This document shows, one piece after another, positions 1-64,000 of a stretch of 64,000 nt of DNA. Within the stretch, counting starts at the first letter, position 1. Each line of letters begins with the position of its first letter. The stretch comes from Vezdaea acicularis (Eukaryota), in contig JAPEUI010000041.1 in NCBI GenBank assembly GCA_026025075.1, positions 62,001-126,000 of the forward strand, read 5' to 3'. The position numbers were made by a program, and so were the translations under genes. The notes beneath the pieces were generated by a model. The model was not told the origin of the DNA and searched no databases. It was given only the letters and a program-made list of their open reading frames with translations.

Positions 1-363
1 CCCCGAACGACGCCTGTAACACCAACACCTGTGGTGTGTACAACACGCTTGCCCTGCCCTGTGTTTAGATGCCCTATAAAACAAACCAGGTCAAGACCCT
101 TTTCCTTTCTATCTTCCTAAATACCCCTCTAGAGTCTTACCCCCACCCCAACCACCCAACACAAGACACCAACACGCGAACACCATCTGCAATACCCCCC
201 ACCTGCGCCCACCCAGCCCCATAAGAAGCCATCCCCCAGCACGACCATATACCCCCTCTCTAAATTCACCTTTCCCCGGAGGCTTATCTCTACATTCGCT
301 ACTCCCACAACTGCTGGCCCTCTTCCTAACGATACAAACCTATCTTCAGATTCAGCTTCAGCA

Positions 364-2886
364 ATGGCTATTAGGTTATTCCATCTTAGACAAGATCATA
401 CCGACTCAAGGGTAGCCTCCATAGTCCGTAATACCCCGCAAAGCAGTCACTAACACAGTAATAATAGTTCGAACTAGACGAGGACGAGGTTATCAAGCGT
501 CTTCCAATTGTTAAAATTAAAGGGGTAAGTACCTCCCCCCCTTTCTCATATACTACTGCTAACACCTGCTTCAAGCCCCTGACCGGCGGACACAAAGCTC
601 GACATGTCCATTATATCAGAACCTTCATTGACTGGGACTATGAAATATACCAACTCCTCTTACAAGATGGTCGTGAAGTTAAGGAAATTTACGTCACCGT
701 CAAGCCGGATATAAACCCAGATACATTTCATCGCCGCATATGGCAAAAACATCAACTCTCTGGGTCATATGGGTTATGGCTACCTGGCCCATATGAGAAT
801 TATATTTTCCGCCACGTAAGTCGAGCACTTGCCCCTTAGCTCATTACTGACACGATTGTAGCGAATGGAAAGACTGAGAGCCATACCTCATGCTCCATTG
901 ATGAGTAAGGAGGTGGTTGAGTTTAATTTACAGAGGGATCCCAACGATTGGCCATTTGATTCAATTGCGGCATCGCCAATTGATCTCGCTCCAATCGATC
1001 CCATTTCCATTTTCAATCTCGAAGAAGGGAATTACCGAACGAACAACATTATCGTCAAGCTGCCACCTCAATCTCTATCTGAGGTCACCCCGCCCGCCGT
1101 GTCCGAGACTGAAATTAAACAAGAAGACACAGTTTCGGACGGTGAAAGCGCAACTGAGGCCACGGCAGAACGACTGCCATTGAGAGAAGTGGCACACAAC
1201 TCTCGTGTGAAACCAACCTTGCTCAAAGACAATGGTAGCGATCTGGAGAACAAGGAGAATGCTCCCGCGAAACGCCCATCTTCTAGTGCAATTAAAATCT
1301 TTGAGGACCCTGAAGTTAAGGATATTACAGAGCAGGAGCCGGTCAACAACCGTTATCGACCAGATAAACGCAAGCAGGCAGAGAAGGCCGCTAAGAGGGC
1401 GGAAGAGAAAAGGTGCAAAAATGCTGAGAAGAAATCAGCCAAGGAGGCAGAAAGAGCGGAAAAAGCGGCTAGGCAGAAGGCTGAAAAGGAGGCTGCTGTC
1501 GACAAGAGTAGCGAGGTTGTTGCAGCTCAGCCCATGCGCGAAGACAGCGCCTCTAAGCATGCCTCCAGAGTCCAGGGCGCTGACTGCACATCATCCGCAC
1601 TTACCACGGTACTCGCAGATGTGGATGACGAATCAGCTCTCAAGGACCAATCCCGGGAGAGCTATCCGCTTTTGAAGCATTTGAGATCCTACCCTGTGCT
1701 GGAATCAGCCGTCGACAGATACGACCATGCCCTGGCCGAAAAGAGGGTTCATCCAGATGCAACTGATCCAGCATATCAATGTACCATACAACATGCTGGC
1801 GAGATTTTGATGAAGCGACTTCGCACATATCTTGAAGAGATCAAGAACCTCTATGCGGATATATCACTGCCGCAGCTTGAATCATCTTGGGAGTGCTTAG
1901 GGGAGATTCGCAAGCGTCTCCAAATTGTCGATAAGAAGGCCCTTACGGTGGTCGAGAAGAGCAAGGACATCCAGACCCTAGTGGATGATGGGGCTGTAAC
2001 CAACAAGGACGTCTTGCCGATACAAAACGCGCACTCGGATACTGAGTCAATAGAGATTGACACAGATTCTAGAACCGGATCTAAGGCTGTTCTGCCGGAC
2101 CTCAATGAGGTATTTGATGAAGATGGGAACTTCATAAACGATGCTCCACCAACGGAGCAGGTTACCTATGGGCGTGAGGGTGGTTCAGATCACGACTTCT
2201 CCGCCCCCGTGCACAAAAAGCTGATTGAAGTATACGAGTCAGGCAATGGAAACACTGTCAGCACTCCCAATTTGTCAGTACCTCTAAATCGGCTAGGGCG
2301 AGTATATGCACCAAACAAGTCGAGCCGTCTGGCACAGTTCCAGATGTCGGCAGTAGTCGAAGAAAGAGGGCTAGAAGAGGCTCGAGGTGCGAATGGTGAG
2401 ACCGCGACTCTGATTAGGGAGCAGTCAGTGCCCAACAACACTGTTTTAATGGCACATTCCGAACCATCCTCCACTGAAAACAAGTCAGAGGAGGTAAACA
2501 GTAAAGAGATAACGGCAGTAAGGAACATGGATGTCCCTACCGAAACAACTACTGATAAAGAGACTGCTACTCAGCCAGATATCTCTACAGAAGAAAGAGA
2601 TGCCCTGATCGAGGCATCCGCGAGTCATTGGTTCCTTGGACAGTCCAAGGAATTTCACAGCTTCGAAGCTGACACTATTCCCACCCGAACACGTGCCAAG
2701 ACTGTGGGAAAGGACTCCTCTACGTACCGGGCCGTGAGCATTGAGGAGTTGAAAGAGGCTTCTCGCAAGCTTCGGATGCCTGTCAGAGAGGAACCCAGGC
2801 CGGCTGCAAGCGCCCAAATTGGTGGAAGGAAGGGAAAGTCTAAGAAAAGGGCGCAGAATTGGCTGCCCTTCGACTGGAAGGGATAG
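364..2886 (+). CDS. Hypothetical protein (~780 aa), 4 exons, with a Lys/Ala/Glu-rich coiled-coil and disordered regions
   Basis: ATG at 364. Three short introns (donors gtagcc, gtaagt, gtaagt; ctaac/ctgac branch sites) join in frame to ORF 865..2886. TATAAAA near 75. No recognisable domain. Confidence 0.65.
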
Positions 2887-3397
2887 GCGGACTCTTGATT
2901 GGTGGATGGGAAAGCTGAAAACGCCTCGGGATCCCGAGCAAGCCGCCGAAGGATTGCGCCGCTGCTCTCAGCTTTCGACCTCAGATGAGGAGGTGTAGCC
3001 CTGGATTGAAGAGGGAAGTGGTCAAAGAACAGCAGCAGATGATGGCTTTGCTAGAGGAGGGGGATCGGGCAAATAACAGCGGCAGATGCAAGTCAAGAGA
3101 TTCTAGCCTGTTATGAAGAATGGAACAGGCTTTTTGGTGGCTCGTTTCTAGGTCTTAGGCGTCCTGAGGGGGTCTCCTTGGATAGTATTACAATAGCGGT
3201 AGCCTTTGTCCTAATTCTACTTACCAAACGTTTGTATTTGCCATGCTTGCTATCGGCAACTCGAAGCAGACCCCAAATTCTGATAGCATTCTAAGAGCAA
3301 ATGGTGCGCGTAAGCTATGACACACGAGAGCTATAAAGACATAATCACGTCCATCCACACAAATGAACTCTCATAGTCGCGCGGTTTTCGGCCCTAG

Positions 3398-3964
3398 TTA
3401 CTTCGACAAACTGACCTTCAGAGGGCTAGGGTTAGACCCAATGATAACCGACTGCAGGTCTTGGTCTGTTATGTATGGTTCGCCCACCACCGAAAGTCCC
3501 CCAACAATACCTTCAAATTCAGACGGGATGCTTACAAGGACCGCACTCCCGTTAGCGGCCCTCGCTTTCGCAATATCGTCTGCAGCCAAGTAGTCCTCGA
3601 GCTTAAACTCTCTTTTCCACGTCGAGTCCGCTGTGATGGTCAGGAAGTCACTCTCCTTGTATCCAGGGAGATCCGGAGGACCGGCTCCCTTCACGACCAG
3701 CGGTTGGCCACTGATTGTCGTCACGTTGAAGGAGTTTGCAACTTTTTGGGAGCTGTCGAAGAGCGTATTCACTTTTAGGACTGTGACGGGAGACACGACT
3801 GAGCCGTCCGGGACGTTGGTGATGCTGACAGAGAAGGAGTGGCGATTGTGGTCGTTATGGGTTTGTTTGAGAGACTGGAATACTAGCTGAGAGGATGCGG
3901 TGGAGATGAGTAGGGAGACAGCCAGCGCTTGAAGGGCTTGGGCTAGAAAGGGGAGGCGAGGCAT
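3398..3964 (-). CDS. Small secreted protein resembling the prodomain of M35 (deuterolysin) metalloproteases, with no catalytic domain
   Basis: Signal peptide MPRLPFLAQALQALAVSLLISTASS. Motif order VSITN..VTVLKVNTLFD..FNV..G..DFLTI..EF..SN resembles the neutral protease II prodomain by eye. Confidence 0.6.
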   Translation of the reverse strand: MPRLPFLAQALQALAVSLLISTASSQLVFQSLKQTHNDHNRHSFSVSITNVPDGSVVSPVTVLKVNTLFDSSQKVANSFNVTTISGQPLVVKGAGPPDLPGYKESDFLTITADSTWKREFKLEDYLAADDIAKARAANGSAVLVSIPSEFEGIVGGLSVVGEPYITDQDLQSVIIGSNPSPLKVSLSK

Positions 3965-4874
3965 TGTTGGGGGGTTTTTGAAGAAACAAAGGGGGCTGTA
4001 CTTTAGTGGCATCAACAGTACGTGAGAGCTTAGAGAATGGATTTAGAGGAGGCAGAGAAGGTAGAACACAAGTTCTAAAGAATAGAAAGCATACTAGGCG
4101 GTTGGCCTAATATAAGAGCAACTGAGCTGAGACCTTTTGCCATATGCAAGGCTGCGGCAAAGACTTAATAACTCAAGAATCATGTTCCATAAATTCTCAT
4201 AGGCAGCGCGTGTGTGTGAACTCAGACCAAGGAAACGCGAGACAAGCCGGTTGGCCTAGGATGAAGGAAGCGTGCGTGCGTGCTCACGAGGCTCGAGTGT
4301 AAGTCTCGCAAGGGCCATTGAGGCGACAAGAGACCAACATTACTTGTGGGTACTCAATGGTCCGTGTCAAGCCATGGAAAGACTCTGTGAAAGAATGCAA
4401 AACTTTCAACAGAAAGGTTTATTGAATATATGTGAATCAATTTGAGTAGGGTATGGGAGGAAGGCTGGGATTTATGTTTCGGACGTTTACGTAGCCAATC
4501 ACCTTGGAGCTTTCCCCCGTACCTTACCTCACGGCAACCTCGCTTTGAATGGCAACTCATCAGTCCTAAGATATCTAGCCATTATTTGCTTTTGGTCGCA
4601 CTGTCTTCTCGGACTGTGCTACTTGCTGTGCACGACTCTTCTCGAAGTTTTGATGATGCTATTCTAGCTACTAGCCGCCAATCTTCAGCCTTGTTACAGG
4701 AACAAATTGCGACTGCTCGTGATGAGTTACTGGACCCTAGCAAGTCCGTAATCTGATCCATATCGATCTTCCCGTCTCTTGTCAAAGCGCGTGCAGCGCA
4801 AAGAGTATCATTTTAAATGTGGTCCTAGCGCAAGCACATAATCCTGGCATTTTGGCGCGAATGACTCGTACAAC

Positions 4875-7800
4875 ATGGCGGAGTCAACGATCAGCCCGGA
4901 GACATTTGAGAAAGCGATGAAGAATCTTTTTGCAAAACCCAAGTTCGCAGAATCTGACTTCGACCAAGTAAGCGAGCTTCTTTTCCAAATTGGAAAAGAA
5001 GATTGGAGCTATAGGCCAAGGACATATGCTGTTCTGCGTATAATAGATCGAATAGACCTTTTCGATAATTTCATTATCGAAGGGCTGAAAGATATTGCAT
5101 TTCCTTATTCTGCGGATCAATTGCCTCAAGCTCTCAACGGACATTCGATTCGATCCAGGTTTCTTGAAACACAAGACCTGGTTTTAACGAAGGCATTGGA
5201 CTTGGAAATTGAGGGTGGCCGACACAGGCACTTTGCCCAGGATGCAGACATGTATTTTGATAACCTGGGGCTTCTTGGGCGTGGTGGCTTTGGAGAGGTG
5301 CATCGTGTTCGTAGTAAGCTATCACGAGAAGAATATGCTGTAGGTTTGCTTGCTCATATTTCTTAACCCTCTTTTGGACGACCCCTTCTAAATTACAACC
5401 TGGATCGGAAGACCTTCTATTTTATACCTAATGGTACGGCGTGTGCATGGCTAAATTTGTAAAAACTCCAGAGAAAGCGAATCAATCGAAGGAAAGCATT
5501 TTCTGGAGATAAGGAGGCTATCAGAATTTTTGAGAATGAGCTATCAAACCTCAAAAGACTCTCTCACTCTCACCTTGTCCAATTCGTTGGTTCCTACTCC
5601 GACCCTAAGTATATTGGCCTCCTCATATCTCCAGTAGCAGATTGCGATCTCAGAACTTTCCTTGGTCGAAATTCATTTCCAGACAAAGATTTAGGACTAC
5701 TTCGTGGCTTCTACGGCTGCTTATGCTCTGCTGTTGTTTATCTTCACAGTAATAAGTGCCGCCACAAGGATCTTAAGCCTGAGAATATACTGATCAAGAA
5801 TCATACCGTGTTGATCACGGACTTCGGCACAGCGCGGGATTGGAGTAATCAATCACGAAGCGTTACCGCTGGAGACCCAGGTGCCTACAGTAGATTATAC
5901 GCTGCGCCTGAAGTCATCCTTGAAGATTCGCGAAGCTCCTCTGCAGACATCTGGTCTTTGGGTTGTGTTTATCTTGACATGACCACAGTACTCAATGGAG
6001 CAACCTTAGAAGACAAATTCCGCTTCTTCGAGGACAGCGGGACGTTCAGACGGAGCCCTGCAGATAACCTACAAACTCTCTATAAATGGTGTAGCCGACT
6101 TTCGCTTGAAGGCAGAGAGAAGCAGCCTGTCAAATGGATTCAACAAATGATGCGCGAGAATTGCAACATTCGCCCAACGGCTGCATCTGTACTAGATCAG
6201 ATCCTAGCTTGCCACAGTCCTCACATCTATTACAGTCCCTGCTGCAATGAACATGATGAAAGCGCAGATGATGCGTCATACCAGGCCTCAGAATCTGATG
6301 ACAGTATTATAGCTCTACCAAGAGGTGGGAATATCAATCCGGTATTCGTCGCTACATCTGATGGGGTCGTCGACGAAAAACCGTTCACAAGAAACACTTC
6401 TAGCCTTAAAGCTGAGATTCAAGGGCAAAATGAAAACCGGACACAAAATGTAAATACAGGGGCTGGAGGCGTTCCAATTCCTTCGGGTAGCTTTGGAATA
6501 GATAAGGCGTTCCTACGGGCGGCTGGAGAAGGACGAGAAACCGTCATACAATTCCTGTCAGAGAACGGGGTGAACATCGCAGCGAAAGATGAGTATGAAC
6601 GAACGGCGCTGCACTTAGCGGCCGAGAATGGGCATGAGGGAGTGGCAAGATTGCTGTTAGAGAATAGGGCGGATATCACGGCGAAGGATGAAAATGGACG
6701 GACAGCGCTACACTTAGCGGCCGCGAATGGGCATGAGGCCGTGGCAAGTTTGCTGTTGGAGAATGGGGCGGACGTTGCGGCGAAAGAATCACGTGAATGG
6801 ACGGCGCTACACTTAGCGGCCGAGAAAGGGCATGAGGCAATGACAAGATTGCTGTTGGAGAAAGGGGCAGATGTCGCAGCGGAAATTAACGGAGGATGGA
6901 CGGCGCTGCACTTGGCGGCCGGGAATGGTCATGAGGCAGTGGCAGTTTTGTTATTGGAGAAAGGTGCGGATATCGCGGCACAAACTACCAGAGGATGGAC
7001 GGCGTTGCACTTGGCGACCGAGAATGAGCATGAGGCAATGATTATTTTGCTGTTGGAGAAAGGGGCGGATATCGCGGCGGAAACTAACAAAGGATGGACA
7101 GCGCTGCACTTGGCGGCCAGGAATGGTCATGAGGCATTGGCAAGATTGCTGTTGGAGAAAGGGGCGGATATCGTGGCGAAAGATGGCAATGGATGGACGG
7201 CGCTGCACGCTGCAGCCATATATGAGCATGAGGCCGTGGCAAGATTGCTGTTGGAGAAAGGGGCGGATATCGTGGCGAAAGATGGCAATGGATGGACAGC
7301 GCTACACTTAGCGGCCGCGAATGGGCATGAGGTCGTGGCAAGATTGCTGTTGGAGAAAGAGGCGGATATGATGGCGAAGGATAAAAATGGACGGACAGCG
7401 CTACACTTAGTGGCCGCGAATGGGCATGAGGCCGTGGCAAGATTGCTGTTGGAGAATGGGGCGGATATGATGGCGAAGGATAAAAATGGACGGACAGCGC
7501 TACACTTAGCGGCCGCGAATGGGCATGAGGCCGTGGCAAGATTGCTGTTGGAGAAAGGGGCGGATATCGCCGCGAAAGATGACAATGAATCGACGGCGCT
7601 GCACGCTGCAACCGTGTATGAGCATGAGGCCGTGGCAAGATTGCTGTTGGAGAATGGGGCGGATATCGCCGCGAAAGATGACAATGAATCGACGGCGCTG
7701 CACTTGGCGGCCAGGAATGGTCATGAGGCATTGGCAAGATTGCTGTTGGAGAATGGGGCGGATATCGCCGCGAAAGATGACAATAAATCGACGGCGCTGC

Positions 7801-8243
7801 ACTTGGCGGCCAGGAATGGTTATGAGGCATTGGCAAGATTGCTGTTGGAGAATGGGGCGGATATCGTGGCGAAAGATGGCAATGGATGGACGGCGCTGCA
7901 CGCTGCAGCCATGTATGAGCATGAGGCCGTGGCAAGATTGCTGTTGGAGAATGGGGCGGATATCACGGCGAAGGATGAAAATGGACGGACAGCGCTACAC
8001 TTAGCGGCCGCAAATGGGCATGAGGCCGTGGCAAGTTTGCTGTTGGAGAATGGGGCGGACGTTGCGGCGAAAGAATCACGTGAATGGACGGCGCTACACT
8101 TAGCGGCCATATATGGACATGAGGTGATGGCAAGATTGCTGCTGGAGAAAGGGGCAGATGTCGCGGCGATAGATTGCGATGGATGGACGGCGCTGCGCTT
8201 GGCGAGGGAGTTTGAGCATTGGGAGGTGGCGGATTTGCTGTAG
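4875..8243 (+). CDS. Ser/Thr protein kinase fused to a C-terminal ankyrin-repeat array
   Basis: Exon 1 is 4875-5339 (LGRGGFGEV Gly-loop). Intron 5340-5471 (gtaggt..cag). Exon 2 has YARK, HKDLKPEN, DFG, YAAPE and DIWSLG, then 16 full and 1 partial TALHxAA..LLLExGAD repeats. Confidence 0.9.
6595..8243 (+). repeat. Tandem array of 99-nt ankyrin-coding units with high internal nucleotide identity
   Basis: Recurring acggcgctgcacttggcggcc..gcatgaggccgtggcaagattgctgttggagaa..ggggcggatatc every 99 nt. Confidence 0.95.
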
Positions 8244-8720
8244 GAGGAAGGAGCAAAGACCGCGGCGCAATACTGGGGCGACATGAGATAATACAGTAGA
8301 GGAGTAGGCATAGCAGATGGTACGAGGCGGTCGTACGGCTGCTGCTGGAAAGTGAGATGGACCCTGCGGTGGAAGAAGACGATGTATGAGCATCACTGCA
8401 TGCAGCGGCTAAGTGATGTGAAGGAAACGTTAGTACAGCAGCTACTGGAGAAAGAGGCAGTCATTGCGCCGAGTGAGGAGAGTAAAAAGAGGGCACGGCG
8501 CATAGCGGTTTGGTACGCGCATAAAGTGGTATCATTACTGCTGCTGGAGAAGGGAGTGGATATTATGGCAGAGAATAGGCATGCGAAGCCAGGTTTGACT
8601 ATGGGGCCGAGAATGATGGCGTTGCTGTAGAATAGCAGCAAAAGGAGAAAAGGGGGAGCGGGGGAGAGCAGCAAGTGGAGAATGAGAAGGACAGCGATGC
8701 ACTCGGCGGGACTCGAACAG
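8244..8720 (+). pseudogene. Decayed ankyrin repeats downstream of the kinase-ankyrin stop codon
   Basis: The frame continues LL*EEGAKTAA. Fragments QQLLEKEAVIA and SLLLLEKGVDIMAEN (ORF 8352..8630) are interrupted by stops and frameshifts. Confidence 0.65.
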
Positions 8721-9950
8721 GAGTAGAATATTGACAAGGCAAAATGGCACGAACAATGGAGCATGGAATGGATGGGCGAAGGGCTGGGTTACCTTGACTA
8801 TTTTCTACTCTATACCCCCTTTTATCGCTTTTTGATATCTCCACCATCTGGGCTGGAGCGAAGGACTCGAATGCTCTCGCCCTTTTTGCAAAGACCGTGT
8901 TGTACCCTACGATTGTGGCTAACCCAACTGAATGAGCGAGAAGATTGGAACTTCGAAAACGACGGATTTAGTGAGAATAGTTGAATATGACGGAAGCGCG
9001 CATAGTCTTAGCATATAAGGGATTCCCTTAGGAATCCAACGCCGTCTTGTATAATCGTCCATGTACGAGCAGCTATTGAACACTCACTCACCATCTCTAC
9101 TCGCTAGAACAAAAATACCAAGAAACCCAATTAATTGGCCTAACCCTCAAACATATCCTCGATTGAAAGCCTTAACCGCCCTTACCACCCCTTACTCACT
9201 GTAAACATAATCACCCCAGAACCAAGAAAACCATGGCAACCCCCCCATCTACTGGACCAGCACATGAAGACGCCCTTGCCTCATTTGAGTCGAGGATTCC
9301 TCTTCATCATAATACTTTCGTATGTAGCGCATACATCGCGCTCTCCAAACGCACGTGAGCCATAGACAAAATCGTACCCCGCATCGCCCCGCATCCGCAT
9401 CGCCCCCAAACAAGTCCCCGCATCAATCAACCCAATAACCCACCACTTCCTCACTTTCTCGCTGCACCCAACAATCCCAGACTTTTCCTTGCTCATGACG
9501 TCTTTGAATCTAGCTAATCCACCCGTCGCGAAAACGCGGCCGCGAAGACTAAACGCGCTTCGGAGTTAAGGGGTATTTCCACTCCGGGGTTTAGGCCGTT
9601 GTGCGCGGGCTGGGAAGAACAACCACCGCTAGATTCCCGCTCACATGGAAATTACGGAGGTTTAAGTTGGATGGGGTTACTAGATGCGAGATGCGGGATG
9701 CTGGATATAAGATCTGTTTCTCGGGTTCGCGACGGCGGCTGAGGCCGGAGATAGGGGAGAGCGGGGAATGTTTGGATGGTTGAGGGTATATAAGCCGCGC
9801 GTGCGACTGCGGTTGGGATGGGTTTTCGATCAGGAAATTATTCGACTTTATGATTCTCGAGTCTACGATTCAATTGTTCAAGAATACTTCACGACCCCTA
9901 GTCCACTAAAGCCAGCTACAAGCGCCCTCCCCACCACCACCATAAACACC

Positions 9951-11018
9951 ATGTCCACCCCCACCCCCGCAACCCACCACCTCGCCGCAATCCTCCCCTC
10001 AAAGGGCTCCCCCCTCGAAGTAACCACCCGCCCAACCCCTACCCCAGGCCCAGGCGAACTCCTCATCGGCGTCTCCTCCATCGCCCTGAACCCCATCGAC
10101 CACCACCAACGAGACCACGGGTTCTTCATCAGCTCCTACCCAGCCATAATCGGGTCCGACATCGCCGGAACCGTGCTCTCCCACGGCCCATCCATGCCAG
10201 ACTACGCGCCGAAGCCGGGAACGCGCGTGTTGGCGTTTGGGGTGTGTTTCTATGTGAGGGGAGCCCCGGATTACGGGGCCTTGCAGACGCGCGTGGTGGT
10301 TCCGGTTTCGGGGGTGTGTTCGTTGCCGGAAGGTGTGGGGTTCAGGGAAGCGTGTGTGTTGCCGATGGCGGTGGAGACGGCGTGGGTAGGGTGGTGGCAG
10401 ATGGGGATTCCGTTGGACTTGAAGTACCGAGCGGGGAAGGGGGAGGGGATGTTGGTTTGGGGCGGGGCGAGCAGTGTGGGGGGTGTGGCGGTGCAGAGTG
10501 CGAGGTTGATGGGGTTTACGGTCTATAGCACGGCGAGCCCGAAGCATCATGAGTATGTGAAGCGGCTGGGGGCGAGCAGGGTGTTTGATTATAAGAGCGA
10601 GGATGTGGTGGAGCGGGTTGTGCAGGCGGCGAGGGAGGATGGGTTGAGGTTTATGCGGGGGTATCTCGCTGCGGGGGAGATGAAGCCTTGTTTGGATATT
10701 CTGAAGGAGTTGAAGGGGGGGGAGGCGATGGCGAAATTGGCGTCGGCGCCGCTGGTGGGGGAGGACGCGCCGAAGGTGGAGGGCGTGGAGGCGATGTTTG
10801 TGGCGGCGTCGGCGGATCCGGCGGAGAGGGAGAGGATCAGGCATTTCATTTTTGGGGTCTGGTTGAAGGAGAAATTGGAGACGGGAGAGTTTGTGCCGAG
10901 TCCGAAGGTGAAGGTGATTGAGGGAGGCTTGGAGTCGGCGAACAAGGCGTTGGATGAGTTGAGGGAAGGAGTCAGTGGGGTGAAACTTGTGCTCGAGGTG
11001 GGAACGGGGGGCGTCTGA
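9951..11018 (+). CDS. MDR-family zinc-type alcohol dehydrogenase-like / trans-enoyl reductase (LovC-like)
   Basis: PTPTPGPGELLI..IALNPID, GSDIAGTV, LVWGGASSVG, TASPKH, VFDY and C-terminal GVSGVKLV. Intronless; likely start ATG 9951. Confidence 0.85.
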   Translation: MSTPTPATHHLAAILPSKGSPLEVTTRPTPTPGPGELLIGVSSIALNPIDHHQRDHGFFISSYPAIIGSDIAGTVLSHGPSMPDYAPKPGTRVLAFGVCFYVRGAPDYGALQTRVVVPVSGVCSLPEGVGFREACVLPMAVETAWVGWWQMGIPLDLKYRAGKGEGMLVWGGASSVGGVAVQSARLMGFTVYSTASPKHHEYVKRLGASRVFDYKSEDVVERVVQAAREDGLRFMRGYLAAGEMKPCLDILKELKGGEAMAKLASAPLVGEDAPKVEGVEAMFVAASADPAERERIRHFIFGVWLKEKLETGEFVPSPKVKVIEGGLESANKALDELREGVSGVKLVLEVGTGGV

Positions 11019-13892
11019 GGCGTATCGTGTGTTGCAACATGACATTAGTAGATGCCAATGGCAATAATAATAGAACCAATCTAGATGAGCTCATAAGTTA
11101 ATTTAATTGCTTCCCTATCCAATCCTTAGTCACAACATGACAAGGAGCAGACAGATGGGGAAACGGTGAGGCCGTCTCAAGGAAATAGGAACACTCAATA
11201 CATGAGCCAAGTACAAGCATAACATGGCTTAGGAAACAAATTGCGTGGGATACTTTGAATATGTTCTCGCCACTTTGGTGAATCATGAGAAGGATTCTCA
11301 TGATCCTCGATCGAAAAGGTCTCGATGCACTGAAATCAACAGTACCATAGTACACGGAGAGGCTGGTCTGAGCACTTCTCATGACCGATCAAAAGCCACC
11401 ATAAATATAATTATGGTAATAAATATCGCGGGAAGAGCACAGACGGCAGGGTCTGCAACATTGTAATAGAGCGTGTTTTTCCCAGCGAAGATCAAGTAAG
11501 AAAATTCGCTCATAACCGCCATAGCCCCCAGCCAGCTTGCCCGGCATCTCTGAGTATTAGGTCCATATGAGACTCTCGGCGAAAGCGTCATAGGGATGCA
11601 TCTGCTACGCTTCCAGATCCAGAGTCTGGAGAATTAGAGTAGCGCGAGGATGAAACGTGGCCGTGACCGCTTCAGGAAAGGGTGAAGGATGGGCTGAAAC
11701 GGGTCCAGCACTCGACGTCCAAGCGCCGGAGCCAAAACACCGAGGCTGATTCTTCCTGGTGCAATGACGCATTGGCCGGATGCTACCCCCATCCTCCTCC
11801 TTTGAACCATTCGTGATTGATGTACGCTGGCGGTTGTTTATCTGAACATCGTCGGGCAAGCCATTTCCGGACCGTGGGAAACCTGCTCGCGGGCAGTCGC
11901 ACGCGTCGTGGCAGGCCTGGTGGCGTCGGTGGCTTGCAGCCGACGAATGGAAAGGTGGATTGGCGGCGGGTGTCCGATATAGAAATCGACGCGTCCGGTC
12001 GCATCTCCTTCCAATGGTGGATGTTCCGGAGAGGGTTCTTTGGCGTTCTGCAGTAGCAAGTCTGCATTTCCTTCGCGTGTAGCGGTCAAATGCTCTTGAT
12101 ATTGCATTCTATTATGGGGAGAGAGGCGGTGGCCTGTTGCTGACACGAGGGAACGAGTCCGGGCTGGAATAGGAGGAGGGTGCAGCCGGGAAATTGGATG
12201 ATGCCGCAGCCAGATGCAAGGAGCACGCCTAACGAACGACCTTTTTTACATCTTCCGCAGCATCTTCAACACCAATACCGAGATCACCTCGATCACCGAA
12301 ATCCAGATGGTCTTAAAAGCTTTTCGTCATTCTGCACGAGCGAGCTGGGCAATACCTCTACCGCGGTTAACTCGTAGCTCTGCGAGCGGGTGAATTGGGA
12401 TGGTGGTCACGCCCATGTCCCAACACTGCCGCGCTCTTAGCACAACGTGTAACAGGCCCCACTCCTGGCATCCGTCGGGTGCAACGCAAGCGGTCTAACG
12501 CAGCTCGTCCATCTCTATCCTACCCTCTCGGCCATGTCTTGGATAGGTCGCGAACCGTCACAGCATTATCACGATCCAGCGCGACTGCGTCGTGACATAT
12601 CTCAGGCACATCTCACCTACTGAAGAATATACAATCCTGTAAGTGACTATACTTCGAAAATGCGGTATCTTATCGGGGTTAAACGGCGTGGTGGGCCGCG
12701 CAGTTTCGCTGGAAATTAAGATGAGAAGTGAGACAGGCGAGATCTGGCGGGTGTGACGGTTCGGCGGCCGGCGTGGGCAGAGGCCGATCTATCTGATGCC
12801 ATTGTTGACTGCACTTCTCTCGCTGCAACAGTGGAGAAGATTGTGGAGCTGTAGACGCAAAGGAGTGACCCGATGTGAGGACGGGGACAACTCCCACTCC
12901 ATCCTCCATCGCCCTCTGGGCACGGGACTGGCTCGTCGGCGTCGCGATGGAGGGTGATCGCCCGCAGAAGCGCCAGGTCGGAGGGGGAAGCGACGACCGA
13001 TCCTCCCCTCGCGCTAAGCCAAACGAGGAAAGCCCGGCCAGCGGTTGCCCCATCCCGTCACGCCCTGTCCTTTCGACTTTCTCCCCGTTCCCTCTCTCTC
13101 CCATTTCTCCCTCAGGTCACTCGTTTCCTTCCTCCCGTCGATTCTTCATCCCCTCGCCCGTCGAATTCATCGCCGTCCATCGTTCACCGGCAAGACAACT
13201 AATCGGCGTCACATTCAACAACCCGCGGCGTCTGCTGGTCGCTCACATTCATTTGGTGCGTTGTGGTCGGAGAGAAGGGGGCTCGCCCACGGTCACTTTG
13301 CACGAGACCGAAACACAACACACCACAACTCCATCACGACGATCTAATCCATCGGCATCCCATCTCGTGCCGCTCGCAATTCGACTTGGACGGAGAGCTT
13401 CTTACTTCTCTCGTCATTCGGATCTGCTTGTCACGACACTGGGTTGCTGCACACGGTCGCTCTGTTTTCCGCGAAGTCTCTCGTTCAACTGGCCTACTTT
13501 TAGCGACTTTGTCAAAAAAGTCCCGACGATAAGTCTCCGTCAATCCGCTCGACTGGATTGCTAGAGACATCCCACACGGTCGGCCTTCGAGTCACGTAGT
13601 CAAGTCTCTGATTGCAACCAGCAATCGTGGCTCGCCCTGCACTCATCACCGAATCGCTCGCTTCGCCAGACGATATTTTCGGTCTCACCCTCCTTTGTCT
13701 CGCCTGACAGCGTCAGGCCTTATTTGTCTTTCTCCACGCACACGGTACATATCCCGATGAGTTGACTTGGAGCTGTAGGAGAACATTCACTAACGACTAG
13801 TCATTACCTTCACTTAGATCGACAAACTAACACCAACCATAATTCGATAATCAAGTCCCCTCGCCCTCACAAATCACCTCCGCCCACACATC

Positions 13893-14788
13893 ATGAGGCC
13901 TTCAAGATCGCACTTCATAGCTGCTTCAGTGCTTGCTTTCGGAGTCTCGAATGTGCTCGCTCAAGCGGGTACTCAACAACTGTCATATGAAGGATGCTTC
14001 AGCTCAGCCGGTTCGTTGGTGGACCAGGGATCACAACAGTACCAGTCATCAGGTCTCTGCAAAGGAATATGCGTCGGCCTCAATAAACCTGTGATGGGCC
14101 TCTCAGCTGGCAGCCACTGCTATTGTGGTGACAAGCTGCCGTCCTCGGATTCCAAGGAAGACGACTCAAATTGCAACGTGGGCTGCACGGGATATTCAGA
14201 GAAATGTGGTGGCAGCAGTGCGTGGTCGGTTTTCCTGACAGGCCTCCAGAGCGATGTGGGTAATGAAGGTGGATCAAGCTCGAGCTCGTCAGCAGCAGGG
14301 TCGACGACCAAAGCACCTACATCAACAAGCACATCCCCGTCCACGGTCACTCAACCTGGGCAGACGGTCGTCGTCACGGCACCTGGACAGTCTGGGGCTC
14401 AGAGCACGTCGTCATCAACATCGAAGGGAGCCAACAAAGCTGGCATCGCCGCAGGCGTCGTTGTCGGTATCGTGGCTATTGCCGGATTGATTGGAGCCAT
14501 CTACTTCTTCCTCAAGAATCGGAAACGACGTGCTGTCGAGGAGGAATATCGCCGTAACGCTGCCATCAATAGCTTTACCGCCGGCAAGTCTCCCGTTAGC
14601 TCCTCCATGTCTGATGCTCGCCTTGAGCCTTCAGTCATGGCCCACAGGCGTATGAGTGATGGCAGTATTGCCGATAACCAAGACTACTCGCGAAGGATAT
14701 TGAAGGTATGTCTGAAGTGCATGAATTCATGACGGATGCACAGCATAGCTAACTGTGAATCAAGGTCACAAATCCTGACGACCGGTAG
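13893..14788 (+). CDS. WSC1: WSC-domain cell wall integrity sensor (Wsc1/Slg1-like)
   Basis: Signal peptide, Cys-rich WSC domain (YEGCFS..CYCG..CGG), Ser/Thr-rich stalk, TM helix and cytoplasmic DNQDYSRRILK|VTNPD. Intron 14706-14764. Probable 5'UTR intron starting at 13745. Confidence 0.88.
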
Positions 14789-15640
14789 CGGCCCCAGGAT
14801 TCCACCTTCACGACAACGACTTTCCTGGCCTTCTTTCCTTCATCGCGTCCTCGGAAATCTCCATTAAGCAGATTGTTCGGGGCATTCGCTCGTCTGGTCA
14901 TATTTGGCTTTGTACAGTGGTGCGTTCTTGGGTGTCTTTGCTCTTTTGCAATTGGAAGTGGAAGCGCTGGCAACTTGAAGCGCGTTCGATGAGATAGATG
15001 ACGACTGCATCCCTCAATCATGCCTATCTTGCAAGGGTGTATCGTTTACCTCCTCGTTCTCGTCTACATGGGCCAGTCGACCGTCTTCTGCTCATGTCTC
15101 CTACGGGTCTTACTTCTGTATGCATATGTACAATCTCCTTTTTGCTTGCGCTATTTCCCTATGTCATGACCCCCCAGAAAGAAGCTCGGTATCTATCAAG
15201 GCCTACCTCACTACCCCGCATACTGGTCCCATCTGTATTCTTCAGCTACCAACTTTCCTTTTTTCGTTAGACGGCACGGGGGTCCTAATCGGACTACGTG
15301 TGATGCTGCTGGAGGTGATGGCGGCCTTGGTTGGGTACGATGCGTGGTGACATCTGAGCGAAAGTGGGATTTGTGGGGGGGTGTTGGGTGGCGGACCGTA
15401 CGGACGGAATCAATCGATAAGCAATTCACATCAAATCATGTCATGTGTCTCCCACGAGGTGATTAGTAGAGATGCATACTTTTGATTATCCGGAGCGCCA
15501 TGCGCTATCTAACATTCGTAAAAAGTTCTCTCGAGCAGTCTGACCGGCAGCGCACCATCTCCCTCTCATCATGTCTTCACATCAGAAAGACGTCGCTCTG
15601 ATGACTCCTCCACTTTCCTCCACTCCCTGTCTCCCTTTCT

Positions 15641-16628
15641 CTACGGCTTCGGTATATGTATCGTCTTACTCACCATCGCACACCCATGCACCACAAAGAC
15701 CGCAACGATGGGATGTACCTCCAGCAACCCCCCCTCGCCCAGCACCCCGCCCAGCACGCCCATGTTTCCCCCGGCGAAATATCCTTTCCACACGCAAACA
15801 GCCATGCCGGCGGCAATGCCCAGCGTGGTGGGGATTGGCGTCCCTTCAAAGTATTTGGACTTGCCCGTGGCGTCTTTGGGGAGGGAACTGACGGTCACGT
15901 TGAAGCGGGCGAGGCGGGTGAGCCCGCAGAGGACGAAGAAGGTGAGGAGCAGTGTGTCGAGGGGGGTGCGGAGGCCGAGGGAGAAGGCGCAGACGGAGGG
16001 GGCGACGCCGAAGGATATCTGTGATTGGGGGGGAGTGGTTAGGAAAGGTGGAGGATTGGAGGGTGGGTGGGTTTTCCCCATGGGGGGTAAACGTACTAGA
16101 TCGGCGAGCGAGTCTAGTTCCTGGCCCATGAGACTAGACTTCTTGCGCCAGCGCGCGACCTTGCCGTCCATGAAGTCGAAGAAGAGGCCGAAGGGCATGA
16201 AGGCCAGGGCGGCCCAGAGGTTGGATAGGTCGTCGGCCGGACCGAGGCAGTAGCGCAGCGAGCTGAAGATAGACATGACACCGCAGAAACCTGGTGGTGC
16301 GAAGGAGTTAGTTTCGGAGAAGTGGGGAGGGGTGGGTTCGGGGGGGATTGTGCGTGCCGTTGAGCTCGGTGATTAGGTCTGCGAGGTGGAGCGCTCTGGT
16401 GATGGAGCGTTAGTTTGGACACGCGCGGGGGAGTGGAAGGTGGAAGATGTTACTTTATCATGGAGAAGTGCCCTGTGTCTGCCGCGAGCAACTGCTTCTG
16501 CTTCTCTATGCCTACTGGGAGGTCAGCCTCATCTCGACATGGCTCTATGAATGCTTGTGTATACTGTTATTCCCATCTTTGGCGGGTTCTGCTGCGCTCG
16601 CGCCGCCGGTTCCTGTTCTTCTCGACAT
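15641..16628 (-). CDS. CHO1: CDP-diacylglycerol--serine O-phosphatidyltransferase (phosphatidylserine synthase)
   Basis: CDP-alcohol phosphotransferase motif [19 protein letters not shown], plus RLARFNV and YFEGTPIP. Four introns, one of them GC-AG. Confidence 0.92.
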
Positions 16629-17019
16629 GATGGAGTGGGTTACTGATAGGCAAAATGGGAAGGAAATTGGGTATCTAGAACGGGAATCAAATTCTGGGGG
16701 AAAGGTGTAGAAGTTGGGCGAGATGTGTGAAGCTGAAGGCTGAGCTTTTTGGACAAGCTTAGCAGGTTGTTGGAGAGGCTTGATGTGGCTTGAAAGTGGG
16801 CGGTGAGGTGGGACGTCATCCGGCGCAGGGATGCCGGATTCCCGTAATTTTTTAGGAAAGGAAATCCCGTGACCCGCTGGATGAGACAATGAGTGGCTTT
16901 CACATTGGTTTCTTGCGAATTGGATGCATTGAGTTTTACTATATCCAGCTTTTGGGCTGGTAGTAGTGGTATTGGTACATAGTGAAGCCTGTGCGCCAAC
17001 GCCAAATAATCCACACGCG

Positions 17020-17951
17020 CTAGTATCCTCCACGGCCTCTCCCACCTCCTCTGAAGCCATTTCCCCCTCCTCTTGGACCCCCTCTACCACCAGGAGTAAA
17101 ACCTCCGCCTCTCGGAGCTCCTCGTCCTCGGCCACCTGAGAACCCTGCTTTGAAGCCTCCACCTCGGCCGCCACGAGGGGCACCTCTACCTCCACCCCGT
17201 GCTCCACGCCCACCCCTAGCTCCCCGCCCTGCTCCGCCTGCTCGCTTTGGCTTAGGCGTACCTATATCTAGTCAATCTGCTTGAAAATGTGCCGTAAGCT
17301 TGCTTTACTTACCTGGCGGCGGTTTTGGTTTTGGTAGAAATCTAAAGCTTGGTCAGAATCACCCCTATATGCAAGGGATGTTGTTATCCAATGCTCACTT
17401 TTCTAATGGCAAGAGTTTGTCTCCCCCAATATAAAACTTGTCTCCAGATTTGAACGAGGTGGCTACGATACCCTCTTGTGGCTTAATGGTAAAATAGACC
17501 TGGTTGATCGGCCCTAATATCTCCTCGACCTTTCCAATTGGTGTCTGCAACTAGAGTCAGCCAGGCACTTGCAACATGTCTACCATGGCGTGACCAACCT
17601 TGTTTTCTAAGAAGATCGGTGCGTTGAAGTAGGGAATCTTTGGGTTCACGGACTCGCAAACCATCTCGCCTTCGCAGGCGTGTACGAATGAGCCCAACTC
17701 TTCATACATGTTAGCGCCTACTAATCCCGAGAAGCATATATGACATCGTACCAAGTACTGACGCTGGAGGTCCGTATGATTGCTGTTGGTAGCCGCCTCG
17801 GCCTTTATGGGATAGTCTTATTAGTTAAGGGTCTTCAAGAACAAGGGACCCATTATACAAACTCACCTCCCCTACTTGAAAAGCCCCCACGACCTCTATC
17901 GCCAAATCCTCCGCCACCTCGACCTCTTGGGTTGCCGCCTCGGAATGCCAT
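17020..17951 (-). CDS. GAR1: H/ACA snoRNP subunit Gar1
   Basis: RGG-rich N- and C-termini. Core [32 protein letters not shown], then [39 protein letters not shown]. Multi-exon. Confidence 0.92.
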
Positions 17952-18232
17952 TGCGTTCATATTCTTGCAGCTCAGCGCTGTTCGCGAAAGCTGCTTGTGT
18001 GCGCCCGAAATTTGTGCTTTCGAGGTGGTCTGACTAGTACAGGTTTAGCGTATTTTTCGACACTCCTGCCAAGCACACCCCACCAAGCCCCACGAATTCG
18101 AGGATAAGCTACTCACAACAAACCATGACTCAACGTTGAGCTTGCTTTGAAGGGAGCTCGAGCGCCCAATTGAGCTCGCTGTAATTCTCCCACGTCCGAA
18201 CTTGAATGTACTGGGACTCCTAGCTTTCAGAT

Positions 18233-20773
18233 ATGGATTCTGTGAAAGACGTGGTGGAGGGGGTGAAGAAAGCTACCCTGGGTGATACCCCTCAGAGACC
18301 CCAGGGCCAGAAAAAGGAGAAGAAGGAGAAGAAAAAGGGCGGAGACGCTGAAGCTGGATCAAGACCTCTAGAGGTAAGCTCCTATAACATAATTTTCAGC
18401 TCACCGCCGGCTGACTGTTTCGCCTCTAGATTGACCCCCCTCCAGCATATATTGCGCACCGAATCAAGATTTTCGAAAAATTGAAGGCTGAATATGATGA
18501 GTCTGTCAGCAGTGCGTCTGATGTACCGGCCATTACTCTGAGCATTGCTTATGTTTCTATGCAGAAAAATCGAGAGATGACATTACGATAACCCTCGACA
18601 ACAATAGGCACGAGATCGGCAAAGCCTGGGAGACCACCCCAGGACAGATTGCTAGAAATATATCCAAGTCTCTATTCGAGAGAACTGTTATTTCTAGGGT
18701 AGATGGGGAACTATGGGACCTCGACAGACCCTTAGAATCCAGCTGCAGGCTCGAACTACTCGATTTTGATCATCCAGAAGGTCTGCCTTAAACCAAACCG
18801 TCATATTCGAGAGCGATATTGATACTACGCAGGGAAGAAGGTTTTCTGGCACTCTAGTGCGCATGTTTTGGGCGAGGCTTCAGAACGCCACTTCGGTTGT
18901 CACCTCTGCATAGGTCCCCCTATTGAAGATGGATTCTATTACGAAATGGGGCTTCCTGAAGGGTTAGTAAGCTTGCCTAATCCTTGTAATTTAGCTAAAT
19001 ATATATAAGGGAAGCCGTTCAGCAGTCAGACTGGAAGCCTCTTGAGACTATTGCGGCCAAGGCCATCAAGGAGAAGCAGCCCTTTGAACGCCTCGTACTG
19101 TCAAAGGCGAACCTCTTGGAGATGTTCAAGGACAACAAATACAAACAGCACATCATCAAGGATAAGATTCCAGACGGTTCAGATACCACCGTCTATCGAT
19201 GCGGGCCGCTCATTGACCTTTGCCGTGGGCCACATGTGCCAAATACCGGAAGGATAAAGGCATTCGCAATCATGAAGAACTCGGCATCTTATTTCCTTGG
19301 CAATGCTGAGAACGACTCACTGCAGAGGGTCTATGGAGTCTCCTTCCCAGACAAGAAGTTGATGGATGAGCATAAAAAGTACCTCGAGGAAGCCGCGAAG
19401 CGCGACCACAGAAAGATTGGACAAGAGCAAGACCTCTTCTTCTTTCATGAATTGTCACCGGGCTCATGCTTCTTCCTACCCCACGGGACTCGCATTTATA
19501 ATACTCTTGCAAGCTTTCTACGGGATGAATACTGGAAGCGTGGGTACGAGGAGGTTATCACGCCCAACATGTATAACTCCAAGTTGTGGGAGAAGTCCGG
19601 ACACTGGCAGCATTATAAAGATGACATGTTCACATTCGAATTGGAAAAGGAGCAGTTCGCTCTGAAACCCATGAACTGTCCTGGGCATTGCCTTTTGTTC
19701 AAACATCGTGAGAGGAGTTATCGGGAGCTGCCATGGCGAGTGGCAGATTTTGGAGTCTTGCATAGGAATGAAGCCTCGGGTGCGCTGACAGGTCTCACCC
19801 GAGTACGGCGATTCCAACAGGATGACACTCATATCTTCTGTACCCAAGATCAGATTACTCAGGAGATCGAGGGTCTATTTGACTTTCTTCGAACAGTCTA
19901 CGGCTGTTTTGGTTTCACATTCAAAATGAAGCTTTCCACCAGACCGGATAAATATCTTGGAGATATCGAAACCTGGAATGTAGCTGAGGCGAAGCTCAAG
20001 ACCGCCTTGGACTCTTTCACGGCTGGCGGTGGTTCGAAGTGGGAATTGAACGAAGGAGATGGAGCGTTCTACGGCCCTAAGATTGATGTAACCATCTCGG
20101 ATGCACTCAAGCGAGACCATCAATGTGCCACGATTCAGTTGGACTTCCAATTGCCTCAGAGGTTCGAGCTTGAGTACATGACTGCTGAAAGCTCCGCAAA
20201 GCCTAAGGAAGAGCCAGAAGCTACGCTCAAAGGCGATGCCAAGACGGAGGCTGATAAACCAAAAGGACCGTCACCTGGGTGCGCTCGGCCCGTCATGGTC
20301 CACCGGGCTATTATTGGTAGCTTTGAGAGGATGATAGCCATCCTGACTGAGCACTTCGCTGGGAAGTGGCCATTCTGGCTGAGCCCGAGGCAGATCTTGG
20401 TCATTCCGGTGATGCCTACTGCAAATAGCTATGTTTTAGAAGTGCAGAAGATCTTCCGTGCGCAGGAGATGCATGTGGACGTGGACATAAGCGGCAATAC
20501 CATGAAGAAGAAGATTCTTGTCGGTCAGATGCAGCAGTACAACTTCATCTTCGGTAAGTCGTTCTTTACTCTTCTTGCTGTACCAATGATATAGCCCGTG
20601 CTGACTTGCTTCATAAAGTTGTTGGAGCGGAAGAAGAGAAATCGCGAACGGTGAATATCCGAAACAGAGATGATCAATCCACCCAGGCCAAGGGAGACCT
20701 AATTCCTCTCGATGAAGCAATCAAGAAGCTCAAGGTACTCAAGGAGGAGAGAAGATTGGTGAACGCAATCTAG
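18233..20773 (+). CDS. THS1: Cytoplasmic threonyl-tRNA synthetase
   Basis: [48 protein letters not shown] and [10 protein letters not shown]. Five introns. Confidence 0.96.
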
Positions 20774-20934
20774 TCCTTCGACAGCTATGGTTGGCAATAA
20801 GGTCGGAGTGAGCCTTTTTTATCTCCTGAGCCTTTGGTTTCACACCTTCATAGAGCGTCTACTTGAAGCTTGTTGCATTCGTACCAAATTTACGAGTCTA
20901 TAGTCCCAGGAAAACGCGTTCAGAAAAACTTCCA

Positions 20935-21895
20935 TCACCCATTAGGTGAAACCTTAGCGCCCTCTATACTGCTCTCGCCCTTCTCCGCCTTTTCTTTCCG
21001 CTTCTGCGTGATATCCCAATTATAGACTCGCGCCGTCGCCACCTCCAGCGTCTACAGCAGGCCGCGTTAGCACTCTCGTTCCACAGCCACTAATTCACCC
21101 GGAGCACCTAGCCTCTTACCGTGATCTGCTCCCGCAAGAAATCCATGTCCTCCTGACAATTATCCAGATTGCTCCTCGCTGCCGCAAGCTTCCCTTCCAG
21201 CAGCGTCTCGGCTTCGGGGATAGGGTAGGAGAGCATGACGTTTGCCTGTATGTATATTTCAGCGTAGTATTCTTGAGGTTGTTTAAAGGGGGGAGTTACG
21301 CCGAGCCAGAGGTAGACTTCCTCGGTGGGCGGCACGTGGGCTTTCGCGTATAGAGTGTCGTTTAGCTCAAAGGTGGCTTCGATGGGGTCGGCGTCTGGCT
21401 GGAACCCGCCGGGGGGCGGGGGGTTGTTAGTGTATTATTCTTATCTTCTGCACGCAGCCCTGCTTGTTTAGGGAGGAAATGGGGGGAGCGGTAGGCATAC
21501 CCCTCTCGTCTTCAAGAACCGCACCGTCTCCAGCGTTTTGCTTATATCCGGGATTTTCTCTCTCAGGCCCGCGCCTCGGCGCTGGGTGTTTACTTCCATG
21601 AACTGATACTTTCTAACACCACCCCCAGTCGCCCGGTCAGAAAGAATAAGAAAGAGAGAGGAGGGGGCAGGGGAAGAGCAAAACTCACGCGATCATCTCC
21701 TGGAAGCTCTTCAGCGTCCCCTCCACCTCGGCGCGCGAGCTGACGTAGTCCTCCACTCGGTCGACGAAGGGCGCGTAGGGGATGCCGCGGGGGTTGGTGG
21801 AGGGGTCGGCGGTGCTGTGGGGGTACATCCATTAGTTTTTGCAGTGGAGTGGAGATTCTTTTCGAGGGGGGGTACCTTTTTGGCTTGTCCGCCAT
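20935..21895 (-). CDS. PAC10: Prefoldin subunit 3
   Basis: NPRGIPYAPFVD, ATFELNDTLYAKA, VYLWLG|ANVMLSYP and DFLREQIT|TLEVATARVYNWD across several exons. Confidence 0.9.
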
Positions 21896-22244
21896 GCTCG
21901 GATCGTGTGGAAAGTGTTTCTTCCCCACAAGCTGCTGCTGTTGCTACGGCTTGCTTTGCGTGCACCGAAATTTCGAGCTGTGATCGAAGCTCGAATTTCC
22001 TAGCGCCGGAACATGCCGGTGTGGTTTTCTGCGGGTGTGGGGTCACATCGCGACGACAGACGGACGCGAAATCCAAACAATCGAGAAAACATCAGCGAAT
22101 TCATCCATTCTCCTACGACCAGAGATTTGCTCAATTGGAACTGTTTCGCACGCACAACATCCTGGATCTTGCCGTCATATAGTGGATTAGTACTAGACTA
22201 CTCTACGGTTGAGCGGGGGGTATACCTCCGCCCACACCATCAAA

Positions 22245-22982
22245 ATGTCATCCGCCCAGCACCGCCGCATCGACGTCCAATCTCCCGCCGACCTCCTCCA
22301 CCTGCAAAACGCACTCACCGCGCGCGCACGCTCGAAGATTGATCTGCACTTACCCCCTCAAGCGCAGCGCCGGCCCACAGGTACCGAAGCCGCCTCGACC
22401 TCCACCCACAATACTGACAACGCCGCCAACAACAACAACACCAATAACATCACCAACGAAGACGACGATCCCCTCCGCACGACAGTCTCGCACCTAGTCC
22501 AAACCTACATCCGCGAAACCTACGCTCTCGCTCTACCGTCTATTAGCATCAACGGGCTGCCCGCCCCCAGCACGGCGCTGACCACCCGCGAAGAAAGCGC
22601 ATTCGAGCCCTACAACCCACTCCTAGCGAAGCGCTTACAGGCGCTTTCCGCCGCTATCGAGGACGAGACGTTAAAGCTTGCGGAGATGAGAAGGACGGCG
22701 CCGAAGAGGGCCGCGGAGATGTATGTTGCGCGGCAAGGGGCGCTCCGCGAGAGAGAGGAGGCGGGGTTGAGGGCGCAGGAGGAGATGGGAGCAAAGATAC
22801 CGGGGGCGAGGGTGGAGGGAGGGCAGAAGGAGCCCGGAGAGAGAGAACAAGAAACCGCACAAGCGTGGGAAGACGCCCTCCAAGGCGTCCGCAGCCTGAA
22901 AGACGAACTCCCCGGCCTGCGCGCCAAGCTCGAGCGCGCGGAAACTGGGGTCGGCATCCTCGAAACTCCGTCGTCGTCGTAG
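22245..22982 (+). CDS. Kinetochore MIND/Mis12 complex subunit Mis14/Nsl1-like
   Basis: HRRIDVQSPADL..ARSKIDLHLPP, SISING, FEPYNPLL..RRTAP and a C-terminal coiled coil resemble fungal Mis14. Confidence 0.72.
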   Translation: MSSAQHRRIDVQSPADLLHLQNALTARARSKIDLHLPPQAQRRPTGTEAASTSTHNTDNAANNNNTNNITNEDDDPLRTTVSHLVQTYIRETYALALPSISINGLPAPSTALTTREESAFEPYNPLLAKRLQALSAAIEDETLKLAEMRRTAPKRAAEMYVARQGALREREEAGLRAQEEMGAKIPGARVEGGQKEPGEREQETAQAWEDALQGVRSLKDELPGLRAKLERAETGVGILETPSSS

Positions 22983-23044
22983 TCGTGAGAGCTTCTCTTG
23001 CGCGTGGGGATATCTGCCGTGGGGCGCTCTACCTCCCTCACCAC

Positions 23045-23515
23045 TGAGGAGAGATCGGGCGGTTCACTGGCTTCTTCTTTGGGGGCCTGAACGGACTGGT
23101 CGTTTTTGAGATATGATCAGGGGGCTTGTTGCGGCTGACCGGTTGGTCTCGGCCTTTTTGGGTGGGGGAGGAGAGCGGAGGATGTTGGGGGCGGAGGCGG
23201 AGGCGGAGGCGGAGGGAACGGGGAAGGAGGCAGGACAGAGCCAGCCAGGACAACGAGAACAAGAAGTCGCGCAGGGGTGGGGAATGCCCTCTAAGGCGTC
23301 CTCGACACGTCGGCGTAGTGGTGAGAGCATTTCTTGCGTTTGGAAATATCCACCGTGGGCTTTGTATCTTGCTCCCTACCTTCTAGGGAGAGGCGGAGCG
23401 GGTTGTTGGCTTTTTTTCTTTTTGGGTGGGCTGGATGAATGGTTTTTGGAGGGGTAAGATCAGGGGCTTGGTTGTGGACGGGCGTTGCGGCTGACGTTGT
23501 GGTCTCGGTTTTTCT
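23045..23515. repeat. Degenerate ~120-nt direct repeat pair plus (GCGGAG)4 between Mis14 and SEC14
   Basis: Shared blocks gatcagggg, gttgcggctgac and ggtctcgg occur in the same order at ~23116-23152 and ~23458-23508. Confidence 0.55.
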
Positions 23516-23917
23516 TGTTTTTGGAATAGGGAGAGAGGAGAGGAGAGGAAACGTGGTAACTCCCGCGGAAAACGGAAGTAGAGGGTTCCCCGCTCGTGGG
23601 GGATTAGGGATGGTCTAGTGTGATGCGTCAATAGCATGAGCACGTAGAATTCGGCATAGTGCAGGAGCATAAACAAGAATAGAGCACCGATTCATAGCAA
23701 AGTAATTCCGTGGGATCGATCCATCTTATTCGAGATCTCACGGACAAGACGAGGGGGGTCTGCTCAATCCCAGCCCCAGTAACGTCTTGATACGCTACTC
23801 TACTCTACTCCACTCCTCCTTCCACGCAAGCAAGATTTCTAAAGCAACGACACACACCCACCCACCAACGCGCACACAACGGACACGCCTGCGAGGAAAA
23901 GAACTGGACAAAAAGAA

Positions 23918-25268
23918 TCACGGCGCCGCCGCAGTTTCCCTCACCTGTCCATTCTCCGCCACAGCCGGCTCCGCCACGAGTGGTTTCTGCGCCGTGCCCG
24001 CATCCGCACCTACCGGCGGCGGCACGACCGAGCCTTGCTCGCCGGGCTGATGTGTCAGCGGCTCTCCCTCCTTCTTATCCGCCGCACCGTCCGTACTCGC
24101 CGGAGCTGCGGCCGCATCCACCGCCTGGGCTGGATGCTTGCTCGATTCCTCGCGCTGCCACTTCGGCGGTCTCGTCCACTCTTCTTCCTGCCAGGGCCCC
24201 ATATCGCTGAGCTGGCATCCTTTATCACACTTGCACAAGCCGCCAAACTGCTCGGGCAGATTCTCGGCCGGGATCTGGGCGAGCAGCTCTTTCTGGTAGC
24301 TGGCGCCGAGGATGTGGATTTTCTCGACGGTGACGGGGTCGAGGAAGCCCTTGACGACGCTGAAGGCGCTGCTGAAGCCCCAGGGCGCGTTGATCACGTA
24401 GAGCCGCCCGAGCCGCTCCGGGTAGTAGTTCTGGCTGATGGCGGAGGCTTGCTTGAGGTAGCCGTACACGCTCGGGATGCGTGTCACGCCGACGCCCTTG
24501 GCGTCCATGATCGTGCAGCATGTTTCGAGGAGTTGCCCGGCTTTGCGCGAGCATGCGGGCAGACGCGGGTCCGAAACTTTCTCGTACTCGACCACGAGGT
24601 TTTGGAGCATGCGCTCGGCAGTGGTTATCTTGTAGAGGGCGTTGAGGTCGATCTTGCCCAGGTGTTCAATGTACACGGGACGGCCGTCCTAGAGCGAGGG
24701 CGGTCAGCTACGGGTCGGTGGATGGTACGGGAGAGAAGGGGAGATTAAAGTACCTTGTCGGTTTTGTGGTAGTATTGCGTGTAGTATTCAAAGACTTGCG
24801 GCTTTTCGTGGTAGTCGAAGTTGCGAACCAGATCGTCGACGCCAAACTCCTTCCGCCACTTTTCGCAGTCCACGAACCTTGCCTTCGGTCAGAGCGGACC
24901 TTCCCACAACCCAAAACCCGAGAACTCGACTGATGAACTCACATCTGCTTCGCAAGGTTGACATCAAATTTCCTCGCGCGGAGAAACCGTAGCTACAATA
25001 TCCCCAAAGTCCGTTAGCGTAAGGGGCAGGCAACCTTGGGAAAACCCCTCTAAGTGCGTACCAAGGTCAAAGTATCCAGCCGTTCGGAGAAGCCCATTTG
25101 CTCCAATTGCATGCGTAGCTGGTAGACTTGCGCATCCTGCTCGGGCGTAGTGTGGCCGGGATGGCCCGGGGCGACAGTTGGGCTCGTCGTGGGGTAGTCA
25201 TAGTGATCATACTTTTCGTCGAGCTTCATAGTGGGCGCGGCCGCTTTGGGAGGAGGCGGGGCGGCCAT
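23918..25268 (-). CDS. SEC14: Sec14 phosphatidylinositol/phosphatidylcholine transfer protein (CRAL-TRIO)
   Basis: [45 protein letters not shown] and [14 protein letters not shown]. Three introns. Confidence 0.95.
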
Positions 25269-26041
25269 GATGAAGATGGGTAGGAAGGAAAGGCACGAAG
25301 AAAGTCTGAAGGGGACAGGGTAGAGTTATGAAGGGATGCTGGCTGGTAGACTTGATGTAGGAGGCAAAACAGCTACAAAAGAGAAGGAGTGTCGGTGACG
25401 AAAGGTGGGATGAATCGTCGCTTGTTGTTGTGGGAGGCTTCGCCTTTCTTGGCGAGTGCATGGACGTTGTTTCGGAAGTAGCCGCCACGTGGGGAATGGA
25501 CGAGCTACGGTTCAATAGAGCAAGCTCGACCCAGGACAAGTATTCGATTTTTTTTACCTCATCCTTTTCTACACCTATATTACAGACATTGCAATGTTCG
25601 TGATTCTTGTACCAGGCCCGCTCGCCAAGTAACCCATCAGAAACGCAGATTCAGGTATCGCTTTACACCACATTCGACCTGGTCCAGCCAGGTAAGTGGC
25701 GCTTGAATTAAAAAATACGAATAGGAGAAGAACGCCAGCCAATGATATCGAACGAGCCTGTAAGGAAGGGAATTAAAGAGTGTAATGTGAACGGTGTGTT
25801 GAGGAAGTTGAGCGGCGATCTGACGGTAGTACCTCCGAAGCTGGTGCGCATAGCGAAAAGCCACTCCCTCTCGAACCCTCCAGTCGTATGCGTCCAATCG
25901 TAAAGGTTCTCCCAGTTCTCGAGGAGTTCTTCTGTCCACACCCGTACCTACGGTCCGTAGCGTTGAGGAGAGAAGAGACCCTTCTATAATCATGTAGATT
26001 GGGAGTTGGAAATTCATGAAATTCAAGCCGGATGTAGTCAT

Positions 26042-28792
26042 TCACCATCCTTTCTTTCGTGCAAATCTCTTGTTGAGAAGAGCGAGCACCTTTGGAACGT
26101 TGAACTGCACATATTCTAGATCAAGATCCTCCTGATTATCCTTCTGCATCTCAAGCAAGTCATCGAGTTTCAGATCGAGTTCTAACAACCCGCGATTGCG
26201 ACCTGCCAATATGGTTAGTCTACGATCAAACATGAAGGAACATACGTTGCAGATCATGCAACACACCTTTGTAATGCAATGAGATGACGAAGGTCCCCGG
26301 CAAAGGTGACGTGAAGTTGAAGTAAATATTTGCTCGCCGATTGTCTGGAACATTACTCTTCTGAATGACGCCTTCCTTCTCAAGTTGGTGGTGTGTGAAC
26401 TTGTACGGACCGAGAATCTGGTGCTTCTGCTGCTTCCTAACCTTCCCTTCAGATTGGCTGCGCACGTTGTGCAGGTATGACTTGTATGTATCCAGTTGAG
26501 TAACAAGGTAGCTGTTATGATCACGAATCGTCCGGAAGACTTCATCAAGTTTCTTTGTCTCATCCACAACTTTTTCCTTCAACGATCCGAGATGTACCAA
26601 CTCCTGCTCAACCTCATCTCGAAGCATAGAGAAGCCATCTGACTTGTCGATGACGTTCAATTCTTGGAGTTGACTGAGAAGTTCCATCGCCCGGATCCCT
26701 TTGGGAACCATGAGGGCATCCTTTCTCAGCGTCGCAGCCGCCTCAGCAACCTTGTCTAGTCGGAGTGGTCTTCGTGTAACGGCATCCTTCTGCGGTAGGG
26801 ATCTCATGATCTGCACAAAAGTTGACTTGGCTTCCATGAAGTACACCTCTTCCTGTGTAATATCTAACGCGGCCGTCAAGTCATCAAGGGCTGTTTCCCA
26901 CTTGCTGTAAAGGGGCAAGTTGATCGTCCGATTTTCCTTGCGCGGCAGCTGGGCGGGCGCTGGCCCAAGTTCTTGTAGGAGCAAGTGCAGATGGGAATGC
27001 TCGTCTTTAGCCTGCCTGAGGTCAGCCAGGGGTCTAGAAGTTGTTGAGTCCAGGTGTTGTACCAGCTCAGAGTTGTGCTTTTCGAGTAAAGCATGCGTGG
27101 CATAAACTTCGTTCAGCGTAATTTGAAGCTCGAGATCCTTCTTGGACAATGCCACATAGTTGTCCATCTCGAGGCTCTCGTAGAAATCTTGAACCTCACA
27201 GAGATCGAGTAGAAACTTGTTGACGTCGTCCTTGTTCTCTTCAATGAACGGTTGCAATTTCGCCATGTACGGCTCCTTAGCGTATGACGGCTTATTGGCC
27301 AGATTCTGTAGCATCTTTGCGATCTGCAGAGGCATTAGCATTAAGAGGAGATGGCGGGAAGAAACCCGACATACATAGGTCAGTGTACGCCTCGGGTTCT
27401 CCGCTGGAGTCCCATCTATGAGCATGTACGATTTAGGCGTGACGATAGCAGGATTTATGAACCGGAGGAAGAAGAATCCACCAATGAGCGTACAAACAGC
27501 CTGGTTTGTTGCTTCGGGGTATTTTCTCTGGAGCGAGATTAGCATATCATGACTAACTTCATGGGTAGAGAGAGCGAGGCTTACCTTGGTCAAGCTTCGA
27601 ATCTGTTTACAGATCCACCTGATCCCGTAAGGAGCTTCCGCAAGACCTGCAATGATGGTGGTAAGGAACTTCTTCGCAATGCCGCTCAACTTCTCGGCTC
27701 TTTCTTCTATCAGCTCTTGAACCCTTGGGTTCTCAGCCGCTTGTTCTGCGGTCACACCCCTCGGCAAATGCTCAGGCTCGGTTCCATGGTCCTCTTCATA
27801 ACGAGTTCTCAATGACTCATACACCTTCAAAGGGTTGATCTCCAGGTCCAAGTCCTTGTATTTGATGAGGTCGTCGATGGGCTTTGCCAGGATCTGTTTC
27901 AGAAAGCTCTGACCAGGTCCCCGTCGGGTGTAAGTTGTCATCATGCGCGAGACGGGTGTGTTAGCTCTTAGGAGGGATGAATATTCAGGGGTATGATCGA
28001 ACTGGTAGGTCAACACGGACTAAGGTTAAAGCAAAAGGCGTCTGGTTAGCCTCCAGTCCTTTCTGTTCGAATGATGGGCGCTGGAATGAAAAATGCTTAC
28101 CTGGAACATGGTCAAGAGAAGATGCTCCTCACGACTTTCGTATTGGTTTCCGTAGATTGTGAACATGACGGTCTGCAAGAGCGAGTCGATCTCGGCCATG
28201 GTGACCAGCCGGCAAAGGTGTGCAATGTGTCGAGGCTCTGATTGCAAGAGGAAGAGGAGGTTGCCGTACTTCTGGGTCTTCTCATCGTTTGGGAAGAAAC
28301 CCTCTTGCAGCTCCGCTGCTTCTTCGAGATGGCTGGCAACCTCGTTTTGCTATTATCCCATCAGTGGGCTGCATTCACGGTGATCGACTCTCAACACCTA
28401 CTTCTTCCAAAGCCATCCTATTCTGAATGAGCAAAGCGATCCGTGAATCAAGATATCTGACATCCTTCTCAAGGACGAAATTCTTCTTTGACTGCGATGA
28501 AATCTTTGACTTCAGATCTCTCAGAATCTTTTGAGCTGCAGTAACGTCAGTCATGACCTTTACACATCTGACATCCCACGATCCTACCTTTGGCCAAGTC
28601 GTCATCGATATCGGAATCTTTCTCGTTCGCTGACATGGACAGATACAAGGCTGTCACCGAGTAGCGTTTCGATTGCCGGGCCGATCGCCCATCTTGTGAG
28701 TTCATGGTGCCTTGTCGAGACACCGGATTGAAGGACGATGTGGTGGAGGTCGAGTCTCGAGAGGGCGTTTGCAGCATAGTTGCAACCGACAT
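26042..28792 (-). CDS. Ras GTPase-activating protein (S. pombe Gap1/Sar1, Aspergillus GapA type)
   Basis: [13 protein letters not shown] arginine finger, [27 protein letters not shown] and a RasGAP C-terminal domain ending ARKKGW*. Many short introns. Confidence 0.92.
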
Positions 28793-30240
28793 AATAGTAG
28801 GGTCGTCCTACAGATAATGTCTGTTTTGGTAGAGGGTAACGAGCAATCTTTCGAAAGATTGGTAGCTGAACAGGAGTGTTGGTTGATTACACGATGCCAC
28901 CGACCACTGGCTAGCTGGGGTACAGGTTGCAAAACAATTCGAGTGAGCCAGAGCTTCAGGCGTTTCAGAAGAGAAAGAGACGCCACATGAGAAGATGCTC
29001 GTCAGATTTGGGACCTTCCGCGGTTTGCTGATCCGGACTTGGTGGATGTGGACGGTCCAATCGGTTGGAAAGGCTTGATTACATTCATCTAAAGAATGAC
29101 GCACTCGCAGAAAGCTTGCACAATACAGATGAGGTCTCGAAGAGCGCACCTCAGCGCAAGGCTTGTCCTGCTCAGTCCGGTGAGAATCCAAAATCACCCG
29201 TCAGTCGAGATTGCGAATGGTCCGAGTGTTCGACTCGGAGCGGATGGCGTTGCTGACAGCTCGACGTGGTGATGGGCCCGAGTGGTTGATGGCTCGTAAT
29301 CTCGGTCGGCGGTCACGGTTGGGTGCGTCGCAATCAAGTTAGGTTTCAGCCGCAGGTGGGGAGCGAGATGCGATGTAATTGCAGGCCCGCGACAGAGGAC
29401 AAAGGTAAGATGTTGGGATCCGGGCGGGGCCTTGAAAGGGTAAGGCTCGCTGTGGACGATTCCGGCGATGTGGACGGCAGTCCCGCGATGATGGCTATTG
29501 GACGTCGCAAATATCAGGAGCGGGCGACAGCGGTGATGCTGGCTGAAGTGGTCTGATTCAGATGAATGGATGGCGAGGGAGAGGGAGGAAAGAAGCTTTT
29601 GGCGGAGGAGTGCGCATTCAGGGCTTTGGCCAGATGGGTGAATTGGCAAAGAGGGGTGGAATGGGGCAGGGGATGGTGATTGGGAGGAATTAGGGAGAGA
29701 GAGGGCCAGGGCGAGGTCGAGAGGGGATGGGTGGAAACGGGCCGGCGTCGAGCGGTAGTTCGCCGCCGCACACAGGCACAAGGCACCGGCCTCGTTGCAC
29801 GCGAGCAGGGGTGGCAGCAGCACGAGATATCAGTGATCTCCGCTCGCACGTCGTCGTCTGCGCTCATTCTCATGATAGCGCTCCAACACGCGCCGATCAG
29901 GGGCGCTGTCGGTATTCGCATCGTGGTCACTCGGGACGGGGACGTGGACATAGACTTCGACCTGGACTTCGACCTGGGCCTGGGCCTACGTGAGCGACCT
30001 CTCCGCAATCTCCAGGTTTCTCCGACCGGCTCGTCGGCCAATCCGTCGCCGTCGCCGGCACCGACTAACTAACTTAGGCGCGCAGGCAGCGCACATGTCC
30101 TGCGCCGCGCAAGTCTCACCCGTGATCATTCAAGACATGCGCGCACGCCCCATCCAGGAACCAGGAACGCGCCATGGCTCTCCCTCTTCTCTCGCTTTTC
30201 TTGTGGCGTTCATCCTATCATCCCTCGTGCATCCCCGACC

Positions 30241-32336
30241 TCATCGGCCGCGACGGGACCGCTTGGCTTTGCGGCCTCCCAGCTGTTTGATGACGAAGAC
30301 ATCGCTCTCTTCGGTTTTCCCCTCACGCTCCTTGACATACGGATGAGCAGCGAGGGCCCCCGGGTCAGGTACAGCAGGCACATCGACACCAGACCCGGAG
30401 TCGGTGCCGTTCATGAAAATTTCCGCCGTTAGTGGTGGGAGAGGCAGCGCGAGACGAATGTCAGAGTTGGAGCCATGGTCTAGCTTGCCAGTCCATAGGC
30501 TGCTTCCAAATGTCGTCCCCCAGAGACGCGAAGTTTCATTCCTCAGTGACAGGTTACCAATAGCTAGGTCAGCTGGGTTTTGGCTTGATCCGGACGCTTC
30601 TGCGACGTCTTTCGGATTCCGCGCCCTCTCTATATATCCAGCCATGGCGAATGACGGACCCTGAGACGCAAAAACGTCTTTCATATCCGGCCCGTTAAGG
30701 CCTTCTTTCTTCGCCTTTCTAATCACTTCAAGCAACTCTGACAGTCGTGCGCGTACTGGGGGAGACATCGGTTGACAGGTCGTGCTCAGGCTCTTCAAGT
30801 CCATCGGCATTGACCGTGCAATACTAAGCAGGGTATGCTTTGCCATGACATATTGAACGCCGTCGTCTTCATCTCGAGCAACCCTGTCTCTCCATTCATG
30901 CACTGCCCTCAAGACAGAGAACTGGACTTTGTCAAACATGCCGGGCGTGCGCGAGAGCATGTTGTACCAACCACCTGACCCTTTCCCGGTCTTGGCATCG
31001 TAAGTGAATCGCTCATATCGTTGTAAGGATGTATCCTTAGAGTTCTGTAAGACCGTCAAGATGCGGTTCTCTTCGGGATTTTGCAAGTTGGATCTTTCTA
31101 CTAGCTCGTTCCGCATCCTGTCAAATATATAAAGGAGAAAATGGGTATCGGAGCGGGCGTAATTGAACATTTCTTCCGGTAAGGGCCGTATTCGCCAGTC
31201 AGCCATTTGATATTTCTTGTCGGCGTCAAAATTGACAAATCTAGAAAGAAGTGAGGCCAGACTTGCTTGGGGGTATCCTAGAGCCCTGGCAGCGTGATAA
31301 GTATCAAACAACCCAACCACGTAGAGACCTAAATCTCGCTGAAGCCAGACGATGTCCATGAACGCTCCGTGAAAAACCTTGATTATGCTTGGATCAGCAA
31401 ACACGACGTTCAGCGCCTGTAGCTCCGTTCTCCAAGGTTGAATTGTATCGATTATCCAATCTTGGTCACGAGTGCTTATCTGCATTAGAGAGACAATACC
31501 AATGTATGACCTATTATCGTGATGTTCCAGGTCGACCGCAATCTCCTTTGCCGCCTTCAGCTGAGTAACCATCGTCCACATCGAATCTATCGAGTCAACA
31601 AAGACGGCCTTTGTTGACTCGTAAGGTTTTGGTGGCTGAGGTTCGCACACCATATACATTGAGGGGGGGTAGTTGTAATTAGATATCTCCGTCTCATAAG
31701 GATTTCTATACTGTATTTGACCTGTTCCGTTTTCCAGCAATTCTAAACTATCCTCAAGAAGTACGGAAGCGTGGGGTTTAGACTTCAAGAGAGGTTTGAA
31801 GGGTTCGCTGCTGTGATTCTCCACCTTGGTTTGGAAGCCAAGCTGGGGTTTCCGAATGTTTTGGGTCCGAAACTCTTTTCCTAACTGACCTGGATGTTGT
31901 GTCTGTTTCGTTCTTGGTGTAGTCACCTACAGGAATCAGTATTCATGTATAGGTCTCTCTTGCGGTTCCTTACTTGGTCCCCTCCCACACTCGAATGTTC
32001 CTTGGCGACTCCCGCATATTCGTCGAGGTAGGTGTCCACTTTTTCAAGCAGGCTATCCACCACATCTACAACATCTCTCCAACTATCCTCAATACCTTCC
32101 ACAGAACGTAACTTTGGGGCCGCAATACGTGGATGAGAAGCTGCGTTGTTTAGTAATGTTTGGGCCAACGAAAGCAAACGAGCGCTTTGCTCATCGACAT
32201 GAGACCCTGTTCGAGGATCGAGAGATCGTTGAAAGGGCAAATCTTGGGCAGTGACTTTTGCCACTGCTTTAGTAGTAGAAAGCAAAGACGAAGTTATAGA
32301 GTCAGACAGCGACTGGTAGTCTGGCGCAGGTTCCAT
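30241..32336 (-). CDS. RRP6: Nuclear exosome 3'-5' exonuclease Rrp6
   Basis: PMC2NT N-terminus, DEDD-Y motifs (IAVDLEHH, HGAFMDI, YARSDTH) and HRDC domain (WRDRVAR). Intron 31927-31973. Confidence 0.93.
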
Positions 32337-33689
32337 AGCAGGGTCGGCGTTGTCAATTCTGAAGACCTGATGGCTGAAGCTTCAGATCCATTTGGATATT
32401 CTGACACCTTTGGAAAATGTATATTTGTCCTTGCATCACAAATTTTAGCGGAATCTGGCATGAAAAGGCGTCGAATTGTTTCTGCCTCGGCTCATGCACA
32501 AAATATTTAGCGAGTTGTACGCGTTGGTGTCACGCATTTTGGACTTGCTGCAACGAATCTGCTTTACAAAGACCATAATTATATACTCAACTGTGGACTA
32601 TGTCAGCATCGCTTGCTCCAGAATGCAATGAACGCAAAGAGTCTGTGAATAATCGGATTTTTCTGCATTCTGGTAACAGGACTAATTAGCCATCTAGGCG
32701 TTACGATGCGTGCTTTCTTAATTGGTACAGCGAGAGTCCGTGGTCTCTTTCGGGGTTTTTGGAATGCAAACTTACACAGACAGAATTCCTTAAAGGTAAC
32801 GCATCAAATGACGACTGTGAGCCGCTTTTTAGGCAATACAAAGCATGTCTAAATGTAAGTTGAGTTCAGCACAGCTTTCACGGTTGTTGAGTTCTCACGC
32901 GACTGCAGAAAGCACTCAAGGATAAAGGCATCGATAAATTGATCCAGGAGGCCCGAATTGACAACCAGGACAACGACGCCGAAAACATGCGACGCACATG
33001 TAATTAGGCCCTTGCACTACAATTCATACCCAAGCTGACATGATGTAAAGAACAAGAACCCAACTGTATGAATATAGTCTACTCTCTTAACCGCTCTATT
33101 CGGACCAACATCTTGAATATAACGGCGACATGAAATTGAACCAGATAGCATGAATAACACTGTGAAGACTAAAGTGATTGGAAACTGTCACAGGAAATTC
33201 TTCACCAGTGCTCCTTCAGTCACGCCTCCAGCATAGAACTTAAACTGAACTGAATCAAATTTGAGGCCTGTATCTTTGCCCAATAAGCAATCTTGGAGAT
33301 GTCATTTTCGGGAAAGCGCGCAACTGTCCCTGGCAGCTCGCTAATCCAGCCAAAGGGCAGTGGTACGTTGAAGAAATGAGAGAACCAACAAAAGCTTGCT
33401 GCACTGGCTCTCTGAGGGCGATCTAGACATCAGCTGTTCACTTGTTACCCGTAATGCACCTGACCGCCGCTCAGAATGTCGCTGAATCCCACACTTCCCC
33501 TTCAAAATCGAAATTAAGTCATACATCTTTGAAAGCTACTCCATGAATCTCTTCCCAAAGGCAATTAATCCCACAAGAAGCCGCGACGATATTTCTTGTG
33601 CCGCCGACTGTACTTTGTTATCGCACATATCTACACCCACAGATCAGGACTCAGCTTGGGAGTGATGCGTCAATGGTAGCGGCTGATTT

Positions 33690-34080
33690 ATGCACCCTTT
33701 CTCCGTCCTAACCCTCGGGATCTTTGTAGCCGGCTACATCACCGCCCGGTGGGATCTAGTAACGAGACTTTATGAGCTTGCTATATTTGCCTGGGATCAC
33801 GGAGTGGTTGTAGGTATCCCAGATTGCGCTCCCTTCTGGCGAAGCTCTATCTAATTCCATGAATTCTCAGACTCGTGCGGCCAAAGGCTTTGCCATCCTG
33901 TCGGTGTTCTTCTTTCTTTTCATCTTACCATTTGAGCGAGTCGCAGCTTGGGAAACAGCTTTAGTGAGCAAATAGTTGCCTAATACGTGGGAAGCATCGA
34001 CTAACACAATGTAGCATCCAAGATCGGGATCCGGGGGAATATCTGCGCGAGAACAATTAAGGCGAAGGGGGTCATTCTAG
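33690..34080 (+). CDS. 92-aa putative membrane microprotein, 3 exons, immediately upstream of GPI1
   Basis: Exons 33690-33809, 33871-33963 and 34015-34080. Introns gtaggt..ctaat..cag and gtgagc..ctaac..tag. Spliced product: MHPFSVLTLGIFVAGYITARWDLVTRLYELAIFAWDHGVV/TRAAKGFAILSVFFFLFILPFERVAAWETAL/HPRSGSGGISAREQLRRRGSF*. Confidence 0.75.
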
Positions 34081-34099
34081 CTTGCTTAGCAATGAGATT

Positions 34100-36421
34100 A
34101 TGGTCACAAGCGCTAGGTTGATGCGGATATTTTGGCCACTTGATGCACCTCGAAACGGCTCGCCAGGAGTTATAGTAGGTTGGCGGAACTCAAACCTAGA
34201 CGTGACGGTGGTAGCAATCCTCGAAGATGTCGATGTGAGTGCCTCAAGCCTAAGCCTTGACAAATCACTTCTGACTCTTTTCGTAGCCGCGGAGCGTCGG
34301 AGATGCTTTGCGAGCCGGCAAGCTATATCGTAACAGCCAGCACTCCATTGCCACCATTTTTTTGCTCTGCGAGAGGCAGTCTATGCAGGTTCTGGGTTCA
34401 ACAAACCCGAAGACCACGCCAGAAAGCTTCAACTCGTCCCACATATATGTCTACACCGCAGTGTCTCGGTTTCCAAGAGTATTCTGTCCCATGGAGGCTG
34501 CCGTTAGCGTACAGATGATCATGTTTGAGAGACCCCAGCCTACAAGAATGCAGTACATGTCGTTGGACCCTATACCATTGGCACTAGGCGATGATATTGA
34601 GAAACCTAATTCCATTGACGAAGCAAATGAAGGAGAACAGCAGAGGGTGGCTAAAAAGCTGGAGCTAGTTGAAAAATTAAAGCTTCACACCGTTACTAAA
34701 CATCCACCGTCTCAGAAAGAGCTTGCCCTAACCGCTATCCTAAACCAAGTTAACTGCTCAATGGAGATGAGCAGACTCTTGCACACTAATGTAGGGTTTG
34801 TGGGAGCCCGGTCTAGAAGGAGTCTTAGCGTAGGAGAACGAGTGGTTGAGTCCGCGTCAACTTTATGGGACTACATCATCTACAAGATATGGAGCTTAAT
34901 CACCGTATGGGCATACCCGACGATCCGGCAGGCCTTTTTTATCGGTCTTCTATGCCACCGAATAGTTGCAGAGGTTATCTTGACGGTTCTCGAATGGAGA
35001 GTTCGGCCGGATTACGCGGCACTGAAGGACATTTCAGCAACGGCGCAACAAGTTGACATTAGACTTCAACAATTCTGCTACTGGCCACTGCAGTATTTGA
35101 CTCTGCGCAAAAGAAAGAACACTTGGGAGAGTATCACCCACAGTCACCCGGACTATATAAGATTCTATAATAGCCTTTGGCTTGTTGCGAATGACGTGAT
35201 TATCGGCATTGCTCTTGGAGCCTACATCATTGACAACAAGTCATGGGTAGCCTTTCAGATCGACAGTATTCTCAGCACTTATACGGTCGACGGGCTTCAA
35301 CGAATGATCAATTGGCTGATGGACTGGCCGGCTGGTCTTAAGCTAAATAATGAATTGGCTGCATTCCTCGGTGATCTGTTCTTATGGGTGATAGAATATT
35401 GGGCAAGTGAGTCCGCCGTTCTCAAGCTACCCAGAGTAATACATGGCTAATTGGGATAGGTTGTGTGGCTGGTCTAAGGCCATTACTACCTCATGTAATC
35501 TTCTTCATTGGATTCTCGAGTTTTGCTGGTGCTACTATGCCAATCTCGCTTTTCTCTGACCTTCTATCCATCCTCACGCTTCATATATACTCCTTCTACG
35601 TTGCGTCTGCTCGCATTTTCAACTGGCAATTGACAATCATCATTTCGTTGTTCCATCTTTTCCGAGGCAAGAAACGTAATGTACTTCGAAACCGGATAGA
35701 TTCGTGTGACTACGACCTAGACCAGCTTCTCCTTGGAACGATTCTTTTCACCCTTCTTTTCTTCTTGCTTCCAACCGTTGCTATTTTCTATATGACTTTT
35801 GCATCAGCGCGGATGATAATCATTTCGCTCAAGGCGGCGTTGGATACATTGCTTTCATGTCTTAATCACTTCCCCCTCTTTGCATTGATGCTCCGCATAA
35901 AAGATGCGCGCAGGCTACCAGGTCAGCAGGATTTGCTCCTTAAACGCAGAAGTGAGCTGACTATTTGGGACAGGTGGAATTCAGTTTGAGCTTCAAGACG
36001 ATCATTTCCCTTCAGTCGAAGATGCTAACCTTCCACAAACATCCTACATCCGCCTCAAGGTGTGCTTTCTCTTCTACTTTCTACTTTCTAATTGCTAGCA
36101 TCTCCTTGAGCTTATGGTCAGTGCTGACGCTTCGGCTAGTCTGTTCCGCTCCCGTTCCGCTCCATGTTCCACCAATACTTCCAACTCGGCCATCGAATCC
36201 GAAAACACTACCTCTCGCCGCGAGTGATCCTCTGCCTCGCCACGGGCCGCTTCGTGCCCCCCATACATCGGCGCAACCTTTACAGCCTGCAATACAGCAT
36301 GCTACCGGCCCGAAGAGCGGGGATTGCGGAAATGTGGACGCAACTCACAACACCGAAGGCGACGACCAACGGCGTCGCAAAGAAGAGTCAGGTGTACTAC
36401 GCAAGGCGAGGGTATCACTGA
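34100..36421 (+). CDS. GPI1: GPI-GlcNAc transferase subunit Gpi1 (PIG-Q)
   Basis: MRIFWP..GVIVGW N-terminus, QQVDIRLQQFCYWP, WLMDWPAGLKLNNEL and SLFHLFRGKKRNVLRNRIDSCDYDLDQLLLGT. First intron 34235-34286. Confidence 0.93.
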
Positions 36422-37277
36422 GATAGATCAGGGGACTCGAAAACACTTTCGCGACTTGAGTCAGACCTAGTTCATGTGATTCAAAATGTTATTTCTGCCT
36501 ATCGGTGATGCGAGTCTAGACCGTTTCATAGTAGCCTGAGCTGGAGACCTCGGGCATCACCGCCATGCGACATCATCATCGGCGTCGCAATCGCCTCCAT
36601 CACTCAGCCTTCTCATCGCCATAACTACTGCCGTCCAATCATTACACTCCTCCGACCACGGTTACGCCTCTCCCGTTGCCGCTGTCAAATCCTTGTTGTC
36701 GCATGCCCTACACTGCCACCGCTCCCATTTATGCTGTCATAACCATCCCTTCCACGCGGTGCTACCGCCACCGTCACCGCTCTCCCATACTCGCGTTCCT
36801 ATCAGCAGCCGCTATTCTGGACGAAGGGCCTATGATGAAACGGTCGCTTCCCGTGCCGCAATCCTCACGCAGCAGAGCCTGCTCGCGACTACGTAGCCAC
36901 GTGTTTTGACTTCTGGTGAGGGCGGTCTGTGCATACGAACTGCCGAGGCGTGGGCCGTAGTTCCGCGGGTATTGGATCTGGTGCCTGGGACCTGTAGAGG
37001 ATGTGGGGATGGCAGAGTAGTGGAGTAGTGGGTAAGCGTATGCATACATAGTATGGGGAACTTTGAGGTTATTGATTCTCTTTTAGGGCTCGAGTCACGA
37101 ACTCGAGCCCTGGAGTACATTTTTACAAGAAAATTTGATGAAAATCCCTGTACTGTCTTCCTAGAGTATGCCCGCGTCCTCCGCGCCATGCAGATACCTA
37201 AAGTCCACAATTTCGCATGCTAAACGTATGCTAAGATACCAAAATGTCACCAGGAGAACGCCGCACCTTTATGCTCG

Positions 37278-38270
37278 CTATTTTCCCCCACCAAACGAAA
37301 CGCCATAGGACATCGCCGTGTCCATATCAATCTGTTCCCCGTAATTCACTCCGACCGTGTTATTCCCCCACTGATCGCTCGGTAAGTCGAACTTGCTCGC
37401 GCAAGTTGCTTGAGTGTTGTTCAACGAGAACCCCGTTTGGTAAGCAAAGCTTGCCATCAGGACGAAACTCGAAGGGTTGTACGTCGCATAGCTGTATCTT
37501 CCACGCGCCAGATCCCGGAACAAGGTGCTGTTTCCAGGATTTGATTGAGACCTGAGTTTGATGCAATCGTCCACGTTTTCGACTTCACCTAACATTGGTA
37601 CCTGCACGATCTCAGGGATGAGAAGGAGCTCATGAAGTAATATCTGGCCAAGGGTTATGTTGGCCGTTAAGGGTGCCGAGCAGGGGGATGGTTCGTCTCC
37701 ATAGGCGTTGAACGCCTTATCACAGATGACAGTGTCCCATGTATTCGCGATAGTCGTGCCATTGACGCTGAAGAGGCTTGGAACATATGCCAATATTTGG
37801 TTATCGCATTTTCTGAGACGATCGGTGCAGGCAAGGATGATCGCGGGCGCTCCTGGCACTTGGAACGGTATGCCGTTCAATTTCTGGAGGACATCTATGA
37901 CAAGGCCAATATCGGTGTTGTTGAAAAAAGAACGAAAGGGGTCTTTTCGTGGGTCTGTTACGCCCGTTGGGGATGGAGTTTGTGCTGCAGACTGTGCAGC
38001 CGCGATACCAGCCCCAACTATAGCGCTGAAACCTCCACCTGCCACAGTCAACTGAGATTGGCGTACTGTATTTGTCGGACAGTCATTCGGGTTAAGGAAG
38101 AAGCCTGCTGTTGGTGGATTGCTAGTTGTTGAAGGACTTGAGGTCGATGTCGCTCGTATATCAAGAGCCTTGGCTGCTGTAGAGACTGCTACCCTCTCAT
38201 GAAGAGGTGATCCTAAAACGTGGAGTGCCAGCGCTAGGCAGAGCCCTAGCGCTATTCGAGGCGGTGACAT
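37278..38270 (-). CDS. Secreted M35/deuterolysin-like protein with degenerate zinc motif (HELLL)
   Basis: Signal peptide, Ser/Thr linker, PFRSFF, C.D...C...LAY, ICDKAF, QILLHELLLIPEI and NPSSF. Cys spacing and motif order resemble M35 catalytic domains. Confidence 0.55.
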   Translation of the reverse strand: MSPPRIALGLCLALALHVLGSPLHERVAVSTAAKALDIRATSTSSPSTTSNPPTAGFFLNPNDCPTNTVRQSQLTVAGGGFSAIVGAGIAAAQSAAQTPSPTGVTDPRKDPFRSFFNNTDIGLVIDVLQKLNGIPFQVPGAPAIILACTDRLRKCDNQILAYVPSLFSVNGTTIANTWDTVICDKAFNAYGDEPSPCSAPLTANITLGQILLHELLLIPEIVQVPMLGEVENVDDCIKLRSQSNPGNSTLFRDLARGRYSYATYNPSSFVLMASFAYQTGFSLNNTQATCASKFDLPSDQWGNNTVGVNYGEQIDMDTAMSYGVSFGGGK

Positions 38271-38759
38271 AGTGGGAGTTGAAGTCTTGAACTTATGTGC
38301 AGGAAGACCAAATGACAATGTAGAAGTAACCGCGCCAGCACGAGAAATGAGGGTTTGTAACTTCAAGGGCAGTGTTGAGAATAGAATTGATGACCCCTCA
38401 GAGGGAACCCTTAAGGCTTTTCTAGTGCGGTAAAATGTGCCAAAAACAGGAATCACAAGGCCCGACCTGTGCCCGTGATGTTTGTCTCGGGCAATGGGGC
38501 AATCAAAACGCTTACACAACTGCCTTGCTAGTGATTCAAAACCTTCTGGAACGCCCCATCCCTTGAGTAAGCCCTCGGCCTGTGGGCGGGGCTAGGTAAG
38601 TGCTGTCTTACGCTCGATCTGAAACGCGGTCTTGGGTCGTTACGTCGGATGGCTAATGCATTGGCGATCGTGCGGAGGTTCGCTTGTCGGCTTGCGTTCG
38701 ATGATGGAGGGGGCCGCACAGACCAATTGTGGAGGAAGGCCGTGATGCAATGGTAATCT

Positions 38760-40626
38760 CAGCGCCATACACCGTGGCTGAACAGGTATGAAAATGCCCT
38801 GTTCTCATTCGAAGTCTGCATCCGTCGAGATTCCTGATGCCGGTAGATCAATTGAGATCGATCGGCAAGATTATCAGAGGAGCCCGTTATGTTGCTCTCA
38901 TTCTCCTCCAAGTTACTTGATCTTACAGAGATCCAATACATACGGCTCATGGTTCTTCTTTGCGAGCGCTGAAGTCTTGCAGCCTAAAAGAGATCAAAAG
39001 CTCTGGATGAAGAATCCGGCTGAACTTGGACAAAGCCAGCTCCGCGCTTTTACCGACAAGCGTCATTCTGAGGTGGTGTTCGACAGGGCAAACATTACCA
39101 TAATTGACTCTGCTTGCTGCTGATAGATATCGTTTACACTTCTAATTACGACTTTGATTGGCTCTTTCGATATTTATGGTTCGCCGTCAAGAGTATTGAG
39201 GACAGTACCAGACGTATTGACCATGTATGCGCTAAGAGATTCAGATCGGGCCTCGTAATTCCTCTGCTGCCATCGGTGGGTGCGGGTATTGGTAAGCAGA
39301 AATGTTTATTCTTAGGCTCAGCAAGCAATTGATAACTTCTATATGTGACTCGATTTTGGCTTTTAAATCCCTTAAAGAGGATATAGAGCCTTGCTTGTAT
39401 CGCCTTTCTTCTTATTAGCATCCCCAAATAGCTCTAGGGGAGTAGTCCACACTGACTAGTAATTTGCCCATCATTTTCATGTAGAATGTAGCCTGCCTAA
39501 GCCGTCGGCCAATGTTACATCATCTACTAAATTTGAGACGATTTGTTGTGGAATTCGACTGGGGTAGCGCGCATCAGTCTCATTTCGCTAGGCGGCTATG
39601 GACCTTTAAGTTCTCGTCACCTAAGCTAATACGTTAGCAAGCAACCATTGAGATACGAATAAAAATTTAGTAAGAAAGGAATAGCTTCTGATTTATGAAA
39701 GAGCGCATTTCAGGAGGGGGTTTATAGAACCAAATGCTATAAGTTGGCGGGTTGATCGTAGAGGCAAGCGGCAAACTCACTCTCTTGTGTAAGCTTGAGA
39801 GCGGAACCCTTGCAAAATAATAAGATAGCTTTATAGCTTTAGCCGTAAGCAATCTTCTCTGCTCTGATGGCTCTTGGTAGGCTCTATGTCTACAACTCTT
39901 CTAAACCAGGTCAAAACTTACTCCATGACCTTCCAGAAAACCTCTTAACTAAGGTGCGCCTAGTAGGGCAACGTCGCTGTATAATTTGCGATACTTTTGC
40001 GTTTGACGACCCTACTCATCTATGGATGTCCGTACAACCAATCTCAAAGCTTCCCGTGTGATGAACCGATCTGCTTTGAGATGTTCCCAGTGATTGTTAA
40101 AGATTCCAGGGTATCTGCAGCAACGCCTTCCAAATTTTGACTGCACCATTCAACTTTGGTCTTCCTCCTTGTATTGACTGAATGATTACGCTTAAAGGTA
40201 AATCTCGTAAAAGCTGACCTGGTATAATCTTCAAAGTGATGACGCCCTGTCAAGTGAGAACATCGCTCTCCACATTGATCGCCAGTACGTGACTCGGCTT
40301 ATATCTTGCAGTGTGATAACGTTGGACATGTTCCGTCAGATCTAAAGACTTCCGTGAGAAGCTGATATGGTTGTTCTTCGTATGGCTAGAGTCAAGGATC
40401 GTACCGCACTGTTGTGACTGGGACTTTTGAATCCGTTGATAGGTGGCAGATAACGATCTGGTTGCCGGACCCTGACTTCTAGACTCTCAAGGTCCTCGAT
40501 AAACAGTTGATAATCTGTGAAAGCGTGTCCACGTTCATACGATGCATTGATAATATTTGCGATGATCCGGGGTGGGTTTTCGGATGTTCTCCGTTAAGGA
40601 TTAAATCCAACCGCATCTATAAGCAT
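38760..40626 (-). pseudogene. Possible decayed gene relic
   Basis: Minus-strand intron-like element (gtaagg ~40772 .. ttaac.ttacag ~40627), followed by MLIDAVGFNP*RRTSENPPRIIANIINASYERGHAFTDYQLFIEDLESLEV and further stop-broken coding-like fragments in AT-richer DNA. Confidence 0.3.
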
Positions 40627-41544
40627 CTGTAAGTTAACAACCAATTAAGACATTACTGATCTCTTGTATCACTGTACACTAAACGACCGTCAAAAAGGTC
40701 CTGACTAACAGTAATCATGATAGGCCAGGGGATTTGTATCTGATTGAATAACGAAGGTGAAGTCTTCCTTACGATTGAAAGAACCAGAAACAAAAAAACA
40801 GATAAGCGGAAATGAAAACTTGGCTGTAAAACCCAAGACCAAGCAACGTCGAAAGGCGCATGCCTAGGGCATCCGCTTATAGCCCGCCCAGCTCATGAGA
40901 CTGTGTGGCGACTCCGCTCCTGCGCAAGACCGGCATCACCTGTGCCTGTAAGGATGTAGCGTACGAGCAGGGAGCGGCTAGGATCAATCCGGATAAGTGA
41001 TGCGGGACTCAGTGGGCACGCAGTAGACACGCAGGCGGCACGCAATAGATGATAGAATGGTTTAGTAGTCAATAGTAGGTATCTATACGATTGAATACTG
41101 AGGAGCTATTCTACAGTGCTTCCCCGCTTTGCCATATGACAGTAGTCACGTGACGCAGGGGTAGCGCGGGCTTGCCGTAGGGACGGTCACGGGCAGGCGG
41201 GTTCATGACAGTGCCCCTTTAGATAAGATTTATAGATCCCCTAAATTCGATGGTATATAGACAACTATTGCCTATTTCATTACATCTACCTTTCTTTAGT
41301 ACCACTTGCTTCTCTGCGCGACGCCTACGCCCATTTCACCTCAAGCCTATTCCAAGCACTGCTCATGCATGCACATATGACTGCCTGCCTTTCATATCTG
41401 GTCTGATATTGCTAGGTACGGTAAGGGTATGGGGATAGGCATTTCATCTGGTTTTAGGGTCCAAAAGCGATCGGGGGATCTCGGGAATGCGCTTGGCTGG
41501 GGGACTTGTCATCATGTCCTCACCTTTATATGAGATAAGCCATC

Positions 41545-41610
41545 TTATCACGTGATATGGCGCTTACAACGCGTTCCCTCGCTTGATACATCGCGTCGTG
41601 CACCGCGTTG
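41545..41610 (+). promoter_or_regulatory. MCB-like (ACGCGT/CGCGT) and CACGTG elements upstream of RAD54
   Basis: ACGCGT at 41569-41574, two more CGCGT cores at ~41592 and ~41604, and palindrome ATCACGTGAT at ~41547-41556. MCB boxes are typical of G1/S DNA repair genes. Confidence 0.45.
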
Positions 41611-41682
41611 AGTTTCCGCTCGCCACTTCGTTGTCAACCCATCTTACGTTAAGGAGTCCGTTTCGACAACAATTCGGCCCAA

Positions 41683-44287
41683 ATGTAAGTGACCTTGCCT
41701 ACCTTCCTAATTCTTGACCTTCCATGTGATGTTGCAAATACAAAGCTTATAGGACAACAATACAGGCAGCAACCCAAAGCTGTATCTAACAGTGAGACCT
41801 CTGCACAATCTACGGCCCGCATACGCAGGACGTTACGACTGAACGGAAAGGCGCCGACGACTGCAGACCGACTTGTTAGGCCATTCAAATGCCCGGGCAA
41901 CGCGGTTTCGACAAGGGTCTCGGACAAACCAGCTAGAAAAAGGCGTAAGGTAGACTACGGAGGTGCGGACGCAAATGTCGAGGAAAACGATAAATTATGG
42001 TCAAACGATGATCGACTTGCTCTCGGGAACCGCGATGTCAACAAATATGGCGTTTTCAAGGTCAAGGATAAAGATATGATATTTCGAAAGAGATTTGTGG
42101 CACCAATGATTGACAAAAACGTCGGCGGATACATCAGTTCAAGAAATGTTCCCCCCCTTGGGATGAGAAGAGGTGCAGTCTTTGTCGCAAAGCCTCTTCA
42201 TGACCCCAGTGGAGAATTTGCCATAGTTCTTTACGATCCAACTACAGATGACAAATCCAAAACGGATAAGGACGACCGGAAAGAGGAAGAGAAGCCGAAA
42301 TTAGACGTGCCAATTATGCATAGGAGTCTGGCGGATATCCTTGGTCTTAAGAAGCAAGTAAACGACAACCCGCAAGTTCCAGTCGTCATAGATCCAAGAC
42401 TTGCGAAGGTTCTCAGGCCACATCAAGTCGAAGGGGTCAAATTCCTTTATCGCTGTACTACCGGATTGCTAGACCCAAAAGCGAACGGTTGCATCATGGC
42501 GGATGAGATGGGTTTAGGAAAGACTCTGCAGTGTATCACTCTTATGTGGACCTTGCTCAAGCAGTCACCAGAACCCGGGAGGTCAACTATACAGAAATGT
42601 GTGATCGCATGTCCATCTAGTCTGGTGAGGAATTGGGCGAATGAGCTTGTAAAGTGGCTGGGTAAGGATGCAGTGACCCCATTTGCAATTGATGGTAAGG
42701 CATCAAAGACTGAATTAACGTCTCAACTCCGACAATGGTGCATTGCCAGTGGGCGTTCTGTTGTCAGACCGGTATTGATTGTATCATACGAAACCCTGCG
42801 CCTGAACGTCGATGAGCTTAAGAACACCCCAATTGGACTCCTTCTGTGTGACGAGGGTCATCGGCTCAAGAATGGGGAGAGTCAAACATTCACCGCTCTT
42901 GACAGCCTGAACGTCGACAGACGTGTCATCCTATCTGGAACACCAATCCAGAATGATTTGTCAGAATACTTCTCGCTCCTAAATTTTGCAAACCCTAATC
43001 TTCTTGGAACGCGCAACGACTTTCGAAAACAATACGAACTGCCAATTCTTCGGGGTCGCGATGCAGCCGGCACAGATGTAGATAGGAAGAAAGGTGACGA
43101 GCGTTTAGCAGAGCTCCTAACCCTAGTCAATAAGTTCATCATCCGCAGGACTAACGATATCCTGTCAAAATATTTACCGGTCAAATACGAGCATGTGGTC
43201 TTTTGTAACCTCGCACCGTTTCAGATGGATCTCTATAACTACTTCATCAGGAGTCCGGATATTAAGCTGCTTCTACGAGGAAAGGGTAGCCAACCGTTGA
43301 AAGCTATAGGCATGCTTAAGAAACTCTGCAACCACCCTGATCTTCTTGACTTATCGGTTGATTTGCCTGGATCGGAGGAGTTTTTCCCAGAAGATTACGT
43401 TCCCAAAGAATCGCGGGGACGCGATAGAGAAGTCAAGTCGTGGTACTCTGGTAAGATGCAAGTATTAGATAGGTCAGTTGTATTGAGTCTTAATCTCCAT
43501 GTTTAAAGCTAATAGAAGTAGAATGCTTGCTCGAATTCGAGCAGACACAAACGATAAGATAGTCCTCATCAGCAATTACACATCGACCTTAGATATCTTT
43601 GACCGACTTTGCCGATCAAGAGGCTACGGGTCCCTTCGCCTGGACGGGACAATGAACGTAAATAAGCGTCAAAAGTTAGTAGATAAGTTTAATGACCCTA
43701 ATGGCGAGGAGTTTGTTTTCCTCCTGAGCAGTAAGGCCGGAGGCTGTGGCCTGAACTTGATAGGAGCAAACAGACTTGTACTCTTTGATCCCGACTGGAA
43801 CCCTGCAGCCGATCAGCAAGCACTCGCGCGTGTATGGCGGGATGGCCAGAAGAAAGACTGCTTCGTCTACAGGTTCATTGCGACAGGGACAATCGAGGAG
43901 AAGATTTTTCAGCGACAGTCGCACAAGCAATCGCTTTCCTCATGTGTTGTAGACTCTGCAGAGGACGTACAGCGTCACTTCACCTTGGATAGCCTTCGCG
44001 AGCTCTTTCAATTCAAACCAGAAACTACCTCTGACACCCATGACACGTTCAAGTGCAAGCGATGCAAGCCAGATGGTACACAGGCGATCAAGGCGCCAGC
44101 AATGCTTTACGGAGACACGAGCACATGGAATCACTTCGTCAATACTGGATTAGAGCCAATTCAGGACCTGTTGCTAAGGCAAGAATTTGGAAACCAAGAA
44201 GTCAGCGCAGTGTTCCAGTATATATCTCACGTAAGAAGCTCTCAATTCTTAGAGGTTGACGTCTACTAATTAATGTGTTACAAGTAA
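41683..44287 (+). CDS. RAD54: DNA repair and recombination ATPase Rad54 (SNF2 family)
   Basis: [54 protein letters not shown] and C-terminal FQYISH. Confidence 0.96.
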
Positions 44288-44834
44288 TATGGTTGACTCC
44301 AATTCGCTGGAGTAAAACCTGGTTTTTCCCCCTTGATTTTAAGGCCTTGGAATACGTATAAATAGCTTTATCTTTGGCGCTTGAACTCGCGACACCATAG
44401 GAGCTTGAAAGGGAAAGCGCTGAGCTGCTCATCACAAGCATTCATGTAGGAAATGAAGAAAATTCTTGGATCGATGCTGCAATAATCGAGAGTGAACCCT
44501 CGCCCTGTTTGAACATATCGTCATTCGCTTGCGGAGAAGTCCGAGAGCTGGATATCAAACTTCCACTTCCTATGATCATTGTACTTGTACGTGAGCAGAG
44601 GACTCGAAGCTTGAGCTCTGAAACAGATGACTTAAAGTCTGATTATAATTTTTAGCCACTGATTAATTCATGTAATCAATTGAGGCGATGAACCAAATTC
44701 TGTTGATTGGATTGCCGACTTCCGTGTGAAACCAACAACCCAAATCTGGGTTCACCATCTACGACACCAGCCCCAATGAGTGTACAAGGGTGATATGTAA
44801 GCTTTAAGCACCTGCCGCATGAAAATCCAAAGCA

Positions 44835-47800
44835 ATGGAAGCTGCTATACAACGACTACTGAATGATAAACTATACGACAAAAGAAAGATTGGGGCTCTT
44901 GAGTATGTATACATAAGAGGAATAGTAGCGGTCGAAGGATTGAACTGACATGATGTCTCCATAACAGTCTTGAGAGAGTTGTGCGCGAAGCGACTGCAAG
45001 TGGGGATCACAATAAGGTGAAGAAAATCATCGACCAGCTCTGCCACGAGTATGCGTATGCAGTCCACCAGCCCCATGCGCGGAATGGCGGTCTTATCGGC
45101 CTGGCTGCAGCATCGATAGCGCTGGGACCAGTACGTAATTTACTATGTCATTTGCTTCAAATATGGATGCTGATCTCACAGCAGGAAGTTGCCCATCATC
45201 TAGAAGAGATTATTCCTCCGGTCCTCGCATGTTTCACCGATCAAGATGCTCGGGTACGCTATTACGCTTGTGAGGCAATGTATAATATTGCAAAGGTTGC
45301 TAAGGGTGAAATATTACCATTTTTCAACTCGGTGTTTGATGCTCTCTGCAAAGTGAGTCTGCGAGTGCTCACGTATTCTTATCTATAGAGTATACGACAC
45401 TAATATTGACGGCAAGCTCGCTGCAGACTCCGAGCTATCCGTCAAGAATGGCGCAGAGCTTCTGGATCGTCTAGTCAAAGATATCGTATCAGAATCAGCT
45501 GCTACATATGTATCTGTGCTTCACCATTCCGATCAAGTCTTAGCTGGCCCAGAGGTCGAGCCGTATGAACCAGATTCAGAATCTGAATTGTCGACTGCTT
45601 TTTCTCTAGCTCGCTTTATTCCTCTACTGAAAGAAAGAATATATGTCATCAATCCGTTCACTAGAACTTTCCTTGTGTCCTGGATCACTCTTTTAGATTC
45701 GATACCCGACCTCGAGCTAGTATCATATCTTCCCGCCTTTCTGGGTGGCTTGTTCAAGTTTCTAAGTGATCCCAATAGGGACGTTCATGTTGCGACGCAA
45801 AATTTACTTGAGAAACTTCTGGCAGAGATAAGACGTATTGCCCGAATAAAGCAAGGGATCGAGGATAGTCGGAAGGGACGAAACGAAAACAAGAGTAAAC
45901 GCTCAACGTCCAGCAACAGCGGCAGCGCCCCTAGCCCTCGAGAAGCTCCGAAGGATTACTTGGAGACCTTTGATGTAGACAGTGACTCGGCAACAGCAAA
46001 GGATGGACCGGATGGTAGCTCCGATGATGACTGGGTACCCGGTCAGGACGTCAACGTAGATCATGCTGAAATTCTTGAGATTCTAGTGACATTCTTAGAC
46101 TCAACTTCAGGTACTTTTATGTTTTAGTCTTTAGTATTTAGAGGGTGCGCTGACTGCTAGACTCAGAGGAAGAGATTCAACTCACTGCTATTCGTTGGAT
46201 TGATAGCTTCTTTGAGATATGTCCAGAGGATATCTTGTCTTTTGTGCCACGCCTCTTGGCCCAAGTTCTACCAGCAATGGCAAGTGATGTTGACCAAGTC
46301 CGCCAGGCAGCAAACCGTGTCAATACTTCGTTGATGGATTACATAAAATCTTTAGCGGAGGAGGTAAAAGCGCCTGACTCTATGCCTCCGCCACCTAGCC
46401 GTCTATCAACAGCAGCTCCGAGGGAGAGCATCTCTACAGAACGCAGAGACTCTACTCCGGCTGGAAGGCCTTCTGGCCTTGCATCGCGTGATTCAGAGAG
46501 GCGTGGGATTGAAGCAAAATCTATGGATACTGAAATTCAATCACAACTGCAGTCTACACTACTGAAGCCTCCGTCACCACAACCAATGGTGGACTTAGAC
46601 TATGGAGCTGCAGTTAATTCTTTGACCTTACTGTTCTTGAACGAGCACGAAGCAACCAGAGTTGCAGCACTGTCCTGGTTGCTAATGTTACATAGAAAAG
46701 CACCCCGGAAGGTATGCACATCGTTAGTCATGTTGAGACAACGGCTAACGTTCTGAAGGTGCTTGCGATAAATGATGGGACATTCCCAGCTCTTTTGAAA
46801 ACATTATCAGACCCCGCTGAAAAAGTCGTTACCAGGGATCTTCAGTTGCTTTCGCAGATAGCAAAGAATAGTGATGATGACTATTTTTCTTCATTTATGG
46901 TTAACCTCCTTCAGCTCTTCTGTACGGATCGACGACTGTTAGAAACAAGGGGCAACCTTATAATTCGCCAACTTTGCATGAGTTTAAGTGCTGAACGCAT
47001 ATATCGAACTCTAGCGGATTGTATCGAGAAGGAAGAAGTCTGTAAGCAAGTTCTAGTTTACGTGCGCGACTGACAGTCTTCCAGGATGTTGAGTTTGCTA
47101 GTATCATGGTTCAGAATCTCAATAATAATCTCATAACGGCCCCAGAACTGGCAGAGCTGAGGAAGAGGCTGCGGAATCTCGAGACTAGAGTAAGGTTTAA
47201 GAGCACCTTAAGGCCGTTTTATCGCTGACTTGACAGGATGGCCAAACATTCTTCGTCGCGCTATTCAGGTCATGGTGCCATAATTCAGTAGCAACCTTCT
47301 CCTTATGCCTGCTTGCTCAGGCGTACGAGCAAGCATACAATCTTCTTCAAATTTTGTGAGCAACTGAAACCTTAAGCTGCCTTGCTCCTTGCTAATGCTT
47401 TGCAGCGCCGAATTAGAGATGACTGTAAACATGCTCATCCAGATAGACAAGCTCGTCCAACTCCTTGAATCCCCAGTATTCACATGTACCTCCCCCCCTC
47501 ATATACCTAGAGAGATCCCTTACTTACCACGTTACAGACCTCCGCCTCCAGCTCCTCGAGCCAGACAGGTATCCGCACCTCTACAAGTGCCTTTACGGCC
47601 TCCTAATGCTCCTCCCTCAATCTTCCGCCTTCGCCGCCTTGAAGAACCGCCTCAACAGCGTTTCCGCAATTGGCTACCTCCACATCAACCCGCGCCTGTG
47701 AGCTCTCACCCCTTCAATTCCCACTCTATACCTACCAACCTAAGCTAATCTCCCCAACCCAGCCCCTCAACAACCACCAACTCCACCTACGAGCGCCCCA

Positions 47801-48102
47801 ACCGCCTCAAGGGCCGCGAAGATGGCAGTATCAAATGGGGCGAACTCCTCGAAAAGTTCCGCTCCGTGCAAGAGAAGGCCCGACGCGCTCAGCGCATGCA
47901 AGGCGACTTTCCGCTCGATCTCTCGCCCGAACCAGCGCCCCAGGAGAAGCTGGCCCTGCAGCCCCCGAACCCGCAACCGCCACCACAGCCGGCACCGCCG
48001 ACGCAGTTGCCGGCCCCGCAGGGCCATAAGCCACGGCATAGTTTGAGCAACCTAGGACGCTTTACGGGCGGGATCGGCAGAAAGGAGAAGAACAAGAAGT
48101 GA
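44835..48102 (+). CDS. VAC14: PI(3,5)P2 regulatory scaffold Vac14
   Basis: [67 protein letters not shown] and [11 protein letters not shown]. About 9 introns. Confidence 0.94.
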
Positions 48103-48486
48103 AGTTTGGGTGGTGTTGAAGCAGTAGGAGCGGTGTTGCTGGCGTTTCTCATACGGCAATACGCGCATGTCCTAGTATGCTAGACGGCTAAAGTGTCTGC
48201 TGTTTGTAGCACTGTGTTTGATCTCGCCTATATGTTGCTGCGTACTCTATTGTACACAACTCGCGAGTCTGACTCAAGCCGTCGATATTACCATTATTTT
48301 TACTTTTACTATTATCACCATACCTCCAAGATATTCCCCTGCATGTCTCTGCATTTACCATGCACGCTTCGCACGTAAATGCTGCATATGCTATGCTCCC
48401 AAGATCCTGCGTATGCTCTCTTTTTCGAGCAGCCTACTTCTTACTTCTTAGCTTCTCCTATCCCTGTTCTCTTTCACCATTCCATA

Positions 48487-49093
48487 CTACGATGCTCTTG
48501 CCCTTGCGCTCCTGGACCCGTTCCTCGGCCCGCGTGTGTCAACACCCAACTCCTTAAATTCCCGTACATTCAATCCCGCACCACTATTTCCGCCTACGAC
48601 TGTACTACTCCTCTTTGAGCCCCTGGATGTGGGGTTTGGGCTCAGGCCAGGCTTTGCATTACTGCCACCACCAACGTCAAACTTTGCGTTGGAGCTTGAA
48701 CTAAATCTACGTCGGGTGCTGGAGGAGTTCGATTTAGTGTTTGCGGGGCGGGGGAGGGAAGAGGTGGAGTTGTATTTCGAGTTACGGGAGGTTTTGGAGG
48801 AGATGGTAGACGTGGTTATAGGGTGGATTATGTAATCACCGTCTATGTACTCGAATTTGGGAGGTGGGGCCCGGGAGCGTCGCTGGGTATAACGCGCGGA
48901 GAGGCGGTGATGCTCAATGTCTGTTTTAGAGAGAGGGTTAGAACTTGAGGAGAGGGTAAGGAGGCGGGGAAGGGGAATTTGGGGGAAAAGCGGAATTGGA
49001 GGCATCTGGAGTGGTGGAGAGGCACGTACGTGATCGAAGCCGTTGTATGAACTTCAATTTGGGCATGGTGAAGGCGGTAGAGAGGTTGTCCAT
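48487..49093 (-). CDS. Small basic Ser-rich hypothetical protein, 2 exons
   Basis: MDNLSTAFTMPKLKFIQRLRS, then an intron (gtacgt..ctaac..cag) joining in frame to HIEHHRLSARYTQRR..EYIDGDYI. Confidence 0.5.
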
Positions 49094-50080
49094 GGCTTCT
49101 ACAGCGAGCATTGGCCTTGTGTTCGCCTGGCTAACAGGTGAGGCGGATGAGGTGGAGGTGTGGCTAGGATTAGAATTATGGAGATCGATGTCGTTTTTCT
49201 ACAATTATTGCAAGGCGGTTGTGTTAGGTATAACTCAATGCGTATGAAAGCGGGAAGAGAAGTTCGAGCGATAGTTTGAGTGATGTTGAAAGATGGAGAT
49301 TGAGATCGAGGAAAGGTACGAGTATTCCGAGAACAGGTCTGGTTTGGAAGGAACGATGGTGTGGTAGTCTTGGTCGAATTGATCGAGTCCAGCTCTTGCA
49401 AGGAGGAAACAAAGATAAAGAGCGACGACGGGAAAAGTCTTGACCCGCGAGGAAAAGGAAGGTGCGTGTAATAAGACTTCTTCGCTGGAAAACTTCACGC
49501 CGATTAGGAGGTCTCGTTAGGAAATAGCTGCCTGCCCGATACAGCCTATTTAGCGAGTCGTTCGTCCGTTAAGCGGCAGCCAGAGGCGCGACAGGGGCAG
49601 TCTTTTGGGCCTGACCTAGCGCCCGCCAAGGCTCTTCTTAGCCACGGAACTAATAGGAGCGACGGCCGGGGTAATTCATCGGCTCCGGCAGTTTCGAGTT
49701 GTAACACTAGACATGCGAAGGTTGGGGATCAGCACGCCACTGCTGAGACTCTGACCCGCAATCTATTGTCGTGGTGAGGAGAGGGGCAGCGGTGACGGAG
49801 TCTGTCCTCGAACAAGTTTTAGCGTCAACACCGGTATTTGGCTGCTATTTCAGATCTGCCAGTCACAGGGATGGAATGCGAGTCGAGTTTCAAACAGTCA
49901 AAGCCAAGCAATGGTCAGATCACCATTTATCGACACAAATCTCATTAGGTGGTGATCGGACTATCTCTGGCAAAACGAGTGATCCAGCTCGGGGTATCAT
50001 CCAAAAGCAGAAACGCCGTAGTTACCCAGAAAAAGCCAACACATAGCTTGGCTTCAGCCCGCGTAATGTGAATCGGTCAG

Positions 50081-52008
50081 TCAAGTCCGCACATCATCAT
50101 GCAAATCTATCATCGGAGTTTTGCTCCGTTTCCGAACAGCCCACCCCTTGATTGCAACACATAGCATCTCCCACACCATTAAGAAGGCCGTGAAGCCCAT
50201 TGTGACAGTGAAGATAAACATTGCGTCTAGTTCGTGCCGCTCCATTGCCGCGACGGTATCCTTATTGCTGGCCATGAAGATGATCCCACCGGAAATTAGG
50301 CAGAAGGCGGCAATGAGTTCGGATGGAGGTCTGGAGGGGAGTAAGGAAGCAGGTGGCGAGAGGAAGAAGAGAATATAGGTCACAGCACGAGCCAGGGAGA
50401 AGCCTACAAGCAGCATGCCCCATTGCTTGTGTACCATGGTAGACACCATTGAGGATTGGTGATGAGAGCCCATCATCATTCCAAGAAGCAAGATGATTAG
50501 CGCTGGGAGAGGGTTCAACGATGTATTGTAGGTCCGAGGTTCCTTCCAGCCTGCTTCAGAAGCTCCGCCATAAGATCGCTGGGCGGGTGCGGACGAAAGT
50601 ATCGTCATGTTCAAAAGACTTCGGATCTTCCCCGATTCGACGAGCATACCACACTGGCAGGAATCAGTTGAATGTCCAAGATGACGTAATACGAGTATCA
50701 CTCACCAATCCACCACCGAAAAACATGATTGATATGGAAACATGTTCTAAATCTTGCGCGGTCCAAGGTCCACCCCACGCAGCAAGGTGTTCAAGGAAAA
50801 CGTTCGTTGTGCCGTAAAACCAGATGACAAAGGATTCGGTAAACTCCGCAGTTGGGGCGGAAGCTTTGTTGCCAACAACGTCCCTCGGAGGCTTTGTATT
50901 CCACGCCCAACCAAAATCGGCAAAGCACCCCATCCAGCGCCCAAGAGTCAGAATTCCATACCAGAAGAATATTCCGCCTTTGATGAAGTGCGCCAAGCCG
51001 TTGAAAACGTTAATGCCTTGCATAATGCCTGCGAAGGTCACCGCGCCAGTGACAAACAACACGAATGCGAGGGGTAGCACGGCGCGATCCACGACGGCGT
51101 AGAAAGCGTTCAGTACGCGCAACACTCTTGTGGAGAGCATGCCTGGCACTTTGCGCAGAAGGAACCGATCAACAGCAGAGTTTTGCAGGAAGCCTCCACT
51201 TTCTCTACTTCCATCGACGACGGTCTCTTCATCTGCCTCGTGACCAGCTTCAAGCTTTGCCCGATAGCTAGGTAATTGACGCTCTGGGTGCTCATCCGTT
51301 GGTGAAAGGGAATGACTCCTTAATGAGGATGATTCCCTTTCTGTTCCCTGACCGCTGTCTATCGAATAACGGTAGCTGTCATGCCCCTCTTCGTTTAATC
51401 GCTGACGCTCCGCCATGACATCTATCGAGAGCATGAAAGCCTGACGCTCGACGAAGCCGCTTTCTTCTTGCTTGAACCTTCCAGTGTAGAGATTGAGGAG
51501 CCCGACCAGAGCCTGGGCACTTACCATCCAAGTTATTACCCATCCTAGCTTATGATGCAAGTTGTTCGGGTATAGGTCAGGCGTCCTAGCATTATAGGCT
51601 GTGCCGACCAACAGTCCACTCGCGTTGAGAATGAGAAACACAGTTTGTACTAAGAGTGTAAGGTGTGATCGAGCTAGGCTTAGCATCACAGCTAGACAAC
51701 AAAATACTTAGTAAAAGTCGGTTTCTGAGTCTGTGAAAGGATCGCTTACCAACCGGGAGCACGAAGAACCATGCTATGGTCATGAGTACAATGTGGGTGT
51801 AAATCAAATTAGAGCCACCAGGTAGCTCAAAGTAGCTTTGTGGACCCGTCGAAGAGTTGAAGGTTGGACTCGAGCCTGCCATAGGAGCCGGTGGCATATC
51901 CACGTCCATTCCTGAAGGCTCACCGTGGCCGTGGGCGGTTGCTAGAGGTAAAGCCTCTAGCAAGAGCACGACCACGGAAGAGACGTAAAGTTCCACCCGT
52001 GGATGCAT
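50081..52008 (-). CDS. Ytp1-like integral membrane protein (DUF2427 plus Ytp1 domains)
   Basis: Signal peptide plus HGHG, HIVLMTIAW, LYPNNLHHKLGW, NGLAHFIKGGIFFWYG, FLEHL..DLEH and MMMGSHHQ..HKQWG. Two introns. Confidence 0.85.
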
Positions 52009-53378
52009 ATATGGAAGCGAGACCTGAAAGTACAGACAATTTCTGCAAAGATTTCTTAGGAAGCCTGTATAGGCGTCTGCAAAGGAAACGGCAAGAGGAC
52101 GAACGCTTCAGACAAAGGGAATAAAACGTATAGTGAAGTAGAAATGGGGACGGAGGGATCATTAACTGTATGACCAGCTAAGGCGCGAGGGGTAATTAGT
52201 CAGATGGTGGGGCGTGAGCTACATTCTGTCTGAGCGCGCGGGAGACAGCGGAGTTGTGACGTGAGCAAAGCCTTGCAATGTTCCATCCAGTCCATAGCTA
52301 AGCAAACTCAGTCTCGGATTGAAGCACTTGGGACGGACATTCGCCATCCGACCGTCGCCGACCTTGGCGAGTTGTTCTCTAGCAGCGGTGGTCAGCACTG
52401 ACAGCTGCCGAGAGTCCCGTCCACAGTCCAAGACCGAATGCCGAGAGAAAATTTATGCCTCAAGAGCGGCGGTGTGAGTGGCCGGCGAAGTTTCGCCCGG
52501 CTTGGTCGGGAGCGAGTGCGGCAGGGATTCATGGCCATGCCATTTGCGAAAGTGCACATGCCCAAGATGCGATTTGGACTATCCAGAAAACGGTATTGGT
52601 GTGGAAATAAGGCCAACACTTAACAGGATAGCCTGGCACCACACGAAGACGAGGAGGCATCCGAATCCGCCGATGACTATCCACTGCTGCGCCGTGACTT
52701 GTCGCGGGCACGGAGTTTGCGGACGATAATGCCGTCGTTGCATGTGCTACCTTGATGACTCTATCTCGACGTCGTCTCGCCTGCTGAGCCGACCGCGCTA
52801 AGGGCTTTAGCCGCTTCGGTTGGCTCGGAGGAAAGTCGGTCCTCTTGCGCTTAAACGGCCGAGAGTCGCAAGACCTGAACGTTGATGGGCGAACGGTGTT
52901 TCGAACTTCGCCTTGCATTGACATGAAGAAGTGATAGTGGTTGCATACCTCGATCATGCTGGAAGGGTGGCCAAAGATCGACAAACTACTCAACCGAGCA
53001 GCCTGCTCCATGCAAGCTGCTGCTCATGCTGCCTCCATCAGTGGCGCCCATGATGCTATGCATAACGCTTCATAAACTTGCGACTAATAGTGGCGTGTGT
53101 AAATTAGCTCCTTCTGCAATACTTGAAGCTGCGATTTTCACAGCGTCAATGTTTCAGTAAGGTTAGCAAAAAGAGTCGCGACAATCCCTGAGGTTCCTCG
53201 AGACGGAATATGTCAGCCGTAGTCTGGGGCGCGTGGGGTGTGCCGTGTTAGCTATGGACGACGAACAGCCCCTAGCGCATTAGAGCAATCAGATGGGGGC
53301 CGCTATGCATGAACGGCTTAACGGTATCCGCACGCCGACCCCGCGTCTGCCACGTTTTCTCCGACTCGTTCGGCTCCG

Positions 53379-54430
53379 TCAAACCCATGTCCAAGCTGCA
53401 CAGTCGAAGTTGGCATAGCATCTGAACTCGTTGCCTAGTCCCTTTGAATGCCGTGGTTCGAAGGAGGTCGTGTGTACCTCGGCCTTGTTGTATAGCCGAT
53501 TGATCAATGACTCCATCCTTTCACCGGAGCAGACTATTAGCCGGTTTGGAACCAAGTCCAAGCCAGTCGTCTCCGTCGATGGTAGCCCGGATCCAGCTGT
53601 AACTGAGTTCTTGGGTCTAGCCTTGGAAAGCCAGCGTACTGTGAGTGCAGCTTGGAACGATGTGGATTAGTCTCTATAAAGCTTGCATGGAGGGTTGGTG
53701 TTACTCTTTGTTTGACAGTCTTCGGAAAGAAAGGGAGGATCGCAGATAATTCGATCAAATCTGCCCTTCAACTCCCCCGGGAGACGCAGTGGGTGCTCAA
53801 AGTCGTAGGGAACAAACTCTCTGAAGACACTGAATCGTTTGTCGTATTCAAATAAATTCACTTGTGGCTTTGTCGCGGTTGGAGTGGATCGCTCGAAGTC
53901 GATCCTGTTAGTTGAAGGGTCCTTGGCTAAGATGGAAAGGCTGCAGCTCACTAGAATATTTCTGAGTTGAATGAATACACTAGGCGCAGAGACCACAGCT
54001 ATGCATGTCTCTTCTGTGCAGTCGGAAAGAAGCTCATTGGCAAGGATGGTTGCTGTTTCCTTAGTGTACTTACTCAAGTATATCAGCCATTGAAGAACTA
54101 GATCCAAACAAGGGTTAACGATACCCAAAACTGAGACGCATTCCAATCTTCTGCGAACAGGGTGTCGATATCAAGCTCTTCAGAGGAGTCCACGTCTTCC
54201 TCTGCTTGGGCTTTTAAGTCTTCGAATTGTTCGAGCCGAGTATCTCTTTCAGTGTAGAAGTCGGCAAGAGCTTCCAACGTTGAGGGATCCAGAGTCCTTG
54301 GGGCACGTTAATTGATACCATAACATAAACCGGGAGAGTAAGATCTTGAATATAGTACTTATATCACTTGCACTTACAGAGGTTCATCATCATTATCGTC
54401 TTCATGATTGCCATGCATTAAATCTGGCAT
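53379..54430 (-). CDS. EFM5: eEF1A lysine methyltransferase Efm5/N6AMT2
   Basis: FAEDWNASQFW, IAVVSAPSVF, LFEYDKRF, DPPFLSEDCQTK and GLGNEFRCYANF. Multi-exon. Confidence 0.88.
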
Positions 54431-55065
54431 TACGCCAAAAGAGAAAGACAAACCTAGAGATTCGTAGATCCTCTCGTTGCAGCCTCCGATGAGCTAGCAT
54501 GTAAAGATCGACTTTAGCTGCTCTAAATTCTGGCTTGTGTTGTGGGATAAAAACTTAGGCGACGTGTAAATCAAATAGCTTTTTATCGTAGCTCATCAAT
54601 TCTTGGAAAAAATTTAGCGATGACAACGATTAAAGAAGAACTTCGATTCTCCATGTCAAGAAAATCTTTGAATTTTTCGAGTTTGATTCATATGGAGGTG
54701 CCTTTCCGAGTATTATCTAGACCTTGAAATAACATCATTTAACAGTGGCTTGGGTAATATCGAACCAAAAATCGCAGTAATGATAACTTGTCCCTGAACT
54801 CGAACACAAGAAGCTTTAAAATTACAAGAGGATATATGGGGATTTTGCTGTTTGAAAACTGCAATGCAAGTCTATTGGCCAAGTTGGGATGCCTTGAAAA
54901 AGGGTGACAACTACGGGATTCTAGCGTAGTAGGAAACGCTCGGGAGCAGAATCATGCATGACGAGATGGACGTCAATAAATCACATCTTGCGAATCTTGT
55001 CTCTATCTTTCTTATTCCGTATATACAATATGAGCCTCTAATCGTTATGTTCAGGTGACTCCCCA

Positions 55066-56676
55066 CTACTGGTCGTCTATAACATGAAGGTATTTCTTCT
55101 CCTCGCGCCGTTCTCGTTCTGTCGACGGGGGAAGGTCGAAATAGGTCGAGGTACGGTAGCTTTGCTGTTAATAATTCTGCGTTAGCTTTTGTGTCGTCTT
55201 GTAGGGGTAATCAAATGCTCCTTACAAGGTAGTGAAATGTTAAGCTGCTGATATCGGCAGGCTCGATACCCAAATCCTTGAATGTCTTCGCAGATTTGTC
55301 AATCTTCTGATCAATGAACTCACGCTCAATTTCATCTGGCGACATAGTGGGCCACCACAAAGCTTTATTGAGGATATTTGCCATGGGTTTGAGTGCCGTT
55401 TTGGGAATATTGATATGACGCCGATGTTTAAAAATCTCCTTGTCTACAAGCTCAGCAATCTCGGCGGTTGAATAGTTTTTAGGACCATAAAGTTCGTAGG
55501 TCTGAGAAGCAGTATCATCATTCTGTAGCATTATCTCAAGCGCATGCCCTACATCGATAGCCTAAATGACTTATGAGCGGTATATCTTGGCAGTCACCCG
55601 AATACATAAACTCACATGCACAGGCCAATATCGTTCTTGCATCCAATTTGAGGTTATGAGGTTTGTGACGCCAGCAAGCTTGTGCAACAGGTTGTCTTCG
55701 AATCCAAAGAGGGGTGCTGGACGTACAATGGTCGTTTCGGGGAAGATACTGCGTACAACTTCTTCTCCGCGGGCCTGCACAGGTTAGATTTACATCTCAT
55801 TTGACAGGTAAAACGTGGCTTCCTCACCTTCGTACGAAAGAACTCTGACGGGGAATTTTTATCGGCATTGTAAGACGAGACGTGAATGAAACGATCGCAA
55901 TCATATTTGGCCACAGCTTCTGCGATCCTCTCCGCACCTTCCACATGAACATCTTCGTATGTGAAGTTTCTATCGCAGAAAGTCAGGTGTAAGAACAATA
56001 TCATCAAGCTTGGGGGAAGTGGATCGAGTTTCCGTACTTTGTGGGGTGCATCCGTCCGACCAAATTATAAACAACGTCAGAATGTCGCACACTCTCTTCT
56101 AGCGATTGTGTGTTCCGGAGATCATATTCCTGTGACGCTGGCTGTCAGATAGATAAAGTACAACCACATCTGCTTTGAAGTGTACCAGAAACGTTACGCG
56201 CCCCAAATCTCCCACTACTTTCAAATGCCTCTTTGCCATCTCGTCCCTATACGGCACTACCACATTACATCCTTGTCGAGCTAGCGGTAGAGTCAAGTCA
56301 GCCTCTACTCGGGATTCAGTACATTCATTCTTACCTAATCTATTGACGATATAGCGCCCCAAGAACCCAGTTGCTCCAAAGACAGTAGCGGTATGTCCTT
56401 CGGGTAGAGTCAGCCTTGCGCGGACTTGTCACTGTGCTCGATGCTTCCATACCTCCAAGAGACGACCTTTGATATTCTACCATCAGTGTAAGCCAGACTG
56501 GTTGCTGGTCTGATTGCTCACCTGCCACCTTGAACTCTTAAGATAGGTTTCCCCGTTCGCGATATGGTGACATCCTGTAAGCCCCGGCGCTGAACAGTAG
56601 ACGCCACCTTTCTATCCTGCAATCGAGTCGAAGCCTTCAGGCAGGTACCTGTCTTTCCTCTTAAGCTCTTTTGCAT
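55066..56676 (-). CDS. nuo-40: Mitochondrial complex I 40-kDa subunit (NDUFA9)
   Basis: Presequence, [42 protein letters not shown] and YELYGPK. About 7 introns. Confidence 0.92.
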
Positions 56677-56966
56677 ATTGAAAGCTATGATGTACGATCA
56701 ATTGACCGCGCAACTCTTGTTAGGTTCAAGTAGAGGTAAGGTTCTTGCGGCTCGCTTGATATATGTGTCTGCCAAGTCTTTAAAGCGGCGACGTTCGAGA
56801 TTCTGAGCTCCTTCGAATTCATGCCTTATGGTCTACTCAAACGAACGTTATTCCGAAGCTTGTCTCTGCGCATTTAGAGGCCATAGCACAGGAGCTAGAC
56901 TCTCTAATTCTAAACCAAGATTGCGGAGATCTTTGCGATCTGCGCAAAATTTTACTTTCAACAGCC

Positions 56967-58161
56967 ATGGATGTTGATACAATATCAGACTTCCTAACGG
57001 AGCAACGAGATGCGGCACCTGCAGATCTACAGCACTTGTTCGTGTCATTTGAAGACTTCTGGGAACGGCGATTATGGCATCAACTGACGGACGCCCTCTG
57101 GACCTTCTTCAATCATCCTGAAAGCGCCCCTCAACGGCTGACAGTCTATAACAACTTCGTAATAAAATTCGCCGACAAGATCAACCAACTTAAGCTCGTC
57201 CGTCTTGGCCTCAGTGCTGCAACACAATGTCGAGGTATGTAATCAGTCTCCAGAAATTTTCCATCCTCTAACTCACTCTCCAGACAACCATGAAGCCTTA
57301 CGTTTCCTCACTTCTCTCGCGACCAAAGTCGACAAGTCCTCTTCACAAGACGCATTTGTGTACGCTACTGTTGAAGTTGCAAGCATCAAGCTTGCACTCC
57401 AAGACCAAACCGGCGCTCGACAAGATCTTGACAAAGCAGAAACTATTCTCGAAAACTTTGACAGTGTCGAAACAATTGTACACGCTTCCTTCTACGAGGT
57501 AAACGCCGACTACTACAAAGCCAAACATGAATTCGCCTCATACTACCGCAACGCTCTCCTTTACCTTGCCTGCGTGGACTCTTCAGAGCTCACTCCTGCT
57601 GACCTCGAGACACGCGCCTACGACTTAAGCATAGCAGCGCTGGTGTCTGACTCAATCTACAACTTTGGCGAGCTTCTCCTCCATCCCATACTCGACTCGC
57701 TAGTAAGGACTCAGCACGCCTGGCTCCGCGAGCTACTCTTCGCCTTCAATAGGGGGGATCTGGCGGCATTCGATGTGCTAGGAAGCAATATCTCCAAGGA
57801 TAAAATGCTACACGAACATGAAGCGTTCCTCTATCAGAAGATTTGCCTATCTGCGCTTACTGAAGCAGTTTTCCGTCGCCCTCCACATGACCGCGCTATG
57901 AGCTTCGACACCATTCTTGAGGAGACTAAAGTAAGCCCAGATGAAATCGAGCATCTGATAATGAAGGCCCTGAGCTTGGGTTTATTAAGGGGAAGTATCG
58001 ACCAAGTCGCGAGAGTGGCGAGGATAAATTGGGTCCAGCCAAAGGTCCTAGATATGAAACAGGTTGAGAACATGCGGTTGAGGTTGAGAGAATGGGACTC
58101 GAGCGTCAATCAACTGGGCAACTGGATCGAAAGCGTTGGGCAAGATGTTTGGGCTGCATAG
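56967..58161 (+). CDS. RPN9: 26S proteasome lid subunit Rpn9
   Basis: WERRLWHQLT, YYRNALLYL, IYNFGELLLHPI and PCI domain EHLIMKALSLGLLRGSIDQV..WVQPKVLD. One intron, ~57235-57283. Confidence 0.95.
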
Positions 58162-58555
58162 TGTTAGTAAAACTACTAGAAATTCCTGCTAGGGAGCAAT
58201 CAGTTGCATGTCTGGCATTAGTGAGAAAGGGGCGGCACCCTCTTCTAAGTAATACCTAGAGTTTAAACTCGTGGCAGCTCTTGTTATAAAGGCAGCCTAG
58301 CAGATCCTAGCATGTGCCAACTTCGCTATTCGCATGTCGTCACAGCCGATCCTCCGAACCCCTCTCTAAGCCATTGTAAACATCACTTTACCAACGATGC
58401 TTCTCTTTCACCTTATCCAAGGCGCGGAAAATCCGCAGTGCTTGAAAATGGGCAACCACGGCTACTCTCCACCCATTGACTGAAGTAGACGCCTGTCTGG
58501 CCGCGTCACATGGGTCAGCCTCTACAGCTGAAACCGGCCTCGTCAGCTTTATGAA

Positions 58556-60019
58556 ATGCGAGTGTCAGCCACCTCCACACTGACACTCTTCCTTACACTA
58601 CTCACTTTTCCACCTTTTGTATACCCCAAGAGCTTTGAAGCTGCGAAGTCAGTGCAACGGCCGATCATGGCGGATCAGCAGCAATATAGGACGGTTGCGT
58701 ATTATGTCAATTGGGTATGTCTCATGCTATTAGTGGACTTTCGATGTGACACCTTTAAGGTCTTTGCTGATATGGAGTCTCTATAGGCAATCTACGGACG
58801 TAAATTCGACCCGCAGGATCTCCCCGCCGAGAAACTCACCCATGTTCTATATGCCTTTGCGAACGTCCGCCCAGAGACCGGAGAAGTGTATGCCTATCCC
58901 TGTATCACTCACTCCCTTGCAAGCTTCCACCTTCATATCCAGCTAACTCCCTCCCCTTTTTCTAGCTACCTTAGTGACACCTGGTCTGATACCGACAAGC
59001 ACTACCCCTCCGACTCCTGGAACGACGTCGGCACCAACGTCTATGGATGTATGAAGCAACTCTTCCTCCTCAAGAAGCGCAACCGACACCTGAAAATCCT
59101 CCTCTCAATCGGCGGCTGGACCTACAGCTCGAACTTCGCCCCCATGGCCGCAACCCCGGCGGGGCGCGAGACCTTCGCGAAATCTTCCGTTTGCCTGCTC
59201 AAAGACTTGGGGTTGGACGGGCTAGACATCGACTGGGAGTACCCCGCCGACTCCACTCAAGCACACAACCTCGTCCTCCTCCTCCAGCGCACGCGCCAGG
59301 AGTTAGACGCCTATGCCGCCTCGACCCCAGGCACGAACCGCCTCCTCCTGACCGTCGCCTCCCCCGCCGGGCCCCCAACGTACAACCTCATGCATCTCAA
59401 GGAAATGAACCACCACCTCGACTTCTGGAACCTGATGGCCTACGACTTCGCCGGCTCGTGGGACAGCCACGCCGGACACCAAGCGAATCTCTTCCCCTCC
59501 CCCCACCACAAGAAATCGACGCCCTTCAACACGGAAGAGGCCGTGGACGACTACACCAAAGCCGGGATCGCGCCCGGCAAAATCGTCATGGGCATGCCTC
59601 TCTACGGCCGCGCCTTCGAAAACACCGACGGCCCCGGCCACCCGTACTCCGGCGTCGGCGAGGGCAGTTGGGAGAATGGCGTCTGGGACTACAAAGCCCT
59701 GCCGCTCCCGGGCGCCATCGAGCACGTAGACCATCGCTTAGGAGCCAGCTGGTGCTACCACGAGGGATCGAGGAAGATGGTCACCTACGACACGCTGGAG
59801 ATGGCGCGCTTCAAGACGGAGTGGCTCAAGAAGAAGAAGCTTGGCGGCGCCATGTGGTGGGAGAGCAGCACGGATAAGCTCGGCGAGCAGAGTCTGATTG
59901 CCGCCGTGGCGGGGCTTTTGGGAGAGGGGGGTGGCCCGGGCTTGGATAGGAGTTTGAATACGCTGGAGTATCCCGAGAGTAAGTTTGATAATCTGAGGAA
60001 GGGCTTTCCCGGGGAGTAG
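58556..60019 (+). CDS. GH18 chitinase (class V / subgroup A)
   Basis: [30 protein letters not shown], catalytic [16 protein letters not shown] and LGGAMWWE. Two introns. Confidence 0.94.
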
Positions 60020-60579
60020 ACGGGTGGTTGGTGAGGGCTTGGATTTGGGGGGAGGGCTGTGATTGTATACTCATTGGTTGCAAGAATGATGTGAATATAC
60101 GGTATACCAACATGCTGATATCCAAACACATGATTCGTTCCCGTGAAAGGTATTGGACGTCAAAATGTTATATAAGCATCTCTATCTTCTGTCTTGGCCG
60201 ACCTGATCCAAACCAAGCCAAGCCAAGCGGTGTTATGATATGACCAGCTCATTCCCCCTTGCCCGCGTTCCTCGCCACGAAGATCCAAGAACAAGAAAAC
60301 GCCGTATCCATGATGATATTGATGTGAGGGTGATAAAATGCTCAGACGAACAGAGGTCTAGTGAACAGAATGCTCTGACCATGAAGTCCTCAAAACGCCG
60401 TGACCGCATGGATGAACGCCGATGATGCAGGTGTGGGAGGGGGTTGTATAGAGTATAGCTCCAGTGACCGCAACAAAAGAAAATAGAAATGGAAAATTCT
60501 GCAATCGCAAGCGACTCAGTCCACTAAACCCTCAACAGCGAGGAAGAGTAAAGAGGGGGGGGGAAGAAGGAGACGTCCA

Positions 60580-63500
60580 TCACACAGTCATCCTGGGCAA
60601 CTTCGAACCCCACGCATCCACATCAGCGCTCGCGCGACGTTTCAGGCCCCGCATCTCCGCCACATCCGCGTTCAAGTCCTCAATAGCTAGCTCCTCGCTG
60701 TCGCTGCTGTCCCAGCCGCTCCCGCTGCCGCCACCAGCGGTTGCTGCGGACGAGCCGGCGGGCAGCTCGGCGAGCTCCTCGAGCTTCTTGACGGAGACGT
60801 CGAATTCGCGCTCGCGAGCTGCGATGAGTTCGGGGTCGAGCATGCGGGCGGGGGCGAGGAGGTCGATGGACGAGTCGGTGTCGGAGGAGTCGGCGGGGGA
60901 GTGGGAGCCGCGGGACGAGTTGGGGGAGGTGATAGGGTGGAAGGGTGGTTTTTGGGCGGGTTGAGGTGGAGCTTGGTGCGTTGTGGTGGTTGGGAAATGT
61001 TGGGAAGCGCTGGACAGGGAGTCTTCGGAGGTAGTGGAAGGAGAGGTGGAGCCATCAGAGGAAGAGTCTTCGGCGGAGGAGGAGGAGGCGATGAAGAGGG
61101 AGGATGGTGGAGGCAGGTCGGATGGAAGGAGTGGGACAGTGGTAGAGGAGAGGATGGACGTGTGAGCTGGGTTGTCCTGAAGGAAGGCCTCGATCGAGGT
61201 TTGGGGGATAGAGTGGAGGATTCTATAGGGTCGTACTTTCGGGGCGGAGAATGGTGAGACTTTGGTGCTCGATCGAGCGAAGACATGGGCGGTACGGACG
61301 TTGATCATGAAGTTGTCTGCTGGCTGGACGCCACCTACGCCGGTGGCCTCAAGGTAGACGGGCGTAGGTTGGATGAGCATGCCATTCGCAGGTGTGGAAG
61401 TTGGTGAGAAACTGAGCGACTTTGTCGATAACGGAGACTCTGCGTCATTCTCCGATTTGGCATCAATGTCCATATGCTCTGGCGTCAGGGCGTCCGAGAA
61501 TTGGTCAACGGTACGACGAGGTCTCGCGTCCAGCTCCTCCTTCGGATCCTGGCCAAGAGCGTCCCCATCGTGGAAGCTCGTTCCAGTCTCGACTGGACTG
61601 CCATTCCGATCACCAGTCAGGTCAGTACAGAACTTCGCGCGGTGGTAGAATATGATCGTTTCCTGATCTGGCTTCTTGCGGCTTAGTCGCTTAGATAGAT
61701 GCAGCTGCGTCGACGCAAATTTGCGCCCTACTGAGGTCGCAGAATCGCTTTCATCACTCTTTTCGTCGTCCGTATCAGAACGGGAAGACGCGTGGAAGAA
61801 CATCGGGCGATAAGAAAGCTTTCCTGGTGGTTGTACATATTCAGTAGGAATTGGCCTTCTAGTTCCGGGTGTGCAAGCCATAGTGCGGGGTTTCTGAACC
61901 GGCTTAGTAGGCTCCTTCGCGATCGCTCTAAACGTGTTAGTGGGAGCGCCATCACCCACTTTTCGACGTTTGTTACTGAACAGAGTCCCATGGCCCTGCT
62001 CTTCCGAGGAATCTGCACTGGCATGATCTCCGTTGCTTCCAGTATCACTGCTCAGTCTTGAACCTTCAGTGCCACCTTTCCATTTGATCTTCCGCCCATC
62101 ATGAGAAAGCTCAAACTTGGAGCTAACGTCGGCAACTGCTTTCCTCACGAATTCTGGTGTCACGTTGATCGTATGCAGCTGGGCCATGTTCGTCAGAAGA
62201 TTGAGATAAACCCATCCGTCGTTGTCTAATTCAGCATCCTCTGGATTCATCTTGGGCGACGAAAGGCCCAAGTGACGGATGTACTCGATGTTTTCTGCGG
62301 GGTATTGAGCTCTGTGGGGATCGAGATCCAGTGGCCGCGTGGGCCTTTGATCGGGAGAATCGTTCCCGGAATATCCCGTCTCGCCAGAGCGCGACATAGA
62401 CCGAGACCCTTCGCTGAGACCTGGGAGGTGTAACTCTAGCAAACTCTTCTCCATGCCAGCTTCAGAGGCAAGCTCAGCGTCTACTGGTAAGATGTGAGCC
62501 TCCCGAGTGCCCTCGCTCGTGATCCTCTGGCCGTTTGCCTCCTTAGCTGACCTATCCGCATGGGCTGCCGACTGTGATACCTCCTGTTGCTGGAGAGGCT
62601 GACTATTCTCCCCCCCCGTATGGCCCTTTCCGGTGAAAAGTTGCTCTAATCGACGTACAACAAGCTTTCTTCGCGCCTTCTCCGTCAACATGGGCGAGTG
62701 GCGGGGCAGAAGACCCTTGGGAATGTCGTGAAGATATGAATGAACCTTTTGCGTCTCGGAAGATTGGGGTCGGCCCATTGAAGATATAGCGGGTCCCGCT
62801 CGAGCAGACTGCGCGGCAGACGTCTTACCAGACGTGGACATGGAGGCGTAGGCGGAATCAACGGGTCTAGAATCAGACGTCGACGACGACGAGGGGTTTG
62901 CTGAGTTTTTCTTTGGTACCCCTCGATCTGGTGCCCGTGTTGGTTCATATCTGTTGGGAGATGTGTCGATACTGGACGCGAAATTCCGTAGCACATCTTC
63001 TAGCTCTCGCTTCTTGTTGGAGGGCATTTTATGCAACTTCAACTCAAAGAGTCGATCTTCAGAGGATGACGAGGACTGGATCTGTTCGTACGCGCGTAGC
63101 TTCTGCTTCAATAATTTGTTCTCAATAGTCAAATCGTCAATGACACTGCGAAAGTCTTCACTGTTACTTTCGTTTGACTCGAAGCGTGACATTGCCGAAC
63201 GCATTGGGAGGTTGTGTAATGTCGTTGGCTGGAACAGAGGCAGAGGACCATTCGAGCGCGCGGCACCGTCGCTGACGCCGTCCGCGGGGGTTGGTTGGCC
63301 GCCCATATAGAATGGCGGATCATCTGTAGCATTTCACGTTAGTCGTGATCACGGATTGAGCGGAACGTATACATACTGTCCGTAAACGTAGGCGCCAGGC
63401 TGTTTCGGGCATTCTTGTTCGACTTCTCAAACCAGGACTCGGCGTTGCTGTCGGTCGACTCATAGCTCTCGTTCGAGTGTTGTCGGCGAACTTGTAGGCC

Positions 63501-63713
63501 CTTCCAAGTCATGCAATCGGAGGCTGCTGGAGCCTTGCGGCTCGTTGATTGAGCGCCATTAGCCCGATGGTCTGTTCCCGATGACAAAGTTGGCTTGAGA
63601 GATGCAGATAGCTGTGGAGGTAGCTTCCGCGAGTGATCTTGGATTGTAGCATGATGTCCTGGCTTGAGCAAGCCTTGGCAGGGCCTGTCCGGCTCGGCTT
63701 GGGCGGTCGACAT
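60580..63713 (-). CDS. frq: Circadian clock protein FREQUENCY
   Basis: DFRSVIDDLTIENK coiled coil, KKRELEDVLRNFA, DSAYASMS, LVVRRLEQLFTG, QRPTRPLDLDP, GWVYLNLLTNMAQLH, LEATGVGGV and SSAATAGG. Intron 63324-63376 joins exon 63377-63713. Confidence 0.95.
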
Positions 63714-64000
63714 CAACACTGAAGGAAAAAGGGTTAGACTATATGTCTACAGTCTGCATCGTCCCAGCACCCTGTGCCCGAGTACCCTCCAACGTCAAAA
63801 TAGCATGAGGGGCTCGGAGGGTATCATGAGCCGCTGCTCTCTTGCTTCGGCGAAATCCCCAGATCTTTGATCACTTCCGATGGTGACGGTAGGTCACGGA
63901 CTCTCGACCGGATGATGGGACTTTGGTGCAGGTACTGTGGGTGAGATCGAGTATGATGTGCGGAATGTAAAGATGAGATGGCTAGAGGAAAGAGGAGATT

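Follow-up and report, generated by a model that had tools for sequence, protein, structure and literature searches.

A gene for a 92-residue microprotein and GPI1, the gene directly downstream of it, probably form a conserved dicistronic unit of filamentous ascomycetes, in which a leader upstream ORF (uORF), the 92-aa ORF and GPI1 lie in succession, translation proceeds by leaky scanning and/or reinitiation, and the microprotein acts with Gpi1. We put the probability of this reading at roughly 0.6. The locus lies in what we call the window, that is, the whole 64,000-nt stretch of Vezdaea acicularis DNA that was analysed (assembly GCA_026025075.1, contig JAPEUI010000041.1, positions 62,001 to 126,000 of the forward strand). 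Its features are collected in Table 1.

Table 1. Features of the microprotein-GPI1 locus, in window coordinates
Feature	Position	Strand	Details
Mini-uORF	33665..33679	+	ATG, 3 codons and TAG; ends 10 nt before the microprotein ATG
Microprotein exon 1	33690..33809	+	Codons 1-40; first hydrophobic helix and invariant amphipathic stretch
Intron 1	33810..33870	+	61 nt, phase 0 after codon 40; GTAGGT...CAG, CTAAT branch-like site
Microprotein exon 2	33871..33963	+	Codons 41-71 (31 aa); second hydrophobic helix
Intron 2	33964..34014	+	51 nt, phase 0 after codon 71; GTGAGC...TAG, with ACTAAC
Microprotein exon 3	34015..34080	+	Codons 72-92 (21 aa) and TAG at 34078-34080; basic tail, RRRGSF end
Inter-ORF spacer	34081..34099	+	19 nt; out-of-frame ATG at 34092, 8 nt before the GPI1 ATG
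GPI1 (PIG-Q homologue) coding region	34100..36421	+	Introns 34235-34286 and 35407-35459; stop 36419-36421; PF05024, tblastn

Gene model and conservation of the microprotein

The first-pass annotation had proposed a three-exon ORF of 92 aa joined by two canonical introns, and this structure is confirmed: the spliced coding sequence (CDS) totals 279 nt in the window, and the same arrangement recurs at the loci of relatives. The microprotein stop, the GPI1 ATG in a different frame and the extra ATG between the two likewise lie where that annotation had placed them. An in-frame start farther upstream was considered for the microprotein and rejected, as an in-frame TGA occurs at 33684, just 5' of the ATG.

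A database search returned 1040 relatives of the microprotein, with identities of 93-100% among the 120 matches listed. The named relatives come from Eurotio-, Dothideo-, Sordario-, Leotio-, Orbilio- and Pezizomycetes, that is, from at least six classes of Pezizomycotina. Eighty loci were fetched with a pattern drawn from the conserved exon 1, a procedure that could miss unlinked or divergent copies. Among these loci and the window, a microprotein model of 91-93 aa was recovered in 78 of 81 sequences, the other three (L025, L047 and L075) being cut by a contig end or a chimeric join. The metagenome loci yield 56 distinct CDSs, every one of 91-93 aa. Introns occur only after codons 40 and 71, both in phase 0; intron 1 sits at one and the same site wherever a locus has introns and is 51-117 nt long. 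Substitutions are heavily biased towards silent sites (pS 0.74 vs pN 0.16), with a median dN/dS of 0.088 over 1225 pairs. By region, dN/dS is 0.057 in the N-terminal 40 codons of exon 1, the most constrained part of the protein, 0.185 in exon 2 and 0.083 in the tail. These data show a real gene whose introns keep two fixed positions and which evolves under strong purifying selection; its model recurs across loci far beyond chance. The check on conservation that had been called for earlier, by database search and dN/dS, comes out in favour of the gene.

Fixed adjacency to GPI1

The ORFs downstream of the microprotein match the Pfam Gpi1 family (PF05024) with E-values of 3.6e-40 and 4.2e-60. The spliced GPI1 model has 686 aa, with a third intron near 35984-36139 uncertain. 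GPI1 lies directly downstream on the same strand in 75 of the 80 loci, 6-63 nt past the microprotein stop, and the remaining five contigs end 2-80 nt after that stop. In other words, all 75 loci with enough downstream DNA have GPI1 next to the microprotein, and the fixed adjacency that the first-pass annotation looked for is found by tblastn wherever a locus is able to show it.

The spacer between the two ORFs measures 6-32 nt in 52 of 54 distinct loci, with a median of 19.5 (19 nt in L048; 63 nt in L074). Its sequence and frame drift while its length stays short. An AUG stands 8 nt before the GPI1 AUG in about half of the spacers. An internal ribosome entry site within the spacer was considered and rejected, 6-32 nt being too short. 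A search of positions 33300-34400 against Rfam gave no match at E-values up to 1.

Protein features and candidate function

Both features that had been read from the 92-aa protein at first pass, two hydrophobic segments and a C-terminal RRRGSF, are present in it, and the two segments are kept in 51 of 51 microproteins. In the AlphaFold2 model (pLDDT 83), helices span residues 3-36 and 39-71. Helix 2, encoded by exon 2, drifts in sequence while its hydrophobicity stays, with a Kyte-Doolittle mean of 2.05-2.86 in 51/51 proteins. Net charge in the tail is about +4, and of the 133 database proteins with the family motif and a length of 89-94 aa, 117 end in [RK]RRGSF. This tail may resemble DPM3 and the C-terminal 14-3-3/ER-retrieval motifs of some channels.

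No known family was recognised in the microprotein. None of 18 family members matched any Pfam-A family at E-values up to 10, although HMMER filters drop most matches above E ~0.1 and a very remote relation could escape such a search; P0244 had no Pfam match at E up to 0.01. The PIG-Y, DPM2/DPM3 and PIG-P families have Pfam models, and the 18 members matched none of the profiles for PIG-Y, DPM2, DPM3 and PIG-P, nor that for Gpi1 itself (PF05024). The earlier remark that the peptide is recognisable as neither PIG-Y nor DPM2 stands after this profile check. A sequence search of the PDB gave nothing except one chance match (E 1.3), and Foldseek with the microprotein model returned 0 matches against the PDB. 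In the ESM Atlas, the search returned the family's own clusters, auto-named 'pig-Q', and no named cluster. A wide VIA-align search gave generic long-helix matches (Z up to 5.5, rmsd 6-26 Å), which are uninformative for a two-helix protein.

The microprotein nevertheless resembles PIG-Y/Eri1, DPM2 (yeast Yil102c-A) and PIG-P/Gpi19 in being small, in forming a two-helix hairpin and in its genetic association with the GPI-GlcNAc transferase. A build like that of PIG-Y, in which two membrane helices form a hairpin in a small protein, is seen in the AlphaFold2 model, and the two hydrophobic segments recur in 51/51 proteins. Unlike these subunits, the microprotein has an invariant 26-residue amphipathic stretch between its hydrophobic segments and a 30-residue basic tail; PIG-Y and Eri1 are also shorter than 92 aa. 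According to the available portion of a study of the human enzyme, PIGP, PIGY and DPM2 are modelled as V-shaped two-helix membrane domains that contact PIGA, not PIGQ (PMC12182360). The same portion describes ARV1 as a PIGQ-bound accessory component, which gives a precedent for tuning of the enzyme by an accessory membrane protein docked on PIGQ/Gpi1 (PMC12182360). ARV1 differs in being multi-pass and bears no likeness to the microprotein, whose Gpi1 binding is a proposal.

We suggest that the microprotein sits in the ER membrane as a helical hairpin, its basic tail facing the cytosol, and that it would be made in fixed proportion to Gpi1. Judging from linkage, it may act with Gpi1 in the GPI-GlcNAc transferase, either as a subunit (accessory or regulatory) or as a factor in the assembly of the enzyme. 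The RRxS-type site at its C terminus, which is invariant, could be a phospho-switch. A more specific version of this proposal is tentative, and we hold it to be rather doubtful: the microprotein would be a subunit or regulator of the enzyme that is specific to filamentous ascomycetes and has gone unrecognised, its ratio would be set by the uORF, the weak AUG and the AUG-free ORF, and its RRxS end would be under kinase control (of PKA type, possibly with 14-3-3/ER-retrieval), coupling cAMP-PKA to GPI synthesis. Such a role would be akin to that of Eri1-Ras in yeast. The microprotein need not replace Eri1, since in Colletotrichum graminicola BLAST is stated to find all yeast GPI proteins except GPI15, a statement that, as worded in the part of the source available, would include an ERI1 counterpart (PMC8949851).

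It is also possible, if somewhat unlikely, that the dicistronic mRNA is real and that the microprotein plays no part in GPI synthesis, being a small membrane protein of the ER or elsewhere that happens to share the transcript. The searches above (Pfam, PDB, ESM Atlas and Foldseek), in which neither sequence nor fold connected the microprotein with any GPI-GlcNAc transferase subunit, are in keeping with such a protein, and humans supply a parallel case. PYURF, the upstream protein of the human PYURF-PIGY pair, is unrelated to GPI. This pair, named as a characterised bicistronic transcript in the available text of PMC13303939, is thus a precedent for an upstream protein that is separate. It is like the proposed fungal dicistron in that one nuclear mRNA joins the ORF of a small conserved protein to that of a GPI-GlcNAc transferase subunit. 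It is unlike it in that the small subunit PIG-Y lies downstream in human, whereas here the large subunit Gpi1/PIG-Q lies downstream and the microprotein upstream, and in that the human pair has no sequence relation to the fungal microprotein. Against an unrelated passenger stand the linkage to GPI1 kept in 75 of 75 loci across six classes and a two-helix hairpin (AlphaFold2) that resembles the enzyme's small subunits, as these are described in the part of PMC12182360 at hand; both arguments are circumstantial.

Transcript evidence

That one mRNA carries both ORFs, with GPI1 reached by leaky scanning or reinitiation, was put forward in the first-pass annotation and is backed by spliced contigs from relatives, together with the weak start context and AUG-poor ORF described below. 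The cDNA-like contig L036 equals genomic L042/L044 minus three introns, at 99.4-100% identity, and carries both ORFs (178-456 and 477-2612) with the stop and a 20-nt spacer intact. Similarly, L047 equals L026/L027/L030 minus four introns. Intron 2 has been removed exactly at the predicted junction, as evidenced by L036 compared with L042/L044 and by L047 compared with L026/L027/L029/L030. Two further cDNA-like contigs, L028 and L014, are missing all of the introns of their relatives, intron 1 included. The 5' ends of such contigs (L014, L036, L028 and L037) lie 69-293 nt upstream of the microprotein ATG. All are assemblies from relatives of the window's organism and not single molecules, and a contig spanning both ORFs does not prove one RNA, since two overlapping transcripts would assemble alike.

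A literature search on fungal and Pezizomycotina bicistronic RNAs and on GPI1 uORFs in Neurospora and Aspergillus found no paper on the locus or the microprotein. A Fusarium graminearum Iso-Seq preprint reports 914 polycistronic transcripts; as its available text describes the survey, ORFs of about 100 aa were required, so the 92-aa ORF may have been missed (10.1101/2021.11.08.467853). A UTR map of A. fumigatus makes no mention of bicistronic or polycistronic RNAs in the text at hand (PMC12810187).

Translation signature

The microprotein start has a poor context. Its ATG has T at -3 in the window, and across 52 loci the base at this position is T in 45, C in 6 and A in 1, the single A being a mis-set start. 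Counted by lineage cluster, it is a pyrimidine in 36 of 36 (T 32, C 4). For the GPI1 AUG, position -3 is a purine in 46 of 52 loci and 30 of 33 clusters. Effects of start context and leaky scanning have been reported in Neurospora, as seen in the accessible part of PMC7049704.

The microprotein CDS is also poor in AUGs, with a mean of 0.91 in 55 CDSs (none in 15, one in 30 and two in 10), compared with 3.4 in a mononucleotide shuffle and, per 279 nt, 4.6 in the GPI1 CDS and 4.2 in the introns of the microprotein gene. The depletion is not absolute, with an out-of-frame AUG at nt 82 kept in 38/55 CDSs. Most of it lies in the composition of the protein, because synonymous resampling with the amino acids fixed gives an expectation of 1.6 AUGs vs the 0.91 observed.

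The leader adds a further element. An upstream ATG occurs within 80 nt of the microprotein ATG in 42 of 54 distinct loci, with G at -3 in 35 of the 42. Twenty-six of the 54 loci have a uORF of 3-9 codons ending 0-25 nt upstream and 15 an overlapping, out-of-frame one; 12 are without a uORF within 80 nt, and 1 is of another kind. In the window, the mini-uORF is accompanied by a second upstream ATG at 33673, which is out of frame and overlaps the microprotein start. The frequent occurrence of a leader uORF suggests reinitiation as a second route.

We propose that GPI1 is translated from the same mRNA as the microprotein. Scanning ribosomes would bypass the microprotein start by virtue of the pyrimidine at -3 and the near absence of AUGs in the ORF; with a weak AUG and an almost AUG-free ORF, many of them may pass through and start at the strong GPI1 AUG. 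Ribosomes finishing the leader uORF, which ends ~10 nt before the microprotein AUG or overlaps it, would skip that AUG, and after the leader uORF reinitiation could follow ~300 nt later at GPI1.

Both routes have counterparts elsewhere. Green-algal nuclear bicistrons, such as those of the OST4 and TOM22 loci, are described in the available part of PMC11291117 as using leaky scanning, with an AUG-poor ORF1 in weak context, a short spacer and an ORF2 in good context. The fungal locus is similar in having an ORF1 that encodes a small membrane protein and has a weak start and few or no AUGs, then a short spacer and an ORF2 in good context. It differs in belonging to Ascomycota and in the leader uORF that is often added. 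In the delayed reinitiation of GCN4 and cpc-1, a short uORF lies too close for the rescanning ribosome to use the next AUG. The present locus likewise has a uORF of 3-9 codons that stops 0-25 nt short of the next AUG, and few AUGs occur over the long distance to the start after that. It is unlike that system in that the ORF skipped is a conserved protein, not an inhibitory uORF, and in that the leader is absent in 12/54 loci. The cpc-1 uORFs are named in the accessible text of PMC5487733.

A different view of the same locus is that it holds two separate, overlapping transcription units, the microprotein mRNA being polyadenylated inside GPI1 and GPI1 transcription starting inside the microprotein gene, with the short spacer a frozen compact arrangement. 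Overlapping units are known in Aspergillus, at brlA, according to a work cited in PMC12810187, and assembled contigs such as L036 and L047 fit two overlapping RNAs as well as one. We regard this view as unlikely, because it leaves four features unexplained: the pyrimidine at -3 in 36/36 clusters, an AUG-poor ORF that is free of internal Met in 115 of 117 family members, a spacer held to 6-32 nt in 52/54 distinct loci despite drift of its sequence and frame, and contig 5' ends 69-293 nt upstream of the microprotein ATG.

Still less probable, in our estimate, is that the ORF works mainly in cis as a regulatory uORF, its nascent peptide arresting the ribosome at the stop codon, 19 nt short of the GPI1 AUG, and thereby gating GPI1 translation. 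The final 12 residues are identical in 96 of 117 family members, the stop lies within about one ribosome footprint of the GPI1 AUG, and fungal arrest-peptide uORFs, such as that of the arginine attenuator peptide, do exist. However, conservation is not centred on the C terminus (tail dN/dS 0.083 vs 0.057 N-terminal), and the most conserved 40 residues would be outside the ribosome at termination. Helix 2 keeps its hydrophobicity amid sequence drift, as expected for a membrane protein, and 92 codons with two introns are unlike known arrest uORFs. A cis role of the ORF could coexist with a trans role.

Significance and annotation

The fungal cell wall cannot do without GPI anchoring and, to our knowledge, all lists of fungal GPI-GlcNAc transferase subunits trace back to yeast and mammals. 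In the Pezizomycotina, among them Aspergillus, Fusarium, Botrytis and lichen fungi, a near-invariant membrane protein whose gene has stayed next to GPI1 ever since the group arose would make a strong candidate for a component or regulator missing from those lists. The first GPI enzyme is an antifungal target, jawsamycin acting on Spt14/Gpi3, as stated in the available text of PMC7341893. If the dicistronic reading is true, few protein-protein dicistronic nuclear mRNAs of fungi would be as old or as widespread as this one. The locus should be easy to dissect in Neurospora or Aspergillus nidulans.

That the three exons are instead alternative 5' coding exons giving an N-terminally extended Gpi1, as the fused database entries counted below and the models P0120, P0141 and P0149 would have it, is barely credible, given that the stop codon follows GSF in 56 of 56 distinct microprotein CDSs, that spacer length modulo 3 is spread 18/18/16 among distinct loci, so that no reading frame is kept across the spacer, that fused models join at differing, non-conserved points, and that the spliced L036 retains the stop and the 20-nt spacer. 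Readthrough or a spliced fusion with GPI1 was rejected by reason of the universal stop, the lack of a kept frame and the inconsistent fusion points.

The gene had at first been described as hidden, which does not hold: many public genomes already annotate the protein, as a 92-aa hypothetical protein. Many of the 92-aa entries are misnamed 'PIG-Q' or 'gpi1', names that stem from the adjacency and from fused models, the true Gpi1 being the downstream gene. Conversely, 23 of 120 sampled GPI1 database entries, approximately one in five, wrongly fuse the microprotein to GPI1 as its N-terminus. The arrangement of the locus explains this recurrent error in both kinds of entry.

A microprotein gene directly upstream of GPI1

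Reading positions 33000-35000 and translating the exons returned exactly the three-exon, two-intron ORF of 92 residues described in the first-pass annotation. Its joined coding sequence totals 279 nt, and an in-frame TGA at 33684, just 5' of the ATG, shuts the reading frame. The ATG of GPI1, the PIG-Q homologue gene, likewise sits where it had been placed, at 34100, in another frame and 19 nt past the microprotein stop. This confirms the original observation, and the gene is a real one. The description of it as hidden, by contrast, does not hold in general: it is already in many annotations, though uncharacterised and often misnamed or fused. Many relatives are 92-aa NCBI entries labelled 'hypothetical protein', and other 92-aa entries carry the names 'phosphatidylinositol glycan, class Q', 'PIG-Q' or 'gpi1' despite having no Gpi1 domain.

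Features of the microprotein locus and its upstream neighbour
Feature	Position	Strand	Remarks
Exon 1	33690-33809	+	40 aa; translated
Intron 1	61 nt, between exons 1 and 2	+	GTAGGT...CAG; CTAAT branch-like site
Exon 2	33871-33963	+	31 aa; translated
Intron 2	51 nt, between exons 2 and 3	+	GTGAGC...TAG; ACTAAC
Exon 3	34015-34080	+	21 aa and TAG; translated
Rrp6-like gene, PMC2NT domain	31923-32336	-	E 1.4e-28; upstream, divergent from the microprotein gene

A shared promoter region should lie in the ~1.35 kb between the Rrp6-like gene and the microprotein ATG. Downstream, the GPI1 ORFs match the Pfam family Gpi1 (PF05024) with E-values of 3.6e-40 and 4.2e-60, and the spliced gene model, whose third intron is uncertain, encodes ~686 aa and ends at 36421. 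As modelled, that intron (35984-36139) has an unusual donor, GTTTGA, and a length of 156 nt. The surrounding protein aligns poorly to relatives, which leaves the true splice in doubt.

An ancient and constrained family

Exon 1 alone, used as a query, matched 1040 proteins at E-values up to 0.01, the best 120 of which are 93-100% identical across all 40 residues. Searching 1.84 billion representatives with a profile returned 251 matches at E-values up to 0.001, and the best 150 of these comprise only the microprotein family, its intron read-through calls and fused models. Named members belong to Eurotiomycetes, Dothideomycetes, Sordariomycetes and Leotiomycetes, as well as to the early-branching Orbiliomycetes and Pezizomycetes, a spread that dates the gene to the base of Pezizomycotina. 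Two proteins from short contigs, P0235 and P0365, form a divergent branch with ~50% identity to the main group, retaining the AGYITAR core and the C-terminal tail.

Metagenome records yielded 225 relatives, from which 80 loci were kept. Gene models were obtained for 78 of 81 sequences (these loci and the window), giving 56 distinct coding sequences, all of 91-93 aa. Introns occur solely after codons 40 and 71, both in phase 0 and 46-117 nt long; 32 coding sequences have both, 4 have one and 20 have none, the last class taking in intron-less, cDNA-like contigs. Synonymous divergence is nearly saturated (pS 0.74), against a pN of 0.16, and the median dN/dS over 1225 pairs is 0.088 (0.057 for codons 2-40, 0.185 for codons 41-71 and 0.083 for codons 72-92), which indicates that the protein sequence is kept, not the DNA. 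Conservation of the peptide, left by the first-pass annotation as a matter to be checked, is thus borne out in both the number of relatives and dN/dS.

Unbroken linkage to GPI1

Fixed adjacency to GPI1 was another point left to be checked, and tblastn places GPI1 immediately downstream on the same strand at 75 of the 80 loci. In the remaining five the contig runs out 2-80 nt past the microprotein stop, with the first GPI1 codons still visible in two. GPI1 begins at a conserved Met, eight or nine residues ahead of a RIFWP or RVFWP motif. Across 52 distinct loci the spacer between the microprotein stop and this start measures 6-32 nt (median 19.5); in locus L048 it spans 19 nt, and in L074, 63 nt. 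The spacer drifts in sequence, and its lengths modulo 3 are distributed 18/18/16; since no frame is kept, a readthrough fusion of the two proteins is excluded.

Fusions do appear in databases. Among the best 120 GPI1 matches (P0245-P0364), 23 have the microprotein attached to the N-terminus via invented introns, with a join point that differs in each, and three more fused models (P0120, P0141 and P0149) occur among the microprotein matches. These models are annotation artefacts. P0149, from Beauveria, additionally fuses an upstream small cysteine-motif protein.

In about half of the loci a second ATG stands exactly 8 nt ahead of the GPI1 ATG (ATG-N5-ATG; 34092-34102 in the window). In some Dothideomycetes-like loci this extra ATG begins an ORF of three codons, its TGA overlapping the GPI1 ATG.

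Spliced contigs spanning both ORFs

A search for RNA sequencing runs listed none for Vezdaea acicularis, so the transcript evidence is drawn from contigs of relatives. One of these, L036 (2669 nt), corresponds to genomic loci L042 and L044 at 99.4-100% identity with three introns taken out, one of which is the microprotein intron, cut exactly after codon 71. In L036 a 92-aa ORF (178-456), its stop codon and a 20-nt spacer are all intact ahead of a 711-aa GPI1 ORF (477-2612), and this GPI1 shares 99% identity with the one in Alternaria arborescens. Similarly, L047 equals L026, L027 and L030 minus four introns, and the shorter L029 has the same microprotein-intron junction relative to it. Positions 1-114 of L047 have no counterpart at the genomic loci and resemble the opening of a photosystem II D1 message; they reflect a chimeric join made in assembly, which also identifies L047 as RNA-derived. 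L028 lacks all three introns present in its relative L053 (80-86% identity), and L014 lacks both microprotein introns of L074. Taken together, these absences indicate that both introns are spliced as predicted from the window.

Spliced, RNA-like contigs of relatives therefore span both ORFs. Being assemblies, they are also compatible with two overlapping transcripts, which may lie behind them in place of one RNA. A dicistron is probable, and well supported by the comparative data and the assembled transcripts of relatives.

Start codons and a proposed route to GPI1

Of 52 loci, 45 have T at -3 of the microprotein AUG and 6 have C. The one remaining locus, L076, shows A because its start was mis-set; the true context there is T. 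Grouped at 85% nucleotide identity, 36 clusters give T in 32, C in 4 and a purine in none. For the GPI1 AUG, in turn, the -3 base is a purine at 46 of 52 loci and, among the 33 clusters with data, in 30. AUGs are also scarce in the microprotein coding sequence (none in 15, one in 30 and two in 10 of 55; mean 0.91), against expectations of 3.4 from mononucleotide shuffling, 1.5 from codon-order shuffling and 1.6 from synonymous resampling, and densities per 279 nt of 4.6 in the GPI1 coding sequence and 4.2 in the gene's own introns. Internal Met is absent from 115 of 117 full-length members. Four ATGs lie between the two starts in the window; two are intronic and spliced out, leaving 33772 and 34092. 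The scanning path is not fully clear: 38 of 55 coding sequences have an AUG at nt 82, and at about half of the loci another stands 8 nt ahead of the start of GPI1.

An ATG occurs within 80 nt upstream of the microprotein ATG at 42 of 54 loci, and 35 of these 42 have a good start context, G at -3. At 26 of 54 it opens a uORF of 3-9 codons ending 0-25 nt (median 10) ahead of the microprotein ATG, and at 15 an out-of-frame uORF overlapping that ATG; 12 loci have none and one has another kind. The window carries both a short uORF (33665-33679) and an overlapping one (33673). In the overlapping class the usual stop falls at nt 86 of the microprotein coding sequence, within a TATGAG bearing the common internal ATG.

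We infer from these comparative data that GPI1 would be reached by leaky scanning and reinitiation: some ribosomes would leak past the weak microprotein AUG to that of GPI1, and others would translate a tiny leader uORF, skip the nearby microprotein AUG and reinitiate at GPI1. Precedent adds to the dicistronic reading. Start context matters and leaky scanning is common in Neurospora, according to PMC7049704, and algal bicistrons with a small membrane protein as first ORF are described in PMC11291117 as read by leaky scanning tuned by first-ORF context and intervening AUGs. PYURF-PIGY, named in PMC13303939, is a comparable dicistron of microprotein and main ORF. Our literature search found no paper on the microprotein-GPI1 locus itself.

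Predicted structure and possible role

AlphaFold2, run with 18 sequences, predicts long helices at residues 3-36 and 39-71 (pLDDT 83) and a low-confidence tail. Every one of the 51 proteins of 92 aa has hydrophobic segments at residues 4-19 and 46-62, separated by an invariant, amphipathic stretch. By the positive-inside rule, the net charge of the tail, ~+4, predicts that it is cytosolic.

None of 18 members matched any Pfam family at E-values up to 10; no solved relative was found, fold searches gave no match of any weight, and the ESM Atlas returned only the family's own clusters. The peptide is therefore not recognisable as PIG-Y, Eri1, DPM2, DPM3 or PIG-P, in agreement with the first-pass annotation for PIG-Y and DPM2, and resembles these proteins in build only. 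In a predicted model of the human enzyme (PMC12182360), PIGP, PIGY and DPM2 are V-shaped two-helix membrane domains and PIGQ is the docking site for the accessory protein ARV1. The text of PMC8949851 implies that Colletotrichum retains an ERI1 counterpart. Our best guess, from the unbroken linkage alone, is that the microprotein may act with Gpi1. The C-terminal RRRGSF had been put forward as a candidate RRxS kinase site; of 133 database proteins of 89-94 aa bearing the family motif, 117 finish in [RK]RRGSF, a sequence that fits such a site.
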